Part shown: positions 1 to 64,000 of the stretch, one piece after another
Position numbering within the stretch: position 1 is the stretch's first letter
Layout of the letters: each line of letters begins with the position of its first letter
Source: Pseudomonadota bacterium
GTDB taxonomy: Bacteria; Bdellovibrionota_B; Oligoflexia; Silvanigrellales; Silvanigrellaceae
DNA length: 64,000 bases
Direction: 5' to 3'
Assembly: GCA_039799905.1 (NCBI GenBank)
Contig: JBDLRP010000021.1
Location: 224,001-288,000 of the forward strand
The notes under the pieces: model-generated
The model's database searches: none
What the model was told of the DNA's origin: nothing
Seen by the model: the letters and a program-made list of their open reading frames with translations, nothing else
Translations under genes and position numbers: made by a program

Positions 1-351
1 GCGACAGCCGGCAAGGCAAATGCGCAAGGTATAATAAATACTGAACAATATCAGGAATTATTCATAAATGCCGGTTATAGCGCGCTTTTTGGTGCGGCGC
101 TCGGAACCGCCGTACTCCCATTCCTGCCCTCAAGTTCAATCTCGAACCTGCGCGTGATTGCCGGAGGGGCTTCAATTGGCTTTGTCGCTGGGAGCATTAT
201 GGCTCTCTACAATTTGAGACAGCAGCAAAATTACGGAATGCAATACTACCCAGAAGTTGCTCCTGAGGCCGACGGTGCGGGGCAATGGCAATGGGACATC
301 GGCAGCTCGACCGGAAAAGATGTCTTCGTAAAGATGGACTCACGCTTTTGA
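1..351 (+). CDS. Hypothetical membrane/exported protein, 5'-truncated by the window edge
   Basis: Frame 1 is open from base 1 to TGA at 351 (ATAGKANAQ...YSALFGAALGTAVLPF...IAGGASIGFVAG...MDSRF), with glycine-rich hydrophobic helices. Confidence 0.65.
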   Translation, partial: ATAGKANAQGIINTEQYQELFINAGYSALFGAALGTAVLPFLPSSSISNLRVIAGGASIGFVAGSIMALYNLRQQQNYGMQYYPEVAPEADGAGQWQWDIGSSTGKDVFVKMDSRF

Positions 352-419
352 GCTGCTTTTAAACGGCAACTTGGTCTGCTAAACGTTCTCCTTGAAAAAA
401 AACAACGCGGGGAACTTCC

Positions 420-1517
420 ATGACAACCCACTATTTCAGCCCTGGACCGGCATCACTGCCATCGGCAGTGCGTGAACTCATTCGCCACGAATTGCTTGAC
501 ACCTTTGGAATCGGCGTCAGCGTCATGGAAATCTCGCACCGCTCGAAACACTATGAAGCCCTCAATGACGAAACTCTTCGATTGGCGCGCGATATTCTTG
601 AAGTACCCGCGTCCCACAAATTGTTGCTGACGCCATTCGGGGCTCAGCAGCACTTTTCCCTGCTGCTAAACCATCTGTCTCTTCCCAACGACACTGTCGC
701 CTACACGGAAACAGGCGTCTGGGCTCACTTGGCAACACTTGACGCGCAGGCAGCAGGCCGCAATGTGGCGGTTGTCTTTGACGGTGGTCCAAAGCTCGAC
801 TCGCTCGGTGAGCCTGCCCAATGGCAAATTCCACAGAACTCAAAATACCTTCACCTGACCGTGAACAACACGGTCGAGGGGACCGAATATCAGACGCTTG
901 ATTTTGCCGGCAATACGCCACTTGTACTCGATATGACGAGCGCGCTTGCTTCACGACGCGACATCCCGTGGGACAAGACAGCCCTGATATACGCAAGTGC
1001 ACAAAAAAACTTTGGTATCGCCGGTTGTTCGATTGTCATCATCCACAACGATTACTTTGAGCGCGCGCGCGAAACTGCAAAGAAAAACAATCTCGGCAAC
1101 GCTCTCAATTACTGCTCAATTTTCGATGCAAAAAGTATTTTAAACACCCCTCCGGTTTTCCCGATCTACGTTTGCAACCGGTACTTCCACTGGATGAAGT
1201 CGGTCGGCGGAGTGGAGACCATGGAAAGGTGGGCGCAGGAGCGCGCGCGGCTGGTATACTCGGAGCTAGATGGAGAGTTCTACAAAGGCCATGCGGTCAC
1301 CAACAATCGTTCACGGCATAATTTTGTGTTCAAACTGCCAACACCGGAGCTCGACGCCCTGTTCATAGCAGAGGCTCAGAAGGAAGGAATTCTCGAGGTC
1401 AAGGGCTACCGCACACTCGGCGGTATCCGCGCATCGATGTACAATGGCATCAGCATTGAATCAGCAAACTTCTTTGCACATTTTATGCGCCATTTCAGAA
1501 AGAAACACGGTTCATAA
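420..1517 (+). CDS. serC: Phosphoserine aminotransferase
   Basis: FSPGPA, SVMEISHRS, NNTVEGTE, PLP lysine in SAQKNFG, NTPP, KGYRTLGGIRASMYN; 365 aa. Confidence 0.95.
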   Translation: MTTHYFSPGPASLPSAVRELIRHELLDTFGIGVSVMEISHRSKHYEALNDETLRLARDILEVPASHKLLLTPFGAQQHFSLLLNHLSLPNDTVAYTETGVWAHLATLDAQAAGRNVAVVFDGGPKLDSLGEPAQWQIPQNSKYLHLTVNNTVEGTEYQTLDFAGNTPLVLDMTSALASRRDIPWDKTALIYASAQKNFGIAGCSIVIIHNDYFERARETAKKNNLGNALNYCSIFDAKSILNTPPVFPIYVCNRYFHWMKSVGGVETMERWAQERARLVYSELDGEFYKGHAVTNNRSRHNFVFKLPTPELDALFIAEAQKEGILEVKGYRTLGGIRASMYNGISIESANFFAHFMRHFRKKHGS

Positions 1518-1518
1518 A

Positions 1519-1833
1519 ATGAAGGGCAGCCTGCGCAACGTTCGCTCCGAAATCCGGCTCGCATTCCACGAATGGAGAGGCCTGCTCGGAGAATCCCTCA
1601 GTTATGAACTGCAAAAACGGGTGATTGATTCGCAAATACTCGGACCCGCCCACTCCTCTTTGCGCATGATCGAGGAAAACGTCAAACAGATCGCATCGCG
1701 AGGCTTTGCAGCTCGCGTGAAGCTCACTAGGATCATGGTGAGGATGACTTCAGCCGCGCTGAACAACAACAGAGAAGCTCTGCAGCTCGCCCTGAATGAC
1801 TTGATCGAACTCGGAAAGAAGGTCTCACAGTGA
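1519..1833 (+). CDS. Hypothetical helical protein
   Basis: ATG 2 nt after the serC stop; stop overlaps the next start (operon-like packing). Confidence 0.6.
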   Translation: MKGSLRNVRSEIRLAFHEWRGLLGESLSYELQKRVIDSQILGPAHSSLRMIEENVKQIASRGFAARVKLTRIMVRMTSAALNNNREALQLALNDLIELGKKVSQ

Positions 1834-2624
1834 TGCAGGACAGCACCCGCGTGAAAAAAACTGCTGAGTCAGCTCACGACGCAGGAACGGACAAAAAACG
1901 CGGGGCCGCGTTCAAGCCCGTTCCCGCCAGCATAAAACTCGATTTGTTCGGCGATTTATTGAAGTTTTCCAAGAAGTCCTCTGCGGTCGTTTCATTCCGA
2001 AAATTCGACCAATTGGCAGTTTTTCTCGCACAAAAACCCAGAGAAGAGCGAATACTCATTTATAAAATGTTTTGCGGCCTCAGCCTGACGGCGCACGCAC
2101 GGCGGACACCTGAAACTGCCGAGAGAAAGAAAATATTTGACCTGAAAAACAAGCTGTTCATCTCGATTGCAAATGATCCGAACATGCGAAAAATGACCAA
2201 TCTGCGCATCGGTGTCAGCAAGCGTTTCAAAGTCATTTCCTATTGCGCCGAATGCACAGAGAAAAATACAAACGAAAAAATCCCGGCTCGCGAATGGAAA
2301 TTCTGCCACAAATGCAAAATTGATAGAAACTATTACAACATAATCAGCATGCAGCATAAATTCAGTGAAGGTTCAGCGGCGTTATTTTTAGGCCAAGAAC
2401 ACCTTGAATCGCTTCATTTTCACAAAATGATAAAAAAAGTTCCTCTAGCACAGATTGTTGAGGAAATGAGTTTTGCGAAATACAAATTTTCGCCCAAAAC
2501 CCTCATTTCAATTGAAATTGAAAGTCTTCGGCAAACCGCACTCAAGCTTCTCGAGCTGAGTGTCAAAATCTCCGGACCGACTCCTCAGCCCCGAATTGAC
2601 GGCCCCAAACCGGTAAAGAGGTGA
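1830..2624 (+). CDS. Hypothetical basic protein with a putative zinc ribbon
   Basis: 264 aa, Lys-rich, paired CAEC...CHKC motifs. Confidence 0.7.
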   Translation: MMQDSTRVKKTAESAHDAGTDKKRGAAFKPVPASIKLDLFGDLLKFSKKSSAVVSFRKFDQLAVFLAQKPREERILIYKMFCGLSLTAHARRTPETAERKKIFDLKNKLFISIANDPNMRKMTNLRIGVSKRFKVISYCAECTEKNTNEKIPAREWKFCHKCKIDRNYYNIISMQHKFSEGSAALFLGQEHLESLHFHKMIKKVPLAQIVEEMSFAKYKFSPKTLISIEIESLRQTALKLLELSVKISGPTPQPRIDGPKPVKR

Positions 2625-2630
2625 ATTGCT

Positions 2631-3749
2631 ATGGCAAGTCCGGCCGCCCTGATGCTCGCGTTTTCGCCCTTTTCAGGTGATGCATCGCCAACATCAATGG
2701 GACTTGGACACGAACAGTTGATTCAGACTGAAAATGCCTGTGGAGCCTTTTGCCTCAGTTCAGCAAACGTTCAATTCGACAACACGATGCACGCGAGTTT
2801 TTCGCAGGCTCAGGCTCCGCAAAAGAAGGCATTGACTGATGCGTCTGTTGCAGCAAATCCGATCGACGTGACGACCTACAATGTGAGTTGGCACCCTTTC
2901 TATGACGCTGTTGTCTCGACAGGATATCGAACGACAGTCCGAAGCGCCGAACGATCGACGGCCGGCAAGGTTGTCAAAAGAATGCACGCCTCGACCCAAG
3001 AGATTCCCGTTTCCGTCGCTGCCCGCCCGTTTGAGGGTTTCTCAATCGGCGGACGTTTTGTGATCCGAAATATTGAACTCAAACAGGAGACCTCGGCTGG
3101 TGCGCTGGGCAAGTCCGATTCGCACACGGTGACGGCAAATCGCTGGTCAGCGGATGCGCTGTGGCAAAGAAGCGAATCGACGGGATATGGAATTTCCTAT
3201 ATTTTCCCGACACTGAATCAGATGACTGCAAAGAGCCCAAACTCTGGGACGCTCACCTCAGTTGCCACTCCACAATGGACCGACCCACAGGAGTTTTCGT
3301 TCTCGCTTGCGCAATTTTCCAGCATCACTCCTCCACCGGGTGTCACTTTCGGCCCGTTTGAAAATGTTTTTCACGCATCCATTTCCGCTGTCACCTGGGA
3401 AACCGGAAGTCCGACAACTTATGCCGCACTTGTCACAACGAACGTTGGAAAAGACGGATGGAATCTGAACGACACCTCCGGCCAGACGAATGAGTACGTC
3501 TTCGACACGCTCGATCCGAGCCTTTCGGCAAGTGTGGGTCTCGAAAGCACATGGATGCGTGCAGCATTGGGAAGCATTTCAACCATGACGCACATCAGGC
3601 TGAATCACCTTGCCGCAAAAACCAATTCCACCGGCTGGCAGGGAGGTTTTGGAATCAGTCTGTCGACCCCATATGTTTCGCTGCAAGCAGCGACTCTGTT
3701 GCGGGACGAAGACGCAGGTTATGCTTTCGCACTTTCCTCATCGTTTTGA
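2631..3749 (+). CDS. Hypothetical exported protein, probable outer-membrane beta-barrel
   Basis: Signal-like N-terminus, Ser/Thr-rich alternating strands, C-terminal YAFALSSSF ending in Phe. Confidence 0.6.
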   Translation: MASPAALMLAFSPFSGDASPTSMGLGHEQLIQTENACGAFCLSSANVQFDNTMHASFSQAQAPQKKALTDASVAANPIDVTTYNVSWHPFYDAVVSTGYRTTVRSAERSTAGKVVKRMHASTQEIPVSVAARPFEGFSIGGRFVIRNIELKQETSAGALGKSDSHTVTANRWSADALWQRSESTGYGISYIFPTLNQMTAKSPNSGTLTSVATPQWTDPQEFSFSLAQFSSITPPPGVTFGPFENVFHASISAVTWETGSPTTYAALVTTNVGKDGWNLNDTSGQTNEYVFDTLDPSLSASVGLESTWMRAALGSISTMTHIRLNHLAAKTNSTGWQGGFGISLSTPYVSLQAATLLRDEDAGYAFALSSSF

Positions 3750-3873
3750 ATCATCCCAAAATAAGCCGAGTAGCCCGCCACAGGAAATCTATAACGTCAT
3801 TTCACGCACAAGCACTTCACGACAAACGAATGATTATTCCCTAGAATCAAGCTGAACAACGGAGTCAGCGCAG

Positions 3874-6387
3874 ATGTTCAAAAAAATCTTGTTGATAGCC
3901 TTCCTCGGAAGTGCGGTTGTCGTTGTTGCGACTTCCGCGGCCGGCGGAATCTACGTCTACAAATACGTTGAAAAAGTCGAAAAGACTTTGCCGGCTGTGG
4001 ATGTACTCAAAACCTATTCGCCCGCAGTTCCGACGCAGATCTACAGCAGCGAAGGAACAAAAATCGGCGAGCTTTTTGAAGAAAAAAGATATCCCGTTGA
4101 GCTTTCGGACATTTCTCCGCTATTGGTCAAAAGCTTTTTGGCCTCGGAAGATGCTCGCTTCTACGAACACTCGGGAATCGACCCGCAGGGACTCATGCGC
4201 GCAGCGATCTCCCATTTTCTCAAATCCGGCCCGAAGCAGGGTGGCAGTACAATCACCCAGCAGTTGGCAAAGAATGTCCTGCTGACACGTGAGCGGACCA
4301 TTGAACGCAAGGTTAAAGACATCCTTCTTGCGCTGAAAATTGAAAAAGCCTTCAGCAAAAACGAAATTATTGAAATGTATCTGAATACAATTTTTCTCGG
4401 CAACAACTCCTATGGAGTGGAAGCAGCCGCGCGCAATTACTTCCGCAAATCATCAAAGAAGTTGAAATTGGCTGAAGCTGCGATGATCGCAGGTCTGGCA
4501 CCTGCGCCTTCCGTTTATGCTCCGACTGAAAATTTTGACAAAGCAAAGGCCAGACAGAAATTTGTGCTCGACCGCATGGTGCAAAATGGCTGGGCCAGCA
4601 AAAGCGATGCAGATGCGGCCTATGCCGAACCGCTGAGCGTGCATTTTGCGGAAACACCTAACACGCGCTCTGCTCCCTACTTTCTCATGGAAGTCAAAAA
4701 ACAGCTGGAAACGTCGCTCAAGCTGCCCGACCTGCTCACTTCCGGTTACAAAGTTCAAACTTCCCTGAATCTGCAGCTGCAGAAATTCGCCCAAAAAATC
4801 GTATCCGGTTACCTTGAGCAATTTGAGACGAAGAAGGCTTTTCGCAAACCCATCCAAAAGCATGGCGCACAATATCAGACGGCGTTGGACAAACTGGCCC
4901 GCAGCGGCTGGTCGCCTGAAGAAGAAGAGGACATGCGTGGAATCATCATTGACCTCAACCCTTCTCTCGACGTGGCGCTCATCGCGACACAAACAGGTGT
5001 CGGCTTTTTGCTGGCTGAGGACCACCGCTGGGCATTGCGCGCGGCTGCAAGTAAGAAATCCAGCAACATAATGGACTTCGCAGATGTTCTTGCTATCGGC
5101 GACGAAGTTCACATAAAAAAAGTTGACTCGAGAGCTCCGAAAAGATTGGGCAAGACGGCCCGCTTTTTTGCCGAGCATGGCGAGACTCTCAAGTTATTCG
5201 GTGTGACGGAAGAAACAGTTCAACCTGCCTTTTACCAACTGACCGACACAGAGGGCATCGAGGCCGCAGCGGTCGTTATGGACGCGCAATCAGGCGACAT
5301 CCTGTCGATGGTCGGTGGAAGCGGATTTCAAAACAGCCAATTCAACAGAGTCACGCAGGCTTTGCGGCAGGTCGGAAGCAGCGTCAAACCGCTCTACTAC
5401 GGCCTCGCCCTGGATCATGGTTTTTCGCCAGCCTCTCGCATCGACAGTCCCCCTATCGTCATCGGTGACTGGAAGCCCGAGAACTATGACAAGGAATTCA
5501 CAGGCAGAACAAATTTCCGAACCTCAATGGTTCACTCCTACAACATCAGCAGCATCCAGCTCTTCAAAGCACTCGGACTTAGCCTCAGCGGTGAACATTT
5601 TAAAAGACTTGGTTTGCCTTGGGATGACGTCAATCTGGCTCATGCTCTAGGTGCGGGTTCGGCAACGGTTCTGCAAATGACTCAGGCGTATTCTCCCTTC
5701 GCCAATTCAGGCCGTCTGACAGAAGCGCGCTACATCAAGTCTATCGAAAATCGCAGCGGCGAAGTGATTGTCAATGGCAACGATCGCAGGCTTCTCGCCG
5801 CTCCAGTCCGACGAAATGCAGCAGCGCAGACTGACGCTGTTCAGGACTCACTGCAGGTGCTGTCCCCGGCCGCCTCGTACGTCATGGTACGCGTGATGCA
5901 GGACGTCATACGCTTTGGAACCGGAACTCGCGCGCAGGGCATCCCACATGCAGCGGGCAAGACAGGAACGACCAACGGTTACACGGATGCTTGGTTCATT
6001 GGCGTCACACCACGGCTCGTCTGTGCCGTTTGGGTTGGATTTGACGATGCGCGTAAAAGTCTCGGAACAGAAGGCTCCGGTGGTAAAATGGCGGCCTCGC
6101 TCTGGAAACAAATCATGGAGGGGGCAATCAAATTGTATCCCTCTTCCGAATGGAGCATTCCACCGAACATCGTCAGCGTACGTGTCGGGTTTGGCGGAGA
6201 ACGCGCAGGCACTGGCGGGATTGTGATGCCGGCCGTTGCAGGAAGCGAACCAGGGAGCCCACGCGCGCGCGATGCACTGGGACTTGATTTGGGCTCACCT
6301 TTCACCGGAGCAGCACCGGATTCAGCAGAGAACGAACCGAAAGCAGAAAATCACGACGACAGCACATCCCTCAGAAGAATGTTCTGA
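3874..6387 (+). CDS. mrcA: Class A penicillin-binding protein 1A (transglycosylase/transpeptidase)
   Basis: Transglycosylase motifs EDARFYEHSGID, GGSTITQQLAKN, RKVKD; transpeptidase SSVK, SYN, KTGT; N-terminal TM helix. Confidence 0.93.
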   Translation: MFKKILLIAFLGSAVVVVATSAAGGIYVYKYVEKVEKTLPAVDVLKTYSPAVPTQIYSSEGTKIGELFEEKRYPVELSDISPLLVKSFLASEDARFYEHSGIDPQGLMRAAISHFLKSGPKQGGSTITQQLAKNVLLTRERTIERKVKDILLALKIEKAFSKNEIIEMYLNTIFLGNNSYGVEAAARNYFRKSSKKLKLAEAAMIAGLAPAPSVYAPTENFDKAKARQKFVLDRMVQNGWASKSDADAAYAEPLSVHFAETPNTRSAPYFLMEVKKQLETSLKLPDLLTSGYKVQTSLNLQLQKFAQKIVSGYLEQFETKKAFRKPIQKHGAQYQTALDKLARSGWSPEEEEDMRGIIIDLNPSLDVALIATQTGVGFLLAEDHRWALRAAASKKSSNIMDFADVLAIGDEVHIKKVDSRAPKRLGKTARFFAEHGETLKLFGVTEETVQPAFYQLTDTEGIEAAAVVMDAQSGDILSMVGGSGFQNSQFNRVTQALRQVGSSVKPLYYGLALDHGFSPASRIDSPPIVIGDWKPENYDKEFTGRTNFRTSMVHSYNISSIQLFKALGLSLSGEHFKRLGLPWDDVNLAHALGAGSATVLQMTQAYSPFANSGRLTEARYIKSIENRSGEVIVNGNDRRLLAAPVRRNAAAQTDAVQDSLQVLSPAASYVMVRVMQDVIRFGTGTRAQGIPHAAGKTGTTNGYTDAWFIGVTPRLVCAVWVGFDDARKSLGTEGSGGKMAASLWKQIMEGAIKLYPSSEWSIPPNIVSVRVGFGGERAGTGGIVMPAVAGSEPGSPRARDALGLDLGSPFTGAAPDSAENEPKAENHDDSTSLRRMF

Positions 6388-6395
6388 GGCTTCTA

Positions 6396-7946
6396 TCAAG
6401 CCTTCCCGCCGGTGCCGCCACCCTGAATCACTTTGGACAAATCTTCGACCAGCGTCTTGAGTTGCTCGGCCTGAACTTGCAGCTTCTCAGAAGCCTGCGC
6501 CGACGAGTCGGCTGACATGGCATTGTTCTGGGTCGTTTGGTCGAGCTGATTCAGCGCGCTGCTGATTTCGGAAATTCCCTGCACCTGCTCCTCGCTTGCT
6601 GAGGAAATCGAACTTGTCACTTCATTCACTTTGCTGATGGCCTCGATGATTGAATCGAAGACTTTGCCGGCGCTGTCGGCAAGGCGTGCGCCCTGCTCTG
6701 CAGTTTCGGTGCTCTCGGAGATCAGCTTGGTGATGTCAGTCGCTGCTGCAGACGTTCTTTGTGCAAGTGTTCGCACAGCATCGGCAACCACGGCGAAGCC
6801 CTTGCCCTGCTCACCCGCTCTCGCAGCTTCGACGGCCGCATTCAGAGCCAACAGGTTTGTTTGGAAGGCAATATCGTTGATGAGGCTGGTAATCTCCCCG
6901 ACGCGCCGAGAGCCTTTGTGAATTTCACCCATTGAGGAAATCAGCTCGCGGATTTCCTTTTGTCCTTGCCGTGCGGTTGTCTCGGCAGACTGTGCGACCT
7001 CGGCGCCTTGCCGTGCGCTCTCGGAATTCTGCGAAACAATCCGCGAGAGCGCCTCGATAGCAGCCACAGTTTCTTCGAGCGACGCAGCAGCTTCGTTTGC
7101 AGCAGATGCAACACTCGAGCTGACCTCGTTCATCTGCCGGCTTGCTTCCGCAATTTCCTCACCCGATGAACCCAAGGAGCGCGACACACTCCAAAGTTTG
7201 TTCATCGGTGTCCTCACCAAAAAGAGGCCGATGATGAGTGCAAGGGAGGTAAACACCGCCCCACCCATCGCAATGTTGCGCGTGGTCACTGCGGTAATTT
7301 CATCAACATGCTTCATGTTGAGGGTAACAGTATAAGCGCCGCGGAGCGTGCCATTTTTGAGGTCTTCCATTGGATAACCAAGGATGTCCTTGCCATTGTT
7401 ATAAGGGCTCGTCGACGGATGCCCATGACACAGTAAGCACCCCTGCTTTTCTTGGATACGAACCGGACGAGTCATGCTGAAGAACTTGCCGTCTGGTGAT
7501 TTTTCTACGACCTCTTTCAAAAACGGGTCCTGCTCGAAAGTACGCAGCACTTCCATTTCCTCTGGTGAAGCCTTGTGCTCTTCACGGCGGGGTGAGTCTG
7601 AAAATATGCGGAACTTGTATCCGTCAGTCTTTTCGCCTGAGTATCCCATGCTGAAAAGCACATAGACAGGGACGGCCTTGAGAAGTTTTTCCTTATGTTC
7701 CTTTGGCAGATTGCCGTCTGGGAACTTGGTTTTCGTCTGTTCGATGAGTTCCGACAAGACGCCCATCTCGCCCACATAATTCTGTGCCTCTTCAATGCGC
7801 GAGAGGATGGCACCGGACTTCTCCAACAGTGCCTGCTCGGCGTTGTCGTGAACCAAATAACGAGCAACAAAAATCGCTGAGAGTGTGCACAAAACACACG
7901 ATGCGAAGATGACACTCAAAACTTTGGTGCGAAAAGTCAGTTTCAT
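6396..7946 (-). CDS. Methyl-accepting chemotaxis protein with a periplasmic c-type haem (DUF3365/Tll0287-like) sensor
   Basis: Two TM helices; CLLCH (CxxCH) followed by GTLRGAY; MCP hairpin [34 protein letters not shown] before ATG 7946. Confidence 0.92.
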
Positions 7947-8120
7947 TTCCAAACCTCGGACTAATGGCGAATCTACAAACTAATATCCGACACATTGAGT
8001 GTAACAACGGACAGTTGAGTTCAAAAGACGCCATTCTCGTCGACCGCCAAAATTACCCGCACTTTTGTTTTTAGTCTTCAACGCATGGCATAACTGCCAT
8101 TGGCAACCGCGAGGATCACC

Positions 8121-10418
8121 ATGGCCGAAATGAAATTTACGACCGACCTTCCGCACTGCGAATTTTTCCTCGCAAGCGAAAACGTGGGCTTTCTTATGCT
8201 CTCCGCTTCTGGAGACATCTACAGAAAGTGGCAGGGACTCACGGCTGGTGAAACGTCGATCCTGGCCGACATCGAGTGGAGCTTCAGACACTGTGACGAA
8301 GACAATTTTTCAAGCGAAGGGCAGAGCAGAACTTGGCTTTCCGCAACACGCACATGCGATTCCATCACGCGTGTCTGGAAACTCGGCTGTGGATGCTCCT
8401 TGAGTCAGGAGTGGAGTTGGCCCGCATTGTCGCAATCCGTGGAAATTAAACATCGCTGGCAGGCGACTCCACAATGCCAGCGCAAAAACTCTCGCCTGAC
8501 GCTCACTCCTCTGTGGACACTGTGTCCGGCAGGCTCTCCGCACGCAGGCGGTGCGATGGCACAAATCACAGATTCTTCCGAGCATCCGGATATTCTCACA
8601 GTTCACTCGCAAACTATTCCAAACAAAATAGAGGTGACCGCGCCTCAATTGAGAAATCAGGCCCGCGGACAATGGCAGCCGCTGAGTGAGCCGGAGCAAA
8701 TTGATCTGTGCACACAACATGATGCTGTGCGTGGCGAAAATCACTGGAGAAGTGTCATAAAAACACATCACTGCGAAGTTACGCTCAAACCCGAGCAGAC
8801 CGCAGGCGTGTGCATCCGCTTCTTAGACGGGCCCGCGCTCAGTGAACCTTTTTCCAAAACAAAATTGGTCCATCCGTTCGCTGATTTTAAAACTACGGAC
8901 AAGCACCAAGAGTGGACGCAGGCCTTTGTAAATTCACAAGTCAGCCTCAATCAGCTTGTGCGCCTGAGGAGCGACGGAACGCTAGGACTGCAAGCAGGAC
9001 TTCCATGGTTTACCCAGTTCTGGACACGCGACCTCTGCCATAGTTTTCGTGCCGCGTTCCTCTGGTCGGGCCGTTTTTCTGACGGCGAAAAACTCATCTG
9101 CGACTTGTGGATGCGCTCGAGTGCGACAATTCCCAACTACACAACTACAACAGCAACAACCAACAATAGTGCTGACGCCTTGCCATTGCTGCTCCTGACG
9201 ACCGCCGATCTGGCCGACGTCACTGGAATCACAGCATTGCTCAACGAACGCCTCAGCATTATTACAGCCCATCTGCGCGCCGGAGCTCAACTCTTTCTCA
9301 AGGGTGAGCTCTTCCGCCACGGCCCCGCAGACACTTGGATGGACGCGCAAAAAACCTCGCCGTCGGGAAAGTTGATTGCCTGCAGCCCGCGTGCAGACCG
9401 TGCGTTCGAAATTCAAGCCTTCTGGCTCGCAGCTCTGTCCCGCTGGTCAGGACTGCTGCTGAGCATCAATGGTTCAGACGATGCCGAGCTTCTTGCTAGC
9501 GCGGTGCAACGCGGAATCAAGACGCTCAGGCAATCTTTTTATTGCATAGAAAAATGCCGCTGGGCTGATCATCTACGCAGCGACGATACAAAAGAACTCA
9601 GCCTGCGACCGAACATATTTCTTGGTTTTTCCGCGCTCCAGCGAGCAGGCATTCTGTCCAAACTCATATCTGAGCAGGAGATAAATCTTGTACTGACGGA
9701 CGCGATCGATGCTGATTTGATTGTTTCTTATGGCGTCAGAACTCTCAGCCCCGATACGTCGATAAGACATCCGTTGCCGATTAACGAGCTCTTTGCCGAA
9801 GAAAGCGCCTACATTCACGAAAATAAAATCCATTTTCATCCCTATCATGAATTTGGATCGCGCAGGGGTTTGGAACATCCGGATTGGGCCTACCACAACG
9901 GAACGATCTGGCCATGGCTCAGTCATTCGGCAGCGCAATTCCTGCTCGGCAGCGAACACGCAGAGCTCGCAATGCAGCTCATGGAAACACTCATCTGGCA
10001 CTCGAACCACGGTTCTCAAGGCGGCGCACTGACAGAACTTCTGGACGGCTTGTCGAGCCATTCGCATTGGAGCTGGCCAAAAGGAGCGCCGCATCAAGCC
10101 TGGAGCGAGGCGGCTCTTATTCACATCTTCTGCGAGGAGCTGCTCGGAATCAGAATTGACAATGCGTCACGACGTCTACATTTGTGCACGCGGCACTGGC
10201 AGAAATTCTCTGAATTCAGTTTCTCTTTGAGTACGCTTCACGCAAGAATAAACATCAGTAAAAAAGCCGAAGAATGCTCGATCGCAATAATCGAATCAAT
10301 TTCACATTCGCCTGAAACAGAGATCCACGTCTCAAATTTCCAGCCTGATAAGCCAGACGTTCAACGCCTTACAATCACGGCAAACACACCTGTCAGCTTC
10401 AAAATCACTTATTCATAA
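8121..10418 (+). CDS. Amylo-alpha-1,6-glucosidase / glycogen debranching enzyme family
   Basis: AGLPWFTQFWTRD, TWMDA, YGVRTLSP, YHNGTIWPWL, QAWSEA; GAGGA RBS before ATG 8121. Confidence 0.85.
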   Translation: MAEMKFTTDLPHCEFFLASENVGFLMLSASGDIYRKWQGLTAGETSILADIEWSFRHCDEDNFSSEGQSRTWLSATRTCDSITRVWKLGCGCSLSQEWSWPALSQSVEIKHRWQATPQCQRKNSRLTLTPLWTLCPAGSPHAGGAMAQITDSSEHPDILTVHSQTIPNKIEVTAPQLRNQARGQWQPLSEPEQIDLCTQHDAVRGENHWRSVIKTHHCEVTLKPEQTAGVCIRFLDGPALSEPFSKTKLVHPFADFKTTDKHQEWTQAFVNSQVSLNQLVRLRSDGTLGLQAGLPWFTQFWTRDLCHSFRAAFLWSGRFSDGEKLICDLWMRSSATIPNYTTTTATTNNSADALPLLLLTTADLADVTGITALLNERLSIITAHLRAGAQLFLKGELFRHGPADTWMDAQKTSPSGKLIACSPRADRAFEIQAFWLAALSRWSGLLLSINGSDDAELLASAVQRGIKTLRQSFYCIEKCRWADHLRSDDTKELSLRPNIFLGFSALQRAGILSKLISEQEINLVLTDAIDADLIVSYGVRTLSPDTSIRHPLPINELFAEESAYIHENKIHFHPYHEFGSRRGLEHPDWAYHNGTIWPWLSHSAAQFLLGSEHAELAMQLMETLIWHSNHGSQGGALTELLDGLSSHSHWSWPKGAPHQAWSEAALIHIFCEELLGIRIDNASRRLHLCTRHWQKFSEFSFSLSTLHARINISKKAEECSIAIIESISHSPETEIHVSNFQPDKPDVQRLTITANTPVSFKITYS

Positions 10419-10504
10419 GATTTGCTGCGTGCAGTCGTGGATAAATTTAGATAAAAAGCAGATGGGATTTATCTGTCTGTCGAACGCCAACAGGGAGGTC
10501 TGCG

Positions 10505-10963
10505 ATGCACCATGATCTCAACATGAACGGACTGCAAAAAGGCAGACCAATCCTTGGTGTGCTGGGCAGGCTGAGCCCACGCAGCGAACATATGGCGAAG
10601 CGGGTTCGGACTTTGTGGAACCATCTGTACAATGACGCCCGTTCGCTGTTCGTCCAGCAGGAAGTGCGGCACGTTCATCCGCGCATCGACGTGCTCGAAA
10701 ACAAAAACCTTTATGACATCCGAGTCGACCTCCCCGGAGTGGATGCTGGATCCATTGATTTGAGGACAGATGGAAAGACATTAACAGTCAAAGCTAAACG
10801 GCAATGCGGTGAGGCCGGAGATTTCAAAATGTCGCACTGTGAGCACAATATCGATATATACGAACGCGGTATTCATCTGGCAGATGATGCGATACCAGAA
10901 GAAAAATCAGCAACATTCGCAGACGGAATTCTCTCCATCAGAGTTCCGCGCAAGGCTGCATGA
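10505..10963 (+). CDS. Hsp20/alpha-crystallin small heat-shock protein
   Basis: PRIDV, VDLPGV, ATFADGILSIRVPR; GGAGG RBS. Confidence 0.88.
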   Translation: MHHDLNMNGLQKGRPILGVLGRLSPRSEHMAKRVRTLWNHLYNDARSLFVQQEVRHVHPRIDVLENKNLYDIRVDLPGVDAGSIDLRTDGKTLTVKAKRQCGEAGDFKMSHCEHNIDIYERGIHLADDAIPEEKSATFADGILSIRVPRKAA

Positions 10964-10987
10964 TTGATGCACAAGGCTTCCCTAGCA

Positions 10988-12241
10988 TCACTCCAAATAC
11001 CAATACCAGTTTGATTTTGATGACTGCCATGAGCAGCCAAATGAATCAAAGTTCGCTAACTCTGAAATTCGAACTTTATCAAAAATCATATAAGAGCCGA
11101 CCTTTTGTCCCCATTGTCCACTGAAGGGTGTGCCGTCTCCCTTGATGTGGACACAATAGTATTTCGGCTCCGTATTGCGAAAGAAGAATAGAAAAGAGCG
11201 GGAATACTTTCCTTCGTTGCGGTCACGAATTTCACCAAACGACTGCGTTACCCGTCCCTGCTGAATATCCAACAAAAGCGCAAAGGCACCTTCAACAATT
11301 GCGGTGTATGGAGCCGGCACCGGCGGACGCTGGGAACCATCCGGGGGCGGTTGTCCGTTACCCCCAATAAGTCTGTCGGAGTTCAGTTGCCCTTTGCTGT
11401 TTGAAACAATCCAGTCGGCATATTGCCTGACGTCTGTGAAAACAGACAAACCATTCTCGCAGCGCGAGTAGCCCCACGAGGTCACACCCGACACAACAAG
11501 CCCGTTTGCATCAGATGTCGCAAACGCAGGACCGCCTGAGTCACCGCTGCACACGGCTTGCTCGTTATTGCTGGTCACCCTCAGCTGCTTCGAAGCAAGC
11601 AGAACTCCATTCAACGGCAGGGTGACCTTTCGCAATGTACCAGCACCGCCACCCGTGCGCTCTGAACCCGAGCCTTCGGTATAACTCAGACCAAAACCGG
11701 CCATCACGAGCGGCTCTCCGGCTGTCAGCACGAATGTTGCATTCGGAACCAGCGCAAGTGCAGTTCCCGTGGGAGCATCTTCACTCAATTCCACGAGCGC
11801 TATGTCGAATAAAGGCGCCGTTTCGCCCAACGGACGGTCGGGACTGTATTGCGGATGCGCTGAATAGCTCTGTACTGAGCGGGTCGTCAGACTTCCGGTG
11901 GTGAGCCCGAATCCAATCTTCAGACCATTGTTGTCCAATCCCGGATCCACAAAACAGTGCGCAGCCGAAAGCACCAGACGCGGGGCTATCAAAGTCCCGC
12001 TGCAGCGCATCTTGCCCGCGCTGTTCAGAAGGACAACTGTCGACGCTGCAATTGGGTCGCCCGACGTTACTTCCTGTCCACCAACAATGTATTTCCGCTG
12101 GCCATAGCTGACCCGGTCGTCTGTATCGGAGTTACTTTTCGTATTGCAAGCCAGAGAGGCAGTGCACAGAGACAGTAAACCAAACATCAACTGAACGGAG
12201 CATCGTCCCGTCGATGCCGAGGCAAACGATTTGCGATTCAT
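10988..12241 (-). CDS. Secreted trypsin-like (S1) serine protease, probable lipoprotein, with an extra C-terminal domain
   Basis: Lipobox SLAC, IVGG, LSAAHC, DIAL, CSGDSGGP; Pro-rich linker then about 100 further residues. Confidence 0.92.
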   Translation of the reverse strand: MNRKSFASASTGRCSVQLMFGLLSLCTASLACNTKSNSDTDDRVSYGQRKYIVGGQEVTSGDPIAASTVVLLNSAGKMRCSGTLIAPRLVLSAAHCFVDPGLDNNGLKIGFGLTTGSLTTRSVQSYSAHPQYSPDRPLGETAPLFDIALVELSEDAPTGTALALVPNATFVLTAGEPLVMAGFGLSYTEGSGSERTGGGAGTLRKVTLPLNGVLLASKQLRVTSNNEQAVCSGDSGGPAFATSDANGLVVSGVTSWGYSRCENGLSVFTDVRQYADWIVSNSKGQLNSDRLIGGNGQPPPDGSQRPPVPAPYTAIVEGAFALLLDIQQGRVTQSFGEIRDRNEGKYSRSFLFFFRNTEPKYYCVHIKGDGTPFSGQWGQKVGSYMIFDKVRISELANFDSFGCSWQSSKSNWYWYLE

Positions 12242-12278
12242 GATGGACTCTCCGACTCACACCAGGCCACTGCGGTGA

Positions 12279-12286
12279 CTATCGGC
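12279..12286 (-). promoter_or_regulatory. Possible sigma28 (FliA) -10 element for the protease gene
   Basis: GCCGATAG on the minus strand about 40 nt before the start codon; the -35 match is poor (GGAA). Confidence 0.3.
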
Positions 12287-12451
12287 ATCAAGTCGCGCGG
12301 ATTCCGGAAAAATTTGCCGACTGCGGCAAACAAGATTCATTTGGATAAAAACAGAAAGTTAAAATTGTTTTAAGACACATTAGAAGCTTAAAAGTTAAAT
12401 CGCGACGCTGTTGAACGCTTGTTTCATCCACTCATCTTTGTGAGGTCTGCG

Positions 12452-13216
12452 ATGCAAAATTCTGCTGGCGTAAATGCAATTCACTGTCTGATCGGGTCTG
12501 CGGCAGTCTTCCTTCCCACTGTCGCTACAGCTGAAACACCATCTGTTTCACTTGAACCAGCTCCGGTCGAGAAGGTCTTCGTGCCGCAGGGATTCGATAA
12601 CAATGACAATACAGAGGTCATCATTCAGGGGAGATTTCCCAACGCCTGCATGAAGACTGGGCCTGTCGGTGCGAAAATTGACACTCAAAATCAAGTCATC
12701 ACTCTCAAGCCTGAGGTCTATGTCTATCGCGGTGAACCCTGCGCACAGGTGGTTGTGCCATTCACCCAACGAGTGACTTTTGGGACACTGACCGCAGGAA
12801 CCTGGAAAATAATTGTCGAGGATATGCCGGCAATCAATCCTCTGCCGCTCGAAGTCGCACGTGCGCGCAGCGCCGCACCGGACGATTTTCTCTATGCCCC
12901 AGTCGAGGAGGTCGTTCTGCTTCCTGCAGGTATTTCCAACAGGCAAAAGCTTGTCATCAGCGGAAACTGGCCACAGATTCAGGGGCGTGGTTGTTTTTCT
13001 TTAAAGGAAATACGCACACACCTTGGCGCCGACAATACTCTTGTTGTCCAGCCAATTGCCGAGCTTCTTCCAGCCGCAAGGTGCTCTTCAGGCTCAGCTC
13101 GAAAGAGAGTTTTTCAGGGCTCGGTCGTCCTGGACAAGCCACTCAACAGCGACTCACTCATACATGTCAGAACACTCAATGGAGAGTCGCTGAATAAATT
13201 TTTTGAAGGTCAGTGA
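12452..13216 (+). CDS. Hypothetical secreted protein of a kind seen in Bdellovibrionota (two Ig-like repeats with Cys pairs)
   Basis: Signal peptide; VFVPQGFDNNDNTEVIIQGRFPNAC, DDFLYAPV, HVRTLNG; GAGG RBS. Confidence 0.7.
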   Translation: MQNSAGVNAIHCLIGSAAVFLPTVATAETPSVSLEPAPVEKVFVPQGFDNNDNTEVIIQGRFPNACMKTGPVGAKIDTQNQVITLKPEVYVYRGEPCAQVVVPFTQRVTFGTLTAGTWKIIVEDMPAINPLPLEVARARSAAPDDFLYAPVEEVVLLPAGISNRQKLVISGNWPQIQGRGCFSLKEIRTHLGADNTLVVQPIAELLPAARCSSGSARKRVFQGSVVLDKPLNSDSLIHVRTLNGESLNKFFEGQ

Positions 13217-13248
13217 ATGCATCAAACAAATCGCGGCTGGAGGCAAAT

Positions 13249-14181
13249 ATGAAGGCGGAATACAGCACAGTTACGAAGAATATCGTCTCCGTTTCATTCG
13301 CTCTTCTTACGATTTTTGCAACCGCGTGCGGTCAAAGACCTTGGTCTGCCGAGAGCGTGGAGTCGGAACTGAATATTGTTGGCGGTCAAGCGGTTGGGTC
13401 GGATGTCGATGATGCGCGCAGACTCTCCACAGTCGCTCTAACGACTGACCACCGCAGCGCAAGAAGAACGGATAATCCCCATCTTCTCAGTCAGGGGCGC
13501 TCCTTCTGCTCGGCCACAATTATCGCTCCACGAGTGTTGATGACCGCCGCGCACTGTTTGCAGGATTTCAACCCTCAGACGAATACTAAATCCTCGTCAT
13601 TTATTCTGCCCTCGACTTCTGCGTTCATCGCCTATTTCGGAACACGAGTTGCGATGCAGGGAGAATGGCTGCGTGCCGTGAATGTCATTGCCCATCCAGA
13701 ATGGAATCCTGCACTCACACTGCAGGCTGGAGGCGGTCTGCCGGCGCATGACATCGGACTTGTCATTCTTGAAAAGGATGTTCCGGCTCCCTACACACCC
13801 GTCGCCATTGCAGATGAATCACTCAGCGTCCAGGTGAGTCTGCCCGTAACGATTGTCGGATATGGTGTCACCCGCAGCCGCAGAAACAACAACACCGGCA
13901 CTCTTCGTCAGGTGACAGTGCCGCTTAAAAAGATTGACACGCATGCTCAATTGTTGGGTGTTGGCGCATTCATGCGAGGGGCTTGTGCAGGCGACTCGGG
14001 CGGCCCCATGTACATCCGCGGCGAAGATAAAAAATGGTCGGTGATTGGCGTGACATCGGCAGGAACCGAAATCTTTCAAAACTGCATTGGCTTAGACAAC
14101 ACTTTCACTGACGCACGAGCGTATAAAAAATGGATTGAGTCCTCACTGGCAGAAAATGGGCTGGCAATAAAAAATCAATGA
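13249..14181 (+). CDS. Secreted trypsin-like (S1) serine protease, probable lipoprotein
   Basis: Lipobox ATAC, IVGG, TAAHC, HDIG, CAGDSGGP; GGAGG RBS. Confidence 0.92.
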   Translation: MKAEYSTVTKNIVSVSFALLTIFATACGQRPWSAESVESELNIVGGQAVGSDVDDARRLSTVALTTDHRSARRTDNPHLLSQGRSFCSATIIAPRVLMTAAHCLQDFNPQTNTKSSSFILPSTSAFIAYFGTRVAMQGEWLRAVNVIAHPEWNPALTLQAGGGLPAHDIGLVILEKDVPAPYTPVAIADESLSVQVSLPVTIVGYGVTRSRRNNNTGTLRQVTVPLKKIDTHAQLLGVGAFMRGACAGDSGGPMYIRGEDKKWSVIGVTSAGTEIFQNCIGLDNTFTDARAYKKWIESSLAENGLAIKNQ

Positions 14182-14203
14182 AGAACTTGCAGCCTGAATA
14201 ACA

Positions 14204-15253
14204 TCAGGTTGACGAGCTGATACCTGCTGCCACCAGATCATGCAGGCGGAGCAAGCCAAGTGCCTTTCCGGATTCATTGATAATCGGCAGTGCATTGAGC
14301 GGACGGGGGCGGTTTTCCATCAACTGGAGTGCCTCAACCGCCAGCGTACCCGAGGGCAAAGTCACCGGCTTTGAATTCATGATGTCTGCGACAATGGCAT
14401 CAAAAACGGCCGGACCGCGTGCTTCCATGGCAGAGCGCAGATCACGCTCTGCGATAAAACCGATCAGCGAGTCTGTCTCGTCAACCACAAGCAAGGCGCC
14501 AAGAGCGCATTCTGTCATCCGCGAAACACAGCGCATAAAATTTTCGGACGGTGAAATGCGCGGAAGATAACGTCCGCCCACCATCAGATCATCCACACGC
14601 ACAAAAATTCGCTTACCGATGGCACCACCCGGATGATTCCGGGCATACGCTGAAATATCGAACAAGCGCCGCTCCATTGTTGCAGCAACCAACAATTGCC
14701 CGAGGGCAAGAGTGGTGACCGTGCTCGTCAGCGGAGCCTGCCCAAGCGGACAAGCCTCACCCTGAACCGGCATCTGCAAAACAACATCACAGTTTTGCGC
14801 CAGCGGTGAATCTGGACGAGCAGTGAAAGCGACAAGTTTGCAGCCTCGATCGCGCAACAGCGGAACAATTGCAAGCAGCTCGGCGCTGCGTCCGTTGTTG
14901 GAAATCATCAAGACCGGATCATTGCCGGCAACCGATCCCAAATCGCCATGCAGCGCTTCGGTAGGATGCAAAAAACGCGCCTGAATTCCGACACTGGCAA
15001 GCATCGAGACAAGCACTTGCGCAACGCCGCCGGACTTTCCGACAGCCACAAAATAAACCGTTTGGGTGTGGGCGGGTGATAATTTTGCAGGTTCATTCGT
15101 TTGCCTGATCCGACACCCGCAAATGAGTTCAACAACTTCGGAAAAGGCAGTTTGGAATGATTTTGAAGTGCTTAGCTGAATGCCCAATTGCTCAATACTG
15201 CGACTCATATGACCAGCACGCTGTGCAGCACTCACCAGTACATCGAGATCCAT
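14204..15253 (-). CDS. kdsD: KpsF/GutQ family arabinose-5-phosphate isomerase (SIS + 2 CBS)
   Basis: VGKSG, HPTEALHGDLG, EACPLGQAPLTSTV, NHPGGAIGK, C-terminal CBS pair. Confidence 0.92.
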   Translation of the reverse strand: MDLDVLVSAAQRAGHMSRSIEQLGIQLSTSKSFQTAFSEVVELICGCRIRQTNEPAKLSPAHTQTVYFVAVGKSGGVAQVLVSMLASVGIQARFLHPTEALHGDLGSVAGNDPVLMISNNGRSAELLAIVPLLRDRGCKLVAFTARPDSPLAQNCDVVLQMPVQGEACPLGQAPLTSTVTTLALGQLLVAATMERRLFDISAYARNHPGGAIGKRIFVRVDDLMVGGRYLPRISPSENFMRCVSRMTECALGALLVVDETDSLIGFIAERDLRSAMEARGPAVFDAIVADIMNSKPVTLPSGTLAVEALQLMENRPRPLNALPIINESGKALGLLRLHDLVAAGISSST

Positions 15254-15891
15254 CAGTGCACGTCCACCTTCACGGGCATGACAAATACACTTGCAGGAGA
15301 ACTCTCTTGTGCGCGCAGGTCCGACTCGCCTGCAACCGTATCTTCCGGATCCATTATCTGGCTACTTGGACGCAGAGGATCACGTCGTCTGCGGATCCGC
15401 TCGGCTCTCTTAGGCATCGCCTGAGAGTTGATCTCGTCGAGCATCTTGTTCGCTTCATCAAGCTGATCGTCCATCATATCGGGAGTCAAGTCGTCTATCT
15501 GCACACCGAACGCCTTTTCCACCGGACTCCCCATGTCGACACCGGCGAGGTCCTCGAGACTGCGCCACTGTGCCTCTTGAAGCGAGACAAGACGCTTTGA
15601 GAACTCCATCTGCCATGCAGCGAGTGCTTCTTGTCGTTCACAAAGTTCTTCCAAAACTCCATGAATCAGACTGAGCTGATCCTGAGTTTCGGCGAGCAGT
15701 CTCTTCAATTCCGATGGTGAAGTTTCTTTGATTGTGCGCCGTGGAGAATTTTTAAGAGGAAGTTCACGTGCGGCGTTCGCACCGGCGCGTCTGAGCGAAG
15801 CTGCAACCTGAGGCGAATCACCCGCAGGTTTTGCGGCACGCGAGCGGGCCTTGCTCTGACTCTCTGCTTTTCCTTTGCGAACTTCAGTCAT
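15253..15891 (-). CDS. Hypothetical protein with a central coiled coil and disordered ends
   Basis: 212 aa ORF; stop overlaps the kdsD start; GGAG RBS. Confidence 0.7.
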   Translation of the reverse strand: MTEVRKGKAESQSKARSRAAKPAGDSPQVAASLRRAGANAARELPLKNSPRRTIKETSPSELKRLLAETQDQLSLIHGVLEELCERQEALAAWQMEFSKRLVSLQEAQWRSLEDLAGVDMGSPVEKAFGVQIDDLTPDMMDDQLDEANKMLDEINSQAMPKRAERIRRRRDPLRPSSQIMDPEDTVAGESDLRAQESSPASVFVMPVKVDVH

Positions 15892-15959
15892 TCAGCGGGA
15901 CTCCAAATGCAAAAAGACAATGCTCTCACACCATCCGAACCGACAGACCAAAGCGCAAA

Positions 15960-17021
15960 TCAGGCCTCAAGATGGGCGTCAACGACACCGTCCTTTGCCT
16001 CAGGCTGTGACATAGGTGGAGGATTCTTGTCAAAGAGAATGTTGCCGTTTTTGTTAATTGCCTCATGTTGATGCATTGCCTGCCAGAAGTTGGGATCAGG
16101 CATCACTCCCACCTCAAAGGGCGAGTTCTCGAACAGAGCCTGCTGGCCTTCAACGATGCCGTTCCTGATGTTCAGGCTGAAAGCCTGCATATCTTCGGGC
16201 GACTCTGTGAGTCCAGAAACCCGCAGGAAGATAGTGCGAATCCATCCATCTTGGCCCGCGTTCGGCGGCAGGATTGCACCTAAGACCGCAGCCTCTATGC
16301 TGGAGTTGGCTGCCAGAGCATCGGCTGCATGGGCACGCTGCTCCGCTGTAAAGACGTCCGGAGGGAAGGCAACCTGCATTTGACCGTCTCCACCGCCAGC
16401 CTCTGCGCCCTGTTCAGGATTGCCGGCCGCAATTTGAACCGGACTATTGGCGGTTTGAGGAACAATGCCCATGGCGAGTTGGCGGTATTCGACCTTGTTC
16501 AGAATAATGAAGGGGGCGCTGCCAGGGTTGACGACAATGACTTCGGCCGGACTCGGCTCGAGAAGTTTGAAGATGTCCTGCCCCTTGACGGACACATATT
16601 GACCGCCGTCAGGACGCCAGCGCCGTGCGGCAGCTCCGCTTGTGAATGCTGCGGCAAAGGGCGTCCCTGCTGAATTCTGAAGAATTGCGACGGTCATATT
16701 CTGACCATCTTCACCCGCCGCTGGTGCAGCGTTGGGATCCGGCTCGGCGAGTGCGAGGAGAAGCTCGGAGAAAAGTAATTCCTGATAAACTTTTCTGCGG
16801 CTGTCAGGGGTATCGTTACGTGCATTCTCGACCATGGCCAACTCAAGATACTCTGCTGCCTTGGGTTCACCTGATTCCTGACCAGATTCTTGTGCGGTAC
16901 TTGCTCCGACGTCGGAGTTTTGCGCCGGAACAGCCGACTGTGCCGTCGAGGCAGCAGCCGAGTTCGCTGGAGTTTTCGCCGATTCCGCTTCACGCTTGCC
17001 GAACAATTTCTTGAGAACCAT
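15960..17021 (-). CDS. SseB family protein (SseB N and SseB C-like domains)
   Basis: YQELLFSELL, FAAAFTS, VIVVNPGS pattern; GAGG before ATG 17021. Confidence 0.7.
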   Translation of the reverse strand: MVLKKLFGKREAESAKTPANSAAASTAQSAVPAQNSDVGASTAQESGQESGEPKAAEYLELAMVENARNDTPDSRRKVYQELLFSELLLALAEPDPNAAPAAGEDGQNMTVAILQNSAGTPFAAAFTSGAAARRWRPDGGQYVSVKGQDIFKLLEPSPAEVIVVNPGSAPFIILNKVEYRQLAMGIVPQTANSPVQIAAGNPEQGAEAGGGDGQMQVAFPPDVFTAEQRAHAADALAANSSIEAAVLGAILPPNAGQDGWIRTIFLRVSGLTESPEDMQAFSLNIRNGIVEGQQALFENSPFEVGVMPDPNFWQAMHQHEAINKNGNILFDKNPPPMSQPEAKDGVVDAHLEA

Positions 17022-17119
17022 AAACGCCTCTTGGATAAGCAGAGCCAAAACCACTTGTAAACTGCACCGAAGAAGGATGCCCCGAAGAGGTAGCCTTTGC
17101 AAGCAATCTGCAAGTCAGT

Positions 17120-19852
17120 TCATCGATATTTTCTGCGCTTGGCTTCTCGCCAGAGCTCGTCCCAGACGTCCAGACTCAAGCCTTTTGCATACTCCTCAGT
17201 GACGTCAGCACCACGCTCGCGAAGAATGTTCTCCATTCCTTCAAATCGCGAAAGAAACTTGGCAACGCTCGCACGCACCGACAAATCAAAGTCGAGCTCA
17301 GACCCGTCCTTGAGATGCGTTTGATTGAGATAGACGACGACGTTGGTCAGCGCGAAAACGATGTCACCCAGTTCATCGGCAACCTTCTGCCAATCCGGCT
17401 TCTCGACGAAAAGCTCTCGCCGTAGTTCCTCAACTTCAGAAGTCAAATCCGCAAATGTTTGATCAAGAGTTTTCCATGCAAATCCAAGCTTCCACGAAGA
17501 TTTTGAAACGGCGGAAGAATAGCTCAACGTCGGTTGGGCATGCTTTTGGGCAGCCTTGTGGAGCAGCGATTTACTTTGCACCGGCCCATCTTTGTTCTCC
17601 GCCGACTTAATCACATCCCATTGCTTCACAACTTCACCCGCCGTGGTCAGCGTTCCGCTTTCAGGAGCAAAAACGTGCGGATGCCTGCGGATCATCTTTT
17701 CGATGATGCCCCTAAAAACGTCGGACACTTTAAAATGCATCTTCTCGGAAGCAATCTGCGAATTGAGATAAATCTGCAGCAGCACATCTCCGAGTTCGCC
17801 GCAGTAGTTGCGCGCCGATTTCTCATCGCCTTCTTTCGCATAAAGCGCGGCGGCTTCAACAGCCTCATAGGCCTCTTCAATCAGGTAAGATCGCAACGAT
17901 TCAATTGATTGCTCCTTGTCCCACGGACAGCCATCCGGCGCCCGCAGGGCGGCGACGGTCTTTGCAAACAACACTGAATTCAATGCGAGCGAGTACATCT
18001 CGCGGCCGGCATTCAACGTCAGCGGCTGGGCGAGCTTGTAATGCTGGGCAGGATCACCGGAATTTTTTTTTTGTGCCTCTGCCGACTCGCGGGAGATTTT
18101 TTTGTCGGAACCGCCCTGCACAAGATTGATGAGACTCGGCTCGTACTCCGACGGAGAGTCAAAACCTGCCAACTGAAAGATTGTTGCTGCTACGTTGGCA
18201 AGACCTGCTTTCGGCAAATCTTCACGCATTTCAAGAACGCACGGGAGAATTTCCGAATTAAAGATAGCAAATGGAACAGGCGACAGCGTGTGGCTGGTCT
18301 TTGCACGCGGCAATCCATTTTCGCCCATTTGGATTTGGCCGGTTTTTTTGTCTGCTTCAAACATCTCGTCCGCGTTGCCGTGGTCCGCTGTCACAACAAC
18401 GATCGTGTTGGTCTCGCGCGCAGCGGAAAGTATGCGACCCAATGCCAAATCGGCAGCTGCAACCGACAATAACGTGGCAGCAAAATCTCCGGTGTGACCA
18501 ACCATGTCGCCGTTGGCGAAATTGATTCGTCCGACACGGAATGAGTTTTTACGCATCTCGGCGATGGTGCGGTCGGCAATCTCGGCGGATTTCATCCACG
18601 GACGATCCGAAAATGAAGACATATCGGATGGAATTTCGACATAGTGCTCGAGTTCGTCGTTGAATTTTCCGCTGCGATTTCCATTCCAGAAATAGGTCAC
18701 ATGCCCATATTTTTGCGTCTCGCTGCAGGCAAATTGTCTGACTCCGGCGGAGGAAAATAGCTCACCCATCGTATTGCTGATTTGCGGTGGTTCGACCAGA
18801 TATATTTCGGGCAGCTTGAGGTCGCCGTCATATTGCATCATGCCTGCGTAAACTACGCTCGGAAATCTTTTTCGCGTGAATGCCGAAAAATTCTTTTCCG
18901 TCAGTGCCCGGCTTATTTGAATGGCGCGGTCACCGCGGAAATTGAAAAAAACAAAACTGTCACCATCATTCACTGCACCGATGGGTTTGCCATTGGTTCC
19001 AATCACAAACGGAGGAAGATTCTGGTCAGTTTTGAGCCCCTCGCTGCGGAATGTCTTCAACGCGTCATCGAGAGATGCAAACTCGCGCGCCTCGCCCAAA
19101 ACATGGGCGTTGTATCCGCGCTCGACTATCGACCAATCGCTGTCATAACGATCCATGGTGACAAACATTCTTCCGCCGCCACTGGCGACACGGCAATCGA
19201 ATTGAGTGTCGTTGACTGAGTCGAGAAACTCGCGCAATTGACCAGCGTAGATTTCAGCAGTGTCTGGACCGACATCGCGTCCGTCCAACAAAACATGCAG
19301 ACGCACCTGTCGCACGCCATCATTTTTTGCAGCACGAATCAGCGCAAACAAATGAGCAATGTGGCTGTGGACGTTGCCATCGGAAAGCAACCCGCAAAAA
19401 TGCAGGCAGGCGCTGCCGCTTTTGAGTTCCTGCCGGTGCACCGCCGACTGCCAGCCACGCCCTTCAAAAAGGCGACCACTTTCGATTGCGGCATTTACGA
19501 GTTTTGCGCCCTGCGCAAAGACGCGCCCAGCACCGAGGGCATTGTGACCGACCTCGCTGTTGCCCATATCGTCGGCAGACGGAAGTCCAACGCTGGGACC
19601 ATGTGCCAGGAGTGTCCTGCTCAGGGGTTGCTGCATCAGGCGCGTGAGGTGCGGTGTGTAAGCCGCGGCAACCGCATTGCCCGAAACAAAGGCAGCAGAG
19701 GGCAAAACCCCTGCGTGACGGTCGAGTTGCAGTGTGAGATTGTCTTGGGTGTCCTTCCAACCGACACCATCAAGAACCACGACAAGTACTTTGTGGTCGA
19801 TGCTGTTGTTCAGGATAGAATGACGCAGACCGGATGACATTTGGGTTGCCAT
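17120..19852 (-). CDS. gpmI-mazG: Fusion of 2,3-BPG-independent phosphoglycerate mutase and MazG nucleoside-triphosphate pyrophosphohydrolase
   Basis: iPGM: VLDGVG, MGNSEVGHN, SDGNVHSH, FNFRGDR, ETQKYGHVTYF, NGDMVGHTG, TADHGNAD, TSHT. MazG: LRAPDGCPWDKEQ, EEAYE, ELGDVLLQ, RRHPHVF, second ELGD. One uninterrupted frame. Confidence 0.92.
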   Translation of the reverse strand: MATQMSSGLRHSILNNSIDHKVLVVVLDGVGWKDTQDNLTLQLDRHAGVLPSAAFVSGNAVAAAYTPHLTRLMQQPLSRTLLAHGPSVGLPSADDMGNSEVGHNALGAGRVFAQGAKLVNAAIESGRLFEGRGWQSAVHRQELKSGSACLHFCGLLSDGNVHSHIAHLFALIRAAKNDGVRQVRLHVLLDGRDVGPDTAEIYAGQLREFLDSVNDTQFDCRVASGGGRMFVTMDRYDSDWSIVERGYNAHVLGEAREFASLDDALKTFRSEGLKTDQNLPPFVIGTNGKPIGAVNDGDSFVFFNFRGDRAIQISRALTEKNFSAFTRKRFPSVVYAGMMQYDGDLKLPEIYLVEPPQISNTMGELFSSAGVRQFACSETQKYGHVTYFWNGNRSGKFNDELEHYVEIPSDMSSFSDRPWMKSAEIADRTIAEMRKNSFRVGRINFANGDMVGHTGDFAATLLSVAAADLALGRILSAARETNTIVVVTADHGNADEMFEADKKTGQIQMGENGLPRAKTSHTLSPVPFAIFNSEILPCVLEMREDLPKAGLANVAATIFQLAGFDSPSEYEPSLINLVQGGSDKKISRESAEAQKKNSGDPAQHYKLAQPLTLNAGREMYSLALNSVLFAKTVAALRAPDGCPWDKEQSIESLRSYLIEEAYEAVEAAALYAKEGDEKSARNYCGELGDVLLQIYLNSQIASEKMHFKVSDVFRGIIEKMIRRHPHVFAPESGTLTTAGEVVKQWDVIKSAENKDGPVQSKSLLHKAAQKHAQPTLSYSSAVSKSSWKLGFAWKTLDQTFADLTSEVEELRRELFVEKPDWQKVADELGDIVFALTNVVVYLNQTHLKDGSELDFDLSVRASVAKFLSRFEGMENILRERGADVTEEYAKGLSLDVWDELWREAKRRKYR

Positions 19853-19881
19853 ATTTGAACTTTCTTTGAATCGGGGCTTGC

Positions 19882-22059
19882 ATGCTTCAAAACGCTCATA
19901 CTCTGACATCGGCCGGCTTGCCGCGCAATCTGTTCGCAATGTTTGTGCTCATGGTCTGCACAGCATGTCTGCTGTCCGGAACTGTCAAATCGCAAACGGC
20001 ATTCGCCCAGACCGACCCGTTCCTCGTTCCCCTCAAATCTCTCAACAAGATTGATCCCGCCAACGTGGTTCAATTTAAAGTTGTCGCGTTAACAACAAAA
20101 GGCAATGCAGCGACTGCCGAAGTTGAAGTCAGCATTCGCGGCGGCTTCAAGATTTATGACAAGGGGCTGCGCTTCGAATACAAAAGTACTGCCACGCTCA
20201 ATGCGCTCATCCCTTTGACTTTCCAAGCCAATCCGCCTGCCAAGGTGATTCAAGATCCATTTTACAATGAGCCTCGGGCCGTGCACGAGAGTGCTGCACG
20301 CTTCGCACTCGCGAGCGATTTGCCCATGGAGGAAACTGGCACCCTGCGCGTCCGTTTCGAGGCTTGCTCGGTTAACACGTGTCTTTTGCCTGCATATTTC
20401 GTCATTCAGGCCCGCGTGGGTTCATCTTCACGCCCGGAGCCAAAAGGCGACACTGTGACAGGAGCATCCGGCTCAACGGGCAGCCTGAGTCCTCCCTCCA
20501 TGGAAAGTTCGACGCTCGCCTCCGGAAGTAGTGCAGCGTCTGCAGCACCCGCGATGCCCACGCCCGCAATCGAACAATCTCCCGCTCCATCCGCTCCTAC
20601 GCCCGCAGTTGAACTAACACCCAGCCAAGCAGCTCCCGCCTCCACGCCGGCACCTTCATTCCGCCCTGAAAAATCGGCCGATACTTCGCTTGCTGATTCA
20701 ATCACAGCGCAAGTGCAACGCAGCCTGGTTGAACGCAGCTGGTTGCTGTTTCCGGCGTTGTTTCTTGCCGGTCTGCTAATGAATCTGACGCCGTGTGTTT
20801 ATCCGATGATTCCCATCACACTGAACGTTCTCAGCCGCACGGCACCCGCAGATTCTACTGGCCAGCGCAGCCCGTCGCAGTCTGCCGTTCCGGCAATGAT
20901 GTACGTTTTGGGAATTATACTTGCCTATTCTGCAATGGGTGTTGTTGCGGGAATGACCGGCTCAATTTTTGGCAGTCTGCTGCAGAGCAAACTGGTCAAT
21001 GGTGTTCTGGCACTCACCATGTTTCTGCTGGGCCTTTCCATGCTGGATGTTTTTGATCTCAGCAAAATTCAAACAGCCGCCAACAGAATTCCTCTTTCAA
21101 AGAAGTCTCCCTACATGTCCGTTATCACCATGGGAGCAGTCTCGGGTCTGGTGGCCGCACCATGCACCGGGCCAGTTCTCAGCATGCTTCTTCTCTTAGT
21201 GGGACAAACAAAGGATCCCGTTTATGGGTTCGTGCTCATGAGCGTTTTTGCAGCTGGATTCGGAGCCCCTTATTTGGCTCTCGGACTGCTTTCGCAGCAG
21301 CTCAAGCGACTCCCCAAAGCTGGTTTTGCGATGAACATCGTCAAGAATGTATTTGCAGCCCTGATGTTCTCTTTGGCGCTGTATTATCTGAAACCGATGT
21401 TGCAAAACTTGGAGTTTGTCGCACTGCTCTATATCCGCCCGCCGGTAGTCGGTGTTGCTGCGGTCGTTATGCTCACTGTGGTATTTCTCGTTCTGCAGTC
21501 AAAGAAACCCACCAGCGCCCTGCGCACAATAGGACTGCAGACAGGCCTTTCGCTCCTCGCCCTGTGGATGGCGCTCTACCTGATTAAAGGCTTCATCGCT
21601 GGCGAAAAAACAGCTCTGCCTTCTCTGAGCCGAATCAATGATCCGCTCGAAATTCCAAATCCGCAGTCGCAGGAGACCGACGGCGTCCGCTGGATGAAAG
21701 ATTGGCAACAGGCTGTGCGCGCCGCGAAAGAACAAAACAAAGGGCTCATCGTGGATGCGTGGGCACAATGGTGTGCTGCGTGTCTGAAGATGGATGCCGA
21801 AGTCTGGAACGAGCCCGGAGTTGAGGCCCTCATCAATCAGCACTTCATTGCGCTTAAGATCGATTTCACAGAATCAAATCCGCAATCCGAGGAGCTCACC
21901 AAACGTTGGGATTTGTCGGGACTGCCGGCAGTGGGAATTTATCCGGCCGGTTCAGACTTTGCCGGACAACCGGTGGTCTTGTTCCGTGAAGCCGCCACAG
22001 TCAGCAGCTTCCATCAGGCGGTGCAGAAAATCTTCAACGGAGAGCTGCAGAAAAAATAA
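19882..22059 (+). CDS. dsbD: Thiol:disulfide interchange protein DsbD
   Basis: N-domain CSVNTCLLP, TM domain LTPCVYPMIP and APCTGP, thioredoxin WCAAC; the start may instead be 19939. Confidence 0.92.
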   Translation: MLQNAHTLTSAGLPRNLFAMFVLMVCTACLLSGTVKSQTAFAQTDPFLVPLKSLNKIDPANVVQFKVVALTTKGNAATAEVEVSIRGGFKIYDKGLRFEYKSTATLNALIPLTFQANPPAKVIQDPFYNEPRAVHESAARFALASDLPMEETGTLRVRFEACSVNTCLLPAYFVIQARVGSSSRPEPKGDTVTGASGSTGSLSPPSMESSTLASGSSAASAAPAMPTPAIEQSPAPSAPTPAVELTPSQAAPASTPAPSFRPEKSADTSLADSITAQVQRSLVERSWLLFPALFLAGLLMNLTPCVYPMIPITLNVLSRTAPADSTGQRSPSQSAVPAMMYVLGIILAYSAMGVVAGMTGSIFGSLLQSKLVNGVLALTMFLLGLSMLDVFDLSKIQTAANRIPLSKKSPYMSVITMGAVSGLVAAPCTGPVLSMLLLLVGQTKDPVYGFVLMSVFAAGFGAPYLALGLLSQQLKRLPKAGFAMNIVKNVFAALMFSLALYYLKPMLQNLEFVALLYIRPPVVGVAAVVMLTVVFLVLQSKKPTSALRTIGLQTGLSLLALWMALYLIKGFIAGEKTALPSLSRINDPLEIPNPQSQETDGVRWMKDWQQAVRAAKEQNKGLIVDAWAQWCAACLKMDAEVWNEPGVEALINQHFIALKIDFTESNPQSEELTKRWDLSGLPAVGIYPAGSDFAGQPVVLFREAATVSSFHQAVQKIFNGELQKK

Positions 22060-22085
22060 AGACCAACCTTGGCAGGTTGGTCTTT
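22058..22085. terminator. Probable bidirectional intrinsic terminator
   Basis: AAAGACCAACC-ttggca-GGTTGGTCTTT between convergent genes. Confidence 0.75.
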
Positions 22086-22118
22086 ATCACGACACGGACT
22101 CGAGACAGCCCGCGGGAT

Positions 22119-22451
22119 TTACATGTGGGCTGCAGCAGGAATGTAATCGTGCTGGTCGCGGGACACATGCGAACCTTCGCGTGCCGTTGCAACATAGCGG
22201 TTCACGATGTTGAGCGTGTACACCAACAGCGTTGCCTTGAAATTGCGCCAGTTGGAATCGTCAAGGCACATCAGAAGCTCATCATCAAAGTACATGTCGG
22301 TATTGGTCAGCAAGGCTTCGATGGCTGCGAAAACCTGCTCGAAATTGCCCGCAGTCGCCAAATCATTGAGGTCTTCTTTACTGCGGATGGCGTTTGCCAA
22401 ACGAGCGGCGTTTGTCCTGATAAGCTGAACCGTTGAGCTGTTAAGAATCAT
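22119..22451 (-). CDS. Hypothetical small helical protein
   Basis: 110 aa ORF filling the gap and ending just before the terminator. Confidence 0.65.
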   Translation of the reverse strand: MILNSSTVQLIRTNAARLANAIRSKEDLNDLATAGNFEQVFAAIEALLTNTDMYFDDELLMCLDDSNWRNFKATLLVYTLNIVNRYVATAREGSHVSRDQHDYIPAAAHM

Positions 22452-22520
22452 GTGAAGGCCCCCACAAGCTGATATTTATTGGCTGACTATGGCTGTTTGC
22501 TGAGTGTACGGCTCAGCGAA

Positions 22521-23663
22521 TCACTGCGGCAAGGATTCAGGAGCGTCAATTCTCCAACGAGCCCTGCGGACAAACAACGTCAGAGCCACGCCAAACAAAA
22601 CAGCACCTACCAACGAGCCGAGAATAATCAGAGGCATCCGGTTGGGAACAACGCCAATCACCTCGAAACTGAAAAACGGCAGGCCATTACCCTCGCCACG
22701 GTTGACTATCTGTACACGGCGGGGTGGCATGCTGGGGTTCATTTGCACTTCGCGCTGACTCACCTGAGTCGCCAGTCCGGCGTTGGCGATGCGTGGCGGC
22801 CACACATTCCAGTTCTCACTCAGCGAACCAAAAAGCCCTTTGAAAGGAGCAGGAACTTCAAAGAGAATTGCGACCTGTTCACCGGGAAATCCGGCAAGTT
22901 TGGAATTCTTCCAAACCGCACGCCCGGAAGGAGCCCTCAGACGAAAATCACTCGAAATCGTGACGGCCAGCCCCTGACTGCCCTCGGGAAGTACGACTGC
23001 AGGCAAACCGTTCCAATTGACCACTTGAATGGACTTGGCAAGCTGCTCGGGCTTGGTCTCAACAATTTGCCAGTCGTACAAATCCTCAGGCACCGCCATG
23101 ACGACCATCGTCGACCCACCCTGTGACGAAGGCACCGCAAAACTTGTCACATAATGCGCAACAATTTCTGATTGAGCAGGCGAGACAATGTAGCGGCTGG
23201 AGGTCGGCAAAAAGACGCCGGGTTCAAGGATGTGCAACGACTCCTGAGCGCGCTCGGCTTTGGCGATTCCAGAAAACAAAAGCGCACACACACCCACCAG
23301 CAGCAATGCAGCAAGGCTGGCTGAACCCTTTTGGGATTTCGCCGTGCTAAGCGCCGCGCCGGCAGAATTCTGCGGCAAAAAAGGAAGCTCTGCGCGCTGA
23401 AGCCGAAGGCAGAGCGAAACCAATGCATCGAAGCAATCAGTGTCACTGAGTGCACCTAACCTCTGTTCGCTCGACTGACCGGTCGTTAGGCGGGAGAGCA
23501 GCTGATCACGCAAGTTGAGCGCCTGCCGGAGCTCAACCTCATCCGAAAAGCCTTTGTATGAGGCCGAGAACACCTCCATGTTTTCGGCGACGAACAAAGG
23601 CGAAAGTACAAACCAAATGACCAACAATGAAAGAGCGATCGCGAGAATGAGTGTAAAAATCAT
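22521..23663 (-). CDS. Membrane protein with a CcmI/CycH-like N-terminus and a periplasmic domain
   Basis: Start overlaps the ccmF stop; TM ending WFVLSPLF then a charged helix, a second TM, a periplasmic region and a C-terminal TM. Confidence 0.6.
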   Translation of the reverse strand: MIFTLILAIALSLLVIWFVLSPLFVAENMEVFSASYKGFSDEVELRQALNLRDQLLSRLTTGQSSEQRLGALSDTDCFDALVSLCLRLQRAELPFLPQNSAGAALSTAKSQKGSASLAALLLVGVCALLFSGIAKAERAQESLHILEPGVFLPTSSRYIVSPAQSEIVAHYVTSFAVPSSQGGSTMVVMAVPEDLYDWQIVETKPEQLAKSIQVVNWNGLPAVVLPEGSQGLAVTISSDFRLRAPSGRAVWKNSKLAGFPGEQVAILFEVPAPFKGLFGSLSENWNVWPPRIANAGLATQVSQREVQMNPSMPPRRVQIVNRGEGNGLPFFSFEVIGVVPNRMPLIILGSLVGAVLFGVALTLFVRRARWRIDAPESLPQ

Positions 23664-26155
23664 CCCTGCCCTCCTTCGAGCTTGCGGGCAGAAATGAAGT
23701 CGCGGAGCGCTTTTTCCATCACTTCGCGCTCAGCGAGTTCGCGTCTTCGCGAAGTGCGGATCGCACCGACGAGAAAAACAGGCCCCAGAACAAGTCCGGC
23801 AATTGGAATCACCCAAATTGTTTTTCCGAATGTGCTGCCTGAATCCGGCTGGCGCAAAATCCATTCTCCATAGCGATCTCTAAAAAAGCTGATGATTTCT
23901 GCCTTGCTCTTACCTTCTGCAACCTGGCGCTCAATCTCGCGCCGCATCGCCGTACTCTGCGGAGTCTCGCTCTCAAGTATGCTCACACCCTGACACGTAG
24001 GGCAGCGAAGTTCATCGCCTATCTCGAGCAGTTCTTTTGAGTACTGCAGACGGGCTTTGGATTCATCCGCCATCGCAGTTCCTGAAAAACCAAACGCAAC
24101 GAGCAATACAGCAACGCTGATAACGAGTGCCGATTGAACCTTGTGAGCACGCTTGACGGGAGCCAGCACATCATCCAAAAGGTCGCCCTCGTCGGTTGCC
24201 GACTCGAGCATCAGGCCGTTTGAACTCACGTCAACACTGCGCCTTTTGATGCGGTGACTGAGGCCAACCAGAGTTCCCAGAACCATTATCACCAAACTCG
24301 TCCAGACGAATTTGACTGTGGGATTGACGTGCATCTTGAGTGAAATCTGATTGGTCTTTGAATCAAAAAACGCGAGCACCAGATAGAGATCGTGCCAAAA
24401 AGTCGAGTGAATACCAATTTCATTGAGCCACTCTTCCTTGTTTGTGTATTTACTGCGTGTTGGCAAAACTTCTGCCACGTTGCCCCGACTGTCTTTGGCC
24501 TCAATCACGGCAGCAGCGTAAGTTGCGTTGAACTCCTGCTTGTAATCCATTCCCTTGAAGGTGAGGGTGTAGTCATAAAATTGTGTCGACTGCCCCTGTG
24601 AGAGCTGGGCCTCGGCCTGAATGCCGCGATAGCCTCCCAAAAAGCCAGCCATCGAAAGCAAAAATCCAAGATGGACAATCCATGATCCCAAGTAGGGACG
24701 ATTGAACTTCAACAACGCCTGCGCGTTCCAGCGGATAGCCTTGAGGCGGAAAACCAGGTCCATGACCATGACAAACGCAGTCCAAAGAATCAGCGCAAAG
24801 CCAATGATGGAACGGACATCAAGACCCTTGTGCCAAGCCAGCACAGCTGTCAGCGCAATCGCCCAGATGGCAGGATAGAGGAGTCCACTGACAGGATCTT
24901 CAATTTTCCCGCTCCGCCAACGCATCAGGTTGCCAACACCTAGCAGACCAACCAACCCCACTCCGATCCACGGAGCAAATGCATTGAAGAATGGCTGCTG
25001 GATGGAAATCTTGATTCCGCGCACAGCCTCGACAATCAGCGGCAACAACGTTCCGATGCAAACCAGGGCGAGCAGGAAAAGCAAAAAGAAGTTTGTAAAC
25101 AACAGCGCGCTTTCCTTGGACACCGTCCATGTCTGGGCCTGCGCAGCGCCCTGAAGCAAATGACCGCGCATGGAAACAAGGACAATCATAATCAGGGTCC
25201 AGACGACAATATAAGTCAGGTAGGCGGGACCTATGTCGCTCTCGGCGAATGAGTGGACTGAACTGATGACACCTGAACGGGTGATGAACGTACCCAAAAA
25301 GGTCAACACGAAAGCCACTGCCGAAAGCGATACAGCAAGGCGCGGAAGACGGTTGGTTTTATCGAGAATCAACAACGTGTGCAGCAGGGAAGTTCCCGCC
25401 AGCCAAGGCATGAACGAACTGTTTTCAACCGGATCCCACGCCCAGTAACCAGCCCACCCGAGCTCGACGTAGGCCCATTTTCCACCAAGAAAAATACCCA
25501 CCGTGAGAATTGCCCAGCCCGCCAATGTCCAACGCCGAACGCTGACAAGCCAGTCGGGCGTAAAAGAACCGCGCAAGAGAGCAGCGACTGAATAGCCGAA
25601 GGGAACTATCAAAGAGCAATATCCAATAAACAGACTCGGAGGGTGAGCTGCCATGTAAGGATTCTGCAAGAGCGCATTCATTCCTTGCCCAACTTGCTGC
25701 ACCGGAAACATACGCGTCAGAGGCGCAGAAGCCCAAACCAACAGCAAGGTCATAAAAGAAAGGCTGAAGCCGTATGCACACAAAAGACCCGGCATCAGCG
25801 GTTCGTTTTTTTCCCGCACAGAAACAAGTGAAATCGTCACAATGACAGCCATGATCATTGTCCACAGAAGGTGGCTTCCCTCGAGGGAGCTCCAAAATGC
25901 TGTCAGCAGATAAATCGGCGGCATGTCGGCGGCCGAGTTTCTGAACACATAGCCTATCGAAAAGTCATGTGTGATGAGCGAAATCCAGAGAACACCCGAG
26001 GCGAAGAGCACGCAGGCGCTCACACCAATCAGGGCGTTGCGTCCGCTATACAACACTCCGCGCTGCGGTCGTGCCAGCGACAGAAAACCCATGCTCATCC
26101 CGTAAACCGACAAACACAGTGCCAATACGAGTGCATAAAAACCAAGTTCTACCAT
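23660..26155 (-). CDS. ccmF: Cytochrome c biogenesis haem lyase CcmF fused to a CcmH domain
   Basis: WSSLEGS, HPP, WAYVELGWAGYWAWDPVENSSFMPW, SVHSFA, HLG; C-terminal LRCPTCQ and RYGEWIL (CcmH). Confidence 0.93.
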   Translation of the reverse strand: MVELGFYALVLALCLSVYGMSMGFLSLARPQRGVLYSGRNALIGVSACVLFASGVLWISLITHDFSIGYVFRNSAADMPPIYLLTAFWSSLEGSHLLWTMIMAVIVTISLVSVREKNEPLMPGLLCAYGFSLSFMTLLLVWASAPLTRMFPVQQVGQGMNALLQNPYMAAHPPSLFIGYCSLIVPFGYSVAALLRGSFTPDWLVSVRRWTLAGWAILTVGIFLGGKWAYVELGWAGYWAWDPVENSSFMPWLAGTSLLHTLLILDKTNRLPRLAVSLSAVAFVLTFLGTFITRSGVISSVHSFAESDIGPAYLTYIVVWTLIMIVLVSMRGHLLQGAAQAQTWTVSKESALLFTNFFLLFLLALVCIGTLLPLIVEAVRGIKISIQQPFFNAFAPWIGVGLVGLLGVGNLMRWRSGKIEDPVSGLLYPAIWAIALTAVLAWHKGLDVRSIIGFALILWTAFVMVMDLVFRLKAIRWNAQALLKFNRPYLGSWIVHLGFLLSMAGFLGGYRGIQAEAQLSQGQSTQFYDYTLTFKGMDYKQEFNATYAAAVIEAKDSRGNVAEVLPTRSKYTNKEEWLNEIGIHSTFWHDLYLVLAFFDSKTNQISLKMHVNPTVKFVWTSLVIMVLGTLVGLSHRIKRRSVDVSSNGLMLESATDEGDLLDDVLAPVKRAHKVQSALVISVAVLLVAFGFSGTAMADESKARLQYSKELLEIGDELRCPTCQGVSILESETPQSTAMRREIERQVAEGKSKAEIISFFRDRYGEWILRQPDSGSTFGKTIWVIPIAGLVLGPVFLVGAIRTSRRRELAEREVMEKALRDFISARKLEGGQG

Positions 26156-26167
26156 TAGAAAGTCACC

Positions 26168-27151
26168 TCACCAGCGGACCACAGGCGGCAGCGAAGCAAA
26201 GATCGCCTCGATATTTCCGCCCGACATCAAACCAAAACGAGTCCCGCGATCATGTATCAAATTGAATTCAGCGTAGCGGCCGCGCCAAAAGAGATGCTGT
26301 TCCTTTTGCGCGTCCGTAAACGGCATACCAACTCTGCGCTGCAAAATTTCCGCGTACATGTGTGCGAACGTTTGACCGGTGCCCAGCAACAGACCCAAAT
26401 CATCCTCACCCGACACATTCAAATAATCAAAGAATATTCCCCCGACGCCGCGGGTTTCACCTCTGTGCGGAATAAAGAAGTATTCGTCACACCATTTCTT
26501 GAACTTACCGTAGTCGCCCAGTGGGTGTTTGTCGCACACATCTTTGAAACCGGCATGAAAGCTTTCGGTGTCTTCCTGAAAGCGCTGCATTGGTGTCAAA
26601 TCACCGCCGCCACCTATCCAAAACAGAAGACGGTCGCCTGAGCCCACCTTCAGCATGCGGATGTTCATATGAGCAATTGGAGCATTTGGATTGTAGGGGT
26701 GACAAATCAGCGAGACACCGGCCGCCAAAAAAGGCTGACCGGAGTATTCTTTCTCTATTGATGGATAAGACGGCCCCCAAACGACACTCATGTTCGCAGC
26801 AGCTTTTTCAAGCACAGGGCCGCGCAGAATACTCATAACGCCGCCACCCTGCGGTGAGCCGTCATCACCGGTTTTGTTCCACGGCTTGATGGTGAGTTCA
26901 GCTTTAGGGTCGATGGTTTTGAAAACAGTTCGGTTCAAATTGCGAACAAAAGTCAGCAGGCTGAGTTCGCGTGCCGAGATTCGCTTTCCGAGAACAGGCT
27001 CAGCAATTTTTAAAATCGGATCTGCCGAATCCGTTGGCACTTGCATCACTTCTGCAAGCGGACGCAGCGGATTTGCGGCTTTGAAGGCGATAAATCTTTC
27101 AGGCGCGCCCTGAGCTTCAGCAAGAGCAGCTTGATCAGCAGACGACGACAT
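26168..27151 (-). CDS. hemF: Oxygen-dependent coproporphyrinogen III oxidase
   Basis: GVSLICHPYNP, HMNIR, GGGGDLTP, CDEYFFIPHRGETRGVGGIFFD, RGRYAEFNLIHDRGTRFGL; GGGAGG RBS. Confidence 0.95.
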   Translation of the reverse strand: MSSSADQAALAEAQGAPERFIAFKAANPLRPLAEVMQVPTDSADPILKIAEPVLGKRISARELSLLTFVRNLNRTVFKTIDPKAELTIKPWNKTGDDGSPQGGGVMSILRGPVLEKAAANMSVVWGPSYPSIEKEYSGQPFLAAGVSLICHPYNPNAPIAHMNIRMLKVGSGDRLLFWIGGGGDLTPMQRFQEDTESFHAGFKDVCDKHPLGDYGKFKKWCDEYFFIPHRGETRGVGGIFFDYLNVSGEDDLGLLLGTGQTFAHMYAEILQRRVGMPFTDAQKEQHLFWRGRYAEFNLIHDRGTRFGLMSGGNIEAIFASLPPVVRW

Positions 27152-27241
27152 TGGAGCCCCTCCCAAACATGGGAGAAGCTTAAATTGTCCGAAGTCAAAA
27201 GACTATCATCTGATCGACGTCAAGAAGGACCGCAACACGAC

Positions 27242-27982
27242 TCAATAGAAACGCACTTCGCCATCGAGGGTTTGCCGGTGACGAAACCGTTCTGCCTCAA
27301 ATGAGAACATCCTTGGTGGACGATACGCCATGCCGCGCGGACGATGGGGCGATTCGGAAAGGATATCCAGCGACTCAATCTTTTTGCGGAAGTTTCGAAC
27401 ATCCATAGGACGGTTGAGAATTGCCTCAAAAACTCTCTGAAGTTCACTGAGAGAAAATTCATGCGCCAAAAAAGCAAATGCCACTGTCTCAAAGCGGCTG
27501 CGTCTGCGCAGCTCAGTGAGCGCAGCCTGAGCCAGTTCGCGGCTGTGGGGTGCAAGAAGCTCAGACTGTTCGTGGACTTCAATGAAGCGGTAATTGTCCA
27601 TTCCGGCAGTCGCAACGAATTCGAGGTCATTGGGAGAAGCAACTGTAAAGTAACAGATCTCGATTCGCTTTTCCGTATCAGTTGAGGAATCGGCAGATCC
27701 ATCAAAGGCACCCACCTGAAAAAAATTCGAGAGCTCAAGCGGAAGGCGCGAGCGAATCACCTCGCGGGCCGTGGCCTGCAGATTGTCGGTAAATTCGAAG
27801 GGAAGAGATGGCAAATGATACCGCTCCGCATCACCGCCGGAGCGCACCGCAAGCAGACGCAATCTTGCGCCGTCAAAGGAAAACACGACTGTCGTAACAA
27901 GCAATCCCGCCTGCATCAAACCCGCAGTTGATCCTGCAGGAACTTTTCCGCGTGCTGCTACAAGTTCTGTTCGCATTTCCAT
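27242..27982 (-). CDS. nrtR: NrtR-family regulator (degenerate NUDIX + winged HTH)
   Basis: VVFSFD..LRLLAVR, FSLSELQRVFEAIL, DVRNFRKKI, RPPRMFSF. Confidence 0.85.
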   Translation of the reverse strand: MEMRTELVAARGKVPAGSTAGLMQAGLLVTTVVFSFDGARLRLLAVRSGGDAERYHLPSLPFEFTDNLQATAREVIRSRLPLELSNFFQVGAFDGSADSSTDTEKRIEICYFTVASPNDLEFVATAGMDNYRFIEVHEQSELLAPHSRELAQAALTELRRRSRFETVAFAFLAHEFSLSELQRVFEAILNRPMDVRNFRKKIESLDILSESPHRPRGMAYRPPRMFSFEAERFRHRQTLDGEVRFY

Positions 27983-28073
27983 GGCCTGACCCCGTTGAAA
28001 AGGTTTCCTTGCTCAATCGGCCCATGGAGGAGCTTAAGTCCACAAAAAGCATTGCTCAAGATGTCGAACAAAA

Positions 28074-28109
28074 AAAGTAACAAGCCGGCTTACGCAGGCT
28101 TGTTACTTT
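28074..28109 (-). terminator. Intrinsic terminator after the transglutaminase-like gene
   Basis: AAAGTAACAAGCC...GGCTTGTTACTTT stem with an A-run on + (U-tract on -). Confidence 0.75.
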
Positions 28110-28127
28110 AGTTGACAGTCAACCTCT

Positions 28128-29879
28128 TTAGCGGCGGATGCTCACCAGTGAAAAATACATCAGGTCGATTTTCATCGCGAAACACATATTCCCAAAACCG
28201 GCGGACAAGCACTTTTCAGAAAACTCGGCGCTGAAGGGTCCAAGTACCGTAGTGCCCTCAAGACAAGCTCCCCATTGCGGATCGTAGGAAGAACCCGACG
28301 GGCATACATCGCTGCCACGCAAAGCGACGTAGACGTCAGTCGACCACAACGAGTCAAAACATCCGGGCATCGATTGGCGCTGGCATTCTTGCAACATCAG
28401 CTGTGTGTAAGGTGCAAAGGCCCTGTAGCCATCTGTGCAGAAACTCACCGGAGAGAAAACCGCAAATGATCCGGCCGGACAATTCAGTGTTCCGGGTCCG
28501 CGGTTGATTGCCGTCGGAGGAACGACAACCGGGTCTGCCGGAGGTGCTGGTGGCGCGGGCGGCGTGTCAACCGGAGCAGCGGGAGTCGGGATTGGCAACG
28601 GCTGAGTCAACACCGGGCCGATCGGTTGATCTGGTAGTGTTGCTGGCGGAACCGTCGGCACAGCCGGAGCGTCGGCGACCGGCGGCACTGTCGGAGTAGG
28701 TGCAGCGGTCGGAACAGGCGGTGGAGTCACGCGCGGCGTGGGCTGCGCCGAGGGCGGCGTTACCACATCCGACGGGGAACCGACGGAGTTCAGATATACA
28801 CTTTCGATAGCGGCATAATATCCGCGAAAGTCTGCCTTTTCCTGAACCCACAAGAAATCGGGACGCTCTTCGCTCAACCAGCGTCCGCCGACAATACGCC
28901 CTAAAGAATCCAATTCGACCGCATACTGATAGCGATATTTCTCGGTTGCAACGCTGCGGCTGTCTCCCAGATGATTCCATTCGGGCCGCTCAATCTCGAC
29001 GATAAAATCAACGTCCGTTTCAACAATCACTTCAGAGACAGCCTGTGGTGCCGCACCCACCGATGCAGCCTGCCTGTAAAGTTCACGCGATGAGTATCCG
29101 TAGATTGGAAAATTCCAAACCTCGTTGCCGTTGCTGAGGTCGGCAACCACAGTCTGGCCTTGTCGGCCGACGAGGTTGGTCAAAATCAAATGAAACGATC
29201 CGGCATTCGTATCGCGACACGCTGCGGTGTTCCTCAATTGCGGACTGCTGGTCAGATCGATCTCACAGCGCTGTCCGAGAACTTTTGCCACAGGCATAAA
29301 AACAACGCCCTGTGCGTATGCGAGAAGCGCTTTCACGTCGCTGCTTCCGAAAGGAATTTCGATTCCTGTCGAGCTTTTTATGGTGACAGCTTTGGGCTCG
29401 TCAAAATTCAAAGTTGCCGAAGCCCAGCCGTGACACAAGCCGTACCATTGCGGCATTGCAGGGTGCGTTCTCATCAGTTCGGCCTGAACCGTCGGAAAGT
29501 CGAACCGGCCCATCAGGATGTCATACTTTTCAGCTGGTGAAAGTGCCGCGATCTGCTCGGGTGACATATCACGCACTTCCGACTCGGAGGGGCGCTGTGT
29601 GGAGAATGGTGTTTGCGTTCCGTTTCGCCAGCGCAGAGCGATACCGCCAAGGTTGCTTGGCCAGTAAATATCGCTCCACGGCACTCGGACCGATGAGCCT
29701 GCAGGCGGGAGTTCGTTGAAAACAACCACCGAACCGGCATCCAACTGGGCCGGATTGTTGTAGTCATCCCAAGCCTCTTGAACCTTGTCTCGGGAGATCT
29801 TCGGGCTGCTATCACAACCGCTTTGCATGTTCACAAAAAACATCAACAATAACGAACACGTGCCAGCTTTGCAGCGCAT
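28128..29879 (-). CDS. Transglutaminase-elicitor-like (GP42/TGase_elicitor) lipoprotein with a Pro-rich linker and a Cys-rich C-terminal domain
   Basis: PWSDIYWP, LSPAEKYD, WYGLCHGWA, DTNAGSFH, EVWNFP, GRW...RPDFLW. Confidence 0.78.
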   Translation of the reverse strand: MRCKAGTCSLLLMFFVNMQSGCDSSPKISRDKVQEAWDDYNNPAQLDAGSVVVFNELPPAGSSVRVPWSDIYWPSNLGGIALRWRNGTQTPFSTQRPSESEVRDMSPEQIAALSPAEKYDILMGRFDFPTVQAELMRTHPAMPQWYGLCHGWASATLNFDEPKAVTIKSSTGIEIPFGSSDVKALLAYAQGVVFMPVAKVLGQRCEIDLTSSPQLRNTAACRDTNAGSFHLILTNLVGRQGQTVVADLSNGNEVWNFPIYGYSSRELYRQAASVGAAPQAVSEVIVETDVDFIVEIERPEWNHLGDSRSVATEKYRYQYAVELDSLGRIVGGRWLSEERPDFLWVQEKADFRGYYAAIESVYLNSVGSPSDVVTPPSAQPTPRVTPPPVPTAAPTPTVPPVADAPAVPTVPPATLPDQPIGPVLTQPLPIPTPAAPVDTPPAPPAPPADPVVVPPTAINRGPGTLNCPAGSFAVFSPVSFCTDGYRAFAPYTQLMLQECQRQSMPGCFDSLWSTDVYVALRGSDVCPSGSSYDPQWGACLEGTTVLGPFSAEFSEKCLSAGFGNMCFAMKIDLMYFSLVSIRR

Positions 29880-29948
29880 GAAAAGGCCCCCTGTTTTTCA
29901 ACATGGGGCTGGGCTATTGCCATCTGCAGGGTGCGTCAACAGAAATTA

Positions 29949-31556
29949 TCAATGCTGCTGGGGAGACAACAACTGCCGCAGAGCCTCAGTTGTCTTTTTG
30001 GGATCGTGTCGCGCCAGATAGAGAATCTGCTCTTTGTGGGACAACTTCTCGAACGGAACTTCTTCCTGCACCTGAACGCGTTTAGCTGCGGATCCGGAGC
30101 GCTCCAGTTCGTAGTCGGCGATAGCCAGTTGCTCATCCGAACGTTTGTCCGGATCGAATGTCAACCAGCGGAAGTATGGTCTCAACAGCGCGAAATAGAG
30201 GAAAATCATCGCCAGCACTGAAACCGATGCAATGATCCCCGTCTGAATCAGCGAAGTCTTGCGCGCCGTGAGCGATGCCGCCTCTGCCACAGCCATTTCG
30301 TCCATCTCGAACGGAGCGTTTTCGACCGTGATGGTGTCACGCCCTTCTTGAAAACCAATGGCATTTTTGACCAGCTTGGTGATCATGGCCACTTCTTCGT
30401 TCGTCCTTGCGACGTATTTTCCATCAACCAATTTTCCATCAACAAGCACTGCGGTGGAAATCTTTTTGAGTGATCCGACGGGCTCAATAATCTTGCTGAC
30501 CGTGCGCTTGACATCGAAATTGAGAGTTTCCATCGTCTGTTTGTTGCTGCTTGAACTCCCGCCACCCGTCGTGTCCTCTTTCTCGCCCGGAAGATTACTT
30601 TTGGCGCCGGGTACTCCTGTCGGATTGAGACCCTGCCCCTGCGACGATTGTTCGTTCTTTTGCGAACCAAGAACAACAGTGCGTTCGGGGTCAACATCCT
30701 GCACGGTCGTCTCGATCTTCTTGAAATCAACCTCGGCCTGAACCTTGGCAACGACCTTGTTATGACCAACAACGCGACCCAGTATCTCGCGGATGCTGGT
30801 TTCGAGTTCCCGCTCCACGCGCTTCTGATACTCTCGCTGCGCACTGGTTACCCGATCGAGTCCGCCGTCTTCCTCTTCGGGCTTGGTCAGCATGTTGCCG
30901 AGTTCATCGACGATCGCGATATTCTGCGGCTCCAAGCCTTCAACAGCACGGGCAACCAGATGCAGAATACCCTGCACCTGTTTTGGACTGAGCTGTTTTC
31001 CGGGCTTCATTCGGAGCATGATGCTGGCTGTCGTCGGCTTGCGATCTTGCGTAAAAATTGCAGGGTCCGGCATCACTATATGCACTCTGCTCGACTCAAC
31101 CGGATCGAGTTTGTTGATGCTGCGAGACAATTCCCCTTGAACAGCACGCAGCTTGCTGATGCGCTGATCAAAATCGGTCATGCCGAACGAACGGTCGTCG
31201 AACTTTTCCCAACCAGTCGAGACACCATTGCTGGGCAATCCCTCTTGGGCAAGAATCATCTTGTATTCGTTCAACTTAGTATCTGGAAACAGCAGTGTCT
31301 CACCTTCAATTTTGAAGTCCTGAACGTTTTGCTTCTTGAAGAGAGCAAGAATTGAAGTGCGGTCTTCATGTGAAAGATTGGAATAAGCAATTTCATAGTT
31401 GGAATCTGGACGGTAAAATGCGACCGCCAGCAAAATAGAAAAGACCGATGCGACACCGACAAGCAACGCAATTTTGCGTCCAGTCGTCAGTCCCTTGTAG
31501 AATACAGCCGACTGCGAACGGAATTGATCGAAGAATGTCTTTAAGCGCTCAAACAT
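29949..31556 (-). CDS. fliF: Flagellar M-ring protein
   Basis: LAQEGLP, GWEKFD, FGMTDF, QGELSRSI, SRVHIVMP, PTTASIML, GVPGAKSN; two TM helices. Confidence 0.96.
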   Translation of the reverse strand: MFERLKTFFDQFRSQSAVFYKGLTTGRKIALLVGVASVFSILLAVAFYRPDSNYEIAYSNLSHEDRTSILALFKKQNVQDFKIEGETLLFPDTKLNEYKMILAQEGLPSNGVSTGWEKFDDRSFGMTDFDQRISKLRAVQGELSRSINKLDPVESSRVHIVMPDPAIFTQDRKPTTASIMLRMKPGKQLSPKQVQGILHLVARAVEGLEPQNIAIVDELGNMLTKPEEEDGGLDRVTSAQREYQKRVERELETSIREILGRVVGHNKVVAKVQAEVDFKKIETTVQDVDPERTVVLGSQKNEQSSQGQGLNPTGVPGAKSNLPGEKEDTTGGGSSSSNKQTMETLNFDVKRTVSKIIEPVGSLKKISTAVLVDGKLVDGKYVARTNEEVAMITKLVKNAIGFQEGRDTITVENAPFEMDEMAVAEAASLTARKTSLIQTGIIASVSVLAMIFLYFALLRPYFRWLTFDPDKRSDEQLAIADYELERSGSAAKRVQVQEEVPFEKLSHKEQILYLARHDPKKTTEALRQLLSPQQH

Positions 31557-31622
31557 CGTTCCTCAACCCACCCAAAAACGTACAATTAAAAAAAATACGA
31601 ATTTCGATAAAACACGGAAAAT

Positions 31623-31961
31623 TCAGACCTGCATGCGCATGACGTCCTGATAGGCCTCGATGGCCTTGTTCCTCATCTGGACAAGCATGTTGAATCCAAG
31701 CTCCGCTTTAGACATGGACAACATAGTTTCATGAATGTTGCTTGACTTGCCAGTTGCGAGATCCATGCTCGCCTTGTCGCTTTCACGCATGCTCTTGTTG
31801 ACGTCGGAAAGCCCCTCTTTGAGCAGATTGAGAAACTCGCCTGTTTCTCCCGCACCATCGACGCCTGACGACTTTTTACCTGCGGAACTGCCGCCCAATG
31901 AGCGGAGGTCCGAATCAATTGAACCCAAGTCCATAGGCTTGGAAGTTGCACTGCGTATCAT
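31623..31961 (-). CDS. fliE: Flagellar hook-basal body protein FliE
   Basis: IHETMLSMSKAE, VQMRNKAIEAYQDVMRMQV. Confidence 0.95.
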   Translation of the reverse strand: MIRSATSKPMDLGSIDSDLRSLGGSSAGKKSSGVDGAGETGEFLNLLKEGLSDVNKSMRESDKASMDLATGKSSNIHETMLSMSKAELGFNMLVQMRNKAIEAYQDVMRMQV

Positions 31962-31972
31962 CCGTCAGCTCC

Positions 31973-32416
31973 TTATCCGCGACCAATGTTGATTGCGGTG
32001 TTGGCCATCGATTTGGTTGCATTCAGTGCTGTTGTGTTGGCTTCAAAAGCTCTGTTGGAGGTGATCATATTGACCATTTCTTCCATCACACTGATGTTGG
32101 GCATCGCAACCATGCCGTTCTGGTCGGCGTCCGGATGACCGGGGTTGTAAACCATTTTTGGTGCTTTTTGATCTTCGATGATGCCGTCAACCTTGACCTC
32201 CTTGAGATTGGGATCAAAAGCCTGACGCATCAGGTTGTCGAATGTCACGCCGGTGTCGCGCGCTGTAAATACAACGTCTTTGCGCTTGTATGGGCCGCTG
32301 CCGTCTTCCGTGCGTGTTGTATTGGCATTGGCAAGGTTGGACGAAATCACGTTCATGCGCACGCGCTCTGCAGCGAGTGCCGAGGAGCTGATTTTCATAC
32401 CGTTAAGGAAGCTCAT
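31973..32416 (-). CDS. flgC: Flagellar basal-body rod protein FlgC
   Basis: RMNVISSNLANANTT, GPYKRK, YNPGHPDAD, RAFEAN. Confidence 0.97.
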   Translation of the reverse strand: MSFLNGMKISSSALAAERVRMNVISSNLANANTTRTEDGSGPYKRKDVVFTARDTGVTFDNLMRQAFDPNLKEVKVDGIIEDQKAPKMVYNPGHPDADQNGMVAMPNISVMEEMVNMITSNRAFEANTTALNATKSMANTAINIGRG

Positions 32417-32421
32417 GAGTA

Positions 32422-32847
32422 TTACCTCCCGCCGTTGATTCCGTATCGCAACATGGCAAGACGACGGTTGAGAAGCTCAACCGTCGCCCTGTAAAGAGTC
32501 TGGTTCCAGGCCAAGTCGGACATTTCCGCATCCAAATCGACGGTGTTACCGTCGTTGCCGATGCTTTCGGTAGGCTTGACGTGCAAGTCACCGCGGAGAT
32601 CACCATTCACGGTAAGCCCCTGATGTTTGAAGTGACGGCCATCTGTGGCCTGAATTCTCATCTGACCGTCATTTCCAACCGCAGCCCGAAGCTGTTCTTC
32701 GAACTCGTATCCCATTGCCCGGTAACCTGGGGTCTGCGCATTCGAGATGTTGCTCGTGATGACGTTCTGCTTGATGAGGCGCTGATTCAAGCTCTCCTCA
32801 AGCACGGCATCTGCTTTTGCGAAGACCTGGTTACTGGTAATTTTCAT
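32422..32847 (-). CDS. flgB: Flagellar basal-body rod protein FlgB
   Basis: SNISNAQTPGY, DGNTVDLDAEM. Confidence 0.96.
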   Translation of the reverse strand: MKITSNQVFAKADAVLEESLNQRLIKQNVITSNISNAQTPGYRAMGYEFEEQLRAAVGNDGQMRIQATDGRHFKHQGLTVNGDLRGDLHVKPTESIGNDGNTVDLDAEMSDLAWNQTLYRATVELLNRRLAMLRYGINGGR

Positions 32848-33926
32848 ACATTCTTACCTTCAACCTCGTATCCGCACTCGACGAGTTCGTTGAGCTTGTA
32901 GCGCAATGCGCGCAAAGAGATGCCCAACGCTTTTGCAGTGTGCGTCCGGTTTCCGTTCATACGGCGCAAAGTTTGCAGGATCAGGCGTTGCTCGAGCTCA
33001 CGCAGGGTGATTTGCGGAAGCGCATCGCTCATCGCCACTTCGGTGCGGCTGTTGGCCTTCATCAAATGGAGTTCTTCCACGCTGATGTAGTCGCGGGTTG
33101 CCAGCAAAACCGAGCGCTGAATCACGTTGCGCAGTTCGCGCACGTTGCCCGGCCATGTGTAGGTTCTCAGGGCCTGCTTGGCTGTCGGCGACAACTGAAC
33201 ATTCTTCGAGAACTGCATGTTGTATTCACGCAGGAAGATCTCTGAATAGAAGTCGACGTCGACCGTGCGGGTGCGCAGCGGCTCGATATCAAGCTGAATG
33301 ACGTGCAGCTTGAAATAGAGGTCGTTGCGGAAACGCTGTGCGTTGACTTCATCGTTGATGTTTTTGTGCGTGCAGGCAATCACACGCGCATCAGCTGCGG
33401 TACCGCGACGGACTGCGCCCTTGTTCACATCCTGCTCTTTGAGAATTCTCAAAAGCTTGAGCTGTAGCTGCGGATCAAGCTCGGTAATTTCATCAAGCAT
33501 CAAAGTGCCGGACTCCGGCGTGCGCGGAAGTCCATATTCATTACCGCCTCTGTGGCCCGCGAAGATTTCCATTTCAAAGAAATTCTGCGGAATGTTCGAA
33601 CAGCTGGCGACGACAAAACGGCCGCGATCACGACCACCGGCAATATGAATTGCCTTGGCGAGCGTTTCTTTTCCTGTTCCGCTCTCACCGGTAATCAGTA
33701 CCGGCACTTTCGTAGGTGCAACAGTGCGTGCGACTTCGAGAATCTTGTACATCTTCTCGTCACGGGTTGGAAAATGACGAAGCATTTCTTCTTCTGAGAT
33801 GCGCCCTTCGACGTTCGCAAAAGCAGCTCCGAGATTGCCGGCATTGCGCCCGCTGTCGAGCCCCGCTCCGCCGTTGAAATTCGGATTCTCTATATCAAAC
33901 AACCCCAATGGTCTGGCTTCGCTCAT
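32844..33926 (-). CDS. Atypical NtrC/FleQ-family AAA+ enhancer-binding protein (no receiver domain, no GAFTGA)
   Basis: GESGTGKE, LMLDE, WPGNVRELRN, Fis-type HTH GNRTHTAKALGIS; stop overlaps the flgB start. Confidence 0.9.
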   Translation of the reverse strand: MSEARPLGLFDIENPNFNGGAGLDSGRNAGNLGAAFANVEGRISEEEMLRHFPTRDEKMYKILEVARTVAPTKVPVLITGESGTGKETLAKAIHIAGGRDRGRFVVASCSNIPQNFFEMEIFAGHRGGNEYGLPRTPESGTLMLDEITELDPQLQLKLLRILKEQDVNKGAVRRGTAADARVIACTHKNINDEVNAQRFRNDLYFKLHVIQLDIEPLRTRTVDVDFYSEIFLREYNMQFSKNVQLSPTAKQALRTYTWPGNVRELRNVIQRSVLLATRDYISVEELHLMKANSRTEVAMSDALPQITLRELEQRLILQTLRRMNGNRTHTAKALGISLRALRYKLNELVECGYEVEGKNV

Positions 33927-33951
33927 CTGACTTCCCCCCGATTTGTTGGCG

Positions 33952-36114
33952 TTAGCGAATTCTTTCCAGTCTCTCGTTTGCGAGCGACGAGAATTTTTTG
34001 TCAGTGACATCAGCAGCGGACATCTGCCATGCAGTCTTGGCCTTCTCGACCATTCCCGCACGTGCATAGACAAGCCCCGCTTTGTAGGAGGCCTCCGCCT
34101 TTTTGCTCGTCTGGGCGAGGTTGGCGACTGTCATGTAGACATCACCCGCCTTTGCCAGACGTCCGTTGTTGCGCAGATCGTCCGCGTATCCCATCAGCGC
34201 GCCTTCAATTCGTCGCGCCTCGTCATCGTTTCGCGGTGAGGTTGTCATAAGCACGTCAAAAACCTTGTCGGCGTCTTCACGGCCGCGTGCGGCATTCGCA
34301 AGAGTCACCAACATTCCGACGTCACGCTCGACGTAACGTCCAAATTTCATTTCATCGATGAGCAAAGACTGTGCAGTCTTTGACAAATATGGAGAGCGCG
34401 CAGATTCCTTGACTGCAGCAGTCGCCCTGTCCGAAAGTCCGGTGTTCTTGCGCACATCACTCGCATAAAGCTTCTTGAGCGCCTGTTCAGCTTTGTCACG
34501 CTGCTGCTGTTTGTTCTGCAGCTGAGCCGTCAATGCCAGCGCCTCATTTCTCTTGGCCTCGTCTGCCGTGGAGCTTGTGAAAATCTGCAGAAGTGCGAGC
34601 GCACGTTTTGCATCGCCCACAGACAACCAACCTTCCACTCTTGCCATCAGCAAATCAGGCTCGCGCAGCGTAAAGTCGAGCAGCCCCGACCTCGCGTTGC
34701 GTTCAAAATCCGCGAGTGCCTGAAAATCCTTTTTTCGCGCCAGCTCTTCGACAATAAACCGGACTCTGTTGGCGAGCTCGTCCTGCAGGAGTGCAACTCG
34801 CGGATCCTGTGCGTAGCGTCCGCGGAATCTTTGCAATGCTGCATCAGCACTGACGGCATCAAGTTGGCTGACAGAAAATTTTGTCTGAATGAAGGCGCAG
34901 CTCTGTCGGAACTGTTCGGATACATACTGGCCGTTGAGGCAGCTTTGTATCGCCGCCTGATGATTACGAGCGGCCTCGGGTCGGGTACTGATGACCGGTT
35001 CCAGCAGACGCACTGCAGCTCCGATGCGCGCCGCCCAAGGCGCATTTTCACTCAGCGCAACTTCGCTGTAACGTTCGTTGAGGTCTTGCGCGACCGTGCC
35101 GCCCTGTTTTTCAAGCTTCAGATCAGCCAGCCGGAATTTGCCCAGAGCACCCATCTCATGCGACGGGAAACGGCCAACCAAAGTTTGCAGAAAGTCACTC
35201 GCGAGATCCGGCTTTCCTTCGAGAAATGCGGACTCACCGGCCATCCACAAGAGGCGCGGGCTATCCTGAAAACGACGTCCGTTAAGTGCGGTCAGTCGGC
35301 GGAAAAGAGTCACTGCCTGTCGTGTTTGTCCGGAACGGTACAGTGCCGTTGCAAGCTTTTCGAGAGAGTCAAATTCAGCGGGTAAACCGGTATCAGCTCC
35401 AGCCTGTCGCTCGAGAGTCGCAAGAGCATCACCCGAAAGTGTTGCAACCGATTCCAGCCGAGCTTTTTGCGTCTGTCCGCCACGCGCATTTGCAGGCGAA
35501 TCGGACAGCAGCGTGGAATTCAGTTTGGGATTGTTCGACTGGGCAACTGTCAAATCGTCTGCAGGCAGATCGATCTCAACCGGCTTGACGACGACTGGGA
35601 AAGTCTCTGCGGACGACTCTCTTGCGGTCTTTGCCGCATCCTGTGATTTGCCGGATGCATCATCCTGCCATTTCCATTCCTGATCGAGCGTGCGCGGCTC
35701 AGCAGGCTCGGTCCTCCAGATGTCTACAACCAGTCTCCAAGGTCCTTCTTGGTGAGTCACCAGCCATGCAACAGGAGCGTTTTTCAATTGGAACGAAAGA
35801 ACAACGTCGCCGTTCTTTTCTTCAACGACAACGCGATGAATGAATCGGGTGTCATAAAACCGGCTGACGTCGAATTCCGACGCCCGTGCCGGACTGACCC
35901 TGATCTCAAGCGAGCGGGTCTCTTTCAGATAGCGTGTTGCAAAGCGGCGGGCCGCGCCCAGTTCAAATGCTGCACGGTAGCTGTCTTTGCCTGCTACAAA
36001 CTGTTCCGGCAGACGGTTTTTACCGTCTGCAGTTCCGCCGCCAAAAGCATTTGCAGCCGGCACAATCAGGCCGAGCAGCAAAAACCGGCTGAACCTTTTG
36101 GAGCAGTTGAACAC
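33952..36114 (-). CDS. Exported TPR-repeat protein heading the flagellar basal-body unit
   Basis: Signal peptide, AMIN-like N-domain, TPR-like helices (AEASYKAGLVYARAG). Confidence 0.75.
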   Translation of the reverse strand: MFNCSKRFSRFLLLGLIVPAANAFGGGTADGKNRLPEQFVAGKDSYRAAFELGAARRFATRYLKETRSLEIRVSPARASEFDVSRFYDTRFIHRVVVEEKNGDVVLSFQLKNAPVAWLVTHQEGPWRLVVDIWRTEPAEPRTLDQEWKWQDDASGKSQDAAKTARESSAETFPVVVKPVEIDLPADDLTVAQSNNPKLNSTLLSDSPANARGGQTQKARLESVATLSGDALATLERQAGADTGLPAEFDSLEKLATALYRSGQTRQAVTLFRRLTALNGRRFQDSPRLLWMAGESAFLEGKPDLASDFLQTLVGRFPSHEMGALGKFRLADLKLEKQGGTVAQDLNERYSEVALSENAPWAARIGAAVRLLEPVISTRPEAARNHQAAIQSCLNGQYVSEQFRQSCAFIQTKFSVSQLDAVSADAALQRFRGRYAQDPRVALLQDELANRVRFIVEELARKKDFQALADFERNARSGLLDFTLREPDLLMARVEGWLSVGDAKRALALLQIFTSSTADEAKRNEALALTAQLQNKQQQRDKAEQALKKLYASDVRKNTGLSDRATAAVKESARSPYLSKTAQSLLIDEMKFGRYVERDVGMLVTLANAARGREDADKVFDVLMTTSPRNDDEARRIEGALMGYADDLRNNGRLAKAGDVYMTVANLAQTSKKAEASYKAGLVYARAGMVEKAKTAWQMSAADVTDKKFSSLANERLERIR

Positions 36115-36197
36115 GCAAACCCCCGTCCGAGAGACACCGCATTCATCAGCGTTGCCTCACAATTCCGAGATTAGCGCAGCCCAAAAAATTAAGTTCT

Positions 36198-36321
36198 GTC
36201 TGGTTTTTGACCTAATAATTCCTTTGACACAAACAAAAGTGCCGCATTTTTTTTCTCAATCATTCTCGTAATCAATTTTTCGACACCATCAGTTTTTCCG
36301 ACACCTGACGGTTTTTTTGAC
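36198..36321. promoter_or_regulatory. Array of GTC-N8-GAC-like (FleQ-box-like) sites upstream of the flagellar unit
   Basis: Repeated TTT(T/C)(C)GAC half-sites ending at 36211, 36228, 36284, 36302 and 36321. Confidence 0.55.
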
Positions 36322-36354
36322 GTGTTATTTCCATGACAAGGTCTCTTCTCGCAC

Positions 36355-36834
36355 CTATTTCGAAACAATTGCGCAGGTCGGAACAGTCAGTTGAGAACAG
36401 TCACGTTCAATTTGTCCGCCAGCCACAGCGAAAGTCGCAACCATCCGGAATCCGTTCCAATCTCTGCTGAGTCGCAATGAATCACGAAGGGAATGAAAAT
36501 GTCCCAACAGTGTCAAGTCACTCCATCCGGCGGTCACTCCGAAATATCCTGACCAAGCGCTAACATTTCCGCATGTTCGCTGGGACACGCAGACACTGTC
36601 CTCTCTCCGTTCGATAAAATGAATGATCGTTGGAACCGAAGGGACATCTCCACAAGGAATCAATGCCGCAATCTTTCTTGATGGCATATGATCCTTCGCT
36701 GAATCAGATGGGTTTGTATCAACAAACTGAATCAACAGATCCTCGCACTTACTAGAGGCCAGTGCGTAGTGATGCGAAAACAGACCGCAACATACGAAAA
36801 TCAAACGCGCCACGGACTCTTTTTGAAAGAGCAT
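36355..36834 (-). CDS. Hypothetical secreted Cys-containing protein
   Basis: Signal peptide ending ALA, paired Cys, GAGGT RBS. Confidence 0.6.
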   Translation of the reverse strand: MLFQKESVARLIFVCCGLFSHHYALASSKCEDLLIQFVDTNPSDSAKDHMPSRKIAALIPCGDVPSVPTIIHFIERREDSVCVSQRTCGNVSAWSGYFGVTAGWSDLTLLGHFHSLRDSLRLSRDWNGFRMVATFAVAGGQIERDCSQLTVPTCAIVSK

Positions 36835-36845
36835 GAAACATCACC

Positions 36846-37340
36846 TCATCTAAGTTGTGAAACCTGCAGAATTTCATCACAGCGAATCGAGAACTCATGG
36901 TTCCGATAGCCCAGCCAGAAGCTCACGGCAGTCCAGCCAATGGGGATCGGCACACTGTTGATGAGCAGTGAGAAGTCCCGTCGCACGTCGGTGCAATAAC
37001 GACGCTCGCAAGACTTTATCGAAGCGGACTGAAAGGCTTTCAGTTTCAAGTCATCTATCAAAACAAGGTCAGCGGAAGGGCTGTCAAAACTGCGCGGTAC
37101 CAAACAGAGATCAATAACCGTGAGACCGGCATGAATCCCCCACCGCGGCATCGTGCGCAACGAAACCAGGGCGACCTTGTCACTGCCGGCATCTGATTCG
37201 TCGGAACAAACCAACGAGGGAGGGACACCCTCGCCGACGTGACGGCAACTCAAACTGTCTGCAAGAGCGGGCGAACAAACCACAACGGTTAGCGGAATGA
37301 ATAACCATCGCAAGGAGTCAACTACCGACATGCAACTCAT
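36846..37340 (-). CDS. Hypothetical secreted Cys-containing protein
   Basis: Signal peptide ending ALA, paired Cys, AGGAGG RBS. Confidence 0.6.
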   Translation of the reverse strand: MSCMSVVDSLRWLFIPLTVVVCSPALADSLSCRHVGEGVPPSLVCSDESDAGSDKVALVSLRTMPRWGIHAGLTVIDLCLVPRSFDSPSADLVLIDDLKLKAFQSASIKSCERRYCTDVRRDFSLLINSVPIPIGWTAVSFWLGYRNHEFSIRCDEILQVSQLR

Positions 37341-37580
37341 TTCTGGCCTCCTCACATTGTGTCTGGGAAACAGCAGTGCTCAGAATAGTTTTTGTTGCCT
37401 CGAACTCAAGTTGGGATTTTTACTTCGTGAAAACCGTCGCTCTTTCGAATTTGAAATATTCCTGCCACCGCGGACTGTCGCTTCAGCAAACCGACCACAC
37501 CACCTGTTCAATTCCCCTTTTCGTTTTTTCCCTTGAGAAGTAAGATGCTTGCAACCTATGACTAGACGGAGAAAAGTGTA

Positions 37581-38318
37581 ATGCTGAGTTCGCTGAAGAC
37601 GCTTATTTTTTGGCTTTTTTTCATGTTCTCGGGCGTCGCAATGCAGCTTCTTCTCCTCCTCAGGCTCTCCCTGGTCAACGATGAGGCCAGGCGTCAACAG
37701 CTCGCCCAAAGGTTTAGACTGATTTGGTCCGCCATAAGCCTCCGTCTTTTTTTCAATACCGGATCACTCAACAAGCTCATCACTCACTCAGAGGGCTTGC
37801 CGAAACAGTTTATTTTGATTTCCAATCACCGGAGCAATCTGGATCCACTGCTGGTTTCGGTCATCGGCCGTCCACTCGTATTCCTTTCAAAAAAATCGGT
37901 TCTCAAAACGCCGGTCATTGGTTGGTGGATGAGGTTGTGCGGCGACGTTCCAGTCGACCGAGGCGAAAAATCAAGCCGCGAGAACAGTCTGAACTCAATG
38001 AAAGAGCGTCTTGGTCGCGGCGACTCACTTCTCATCTTTCCCGAGGGGACAAGGCAGACCGACCCGACTGTACCGCTTGGGCAATTTAAAGACGGAGCTT
38101 TTCATTTGGCATCACAGAGTGGAGTACCACTTGTGGCCCTCATTCTAGATAAGACCGACGACATCTGGAAAAAAGGAAGTCTGACACTTAATTTCAAACC
38201 TCTGCGATTCTCGATTTCGCATGCGATCCAGCCACAAGGTAGAAGCTTCAATGAGTTGAAAGAGGAAGCCATTCAAACTATGAACTCTATGGTTCAATCT
38301 TTCACTCGGCAAAATTGA
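37581..38318 (+). CDS. plsC: 1-acyl-sn-glycerol-3-phosphate acyltransferase
   Basis: NHRSNLD, PVDR, FPEGTR, FKDGAF. Confidence 0.92.
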   Translation: MLSSLKTLIFWLFFMFSGVAMQLLLLLRLSLVNDEARRQQLAQRFRLIWSAISLRLFFNTGSLNKLITHSEGLPKQFILISNHRSNLDPLLVSVIGRPLVFLSKKSVLKTPVIGWWMRLCGDVPVDRGEKSSRENSLNSMKERLGRGDSLLIFPEGTRQTDPTVPLGQFKDGAFHLASQSGVPLVALILDKTDDIWKKGSLTLNFKPLRFSISHAIQPQGRSFNELKEEAIQTMNSMVQSFTRQN

Positions 38319-38339
38319 CTCAAAACAAAGGACTCCAAC

Positions 38340-39326
38340 GTGGAATACCGTCGCCTCGGCAACTCGGGCCTCATGGTCAGTTCTCTTTCCTATGGTTCAT
38401 GGATCACCTTCGACGCAAATTCGGCAGCCACTCAAAAGCAATGCATGTTTGCAGCCTACGATGCCGGCATCAACTTCTTCGACAACGCAGAAGTCTACTC
38501 AAACGGAGAATCGGAAGTTGTCATGGGCGACATCATCAAGTCGGCCGGCTGGGAGCGTGACTCTTATATCATTTCGAGCAAGGTGTTTTGGGGTGGCGGC
38601 AAGCCGACACAAAAAGGTTTGTCGCGCAAACATGTTGTAGACGCCTGCAACAACGCACTGCGCCGTCTCCGGACCGATTACATTGACCTCTATTTTTGTC
38701 ATCGTCCTGATCCAGTCACTCCCGTCGAAGAAACTGTCCGGACGATGAATGACCTCATCTCTCAAGGCAAGATTCTTTATTGGGGGACCAGCGAATGGCC
38801 GGCTGACCTCATCACTCAGGCGCATGCAGTGGCAAAAGAAAATCGCCTCATCGGACCGACGATGGAACAACCCCAGTACAACATGCTGCATCGCGAGCGC
38901 ATGGAGAAAGAATACCTCAGACTTTTCAAGAATTATGGAATGGGCACGACCATTTGGTCACCTCTCGCGTCGGGTATACTCACGGGCAAGTACCTGAATG
39001 GCGTTCCGAGCGACAGCCGGTTTGCCAAGGCCGGCATGGAATGGCTGCGGGATATTTATCTCAGCGAAAATGTTGAAAGCATGAACAACAAAATCCGTCA
39101 CCTGCAAAAGCTGAGTCAGGAACTTGGAATGACTCTCCCGCAACTGGGAATCAGCTGGTGTGCAGCCAATTCAAACGTCAGCACCGTCATTCTTGGAGCG
39201 TCACGCCTCGAACAGCTGCAGGAAACCCTCAAGGCGGACTCACTGAAGGCGAAGCTGACTCCTGACGTCATGGCAAAAATCGACCAGATTCTTGCAAACG
39301 TACCGACACCCGAGAGAGTATTCTGA
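38340..39326 (+). CDS. Aldo/keto reductase (Kv-beta-like)
   Basis: YRRLGNSGL, FDNAEVY, LYFCHRPD, YWGTSEW, EQPQYNM, WSPLASG. Confidence 0.93.
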   Translation: MEYRRLGNSGLMVSSLSYGSWITFDANSAATQKQCMFAAYDAGINFFDNAEVYSNGESEVVMGDIIKSAGWERDSYIISSKVFWGGGKPTQKGLSRKHVVDACNNALRRLRTDYIDLYFCHRPDPVTPVEETVRTMNDLISQGKILYWGTSEWPADLITQAHAVAKENRLIGPTMEQPQYNMLHRERMEKEYLRLFKNYGMGTTIWSPLASGILTGKYLNGVPSDSRFAKAGMEWLRDIYLSENVESMNNKIRHLQKLSQELGMTLPQLGISWCAANSNVSTVILGASRLEQLQETLKADSLKAKLTPDVMAKIDQILANVPTPERVF

Positions 39327-39377
39327 CAGCATCAGTCAGCTCTCCAACAGCACAACATATTCCTTCAAGGATAAGAC

Positions 39378-40145
39378 ATGGAAGCGTTACTTTCATCTGA
39401 AATTCTTATGAGCCTCCTCACCTTGACGGTGATGGAGATTGTCCTCGGGATCGACAACATTATTTTCATCAGTCTTCTGGCCGGACGTCTTCCGCATGAC
39501 CAGCGCAAAAAAGCGCGTCAGTGGGGACTCGGTCTGGCAGCAGCCATGCGTGTCGGGCTTCTCTTTGGCGTTTCCTGGCTTGCCTCGCTGACCAACCCGC
39601 TCTTTCAAGTCGCGGGCAAAGACATCTCAATCAAGAGCCTCATTCTGCTCTCTGGCGGAATTTTCCTTCTCTACAAAGCGACCAAGGAAATCCATCACAA
39701 AATTGAGCTGGCCACCGACACTGGACCGTCAGCAAAACTGAGCCTCACGTTTGCCAGCGCAATCTCGCAAATCATTCTCATCGATTTGGTCTTTTCGATT
39801 GACTCCATCATCACCGCCATCGGCATGACCCAGAGTATTGTCGTGATGGTTGTCGCAAACCTGCTCGCACTCGCATTGATGATAATTTACGGCGGCACCA
39901 TTGGTGATTACGTCGACAAGCATCCTTCCATCAAAATGCTCGCACTAAGCTTTCTGCTGATGATTGGCGTTCTGCTTGTGGCCGAAAGTTTCAGCTACCA
40001 TATTCCGAAAGGCTACCTGTATTTTGCCATGGCCTTCAGCGTGATAGTGGAGATGTTGAATCTGCGCGCCGGTGCGCGTAAACATCCGCCTGCTCACCCA
40101 CCGGTTTCACACCCAGAACAGTCTCAAGCTCAGCAGTCGCCGTAG
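39378..40145 (+). CDS. TerC family membrane protein
   Basis: MEIVLGIDNIIFI, DLVFSIDSIITA, PKGYLYFAMAFS. Confidence 0.93.
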   Translation: MEALLSSEILMSLLTLTVMEIVLGIDNIIFISLLAGRLPHDQRKKARQWGLGLAAAMRVGLLFGVSWLASLTNPLFQVAGKDISIKSLILLSGGIFLLYKATKEIHHKIELATDTGPSAKLSLTFASAISQIILIDLVFSIDSIITAIGMTQSIVVMVVANLLALALMIIYGGTIGDYVDKHPSIKMLALSFLLMIGVLLVAESFSYHIPKGYLYFAMAFSVIVEMLNLRAGARKHPPAHPPVSHPEQSQAQQSP

Positions 40146-40669
40146 TGGTAGTCGATCACCGTGAAGAACATGGGTCCCCGCGGTGTGTCGATCTCAACTT
40201 CTTCGCCCTTCTTTGCCTTTAAGAGGCCTGCTCCGACTGGTGATTTCCAGGAAATCTTCTTCGCAGCCAAATCAATCTCGTCTTCGCCGACAATCTGATA
40301 CACGCGCCGCTGGCCATTCTCGTCTTCAATGGTCACCGTTGCGCCAAAGCGAATGCAGTCGGGGTTTTGCTCTTTGGGGTCAATCACCCGTGCCTGTTCG
40401 ACACGTTTGTTCAAAAAACGGACGCGCCGGTCGATTTCGCGCAGACGCTTCTTACCGTACTGGTATTCCGCATTTTCAGAGCGGTCGCCCTGCAGCACCG
40501 CCTGACGCACTTCATCAACCACACGAGGACGTTCTGTGCGCAACAAAAAATCAAGCTCATCCTTCAATTTCTTGAAGCCCGTGGGTGTGATGAGATTGTT
40601 GCGTTCAATGGTAGTTTGCGCTGGCTGTCCGTCAGTCTTGAACGATCTTCTTGGTGTTCTTCCTTGCAT
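40130..40669 (-). CDS. greB: Transcription elongation factor GreB
   Basis: GDRSENAEYQYGKKRLREIDRRVRFL, ISWKSP; AAGGAG RBS. Confidence 0.95.
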   Translation of the reverse strand: MQGRTPRRSFKTDGQPAQTTIERNNLITPTGFKKLKDELDFLLRTERPRVVDEVRQAVLQGDRSENAEYQYGKKRLREIDRRVRFLNKRVEQARVIDPKEQNPDCIRFGATVTIEDENGQRRVYQIVGEDEIDLAAKKISWKSPVGAGLLKAKKGEEVEIDTPRGPMFFTVIDYHYGDC

Positions 40670-42971
40670 GGCGGTCACTCCTTGCGGACCCCTCGGCCTG
40701 AGCAGAGGCTTTAAGGCTAAGCTGGTTGTCTTCTACGTCAACAACACAGTGCCCCCCCTTGGCAAGCGGACCAAAAAGCAATTCTTTTACAAGGCGTTGC
40801 TTGACCTCACGGTCCACAACCCGCTCCAACGGCCGTGCTCCCAAGGCCGGATCAAAGCCTTTTTCCTTAAGCCAATTCTTCGCCCGTTCTGTGACCGTTA
40901 GCGTGACCTTTTTGGAGGAAAGCGTCTCAGTCAGTGAGGACAACGATTTCTCCACAATCTGCAGCATGATGTCTTCACCCAGCCTGTGGAAACTCACCAC
41001 CGCATCGAGACGGTTGAAGAACTCCGGCGAAAAGTGCTTTTTCACCGCGTCCAGAGCACGTGCCTCCATGCTTTCCGGCATGAAGCCCAGCCCCTGTCCG
41101 CTCAGCTCACGGGCGCCAGCGTTGGAAGTCAGGATGATAATCGTGTTGCGGAAATCTGCGGTTCGGCCGCTGGCATCCGTAAGGCGTCCACTGTCCATGA
41201 CCTGCAAAAGAATATTGTGCACTTCTGAATGCGCCTTTTCGATTTCATCGAGCAGCACGACGCAGTAGGGCGTCTTGGTGACCGCCTCAGTCAGCAGCCC
41301 GCCCTCATCATAACCGACGTAACCCGGTGGAGCACCGACCAGCCGCGAGACCGTGTGACGCTCCATGTATTCACTCATGTCAAACCTGTGGAGAGTTACG
41401 CCAAGGCTCTTTGCAAGCTGTTTGGTGAGCTCGGTCTTGCCGACACCCGTCGGACCAGCAAAAAGGTAACAACCGATCGGCCGCATCGGGTGTGACAATC
41501 CGGAACGCGACATGTGAATGGCCGAGACGATGGTCTCGATTGCCGCATCCTGTCCGTAAATCGTGTTTTTGAGGTCTTTCTCAAGATTCTGCAGTTGCAT
41601 TTTTTGATCAGCACTCACCGAACGCTCGGGGATCTGCGCCATGGCCGCAACAACACGCTCAATGTCGCGCAACTGCACAGACGCAACAGACTTGCCTTTA
41701 GTGCCTTCCGAACGCAAAGAGACTTTTGCTCCGGCCTCATCAATGACATCCAGTGCCTTGTCAGGAAGAAAGCGACCGTGAATGTGCTGCACACTCAAAT
41801 CGACCGCTCCGCGCAGCGCGGACTTTGAATAAATCACACCGTGGTGCTCTTCGTAGCGTCCCTTCACTCCCTCAAGAATCAGAAGTGCCTCGTCCTTGCT
41901 AGGCTCACGAACCTCAATCTTTTGAAAACGCCGGCTCAGGGCACGATCTTTTTCGATGTGTGCGCGGAATTCTTTGAACGTAGTCGACCCGATGCAACTG
42001 AGTGTGGCGTCAGCAAGACTCGGTTTGAGAAGATTGGACGCGTCCATCGCACCGCCGCTTGTCGCACCTGCTCCAACCACAGTGTGAATCTCATCAATAA
42101 AAAGAATTCCGCGCGGACGTGCCTCAATCGCCTTCACGACACCCTTGAGCCGTTCTTCAAAATCTCCGCGGTAGCGTGTGCCTGCCAAAAGTGCGCCCAT
42201 ATCAAGCGAATAAATTTCTGCCGACAACAGCCGGTTGGGAACCTTCTTCTGAACAATTCGGGCCGCCAGACCATCGACGACAGCAGTTTTACCGACACCG
42301 GGATCGCCGACGAGAATCGGGTTGTTTTTGGTTTTTCGGCAGAGAATTTCGATCATGCGGTCAATAAGATCATCACGGCCGACAATAGGATTTATGCGGC
42401 CTTCAAGGGCTTTCTGATTGAGCAGCACACAGAACTTTGCCAGCACATCTTCTTTAGCCGATTCTCCCTGACTCGCCGCGGGAGTTTGCTCACGGGCTGG
42501 CTTGTCGGTTCCGCCGCGCTGAGCCCCGGTCAGGGCATGGGAGTAGTATTGAATCAATTCAAGCCGGTTCAATCCCTGTTCTTCGAGAAACCAAGCGGCA
42601 TGGCAGTCCGGCTCGTTAAATATTTCAATGAGGATTTTTCCGGTATCGACAACCTCGCGGCCCGCGCTGCGCACGCGCACCATGGTGCGGTGAATCAACC
42701 GCTCGAGAGCCAGCGTCATTGTCGGAGAATACGAGGATTCTCCTGTTTCGGAGTCAGACACATCAACGACGGGCGAATTGTCGTTGAGAAATTTCTTCAG
42801 CTCTTCGCGCAGAGGCTCGATACGGCCACCGCACGCTTCCACGATTTCCTTGACAGAATTATCATCCAGCAAAGAGAGCAGGAGGTGTTCGATAGTCAGA
42901 TATTCGTGGCGACTGTGCGTCGCAAATTGAAAGGCTGCACGGATGCATTTTTCCAGTTGTGGGCTGAGCAC
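40632..42971 (-). CDS. clpA: ATP-dependent Clp protease ATP-binding subunit ClpA
   Basis: Clp N-domain, [33 protein letters not shown]; directly after clpS. Confidence 0.96.
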
Positions 42972-42976
42972 GCTCT

Positions 42977-43315
42977 TTACTCCCGTTCCAGAGTGGTCAG
43001 CAGCGGAAACCCGTGCTGCTTGGAAAAGTCATTCACCTGTCTGACTTTCGTTTCAGCTATTGAGAACGGAAACACTCCGGCGATACCCTTGCCAGTCTTA
43101 TGCACCAGTAACATGATTTGCACCGATTCCTGTTCATTTTTTCGGAAGAATTTCTGCAGAACGTGAATGACAAATTCCATCGGAGTGTAATCATCGTTGT
43201 TGAGAACGACCTTGTACATTGGCGGCTTTGCCAACTTCTCATCGGGAAGGGTTAGAACGTCATCGCGCCAGTCGTCTTTTGGATCCGACCCGAAAGGCTT
43301 TCCATCACCTGACAT
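42977..43315 (-). CDS. clpS: Clp protease adaptor ClpS
   Basis: [21 protein letters not shown]. Confidence 0.96.
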
Positions 43316-43353
43316 GCTTTAAACCTCAAATCTGTCTGGGTACGTTAAACCGC

Positions 43354-43797
43354 TCACAGGTGACCTATCAAATCATGATGGGGCGGAATCACAAAAAGCT
43401 CAACGCGACCGACACCCGCCGCCAACAATCCAATCTTTGCCGCTGCTGCTTTCGACAAATCGATAATCCTTCCCTGAATAAAGGGGCCTCTGTCGGTCAC
43501 CCGCACAAACGCATAGCGGCCTGTCGCAGAACGGCGAACCAAAACAATCGTTCCGAACGGGAGAGTCGGATGAGCGGCTGTCATTTCCGACTCATTGTAA
43601 AGGTCGCCACTTGCGGTGCGACGCCCGACAAATTCACTCCCGTAATATGAAGCCCAACCACGCTCCGTGAGCTTCCACTCTGTTGGCACTTTTTCCTTTT
43701 TGACTTGCCGACCGAACGGCTGTAAAGATGCGCAACCACAGAGAAAATAAACCACTGTCGAAACTTTCGACAGTGCCGCAAGAAAAACTCTTTTCAT
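43354..43797 (-). CDS. rlpA: RlpA family septal ring lytic transglycosylase lipoprotein
   Basis: GWASYYG, TASG, TAAHPTLPFGT, DRGPF, RIIDLS. Confidence 0.93.
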   Translation of the reverse strand: MKRVFLAALSKVSTVVYFLCGCASLQPFGRQVKKEKVPTEWKLTERGWASYYGSEFVGRRTASGDLYNESEMTAAHPTLPFGTIVLVRRSATGRYAFVRVTDRGPFIQGRIIDLSKAAAAKIGLLAAGVGRVELFVIPPHHDLIGHL

Positions 43798-43893
43798 TGC
43801 GTTTTTTTCTCCTTTACTTACGGGCGAAAGTCATCTACCGCTGGCGTCCGTCCGGTGATCATAAATCACTGTTACGGGAATGGGGAGAACACC

Positions 43894-45111
43894 ATGGTTC
43901 GCTTGTTTGGCACGCTTCGCGCCCTCGCTACGGTTCCAATGGCGTTGTTTGCAGTTGTTAGCTGCGGTCAACCGCAAAAACAGTCTGATACACCTGCTCA
44001 GGTTCGTCCAATCAACTCGGCTTCACTCGATACCGTCAACCTGCCGCAAACTTCCGTGAAGTGGCAGAGTATTGGCAACTGCTGGGCGTACGCAGCACTC
44101 GGATGGGCGGAGTCGATGATTCTGCGCGGACCAGAAAGTGAAGAGCCAAACTTCTCTGAAACCTACGTCACCTACCGACACTATGAACTCCAATTGAGAG
44201 ATCGCTACATCAGCGAACTCCAGACAGGCGGCTCCTTTCAGGAAGCTGCCGAAATCTCCATCCGGTTCGGCTTGATGAAGGAGGGTGACTTTGCGCCTGA
44301 TGAGGCGAAAATGCCCAAAAGTCTGCGGCAAAAAATGGCAACAGATTATCTTAACAAAAGCTTGAAATCTGGCCTGCTTTCTCAATTCAGAGATTCCAAA
44401 ACAATCCGCAGCGAGCTCGATGCCGCTTTTGGAGTCGAGCTGGCTTCACTTCAGGATAAAATCATCCCTGCTTCTTCGTTGAAGGTTCCAGTCGGTCGCG
44501 GAGCAACAGCACCACTCGACGAAGTTATGCTCAGCTGGCGTGAAATTCATTGGCCGCTCGATTACGCCAACTACCCTTCCGACGGAATCGCTGAGCCGAC
44601 TGCAAAGTGGAATGGTAAAATCACCGATGAGCAAGCCCGCATCATGCGCCGTGTCATGCGCGCAATGAACGCAAAGTATCCGGTGGTCATCAACTGGTTT
44701 GTCGACTTCCGCGCCATGAACGACGAAGGTGTCTTCGACCTTGCGACGCTGCGGCAATACGTGGGCAACGGACGGCAGGGATACCACTCTACAGTTTTGG
44801 AAGACTACATCGCTGAGGGTATTGATCCGAGCACGAATCTGCCATTTGTCACTCCCGAAGGAGAAGCCTCTGACGAGCTCAAGTCGCTTGCAGTGCAATT
44901 CGGATCGGTCAAATCGCTGATTGTGAAGAATTCATGGGGCGGATCCGAACGTCTCGACCGACCGAGCTATTTCCGCGACGGAGAGAAGGGCTATCACAAA
45001 CTCGGCGTCGACTATCTTCTCGCGTTCCTTCCGCAGTTTGATGAAGAATCTGCACGCTTCCAAGGCTACACCACCGGTCTGAACAGCTTCATTCTTCCAC
45101 CCGGCTTCTAA
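43894..45111 (+). CDS. Papain-like (C1) cysteine protease lipoprotein
   Basis: Lipobox VVSC; QSIGNCW, GYHS, KNSWG; GGAG RBS. Confidence 0.8.
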   Translation: MVRLFGTLRALATVPMALFAVVSCGQPQKQSDTPAQVRPINSASLDTVNLPQTSVKWQSIGNCWAYAALGWAESMILRGPESEEPNFSETYVTYRHYELQLRDRYISELQTGGSFQEAAEISIRFGLMKEGDFAPDEAKMPKSLRQKMATDYLNKSLKSGLLSQFRDSKTIRSELDAAFGVELASLQDKIIPASSLKVPVGRGATAPLDEVMLSWREIHWPLDYANYPSDGIAEPTAKWNGKITDEQARIMRRVMRAMNAKYPVVINWFVDFRAMNDEGVFDLATLRQYVGNGRQGYHSTVLEDYIAEGIDPSTNLPFVTPEGEASDELKSLAVQFGSVKSLIVKNSWGGSERLDRPSYFRDGEKGYHKLGVDYLLAFLPQFDEESARFQGYTTGLNSFILPPGF

Positions 45112-45121
45112 TTCCGTGTGC

Positions 45122-46459
45122 CTAGAGAATGAAACCAAAGCCTAATTGCATGTAAGTCACGATGTCGTTCTGCTGGCCTTGTCCCGCATAGGAGATCTCT
45201 TCGGAGTATTTGTCTGTGCGGTAGGTGTTTCCGACAAGGCCTTCAAAAACAAAGCGTCGTGACTCAGTGAGGGGAAGACGCACTCCTGCGACTCCCGTCA
45301 AATGCAATCGAGTTGCAGTACCGGTCCCGCTGAGTTTTTCCCCTGGCTCCGTCTCATCTGACACTGTCACAGTTTCTTTGAACGACATCAAAACGCGTCC
45401 GCCCAAAAAGAAATTGCTCGCTGGTTGAAGCTCGGCTTCAGCACCCACCAATAAGCCACTTCTCGTCAGGGTTTGTGTGTTTTGTGGACTCGAGGAGCCG
45501 GCCAGCACCTGAAGAATTTCTGTTTGTTTTGAAAATGGTGACACAAAAACACCAACGCGTGGAAAGATCTTGAAATTCATCGGGTAGCGAAAAACCAAAT
45601 CGAGTTGGAGGTTCGTTCCCGTGGCAGAGGCATCTTGCACCTCATTGGAGACCGGTTTTTTGAAACTGAATTTCTCAGCATTCCAAGTGGCGTAATTGAA
45701 TCGCAAACCAATCATGTTGGTCCACGTTCCGGTCTTCAATTTTGGAACAAATGTTTCAAATGACCCGCCGAACCCACTCACAGGAATATTCAAAGCAAGC
45801 CCCGAGCGCACGTTGGCGGCTTGGTGCTGGGCATTTTGAATGACCGTAAACAACGGCAGCACAAAGGCATTTTCTGCGGGCAATAATTCCAAGGAGCCAG
45901 CACCCGATGCACTTCCGTCCGGAGCGGCCGCGGGGAGCTCGGATACTTTTACCGCGTTCAAGTTCAACGTCGTTTTTCCCGCTTCAGATCTGCGCGCGGG
46001 AGCGAAAACCCAGACTGAAATTCCTTTTTTGTTCTTTTGCACCTTCTGAAAAGTCATTTCAGCGACGACTTCAATTTGGTTGGCGGCTAAAACAAAATAA
46101 CACTCGCCCTTCGCGGGGGGGGGCTCGTTGGCCGGAGCGGGAAGTCCGATTGTCTTGCCACCCTTGTCCAGTCTGATTTTATATTTTTTGCCGACAGGCA
46201 CTGCAGAAAGAGTGCGCAGGCGCGTTGGATTCTCCATCTCTGGGGTTGCAGCCGGACACGGATTTGCGGGGGCTTTATTTGCATCGGATGCAGCGGCGCC
46301 ACTGGAAGATGTTGTGGCCGGATTGGGAGCAACTGAGGCAGCTGTCGATGGCTGTTGAGCGGGTGCGGTTGACTTTGCCTGCGCAAAAGCCCGCGCTGTC
46401 CACAGCGCAGACAGCACCAGCAAAAATCTTAGACTAGCAAGCCCTTGTCGGACGCCCAT
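45122..46459 (-). CDS. Hypothetical exported protein with a C-terminal beta-barrel
   Basis: Signal peptide AFA, Ala/Pro linker, amphipathic strands ending YMQLGFGFIL. Confidence 0.7.
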   Translation of the reverse strand: MGVRQGLASLRFLLVLSALWTARAFAQAKSTAPAQQPSTAASVAPNPATTSSSGAAASDANKAPANPCPAATPEMENPTRLRTLSAVPVGKKYKIRLDKGGKTIGLPAPANEPPPAKGECYFVLAANQIEVVAEMTFQKVQKNKKGISVWVFAPARRSEAGKTTLNLNAVKVSELPAAAPDGSASGAGSLELLPAENAFVLPLFTVIQNAQHQAANVRSGLALNIPVSGFGGSFETFVPKLKTGTWTNMIGLRFNYATWNAEKFSFKKPVSNEVQDASATGTNLQLDLVFRYPMNFKIFPRVGVFVSPFSKQTEILQVLAGSSSPQNTQTLTRSGLLVGAEAELQPASNFFLGGRVLMSFKETVTVSDETEPGEKLSGTGTATRLHLTGVAGVRLPLTESRRFVFEGLVGNTYRTDKYSEEISYAGQGQQNDIVTYMQLGFGFIL

Positions 46460-47277
46460 CTACGAAACTCCGACTCCAATTCGTCAAATGACGCAATCTC
46501 AAACAGAGTATCCTGCATGTGGTGAATATCAAAGGGACGCTGCGAGACAACCTCCGGTATAAACGGTTCTTTTTTGACGAGCCCACTTAAACTGTGTGGA
46601 ATCTCTCCCACCGACGAAACAATGCCGGCTCCATAAATTGTTGTCTCAGCTTCACGCCGCAGCGATGGCTTATGCGCATTCGCGTTCATCAGTCCAAATT
46701 CAACCGTGAACCAGTAAATTCTTCCAAGCCATGCCACTTCCTCTTCGCTGCGGGCCATGCTTCCCGCGAGCCCGTAGGCATGAAAAAACGACGCAAACCG
46801 CGGATTCGTAATCAGTGGGAGATGACCCATCAGGTCATGGAACATATCGGGAGCTGGCGTGTATTCGAGCTCGCTTGGATGACGGATGAAATCTGTGCAG
46901 GGAAAGCACTTGTTCGCCAGTAATTTGAAAAAAATATTTTCGGGAACATAACCCTCGACACGAATCACCCGCCAGCCCGTCGCCTTTTCAAGCCGCTCAC
47001 TGAGCGTGGCAAGCGAGGGCACCCGATCGGTCGGATAATTCATCAACCGACGGCCTTCGAGATACTCCGCACAAACGCGACCACCCAAAACTGAGCTCTG
47101 TCGTTTAAAGAGTTCTGCCCAAGTGGAGTGCTGCTCATTGGCGTAAATTGGCGGCTGAATAGCAGAACCGATGGTTCCCTCGGGAGATGGGCTTGGCATG
47201 ATTGGTGAGGACGGACGTGCCTTGAACTCAACCTCAGTTGATAACTTCCCTGCCGGAATTTGAGGAATGACGACCAT
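46429..47277 (-). CDS. phhA: Phenylalanine 4-monooxygenase
   Basis: YTPAPDMFHDLMGHLP, YWFTVEFGL, YGAGIVSS; GGAGG RBS. Confidence 0.93.
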   Translation of the reverse strand: MVVIPQIPAGKLSTEVEFKARPSSPIMPSPSPEGTIGSAIQPPIYANEQHSTWAELFKRQSSVLGGRVCAEYLEGRRLMNYPTDRVPSLATLSERLEKATGWRVIRVEGYVPENIFFKLLANKCFPCTDFIRHPSELEYTPAPDMFHDLMGHLPLITNPRFASFFHAYGLAGSMARSEEEVAWLGRIYWFTVEFGLMNANAHKPSLRREAETTIYGAGIVSSVGEIPHSLSGLVKKEPFIPEVVSQRPFDIHHMQDTLFEIASFDELESEFRRWASDKGLLV

Positions 47278-47393
47278 TTCAGTACCTCCGGACAACATCC
47301 TGAGCCTCCAAAGTCTGACCAAAGCGCAACTCACAGGCTTCAGAAGTGTCCGCCAACCATTCAGTCTTCTATCGGAAGACGTCCCAAAAACCT

Positions 47394-48359
47394 CTAGCGC
47401 CTCAAAAGAACCAATGATTCATTTAGCTTATAGAAAGCGTCACTGCCTTCATAGCAGAGAGACGGACTCTGCGCAAAACTCACAGGCTGTTGATCGTACA
47501 AAGAGCCGATGCGGCCCCGCAGATCCGAAGCCAGTGTATCGCCCTGCCGATGTCCAGTGCGATCGTTGCGCAGCACCAACACAGCACGTGGACGCAGACT
47601 CTCAACGGACTTCCAAAAATCATCCCAAAAATATTTGAGAACTCGAGTCTGACCGCGTCCGACACCAAACGCCGGCGGATCACAAACCCAGACGTCCGGA
47701 CACTCAGCCTTGCCCTCGGCAACCCGGCGTTCGAGCCGAGACAAATATTTTTGCGCAAGTTCGGGGATCACGGCAAAATCAACCTTGTTCAATGCCGCAT
47801 TACGTTTTCCCCACGTCAGCATTTCCGCGTTCGCATCGACATTGGCAGCACTCAGCGCACCAGCCCTGCATGCAACAACGGCAAATCCGCATGTGTACGA
47901 AAAAAGATTGAGTACACGGCTCTTTCTGTCAATCAAACTGCGCAGCGCCATCCGCGCAGGACGCGCGTCAGGGAACAAACCGAAATCGTTTTTGGAATCC
48001 GCACGCACTTCAAAAAAACAATCGTCCTCGCGTGCGATCCACTGCCCGCCGATTGCCGAACAGGGATCTAGATAATCAAAACCGCCCGCTGGAGATCGTA
48101 TTTTTCCGATCACTTGCCTTTCCGAAGAAAGGCAATCACGCAAAATTTCCAACAAAAATTCCGCGCGCGGAACCCACAGCGGATTGTAGACGGTGAGCAC
48201 AACCAACGGACCAAAAGAGTCTATCAGAACCCCCTCGATTCCATCCGGAAGTCCCGCGAAGTAGCGACCAATTTCCTCACCGGACTGCAAGCGCGGTTCA
48301 CGCTCTTGCCGTCGAATCAGAGCATTTTTGAAGAGTTCTTCAACTTGTTGTGCGTTCAC
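47394..48359 (-). CDS. Class I SAM-dependent methyltransferase (RlmI/RlmK-like)
   Basis: GLFPDAR, VLNLFSYTCGF, CDPPAF. Confidence 0.85.
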   Translation of the reverse strand: MNAQQVEELFKNALIRRQEREPRLQSGEEIGRYFAGLPDGIEGVLIDSFGPLVVLTVYNPLWVPRAEFLLEILRDCLSSERQVIGKIRSPAGGFDYLDPCSAIGGQWIAREDDCFFEVRADSKNDFGLFPDARPARMALRSLIDRKSRVLNLFSYTCGFAVVACRAGALSAANVDANAEMLTWGKRNAALNKVDFAVIPELAQKYLSRLERRVAEGKAECPDVWVCDPPAFGVGRGQTRVLKYFWDDFWKSVESLRPRAVLVLRNDRTGHRQGDTLASDLRGRIGSLYDQQPVSFAQSPSLCYEGSDAFYKLNESLVLLRR

Positions 48360-49174
48360 AAATGATGACTTTCCGAAGTGCTTCTCACGGGTGTCCTGAA
48401 CAATGTCAGTATGTGTGCTTTCGCAGGCTGCTGCAAGACGGGCACCCGGTTTGAAGTTGTGAAAGATTCAAACTCTCGCAACAAAGTTCCGCCGCTCGTC
48501 AAAACGTCATCAAGAAAAAGCAACGAGCAACCCTCATTCGCGAGCCCCTGCAAATCAGGTGAAAGATCGGCTCCGGCGACTTTAACTACGGTGCCGCGCT
48601 GTTGCAGTCTACCGATACGCAACCTGCGAATGTCAGAGCTGATGAATGCTTGCTTCCTTCCGAAGGTAGGAAACGGCATATGCACAGGTGGCAAAGAGTT
48701 TGGCCTAGACAATTGAAGGGAAATAATTTGTTGTCTCCAGAAGTCGGCAGGGTGCCACTGCAATGAAGAAATTCTGCGAACGCTGACCCTTGGAAGTACG
48801 ACGAGGCCGACTCGCTCCACGCGGATGATAGACAAGAGTCTCTGACGCGCCTGCGCTCCATACACCGAAAAAAATGCGGCAACCGCCGACGGATCTTGCG
48901 ACTCTTTTGCCTTTAAAAGCAGATTTCTGTGGTTGCCATAGTACTGATAAATCGATTGAACTGAAGAAAATTCACTGAGCATTTTGCAGGCACCGCAACA
49001 AGCAGCATCTCCGCAACGGGTGCACCCCGACCAAACGCGACCAGCGTGATCCTTCAAACAGGAAAAACAAACGTCGGCTTCGCTGACGGCAAACCGACCA
49101 ATAAGGGAATCACAGATTGCGCAGCGAGCTGTTGCGACCCGCAAGCGATGCAGCCAGCGGCGATGCGCCGCCAT
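48356..49174 (-). CDS. comF: ComF family protein (zinc ribbon + phosphoribosyltransferase motif)
   Basis: CAIC, CFSC, CTRC, CGAC; LLFLDDVLTSGGTL; start taken at ATG 49174. Confidence 0.75.
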   Translation of the reverse strand: MAAHRRWLHRLRVATARCAICDSLIGRFAVSEADVCFSCLKDHAGRVWSGCTRCGDAACCGACKMLSEFSSVQSIYQYYGNHRNLLLKAKESQDPSAVAAFFSVYGAQARQRLLSIIRVERVGLVVLPRVSVRRISSLQWHPADFWRQQIISLQLSRPNSLPPVHMPFPTFGRKQAFISSDIRRLRIGRLQQRGTVVKVAGADLSPDLQGLANEGCSLLFLDDVLTSGGTLLREFESFTTSNRVPVLQQPAKAHILTLFRTPVRSTSESHHL

Positions 49175-49634
49175 GGTGGTAGGGATGTTTGCTGCGGATT
49201 GTCTCACTGCGGTAGACCTGCTCCAATAAAACAACCAATGACAATTCGTGCGCCATCGTGGATTGCGAAAGTGACAGAAATTTTGCTTGCGGTGCAAATT
49301 GCTGAAGTGCCGAAGGCAAACCATAGGCGCCGCCAAATACAAACGCGACAACCCGCGCACCGCGATCACGTGCATCGGTGATTTCTGCGGCGAACTTCTC
49401 GCTCGAAATATTCTGACCGCGTTCATCAAGAAAAAACAACACACCCCTGTCATGAACAACTTTTTCACATTCCTTGATCAGAAACTGCTCGATGGCTTTT
49501 TCACTCTCGAGTGTGCGTGTGGGGGAAATGATCTTTGCGGGAGAAAAACGACCAATGCGCTGCAACAATTCATCAGACCACCCCTTTGCAGGGCCGCCGG
49601 AAAGTTTCCATGGTGTGATGAATTGATATTGCAT
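49110..49634 (-). CDS. rlmH: 23S rRNA pseudouridine-1915 N3-methyltransferase
   Basis: LDERG, FVFGGAYGL, LSLS, EQVYR, HPYH; follows rsfS. Confidence 0.92.
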   Translation of the reverse strand: MQYQFITPWKLSGGPAKGWSDELLQRIGRFSPAKIISPTRTLESEKAIEQFLIKECEKVVHDRGVLFFLDERGQNISSEKFAAEITDARDRGARVVAFVFGGAYGLPSALQQFAPQAKFLSLSQSTMAHELSLVVLLEQVYRSETIRSKHPYHHGGASPLAASLAGRNSSLRNL

Positions 49635-49685
49635 GCTGTCACCGGATCGGGTGGGCGATGGTCCGGCCGTGTCTACACAGTCGGC

Positions 49686-50171
49686 TTACAGTGATGCGCT
49701 TTCAGAATCTTCTGTTCCATGAACAGCTTTTTTAGGAAGCGCAGCTTTTATCTCTGAAAGAAGCTGCGCAAGCTCTTGTTCCGTGGGTGTCAGATAACGG
49801 CCTTTGCTCCAGAGTTTTTCAAGCGAATAAAGTTCCCGGGTGGGTTCCTGAAAAACGTGCACGAATAAAAATCCGTAGTCGAGCAGAATCCAAGTGCGTT
49901 GCTCACGGCCATCAACAGCAACTGGCTGCAGACCCAGTTCATCACGGAAAAACAAACGGATGTCTTCGGCAACAGCTGCAACCTGCCGCGCATTTGTTGC
50001 ACTTAAAATTGCAAAATATTCTGTGAAGGCACCCTGACTGCGCAGGTCGATTGCCAACGGTCTGGTTGCCTTTTTTTCAAGTCCAATGGCCAACGCCAGA
50101 TTGACGAGCTCTTCGCGCTCGAGAATGCGCTCACCCGCGCGAATCACCTGATCCACTTGTCCCTTTGCCAT
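49686..50171 (-). CDS. rsfS: Ribosome silencing factor
   Basis: EKKA, RQVAAVA, WILLDYG, VHVF, RELYSLEKLW. Confidence 0.93.
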   Translation of the reverse strand: MAKGQVDQVIRAGERILEREELVNLALAIGLEKKATRPLAIDLRSQGAFTEYFAILSATNARQVAAVAEDIRLFFRDELGLQPVAVDGREQRTWILLDYGFLFVHVFQEPTRELYSLEKLWSKGRYLTPTEQELAQLLSEIKAALPKKAVHGTEDSESASL

Positions 50172-50172
50172 G

Positions 50173-51210
50173 TCAGTTCCCCTCCTTCAGTGTGTCGAGC
50201 ATTTCAACAACCATATCCAGCATCTTGGAAACACCAAGGCGGCGTGCTGAGCTGAGCTCCAAAAATTCAACTTTTTTATTCTTTAAATATGTCCGAAATT
50301 CATTGACCGCCTCTTCGTTCTGATAGGCGTCCTCACCCTCGGGTTGCACCAAATCAAGCTTCGAGAGCACAGTGAGTCGCGGACGGGTGAGCAATTTCTG
50401 ATCGTACAAAGAGAGCTCGTTGAGAATTCCTTCGTAATCGGAAATCATCGCATCAGCGGTCTCCTGACTCGCATCGATCAAATGAATCAAAATTCGTGTG
50501 CGCTCGATATGACGCAAAAAGTCGTGACCGAGACCTTTGCCCTCGCTCGCTCCCGGAATAAGTCCAGGCACATCGGCAACCACAAATGGATCTGCATCCT
50601 TGTGACTGACCACACCCAAATTCGGCACGAGAGTTGTAAAAGGATAATCAGCCACTTTCGGGCGCGCTGCCGAAATGACTGTAATCAGCGTACTCTTGCC
50701 GGCGTTTGGTGCGCCAATAATACCAACATCCGCAAGCATCTTGAGCTCAAGACGAATGCTTTTGCGCTCGCCCATTCCTGGTGGAATTGTCTTGGTGGGA
50801 GCTTGGTTGCTCGACGAGACAAAAACGTGGTTGCCAACTCCGCCTTTACCGCCGGTGGCGACAATCAGCTGCTGCTCATGCTTGATGACTTCGCCAATCA
50901 TCTCTCCAGAATCAACATCGTACACAACCGTTCCACACGGAATTTTCAGAATGAGATCCTCGCCCACCTTGCCTTGGCGGTTGTTCGTTCCACCCTTGCC
51001 GCCGTGCTCCGCTTCGTGAATTCGGTTGAAGCGAAAGTCGAGAAGCGTGTGGAGCCCTTCGTTGCCCTGAAAAATGATGTTACCGCCGCGTCCGCCGTTA
51101 CCGCCGTCTGGTCCTCCAAACGCTACGTTTGCCTCGCGCCGGAAGTGCGACATGCCCGCACCGCCATCGCCGGCCTTCACTTGAATCTCTGCCGTATCTA
51201 TGAATTTCAT
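50173..51210 (-). CDS. obgE: GTPase ObgE
   Basis: GGPDGGNGGRGG, GAPNAGKST, ADYPFTTL, DVPG. Confidence 0.97.
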   Translation of the reverse strand: MKFIDTAEIQVKAGDGGAGMSHFRREANVAFGGPDGGNGGRGGNIIFQGNEGLHTLLDFRFNRIHEAEHGGKGGTNNRQGKVGEDLILKIPCGTVVYDVDSGEMIGEVIKHEQQLIVATGGKGGVGNHVFVSSSNQAPTKTIPPGMGERKSIRLELKMLADVGIIGAPNAGKSTLITVISAARPKVADYPFTTLVPNLGVVSHKDADPFVVADVPGLIPGASEGKGLGHDFLRHIERTRILIHLIDASQETADAMISDYEGILNELSLYDQKLLTRPRLTVLSKLDLVQPEGEDAYQNEEAVNEFRTYLKNKKVEFLELSSARRLGVSKMLDMVVEMLDTLKEGN

Positions 51211-51312
51211 TAGAAAAAATACTCCGCACCACGCACTGGCGTGGCTCTCTCGTGGGGACGCTAGCAAAAGGAAATCAGGTGGGAAATAAGAATCTTTCTC
51301 TCGAACAACAAT

Positions 51313-51353
51313 AAAAAAAACAGACCAGACGCTCAACCGAGGTCTGGTCTGTT
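51313..51353 (-). terminator. Intrinsic terminator after rpmA
   Basis: AACAGACCAGAC...GTCTGGTCTGTT stem plus A8 on +. Confidence 0.8.
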
Positions 51354-51370
51354 ATTCAGAAGAGACAGAA

Positions 51371-51637
51371 TTAAGCTTCTGCTCCTGCAGGATAAACACT
51401 GACGCGCTGACGAGTGCGGGTCACGAACTCGAACTTCACGACGCCGTCAATCTTGCTGAACAGTGTGAAGTCACGACCCATGCCTACGTTCTGGCCTGGG
51501 TGAATCTTCGTGCCAACCTGACGGATGATGATGTTGCCAGCGCGAACGCTTTCGCCACCGTAAGTTTTGACGCCACGATACTTAGGATTACTGTCACGAC
51601 CGTTTTTGGTACTACCACCGGCTTTTTTGGTTGCCAT
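51371..51637 (-). CDS. rpmA: 50S ribosomal protein L27
   Basis: [23 protein letters not shown]. Confidence 0.98.
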
Positions 51638-51681
51638 TGCAAATTCCTCGACTGTGTTAAGCGATCACCTAGTACGCCAGA

Positions 51682-52002
51682 TTAGCCTTCAATCTTGTCG
51701 ATTGTCAGGACCGTGTATGGCTGGCGATGACCTTGGGTCTTCTTGAGATGGTTCTTGTTCAGGTATTTGAATACAAGAACTTTGTCAGCACGAGTGTGTG
51801 CCGAAACAGTTGCCGTGACCTTTGCGCCTGCAACAGTCGGAGCGCCCACTTTGAAGTTGCTTCCGTTGTTGAGCATGTAGACGTCAGAGAAGGAAACCTT
51901 AGCGCCGACATCACTCGCAAAATAGTTGGCTTGAATTTTGTCGCCTTCTTTTACTTTGAACTGGCGACCGAAAACATTGACGATAGCGTACTTGGTACTC
52001 AC
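51682..52002 (-). CDS. rplU: 50S ribosomal protein L21
   Basis: YAIV..GRQFKVKEGD, GHRQPYT; upstream of rpmA. Confidence 0.96.
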   Translation of the reverse strand: MSTKYAIVNVFGRQFKVKEGDKIQANYFASDVGAKVSFSDVYMLNNGSNFKVGAPTVAGAKVTATVSAHTRADKVLVFKYLNKNHLKKTQGHRQPYTVLTIDKIEG

Positions 52003-52269
52003 AGGCGTATTCCTTTGCAGAGCTAACGCAGACAGCTTCTAGGTTTCTCCCGCATCCGCGGGGAGGTCCCGATGCAATGAGTTGTTCGACTTAGTGCAAT
52101 CAGAGCAATCGGTCAAGACACTTTCGCAGGATTAATTTATCTCAGTCATGCCGGATTATTGCCAGACTCAACGCTGCGACAGAGGAGCCTGCCGAGCTTG
52201 ACTCGTCCGCCTGTTCAGACAATTTATAGCACCACACAAACAAGAGGTGATGATTTGTCCGCTGGCGAA

Positions 52270-53178
52270 ATGCACATCCATGTAGCGCATAGCCCCGACC
52301 CCGACGACCGGCTGATGTTTTGGCCGCTCGCTTCAGGATTGGTTCCAAGTGAAGTTGGCGGACGGTCGTATTTGTTCAGTTTTGAAGAGGCAGACACCCA
52401 AGCTCTCAATAAAATAGCATCTTCGGGCGGAGCCGATGTCTGTGCCGTTTCGGCTATACACGCCCTTCGCCTTCTGGACAGGTACCAGCCGCTGAGGATG
52501 GGAGCTTCCGTGGGCGACGCCTACGGTCCTGTCGTCGTTGCTCTGCGGGGTGGTCTTGGTGAAGTGCTCTGGGCTCAGGGAAAAGAGACGTGTGCTGCAG
52601 GATTGCACTTACTCACTCCGGGTGAAACCACAACGGCCCACACCGTGGCCCAGATCGTCGGTCTTTCGTTTGGAAGTTGCGAGGCCGTGCCAATCGTCCC
52701 ACTGACCAGAGTCTTTGAACATCTGACAGACTGCGAAGCGGCAAAAAAACCGACTGTCGCACTGCTCATTCACGAGGGCAGACTCACCTACGGCAATCAC
52801 GGATGCGAGCGGCTGATGGATATCGGTGAGCTCTGGACTCAACAAACCGGCGCGAGCCTTCCATTGGGCCTGAACGTCATCAGCAGAGAACTCTCGCACC
52901 AAGTGCGCAGCGATATTTCAGAAATTTTGGTGGAAAGCTGCCGATATGCGCTACAGCACCGCGAGCAATTCATCCGCTATGCGCAAATCCCCAATCACAC
53001 CTACCACAGCGCGCTCACTGGCCCGCAGCTCCGGCACTATTTGGACCTTTATGCCAATGAGACAACCGTTTCCATCAATGAGCGAGATAGAAAAGGCTTT
53101 GTTGAGTTGCTCAACCGCGCAACTGCGGCAGGTTATCTAAAGGGTCAACAATCACTTCAGTCCATTGACTGGATTTAA
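52270..53178 (+). CDS. mqnD: 1,4-dihydroxy-6-naphthoate synthase (futalosine menaquinone pathway)
   Basis: AHSPDPDD..MF, GASVGDAYGP, PGETTTA, LLIHEGRLTY, LPLG, YLDLYAN. Confidence 0.85.
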   Translation: MHIHVAHSPDPDDRLMFWPLASGLVPSEVGGRSYLFSFEEADTQALNKIASSGGADVCAVSAIHALRLLDRYQPLRMGASVGDAYGPVVVALRGGLGEVLWAQGKETCAAGLHLLTPGETTTAHTVAQIVGLSFGSCEAVPIVPLTRVFEHLTDCEAAKKPTVALLIHEGRLTYGNHGCERLMDIGELWTQQTGASLPLGLNVISRELSHQVRSDISEILVESCRYALQHREQFIRYAQIPNHTYHSALTGPQLRHYLDLYANETTVSINERDRKGFVELLNRATAAGYLKGQQSLQSIDWI

Positions 53179-53522
53179 AGAGACTGTGCCCAGTCCTCTT
53201 CTTTAAACCCGACGTAACCAAATCCCTGACCAAGCAAGAACGGGCGTTTCACAAGCTTTCCATGTTGAGCCAAAAGGATCATCGCCTCGGCCTGTGTCAT
53301 CGAAGGCAGACGTTCGCTCATTTTCATCTCACGATAGAGCTCGCCACTCGTATTGAAGAGTTTTTTCAGGTCGCCCACATAACCGATCATCGTTTCGAGT
53401 TCGGCGCGCGTCGGAGGCTTTTCCACAATCGGCAGGACTTCGGCGTCGACGCCGCGTGCCTTCAACCAACCCAAAGCCTTCTTGCAGGTGGAGCACTTTT
53501 CATAACTATAAACTTTGACCAT
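53175..53522 (-). CDS. ArsC/Spx/MgsR family protein
   Basis: CSTCKKA, LFNTSG, LVKRP, VGFKE. Confidence 0.9.
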   Translation of the reverse strand: MVKVYSYEKCSTCKKALGWLKARGVDAEVLPIVEKPPTRAELETMIGYVGDLKKLFNTSGELYREMKMSERLPSMTQAEAMILLAQHGKLVKRPFLLGQGFGYVGFKEEDWAQSL

Positions 53523-53622
53523 GGCTGACTCCTCTTTCACACCGGGTGTCCCGGACGCGGCATACTACCTCGTCCGTCTTGATATTCCAGCGGGGCTGGT
53601 CTAGGACATTCGGTAATCGTGC

Positions 53623-53712
53623 GGAGAGGTGTCCGAGTGGCTGAAGGAGCACGATTGGAAATCGTGTTACGGTTAACCCCGTACGAGGGTTCGAATCCCT
53701 CTCTCTCCGCCA
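53623..53712 (+). tRNA. tRNA-Ser (anticodon GGA)
   Basis: GGAGAGG/CTCTCC acceptor stem, CACGA-TTGGAAA-TCGTG anticodon arm, long variable arm, GGTTCGAATCC, GCCA end. Confidence 0.97.
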
Positions 53713-53715
53713 TCT

Positions 53716-53753
53716 AAACCCCAAGCGGCATTGCTGCTTGGGGTTTTTGTTTT
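53716..53753 (+). terminator. Intrinsic terminator after tRNA-Ser
   Basis: AAACCCCAAGCGGCA/TGCTGCTTGGGGTTT stem plus T-tract. Confidence 0.85.
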
Positions 53754-54148
53754 GGGAAATGGATTTGCTACAGATTGCTACACGGTAACTTTTTCAGAGC
53801 CCCTGACATCCGAGGACGCACTTATCTGCGCCACCTTAATAGCATCGATTTTGTTTCAACCGATATGTCATTGGATTGGTCTGATTCTTGAACAAGTTTT
53901 TCTATGCGTGCCAATGATGTTGCTCAGACTGCTGGAGTCATGGATGCTCGCGTGGAGGCTCCGTTGGCGTCGCAAAGCACTCTGAGATGTTTCGAAAATT
54001 CGACAACATCAAAAGAGCGGCAATTCACACCCTAAAGACAACTACAGAATCCGTATCGGCAAAGATAATAAATGCTTTCCCACTTGCGCACGCAAAAAAA
54101 TCATCACGTAAACTTGAAACCATAAGGTTCAAGCTGCCCGGCACTAGC

Positions 54149-54385
54149 TCAGTTCTTTTTGGATTTATTTTTCTTAGACGAACTTGTTGCTGGTGTTGGC
54201 GTGACAACAGGAGCTGCGGTTGGTGCTGCGGCTGGTGCTGCGGTTGGTGCTGCGGCTGGTGCTGCGGCTGGTGCTGCGGGCAGGCCAGTAGCAGGTGTAT
54301 TTCCGAGTTTACCTGCGTCACTCGACTTGCAGGAAATTGCAACTACACCAAGGGACACACTAAGTAATACTCTATAAAACAACAT
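54149..54385 (-). CDS. Small Ala/Pro-rich lipoprotein, possibly truncated
   Basis: Hydrophobic signal with lipobox AISC, PAAA repeats, Lys-rich tail. Confidence 0.55.
   Translation of the reverse strand: MLFYRVLLSVSLGVVAISCKSSDAGKLGNTPATGLPAAPAAAPAAAPTAAPAAAPTAAPVVTPTPATSSSKKNKSKKN
54208..54279. repeat. 12-bp tandem repeat, 6 copies of YTGGTGCTGCGG (first copy degenerate)
   Basis: Read directly from the sequence; encodes the Ala/Pro repeat on the minus strand. Confidence 0.9.
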
Positions 54386-54745
54386 ACTCTCTGTCTCCAA
54401 TGTATGGTACGAGCGAACTGCTCGTCTTTGAATCTAAAAGCACTTATTTAAAAATGTATTTACATAGAAAAAACCTATCAGAATGAAAACAGTTGCTTAT
54501 TAGTCCAATTTCGCAATAAGAGTGAGCATTCAACCGCAATCTGCGAAATTGAACTGATTCGCACCAACGCAGAATTCAATATCGATAAGAGAAATTCCAG
54601 AGAGTTCGTAACGACCACTTTGCAGAGCGCTATGAAAAGTCTCACGCTTCAGGGTTTTTTGAGGATGAAGAATCAAAACGTCAGACTCGTCCGTAGAATC
54701 TCCATACATGCTGGGTAACTGAGTTCGAATCCTATCAAAAATGCT

Positions 54746-54769
54746 AAAAAAAAGCCTCCCTCAGGAGGC
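54746..54769 (-). terminator. Intrinsic terminator after the MBL-fold gene
   Basis: GCCTCC-ctca-GGAGGC preceded by A8 on +. Confidence 0.7.
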
Positions 54770-54807
54770 GTGCTTGGATCGTGAAAAGAAACAGATCCTC
54801 CGTGTCT

Positions 54808-55890
54808 TTACTTTGCCGACTTCCTTGTATTCTGATCATTTTCAGCCTGAAGTTCGTTCGAGAAAATGGTCCGCGTTTCCCCAATGTCCATACATGTAAA
54901 TTCGTCGGCGCGAAGTTTGTTGGCTGCCGTGCTCTCATTCAGTATCTGACACGGCTCATCAATTCCTTCATCAGTCAGTTGAAATGTTGCAAAGTGCATT
55001 CCTACGCTCTGACGAGACTGAACGTCTTTATGGAGCTTCACGGCATCTGACGGATCGATGTGCTGGTCGCGGACAAAATCACGAGGCGCATAAGCCCCAA
55101 TCGGGATGAAGCTGAAGTCGACAGGACCAAGACGTTCGCGAATTTCGTTGAAAAGTTTGGGATGGTAACCGGTGTCACCGACGAAGTAGAGAGTTTTATC
55201 TCTGACCTTCAGGTAGAATCCACCCCAAAGCCGAACATTTCTGACAAAGGGAACACGCATCGACCAGTGCTGCGCTGGAACAAAGGTCACAGAGACGTCC
55301 TCGCGGATTTCAGTTTTGGAATACCAATCCAATGTCAGGATTTTCTCAAAACCTGCATCTTCCAAAATCGGTTTTGACCCCAAACCAGCGACTATTGTCG
55401 GCTTGTCTCTGCGTGCAAAAAACTCGAGAGACGGAAGGTCCATGTGGTCAAAGTGATCGTGGCTCACGAGAATCAGGTCAACCTTGGGAGTCTGTTCAAG
55501 ACTGAGTGCAGGAGGAGTCACTCGGGTCGCCGAAAGAAGTGAATTGAAGCCAATCCAATTCGAATAGACTGGATCGGTCAATACCCGAAGTCCTTCAAAC
55601 TCTATCACGAAGGTCGAATGCCCAACCCAAGTGATCGCTGCTTGTGAGCCGCGCAATGACTGGCCCACATTTGGGGTCCCCTTGACAGGGCGGCTCTCGG
55701 GCCATTTCGCCGGATTCCTTGTGAAGCGGAACTTCAAACCATCCCAGAGTGATTTCGCGGTAAAGGGATAAACATTATCGAACTTTCGACCAGATGTCTG
55801 CTCCTGCTCCTGCACCTTGGCCTGAGCTAGAGCCGGTGCGGGACTATGCAAACCAAAAAAACAGACCAGGGAAAGAATCTTGCATCTCAT
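54808..55890 (-). CDS. Exported MBL-fold metallo-hydrolase (NAPE-PLD/RomA-like)
   Basis: TWVGHST, LTDPV, SHDHFDHMD, PAQHWS, GDTGY, PIGAY, MHFATF; signal peptide from ATG 55890. Confidence 0.9.
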   Translation of the reverse strand: MRCKILSLVCFFGLHSPAPALAQAKVQEQEQTSGRKFDNVYPFTAKSLWDGLKFRFTRNPAKWPESRPVKGTPNVGQSLRGSQAAITWVGHSTFVIEFEGLRVLTDPVYSNWIGFNSLLSATRVTPPALSLEQTPKVDLILVSHDHFDHMDLPSLEFFARRDKPTIVAGLGSKPILEDAGFEKILTLDWYSKTEIREDVSVTFVPAQHWSMRVPFVRNVRLWGGFYLKVRDKTLYFVGDTGYHPKLFNEIRERLGPVDFSFIPIGAYAPRDFVRDQHIDPSDAVKLHKDVQSRQSVGMHFATFQLTDEGIDEPCQILNESTAANKLRADEFTCMDIGETRTIFSNELQAENDQNTRKSAK

Positions 55891-56074
55891 AGCCAGTGCC
55901 ACCCTTCTGCGTGCAAAGCGAACTACACATCCTGATTGGGGTTGAGTATCGGAGCACCCAGACTCGTTTAAGGATGCAATAATTGCAGGGCTGACAATGT
56001 GCATTCGATGGGCGATGTAAAAACCTTCGACACCCTCAGCCCAATTACTTTGAACCATATCGGTCATTTAGGTA

Positions 56075-56090
56075 TGGCACGACAGTTGCA
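56075..56090 (+). promoter_or_regulatory. Sigma54 (-24/-12) promoter
   Basis: TGGCACGACAGTTGCA, an exact match to TGGCACG-N4-TTGCW, about 60 nt before a start codon. Confidence 0.8.
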
Positions 56091-56148
56091 CTCCGTGTGT
56101 CAATGGAATTTCCAGAATCTAGCAAATTGAAAGCTTGGAGGTGTGAAA

Positions 56149-56772
56149 ATGGCAGCATTCATATCAAAAAAATTTATTGCTTTGGCTTGTATCTCATTTG
56201 CCGGCCCGGCGCTTCAGTCGTGCGGTCCGCAATCAGGCCCCACCTCGGCGCAAATCGCTTCGACAGATCAGCGTCCCGACATCTCTGAAGACCGAACATC
56301 CGTGCACATCACAGCAGGGACACGAGATTTTATCCGCATCCATGCAAAAGACTTAAGCGGCCTCGTGACAGACGTACCTGATCCCGACACCGACGTAACA
56401 TCGACACAGAAACTCACCGGCAGCTTCATTTTTCAAGTCGCCCAAAATCCAAGGACGAACTTGGTTGCCATTGGTGTCCGCTCTTTTGTTTATGCCGAGA
56501 GCGATTTCTCTATGGTTTTCCTCATCAATCCTGCATTCCCAAACAAACCTCAACTGCTAAGCTTTGATGCACCAGGGAAAAAGCGGCTTCCCAATGGCAC
56601 GACAAAGCCGCTGAGTGCCATTCGCTCGATGTCATTTGATTCCTCGGGAATTCTCCATATCGAGCACACGGATGCCAGCGGCTCGAGAGCAGAAGTCCTT
56701 GTCAATCCCGACTTGAGCATACGTTCATGCGTTTACATCGAAAAGGAAGAGGGAAAACTCTGCGGCGAATAA
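56149..56772 (+). CDS. Hypothetical lipoprotein
   Basis: GGAGG RBS, lipobox LQSC, beta-rich mature part. Confidence 0.75.
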   Translation: MAAFISKKFIALACISFAGPALQSCGPQSGPTSAQIASTDQRPDISEDRTSVHITAGTRDFIRIHAKDLSGLVTDVPDPDTDVTSTQKLTGSFIFQVAQNPRTNLVAIGVRSFVYAESDFSMVFLINPAFPNKPQLLSFDAPGKKRLPNGTTKPLSAIRSMSFDSSGILHIEHTDASGSRAEVLVNPDLSIRSCVYIEKEEGKLCGE

Positions 56773-56800
56773 CTCTGAGAGCCTCGACTTATGCCTTCTT

Positions 56801-57304
56801 TCAAGAAGGTTTCTTCTGACGGTAGACAAGATAATCGGCAATTTGCCTGAGCCTTTCATTTTCGTAGTGAGGCTCAGGCTTTGCTTTTTCATGACACATA
56901 TGAAAATGGACGATATGTTCAGATTTTAGAGCACTTTTTATGTATTCGTACTCATCCACAAATCTCAGGTCATCCACAACAACGGTGTCATGTTTTTCGT
57001 GGTCACGAGCATAAGTCAGAACGTCGACCATGTACCTTGCCCAGACAATTGCATCGCTCTGCTTTGCACCGCGCCCATGTTCATCGAGATGCTGCAAAAT
57101 TGACTTGCGGGTCTGCCTAACCATCGTGTTCATTTTGTATTCGGGTTGACGGTTATACCAATCGTATTCAGGAAATTTTTTCTGAAGTTCAGCTCGAATG
57201 AGATTGGCAATCGAAAAAATTTGCGACTGGTTGTCGGTCATCTTGAGGGCAAGGAAGGTCTTTCCAGCACCCTGGCCATCACCGGAAATCATGATTATCT
57301 TCAC
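56801..57304 (-). CDS. P-loop kinase of the dNMP kinase / phosphomevalonate kinase type
   Basis: IIMISGDGQGAGKT, IANLIR, VW, VVVDDLRFVDE; GGAG before GTG 57304. Confidence 0.7.
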   Translation of the reverse strand: MKIIMISGDGQGAGKTFLALKMTDNQSQIFSIANLIRAELQKKFPEYDWYNRQPEYKMNTMVRQTRKSILQHLDEHGRGAKQSDAIVWARYMVDVLTYARDHEKHDTVVVDDLRFVDEYEYIKSALKSEHIVHFHMCHEKAKPEPHYENERLRQIADYLVYRQKKPS

Positions 57305-57488
57305 AAGCCACACTCCGTTCGGCAGGAACCGAGGCTAGGGACAACTCAACTTCCAAAAGAAAAATGGCCCTGCCTGCTCTAAATAGGGTCCAACGATACA
57401 ACATTGGCACGGAGGAGCATTCTGATACAACAGAACGCGCGTCACTTTTATTTTGGCTCTTGAGGGAACCTGAAAGGAAGACACACCG

Positions 57489-57974
57489 ATGAACTTCGCC
57501 AGTAGCATGTTTAATTTTTCGAATACATTGATTCTGCCATTTTGGCTGTTTTTGATATTTCTTCCCCGTTCGAACATCACTCGAAGGATCTTCGCGAATC
57601 CCAACTTCAGTCCTATGCAACTGCTCGCTCTTCTATATGCAGCCATGGTTGTTCCGGCTCTTATTTCGAACCCGGAAATTCTGACATCCCTGGCCAGGCC
57701 AACCCTCGAGGGCATTCAGTCGATGATGTCATCGCCAGAAGGCGCCGCAGCGGGTTGGATACATTATCTCTGCTTCGACTTGTTTGTCGGCGTCACTGTA
57801 TGGAAGAAAGCTATCAATAGAAATCAAAGTTTTATCTGGGTGAGTATCGTTCTCTTGCTGGTTTTGATGTTCGGCCCGCTGGGTTGGCTCATTCACGAAT
57901 TGGCATCTATCCAAAGAAAAGCCAACCCAACGTCGTCTTCAGAGGCCACGAGTCAGCTTGATGTTACCAAATGA
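57489..57974 (+). CDS. ABA4-like (DUF4281) membrane protein
   Basis: LPFWLFLIFLP, AAGWIHYLCFDLFVG, LMFGPLG. Confidence 0.88.
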   Translation: MNFASSMFNFSNTLILPFWLFLIFLPRSNITRRIFANPNFSPMQLLALLYAAMVVPALISNPEILTSLARPTLEGIQSMMSSPEGAAAGWIHYLCFDLFVGVTVWKKAINRNQSFIWVSIVLLLVLMFGPLGWLIHELASIQRKANPTSSSEATSQLDVTK

Positions 57975-59426
57975 ATCAATCGCACCGCCGCCATTGAATG
58001 CGCCACTGATGCCCCTGTAGGTTGTAGTGAAAGATGATCCGACTGCTCCACTTAGATCAAATTTGTTAATCGTAGGGTTTGTGTCACCTTGCAGCGTCAC
58101 GCTGATCTGATAAGTGTTATCCGCATTTTTGATGATCATAGTCGGGTCAATGCCAATCGACGCCTTTCGGTTTCCACCTTTGATGGTCGTCAGGTTGTTG
58201 TCGTCATCGGGCATGACATTCGCCGCAAATGGTGTTCCGTTTGCATCAAGGATAAGCGTGATCCAGCCATCAACGCTTCGTGCACTTCCTGTACATGAGT
58301 AACTATTCTGGAACGTTTCAATGCATGTCTCAGTCTGAAAATTGTAGCCGCGGATTCCACCTGCCTTGCCGGCGAACACGAACAGCGACTCCTCAAAGAC
58401 CGTAGTGAAGAAATAGGCGCGATTCGTTGGAAACTCAGGATTAGGACCTTGGTCTGTCCGGCCCATATTGTAAAAGCGGAGCATACGATTCACATCGATG
58501 ACCATCGTCAGATTCGCCTTGCTTCCCTGATTGATTTTAAGTCCGTCTTTAATTGGAAACTCAACAGTCACATTCCTGGACCGTTCACTCCAAGACTTAC
58601 TCAGGAAAATTTCAGTTTCCTCCGCTGAGACGTTCTTGAATTGGCCATGCGCTGGAGTGATGTTCTCGTTTGTCGTTGCCAAACCGGATTGTGTGCAATA
58701 GGTTTGAGCACCAACACTTCCGTTTGCGATCGTGCCAGTGTCCGACCTGAAGGTCGCACTCACACACCCTTTAATCTTGGCTTTGGGTGCAAATGTGACT
58801 TTGAGTTTGTCATACGTGGAAGCCGAAAGGTTCACCAATCCTGCCGGCTCCGTGATATCAACAAGCTGACCGCTGTCATCTGTCTGCTTGCAGCTCCCGT
58901 CGGCCTGCGGAGCAATCACTTTGTCGTCTTTGTCCAAGCCGCATTTACAGGTCTCGCCTGCCGCGAGAGTCAAAGGCGTACCGTCCTTCTTGACACACTC
59001 ATAGGTTGTGAAAAGTTGGCTGAGGTCAATCTCCGACCCGGTTATCCTCACTGGTTTCCCCGAGTCGCTGTTAAAAATATTGACCGATGTGGTTCCACCG
59101 TTACTACCGGAGCCCGACAGGGCCATACTCAAGATTGACACTTCAAAGCTATCAGGGGCTCCTGAAGCAATAGACGATGGTTCAGCCTTCACGGGGGCAA
59201 ACCCGTTGTCCGATAAAGAAAAGGAGCTACCATCGGAGTTGCCGTTCGCCGCGGCGAAACTAATTGCCAACTGGCCCTGCTGCCCAAGGTCGCTACCCTG
59301 ATCAACAGAAGCCTTCTTCTTTCCGCATCCCACCGCCAAGGAAAATGCCGCGACCGCGGTGACAATTCCAACAACATTTGACAACGTACAATCCTTATGA
59401 GGTTCGCCCCATCTATGAAAGAACAT
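57939..59426 (-). CDS. Large hypothetical beta-rich, Cys-containing lipoprotein
   Basis: Lipobox LAVGC, GGAGG RBS, several Cys pairs; divergent from the AraC genes. Confidence 0.75.
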   Translation of the reverse strand: MFFHRWGEPHKDCTLSNVVGIVTAVAAFSLAVGCGKKKASVDQGSDLGQQGQLAISFAAANGNSDGSSFSLSDNGFAPVKAEPSSIASGAPDSFEVSILSMALSGSGSNGGTTSVNIFNSDSGKPVRITGSEIDLSQLFTTYECVKKDGTPLTLAAGETCKCGLDKDDKVIAPQADGSCKQTDDSGQLVDITEPAGLVNLSASTYDKLKVTFAPKAKIKGCVSATFRSDTGTIANGSVGAQTYCTQSGLATTNENITPAHGQFKNVSAEETEIFLSKSWSERSRNVTVEFPIKDGLKINQGSKANLTMVIDVNRMLRFYNMGRTDQGPNPEFPTNRAYFFTTVFEESLFVFAGKAGGIRGYNFQTETCIETFQNSYSCTGSARSVDGWITLILDANGTPFAANVMPDDDNNLTTIKGGNRKASIGIDPTMIIKNADNTYQISVTLQGDTNPTINKFDLSGAVGSSFTTTYRGISGAFNGGGAIDSFGNIKLTRGL

Positions 59427-59578
59427 TTCATGCCTCCAGATTTCAATACAAACTTTGCACTGTTTGAATGATCCGAAGCAGGTTAACATCGACTCATGGA
59501 ATGGAAGCGCCCGATGTCTGAGAAAAGCATTGCAGATTGCGACAGGCGAACGCCAAATTTCAAACGTTCGGGTCGCAC

Positions 59579-60637
59579 ATGAGAAGGGATGTTCCAAATC
59601 CGGCCACGTGCGCTTTCCTTCCATCCTTCAGAGCGTTGCTGCGTGTACTGTGCACAAAATGCAGAACCGATGTTGAGCGACTGCTGATACATCGAAACAT
59701 CAAATTTTCGGAATTTATTTCGGCGGGTCGCATCTGCGAAGGATTGCTTTTCGATGAACTTTTGATGCTCGCAAGAGAGCATTACAAACGAGAGGTCACC
59801 TATGGCCTTGAAGCAGCGTTTTTGTTTCAGCCTGCAGATTTTGATGAGAAGGGTTGGCTGATAACAACGGCAAGAAATTTGCAACATCTGTTTGATTGCA
59901 TCACAGAGATCTTTCCGACTCTGAAATTCTACAGTGAGCGTCGACAAGACAAATTCGTCTGCGGTTGGACGCCACAACAGATTCCGGAATTTTTTGTTCA
60001 CTTTATAGCGGCTGCTTCACTGATTGTTTTGCGGGGACAGGGAATTTCCGCTACCGAAATTACATCCGTTTTTCTTCCCGAATGGTCTGCACCAGATAAA
60101 GATTCAGACATGCAACATTGGCAAGAACACTTCCATAAAACGTTCCAGACCAAAGCATATTTTCAAGGCAGCGCAATTGAAATTCACCTGACTGCAAAGG
60201 CAGCCTCAGTCGATTTCAAAACTGCTGATGAAATTATGTTCAAATTCTTTCAAAGCCGCTGCAGAAATTCAAACAATAGAGATGCTCAACAACGTGAAAA
60301 TCAGGACCTGGATCTGCTTCTTGCTAAAATTAGAACAATTATTCTGACACATCTTGAAGACAGTCAATTTAGTTTCAGCGATGTCGCTGACGGTTTGGGT
60401 CTCTCGATCCGAAGCCTGGAAAGGCTCCTGGCGAGACACAATCACTCGCTCAGAAAAATCAAACAAGACCTGCAGTGTTCGACAGCAACCGAGCTCCTGC
60501 GAATCGGAATGCGGCCCAAACAGGTGGCAAGCAAGATCGGTTTTGCGGATCCAACCGCATTTTCGCGGGCTTTTTTAAAATGGACGGGTGAGGCGCCGTC
60601 CAGTTTCAGAGAGAGGATGTGCGATGCACCATGCTAA
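59579..60637 (+). CDS. AraC family transcriptional regulator
   Basis: VADGLGLSIRSLERLL and VASKIGFADPTAFSRAFLKWTGEAPSSFR; start uncertain. Confidence 0.9.
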   Translation: MRRDVPNPATCAFLPSFRALLRVLCTKCRTDVERLLIHRNIKFSEFISAGRICEGLLFDELLMLAREHYKREVTYGLEAAFLFQPADFDEKGWLITTARNLQHLFDCITEIFPTLKFYSERRQDKFVCGWTPQQIPEFFVHFIAAASLIVLRGQGISATEITSVFLPEWSAPDKDSDMQHWQEHFHKTFQTKAYFQGSAIEIHLTAKAASVDFKTADEIMFKFFQSRCRNSNNRDAQQRENQDLDLLLAKIRTIILTHLEDSQFSFSDVADGLGLSIRSLERLLARHNHSLRKIKQDLQCSTATELLRIGMRPKQVASKIGFADPTAFSRAFLKWTGEAPSSFRERMCDAPC

Positions 60638-61532
60638 GGGAATCCGCAGTGTTTATTCATACAATACATTTGGAAGCAGGCCGCTTTTCCGCTATCTTTT
60701 GATGAAACACCGTGAGGAGTTTACGAGAACGCTCGGGCTTCAAAAGCTGACTCCGGATGATGTACTATTTGGGCAACGAATTCTGACCAACGATGAACAA
60801 GCTGCGATTTTTGGTCTTGTTTGCCAATTGAGGTCAAAAGACCAACTCATTTCCTTTCATTCGGCCCTTCTCCACGATATTCACGATTCAGGGCTGCCCG
60901 GATTACTTGCCCGTTGTTGTGGAACTTTTCGCGAGCTGAACGCTTTACACGAAAAATATCTATTCAAACTGGACTCGGAAGGAGTGCTTGCAAAACTGGC
61001 CTTTACCGATGAAACCGTGAGTTACTTCTTTGAAAAACTCGCATTCGCTCCACTTGCGATTCAAGAGTATGCCATCGCAAGCACCTGGGTCGCTCTGACC
61101 TCACTTTCGCCTGAAGTACGTTCTCTTGTGCGAGCTTTTGAGTTTCCCGGTAGTCACGACGTGCACGGTTTCTCACGCGATCAGATTCTCGAACTGGAGA
61201 ATACCTTTGCGGCACAACTCAAGTTCTCGACGGGCCGACTTGCACTCACAATGGATATTAAAACCTTAGACCTTCATATTCCTACAGTTGATCCAGCGCT
61301 GAAAAGCATCCTCGAGCGAAAGCTGAGAATTCTTCTGGGCGAGACACTTGCGGAAGATGTCGAAGAGCTGCGTCATCAAGTTCTCACCGCCGTTCTTGAA
61401 CTGAGAACTTCAGCCCAGCCTGTCACCCTGGAAACAATAGCGGGCTATTTGGGTGTGCGACAGGAAACTCTCGCCTACACCCTCCGCAATCACGGAATTT
61501 CCATTCAAAAAATCAAACAGATCACCGAATGA
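60624..61532 (+). CDS. AraC-like protein with a ligand domain and only the first HTH
   Basis: N-domain pattern GLLARCCGTF; TLETIAGYLGVRQETLAYTL then stop; no second HTH. Confidence 0.7.
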   Translation: MHHAKGIRSVYSYNTFGSRPLFRYLLMKHREEFTRTLGLQKLTPDDVLFGQRILTNDEQAAIFGLVCQLRSKDQLISFHSALLHDIHDSGLPGLLARCCGTFRELNALHEKYLFKLDSEGVLAKLAFTDETVSYFFEKLAFAPLAIQEYAIASTWVALTSLSPEVRSLVRAFEFPGSHDVHGFSRDQILELENTFAAQLKFSTGRLALTMDIKTLDLHIPTVDPALKSILERKLRILLGETLAEDVEELRHQVLTAVLELRTSAQPVTLETIAGYLGVRQETLAYTLRNHGISIQKIKQITE

Positions 61533-61622
61533 AAGAGCACGACCGCTTTTGATGTTGTGGTATCCTAGAAAACCGCCATAGCTCTCAAGATGCGTAAATT
61601 GCTGAACTATCATTGATTTCAC

Positions 61623-61650
61623 TCAAAACATCCCATCGATGTTCCGAATA
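61623..61650 (+). promoter_or_regulatory. Possible sigma28 promoter
   Basis: (T)CAAA-N15-TCCGAATA about 28 nt before the start at 61679. Confidence 0.35.
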
Positions 61651-61678
61651 ACCCCGCAAATAGTTTGGGGGGTTTCAA

Positions 61679-62296
61679 TTGAATAGATTCTCGACTCGCC
61701 AACAATCCTACAAACTCATTCAAACTGCACTGGTTTCAGCGATGTCATTTCTGGCAGTCAGTTGCAAAGAAGGCCAGGTCTCGGAAGATCTTTCTTCGGG
61801 CCCTACAAAATCAATTCTTGGCAGTTGGAAGGACCAAGACCAACTGATGTTATTGGACAAGAGAGACGGCGAACCATTCGACATAGTCGCAGGATTCGAT
61901 CTCAACGTGAAAGGTGAGATTGAAGCTTCACAGATCAGGCACAAGACAAAGGTTGTTGGATGGATGTTGATGAGAGTGACGCGAACCTTTTCAACCGCCG
62001 ACCACAAAATTGATGCACGCTGCCAGACCAGCTCCGGCGCATCCAAACAAATCTCTGTCACTGCAAGGCTCCAACTCGACGAGAAAGTCAACGAATATTC
62101 CTTGCCGGAACAGGAACGCTCGGCCTATGCGGCACTGGAGGGGTTTGAATGCACAGCCCAGATAGCGGGCAAAGTGACCAGACGTTATTCAATTTCAAAC
62201 GACGGAAATGAATTAAGTATAATTCTAGGCAGCGAACCTGAAGACACCGTCAAATTAAAGCGCGCACCAAAGAGCGCTGGTCTTAACGAATATTAA
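61679..62296 (+). CDS. Hypothetical lipoprotein
   Basis: TTG start after a G-run, lipobox LAVSC, ILGSW as in lipocalin-like N-termini. Confidence 0.7.
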   Translation: MNRFSTRQQSYKLIQTALVSAMSFLAVSCKEGQVSEDLSSGPTKSILGSWKDQDQLMLLDKRDGEPFDIVAGFDLNVKGEIEASQIRHKTKVVGWMLMRVTRTFSTADHKIDARCQTSSGASKQISVTARLQLDEKVNEYSLPEQERSAYAALEGFECTAQIAGKVTRRYSISNDGNELSIILGSEPEDTVKLKRAPKSAGLNEY

Positions 62297-62397
62297 ACGA
62301 GTGCTTCAGCGCGGATCAGAGTTTAATTCCCTTGATTCCAAAGCCTCTGACCACCCTCCCAGCTCCGTTGTCCGCAGAAAACTTGGAGGTGCGCACG

Positions 62398-62976
62398 ATG
62401 ACTGAAATTCAGATTGACCAGACCCTGCGGCTATCCTCTGTGACTCAAGAGGATGCCCAGGAGCTTTTCGACCTTGTCGATACAAATCGCACGCGCCTGC
62501 GTGAATGGCTTCCATGGCTGGATAAGACGAAGGAGTTGAAAGATACCATTTCGTTCATTCAGCATGCTCAGGAGACTGCAAAAGCCGATGGTACTATGAC
62601 CATGACAATTCGCTTGCAGGGAAAGCTTGTGGGGCTCGTTTCGTTTCACAAAATCGACCGCGAAACCGCGTCGACGAGTTTGGGTTACTGGATCGCTCAG
62701 GATGCCGAGGGGCGCGGAGTGATGACGCGCTCTGTCGCAGCTCTCATAAGTTTTGGCTTCACTCAGCTCAGCCTGACCGAGATCAGCATTAAATGCGCGA
62801 GCGAAAATTTTCGCAGTGCTGCAATTCCCGTTCGCCTGGGCTTCAAGTTCAAAGAAATTATCCCAGCCGCCGAATGGCTCTATGACCACCATGTGGATCA
62901 CAAAGTCTACGTTATAAAAAAGTCCGATTGGCTTGCCAATATTGTCGCCAAGTCAACAGAGGGCGTACTTTTGTGA
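62398..62976 (+). CDS. GNAT N-acetyltransferase (RimJ/RimL/YdaF-like)
   Basis: LREWLPWLD, LGYWI, EGRGVMT, NFRSAAIPVRLGF; GGAGG RBS. Confidence 0.92.
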   Translation: MTEIQIDQTLRLSSVTQEDAQELFDLVDTNRTRLREWLPWLDKTKELKDTISFIQHAQETAKADGTMTMTIRLQGKLVGLVSFHKIDRETASTSLGYWIAQDAEGRGVMTRSVAALISFGFTQLSLTEISIKCASENFRSAAIPVRLGFKFKEIIPAAEWLYDHHVDHKVYVIKKSDWLANIVAKSTEGVLL

Positions 62977-63112
62977 CTCGGGGACGGGGAATGTCAGAAA
63001 GATGAACACAAGAAACGACTTCATTACCGAGAGGTTTTTGGCGGAAAGTTATTATTGATATCTGCATTTGCTATCCTCGCAGAGCGAAAAGCCAATGCGC
63101 GGAGGATAACTC

Positions 63113-63586
63113 ATGGCTGAATCAATGCTCACTGCGGAGCTTCTGAAGAATTTTCACCTTTTTTCATCACTCACAACGAGCGAAGCTGAACTATTGGTGC
63201 CACACTTCCGTGAAGTCGTTTACGAGGCCGGACAGATCATCATACAACAAGATGAAATCTCATCGCACCTCTTCTTGATCACTAGTGGCATTGCTGAGGT
63301 CAGGCTTCCACTCGTTGGCCCCCGCGGCACAACAAGTGTTGCAAAATTTGGCCCGAAAGAGTGCATCGGAGAGCTCGCGATGGCAAAAATTGCACGCAGG
63401 GCAGCCTCAGCTGTCGCCGAGGTGGCATGCCGGTGCTACGTGGCGGACGTTGCGAGACTCACTGATTCTTTTGAAAAAAACCCAAAAATTGGATTTGAGG
63501 TTTACCGAAAGCTTGCAACCATTATGACCGACCGATTGGTAGCAACCAACATGATGCTGAGGAATTCGGAAAGCAATAAGTTCTGA
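63113..63586 (+). CDS. Stand-alone cyclic-nucleotide-binding domain protein
   Basis: LFSSL, YEAGQIIIQQ, LFLITSG, IGELAM, RAASA; GGAGG RBS. Confidence 0.88.
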   Translation: MAESMLTAELLKNFHLFSSLTTSEAELLVPHFREVVYEAGQIIIQQDEISSHLFLITSGIAEVRLPLVGPRGTTSVAKFGPKECIGELAMAKIARRAASAVAEVACRCYVADVARLTDSFEKNPKIGFEVYRKLATIMTDRLVATNMMLRNSESNKF

Positions 63587-63669
63587 TTTTTTCCACACAG
63601 CAGAGGACAGCGCGTCAGTCGGGCGGTAGACACCGAGCTTTCGCTGGCAAATGAAGAAGGGAAAATGCC

Positions 63670-64000
63670 ATGTCACAGGTGATCGGCTTTTGTGGCGCCG
63701 TAGGACAAACTCCGCTGATTGAAATCCAGACATTGTCTCAGCTGACAGGCTGCCGCATTCTTGGCAAGGCAGAGTTCATGAACCCCGGTGGTTCGGTCAA
63801 AGATAGAGCGGCCCTCGGCATTGTGCTTGACGCAATCAAAAGTGGCCGGTTGAAGCCGGGCGGCACAATTGTTGAGGGCACGGCGGGAAACACGGGAATT
63901 GGTCTGACGCACGTCGGTAATGCATTGGGCTTTAAGACGGTGATTGTCATTCCCAACACGCAGTCGCCCGAGAAGATTGACTATCTGAAAGCGCTCGGTG
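63670..64000 (+). CDS. cysK: Cysteine synthase (3'-truncated by the window edge)
   Basis: Translated by hand: [17 protein letters not shown]...[17 protein letters not shown]...[11 protein letters not shown]. Confidence 0.93.

Follow-up and report, generated by a model that had tools for sequence, protein, structure and literature searches.

Results

The gpmI-mazG Locus

The window, that is, the whole stretch of 64,000 nucleotides that was analysed, carries on its reverse strand a long open reading frame in which a cofactor-independent phosphoglycerate mutase (iPGM) is joined through a short linker to MazG. The frame and its surroundings are laid out as follows.

15960..17102, (-), SseB-domain gene, conserved downstream neighbour in the family (domain match and family loci)
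17120..19852, (-), gpmI-mazG fusion ORF, 910 aa, P0001 (single open frame; independent contigs)
17123..17560, (-), MazG C-terminal domain; E806, E827 and D830 correspond to E. coli E172, E193 and D196 (alignment)
17597..18016, (-), MazG N-terminal domain with GCPWD, EEAYE, GELGD and RRHPHVF (Pfam, alignment)
17996..17998, (-), Met619, possible internal start 22 codons ahead of GCPW with a weak ribosome site (3 of 21 in-frame genomes have an ATG there)
18017..18127, (-), linker, residues 576-612, varying between relatives; pLDDT below 50 at 581-598 (alignment, AlphaFold2)
18128..19798, (-), iPGM of the trypanosomatid/plant type, residues 19-575 (Pfam, TIGR01307, structure comparison)
19882..22059, (+), dsbD-like gene, conserved divergent upstream neighbour in the family (domain match and family loci)

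Open translation of 17120-19852 gives 910 residues, as the original prediction, made from the letters of the DNA, had said; the full set of iPGM motifs that it listed is found at the expected places, and the two ELGD motifs of its two-domain MazG lie at E686-D689 and E827-D830. Its linker of about 50 residues exists as well but is shorter, with ~37 residues (576-612) up to the first MazG helix. Pfam places iPGM_N at 119-342, Metalloenzyme at 21-565 and MazG at 648-728. Both halves pass their NCBIfam models, the mutase half TIGR01307 with 383.4 bits against a cut-off of 330.65 and the MazG half, with its two tandem domains, TIGR00444 with 185.4 against 148.3; under the stricter PRK09562 cut-off the MazG half stays below (193.9 vs 208).

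Residues D28, S99, D449, H453, D490, H491 and H521, which we take to be the catalytic Ser and the Asp/His metal ligands of iPGM, are invariant in 42 fused proteins. The catalytic and metal residues align to those of the trypanosomatid enzymes PDB 3NVL and 3IGY, the first strand excepted, and these enzymes share motifs, fold and 46-47% identity with the window's mutase, from which they differ in that the window protein has the MazG extension. The best solved relatives of the mutase half are from Trypanosoma brucei (548 bits) and Leishmania mexicana (537 bits), whereas Bacillus enzymes reach only 296-308 bits, and Foldseek gives the same order, so that the earlier assignment to the plant/trypanosomatid-like subfamily is correct.

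The MazG half matches E. coli MazG (3CRA) over its full length (E 4.5e-34). The Mg ligands named for the E. coli protein, E172, E193 and D196 (PMC10014863, accessible in part), are conserved in the window as E806, E827 and D830, and in place of its K168 and E171 the window has Asp802 and Ser805, changes that are common to most family members. An N-terminal partner is also tolerated in YabN, with its tetrapyrrole-methylase-like domain, and in M. tuberculosis MazG, which likewise have two EEXXE-type domains and are dimers in the members studied; the window's protein differs in that the partner is a full enzyme of central metabolism and the join is a putatively slippery one. As members of their families iPGM is a glycolytic mutase and MazG a house-cleaning NTP pyrophosphohydrolase, and by analogy the two halves most likely work independently in these roles. 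An AlphaFold2 model of the fusion from a 42-row alignment has a mean pLDDT of 82 and a pTM of 0.59, with linker residues 581-598 predicted to be disordered, and prediction of iPGM and MazG as two chains gives a score of 0.09 against a mark of 0.32, which counts neither for nor against a contact between them.

Within its own genome (G000, 93.8% complete) the fusion ORF is the sole match to either half. Because no cofactor-dependent mutase rises above cut-off in that genome, the iPGM half probably serves as the cell's phosphoglycerate mutase; among the 33 family genomes one has a cofactor-dependent mutase above cut-off. A scan for promoters and terminators gave no signal over shuffles, and the coding strand of the linker is without a terminator.

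Contigs from runs X4 and X8 cover the whole fusion gene with 17 and 64 substitutions, respectively, and 0 gaps, while a contig from run X6 is identical to the window over 17862-18173, the region of the linker. The stop or indel in the linker that the original prediction proposed to look for is thus absent from 3 independent contigs. An assembly artefact is ruled out by these contigs together with 21 in-frame genomes, and we regard the fusion as genuine with near certainty.

Distribution of the Fusion

Among the matches listed in 127 genomes of the class, full-length open fusions occur in the window's family only, and the closest database proteins carry the names Silvanigrellaceae, Silvanigrellales, Fluviispira and Silvanigrella; the family is taken to be Silvanigrellaceae on the basis of these names. 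Loci from 28 of the 94 non-family genomes of the class have gpmI and mazG adjacent in 19 cases, not adjacent within the fetched stretch in 9 and fused in 0. In all 18 adjacent pairs that were scored MazG starts at an ATG or GTG of its own and the A runs do not exceed A7, and in the pair of G069, read by eye, stop and start overlap. As a control we used 160 unrelated mazG loci from a scan of metagenome and genome contigs with a MazG alignment, a scan that returned generic MazG and no family loci among the matches listed; iPGM is close to mazG in one of the 160, an Oligoflexales record.

A joint-spanning query against 1.84 billion representatives gave, among the best 150 matches, 3 that cover both halves, namely P0151 and two fragments, all of them family-like. 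Apparent long frames in G034, G036, G043, G046 and G070 hold a stop, and a fusion in these genomes, which lie outside the family, was rejected. Searching for iPGM and MazG in one protein, as had been suggested, therefore finds an architecture that is confined to one family and is not common, within the best 150 matches and the 127 class genomes; elsewhere in the class gpmI and mazG are adjacent genes.

States of the Joint in the Family

Comparison of orthologues, another check named at the outset, finds the fusion in frame in 21 of the 33 family genomes and out of frame in 8. The other 4 stand apart: in G008 an assembly gap precedes the run, G018 has the slot without iPGM and a MazG joined to a different N-terminal domain, G021 is without mazG, and G124 retains the MazG C-terminal domain alone. 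mazG is deleted in G025 as in G021. The 240-aa N-terminal domain of the G018-type MazG was considered as a decayed iPGM, an idea that found no support (hhalign probability 0.1-0.3%, no Pfam match, no Atlas match).

The 8 out-of-frame genomes are strikingly alike. In each, a run of A9-11 (at least A10 in 7 of them) lies 9-10 codons past the YEPSL motif, the iPGM stop follows 0-4 codons on, and MazG continues in the -1 frame, which has no stop as far back as the run; by chance a -1 frame stays open over 25 codons in 5-10% of cases. One added A rejoins the frames of iPGM and MazG in all 8. An ATG or GTG start for MazG is found in none of them, and TTG codons are absent in 4 and elsewhere stand at differing places, 5-36 codons ahead of GCPW. 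MazG in these genomes is under purifying selection, with a dN/dS of 0.135-0.177 in all 5 pairs tested, similar to in-frame pairs. In order to gauge the background we sampled 288 kb of coding DNA (20 stretches from 3 AT-rich out-of-frame genomes) and counted 18 runs of A9 and none of A10 or longer; in the same 3 genomes 0 of 20 [QEK]KK[NK] peptides reach A10, versus ~64% expected from codon use. A downstream stem-loop with z below -2 occurs at only 1 of 15 sites, no consistent upstream ribosome site was found, and anti-SD pairing is weak in the 8 genomes.

In-frame versions of the same joint stand beside out-of-frame sisters (G023/G121, G125/G022, P0029/G119), and G125 and P0130 have an identical iPGM in the tree alignment and different joint states. 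The two states interleave on the trees, with deep branches mostly in frame, and the number of changes is at least 5 among 30 genomes in a quick IQ-TREE that omits G018, G021 and G124; a FastTree of iPGM to which database proteins, some of them duplicated, were added has 8. At the DNA level, then, the joint has switched repeatedly between the in-frame and the -1 state at the poly-A run. A run of at least 9 is absent from 15 of the 21 in-frame genomes, including 9 of 13 from the window's genus, so that two products are not required.

Protein databases add to this picture at the protein level. Free family iPGM forms 19 clusters with a Lys-Lys tail and 15 without, the tail of P0130 being shorter than others; 6 clusters have only the MazG C-terminal domain fused, the N-terminal MazG domain being gone; and P0203, P0206 and P0208 are stand-alone MazG of the family type with plausible N-termini. 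The protein of Silvanigrella aquatica is fused, with 897 aa, while those of Fluviispira sanaruensis and F. multicolorata have 581 aa and end in a Lys tail.

The A10 Run of the Window

The window's own linker holds a poly-A run of the same kind, which the original prediction had passed over, with stops close by in both of the other frames.

18019..18021, (-), TGA reached with one A lost or two added, giving a free iPGM of 610-611 aa (sequence)
18054..18056, (-), TGA two codons past the run if one A is added, giving a free iPGM of 599 aa (sequence)
18063..18072, (-), A10 run across the codons of residues 594-597; slippage is predicted here (sequence)
18097..18103, (-), A7 run, earlier in the linker (sequence)

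The A7 run is probably too short for efficient slippage, and a stop two codons past the A10 run has an 11% likelihood by chance. Coding A10 runs are scarce in this genome, which has 3 in 2.54 Mb of long ORFs, one in the linker, one in dnaX, the classic gene for slippage, and one in an unrelated ORF. The letters that flank the dnaX run are identical to those around the linker's; since one of the three runs sits in an unrelated gene, an A10 can be tolerated without known use. Peptides that could be encoded with an A10 reach it in 3 of 33 cases in the window's genome, and the corresponding motif occurs in 13 of 47 in-frame linkers as against 2.9 in shuffles. The run is retained in G000, G003, G008 and G010, which form one clade (96% SH-aLRT), despite differences at 63-66% of four-fold sites and changed flanking residues; by our own arithmetic, given the peptide, two saturated relatives would both retain it by chance with a probability of ~0.03, a modest figure. 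At the run no indel is seen in the 3 independent contigs, from which rare variants would drop, and among RNA contigs the two short pieces of run X20 both fall outside the linker. Taken together these features make it reasonably likely that the window's own A10 is active in slippage.

dnaX, surveyed in 30 of the 33 family genomes, offers an internal comparison. All 11 same-genus genomes examined have an A9-10 run ~63 codons from the end of the gene; 10 are in frame and would meet a stop after 0-1 codons with one A added, and 1 has a two-ORF form. Both types of dnaX are described in PMC5009743 and PMC3711429, as far as the accessible parts of these sources go: a one-ORF gene, as in Thermus thermophilus with 9 A and stops in both other frames, and a two-ORF gene of the Chlorobi type. 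All 8 out-of-frame genomes lack a dnaX run of at least 9, which limits this control to the window's genus.

Discussion

A Probably Slippery Joint between Two Enzymes

We propose that RNA polymerase slips at the A10 run in the linker and that the gene would in this way have two products, the 910-aa fusion and a free mutase of ~600 aa, a reading to which we give a probability of roughly 0.6. Its parts differ in strength. That the joint is recoded in the -1 genomes is very likely, and that the recoding is transcriptional and not ribosomal is likely. Runs of 9 or more A or T slip efficiently in vivo (PMC5009743, PMC3711429, in their accessible parts), and an A run of about nine or more, as expected of programmed transcriptional realignment, lies at the frame change in all 8 out-of-frame genomes and in the window; the site is conserved beyond chance and purifying selection acts downstream of it, more weakly so for the window's clade. 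In the -1 genomes unslipped mRNA would give free iPGM and one added A would be the only route to MazG; in genomes that are in frame and have the run, such as the window's, the proportions of the products would be reversed; and where the run was lost the fusion would be the sole product. A likely effect is that the dose of MazG would be set as a fraction of iPGM expression and that part of the mutase would be untethered from the MazG dimer. Counting against slippage are the limited weight of the window's nearby stop, given its 11% likelihood by chance, the stand-alone MazG proteins P0203, P0206 and P0208, and the finding that for E. coli polymerase runs of A are less slippery than runs of T (PMC6260861, in part).

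Ribosomes rather than RNA polymerase might make the fusion in the out-of-frame genomes, by a -1 shift on A_AAA_AAN as in E. coli dnaX. With 8 genomes at -1 and 0 at +1, an A_AAA_AAN heptamer in all 8, A_AAA_AAG and A_AAA_AAA among known shift motifs (PMC3711429, in part) and a Lys tail in P0130 that may mean a run of only ~7, this explanation has points in its favour, and the in-frame X_XXY_YYZ heptamer of a programmed -1 frameshift is indeed present; its 3' stem-loop and Shine-Dalgarno stimulators, however, are not, and for G023 and G125 it is loss of an A that leads into the frame with the nearest stop. Transcriptional slippage is preferred because the runs, 9-12 long, exceed what a heptamer needs, because both polarities occur and because neither a stem-loop nor a ribosome site is conserved, so that a ribosomal shift appears unlikely. 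The same 8 to 0 asymmetry speaks against phase variation of the DNA, in which changes of the run would give sub-populations with and without the MazG tail. Run length and frame do differ between sister genomes, G125 and P0130 do combine one iPGM sequence with two joint states, and poly-A tracts are known sites of phase variation, but in one clade most genomes are stably out of frame with MazG still under purifying selection and the window's run shows no indels in contigs, although rare variants drop from these; we hold this to be improbable. We are similarly doubtful that the window's A10 is inactive, a leftover or a consequence of its Lys codons, with the fusion as sole product and recoding confined to relatives. 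The many in-frame genomes without a run and the modest significance of its retention fit such a view, against which stand the identity of its letters to those of a conserved dnaX site in the same genome, the small share of A10-capable peptides that reach A10 and the enrichment of the motif in in-frame linkers. Homopolymers are error-prone in sequencing, and the out-of-frame genomes could owe their state to such errors or could contain two ordinary genes with a non-AUG start for MazG, given a TTG in 4 of 8. Agreement of 8 genomes, assembled in 1 to 500 contigs, with 19 protein clusters from several sources, the scattered positions of the TTG codons and their absence from the other 4, and a -1 frame open to the run in every case make this very improbable.

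Other explanations concern what the joint is for. The original prediction suggested that carbon flux may be coupled to nucleotide-pool or alarmone control, that is, mutual regulation of iPGM and MazG in response to NTP or (p)ppGpp levels. Adjacency of the pair in 19 of 28 non-family loci of the class as against 1 of 160 unrelated mazG loci favours some relation between them, as do the 6 clusters that retain a fused MazG C-terminal domain after loss of the N-terminal one, but a tight interface is disfavoured by the loss of mazG from G021 and G025 and by a linker that is variable and predicted to be disordered. With the MazG of G018 on a different N-terminal domain, and a cyanophage MazG that does not hydrolyse (p)ppGpp (PMC6850273, in part), we consider mutual regulation hardly probable. 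Unlikely too is a joint that acts as a nucleotide-sensing switch, where stuttering would follow the balance between ATP and the next nucleotide and unbalanced pools would tune a start-less, NTP-degrading MazG scaled to a glycolytic gene; were this true, the fusion would be at hand in all its stages, coupled, slippage-joined, in frame with the run, without the run, with a one-domain MazG, and lost.

Relation to Known Systems

For polymerase slippage at the joint the closest case, in the accessible part of PMC4256274, is PGK-TIM of Thermotoga maritima (Schurig et al. 1995), where frameshifting at the 3' end of a glycolytic gene joins it to its downstream neighbour to give a bifunctional protein. 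Both partners are glycolytic there. At the present joint a nucleotide pyrophosphohydrolase is carried along, and in-frame, out-of-frame and run-less forms coexist in the window's family. Recoding of dnaX (Thermus and Chlorobi type) resembles the joint in that poly-A leads to a short and a long product, in that both polarities exist and in that such a site is found in the window's genome too; it differs in that two forms of one subunit are made, whereas here an unrelated second enzyme would depend on the event. In tssM1 of Citrobacter rodentium an A11 run ahead of a premature stop gives 20-25% slippage, and Yersinia pseudotuberculosis tssM3 has the opposite polarity (PMC4256274, same part), a likeness that ends with the product, a single structural protein in two lengths as against a fusion of two enzymes. 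PMC4389277 and PMC6260861, both accessible in part, deal with slippage as a rescue in endosymbionts and with the limits of such rescue in E. coli.

The literature searched, which covered few subscription papers, contains no report of an iPGM-MazG fusion, in keeping with the original prediction, in which it was not known to have been described, and in the same literature nothing was found on frameshifting in Silvanigrella, slippage in mazG or transcriptional slippage in phosphoglycerate mutase. PMC11656739 and PMC12321486 do not contain the words MazG, phosphoglycerate, gpmI or frameshift, and MazG and phosphoglycerate are likewise absent from the accessible main text of PMC3711429 and PMC5009743 and the accessible part of the supplements of PMC3711429.

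The main interest of the locus is probably its slippery poly-A joint, with probably two products, more than the pairing of enzymes, and the joint would be a new case of bifunctional proteins made by recoding. Few cases of conserved recoding are known in chromosomal housekeeping genes, and the present candidate lies in central metabolism. Cultured family members of both kinds (S. aquatica with the fusion, F. sanaruensis and F. multicolorata with the free mutase) make the joint directly testable, and with it the notions that genes may fuse and split by way of slippage as a reversible stage and that slippage may be a means of dosing a passenger enzyme. Annotations of out-of-frame genomes likely err in giving MazG a gene and a start of its own. 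The fused protein, for its part, is already in databases, where it is named iPGM.

Coding A10 runs outside the fusion

The two further coding A10 runs of the window's own genome, G000, lie in the following ORFs.

G000:C3:51284-53287, minus strand: dnaX, with A10 at 51465-51474 (locus L269)
G000:C32:46559-47707, minus strand: ORF with the third coding A10, resembling an M23 peptidase

In dnaX the run is positioned ~63 codons before the gene end and a stop is encountered immediately past A10 in the +1 A frame. The run is conserved in all 11 same-genus genomes examined as well as in G013, G014, G019 and G020. G012 and G018 have dnaX in a two-ORF form. Judged from sequence, the family's run is probably a slippage site of the kind that yields gamma and tau from Thermus dnaX. 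The C32 ORF, whose motifs suggest the M23 type, has stops 16 and 6 codons beyond its A10.

Variant MazG architectures

Relatives carry MazG in two other arrangements.

L053 (G124): in-frame fusion of iPGM with only the C-terminal domain of MazG
L033:2462-4657 (G018), minus strand: family-type MazG with a ~240-aa N-terminal domain

The first, found also in proteins P0132, P0139, P0141, P0145, P0148 and P0170, has at least two separate positions in the tree. In the window the C-terminal domain (17123-17560) has Asp and Ser in place of the E. coli active-site residues K168 and E171, as do most family members, and these substitutions could perhaps signify a different MazG substrate range.

The second architecture, shared by P0044-P0047, P0049-P0052, P0202 and P0207, occupies the gpmI-mazG slot in G018, with dsbD on one side and sseB on the other; its N-terminal domain matched no known family in Pfam or the Atlas. 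G018 has a cofactor-dependent mutase instead, with a match split in two pieces (G018:C561:1094-1693), and this gene may possibly itself be frameshifted.

Database MazG fusions include several clusters with GDSL lipase-like domains (P0088, P0089, P0095 and others, one with 621 members) and P0116, a join to the enolase C-terminal domain that is possibly a chimera. A fusion of another kind lies in the window.

23660-26155, minus strand: CcmF-type cytochrome c biogenesis protein plus CcmH domain, single 831-aa ORF
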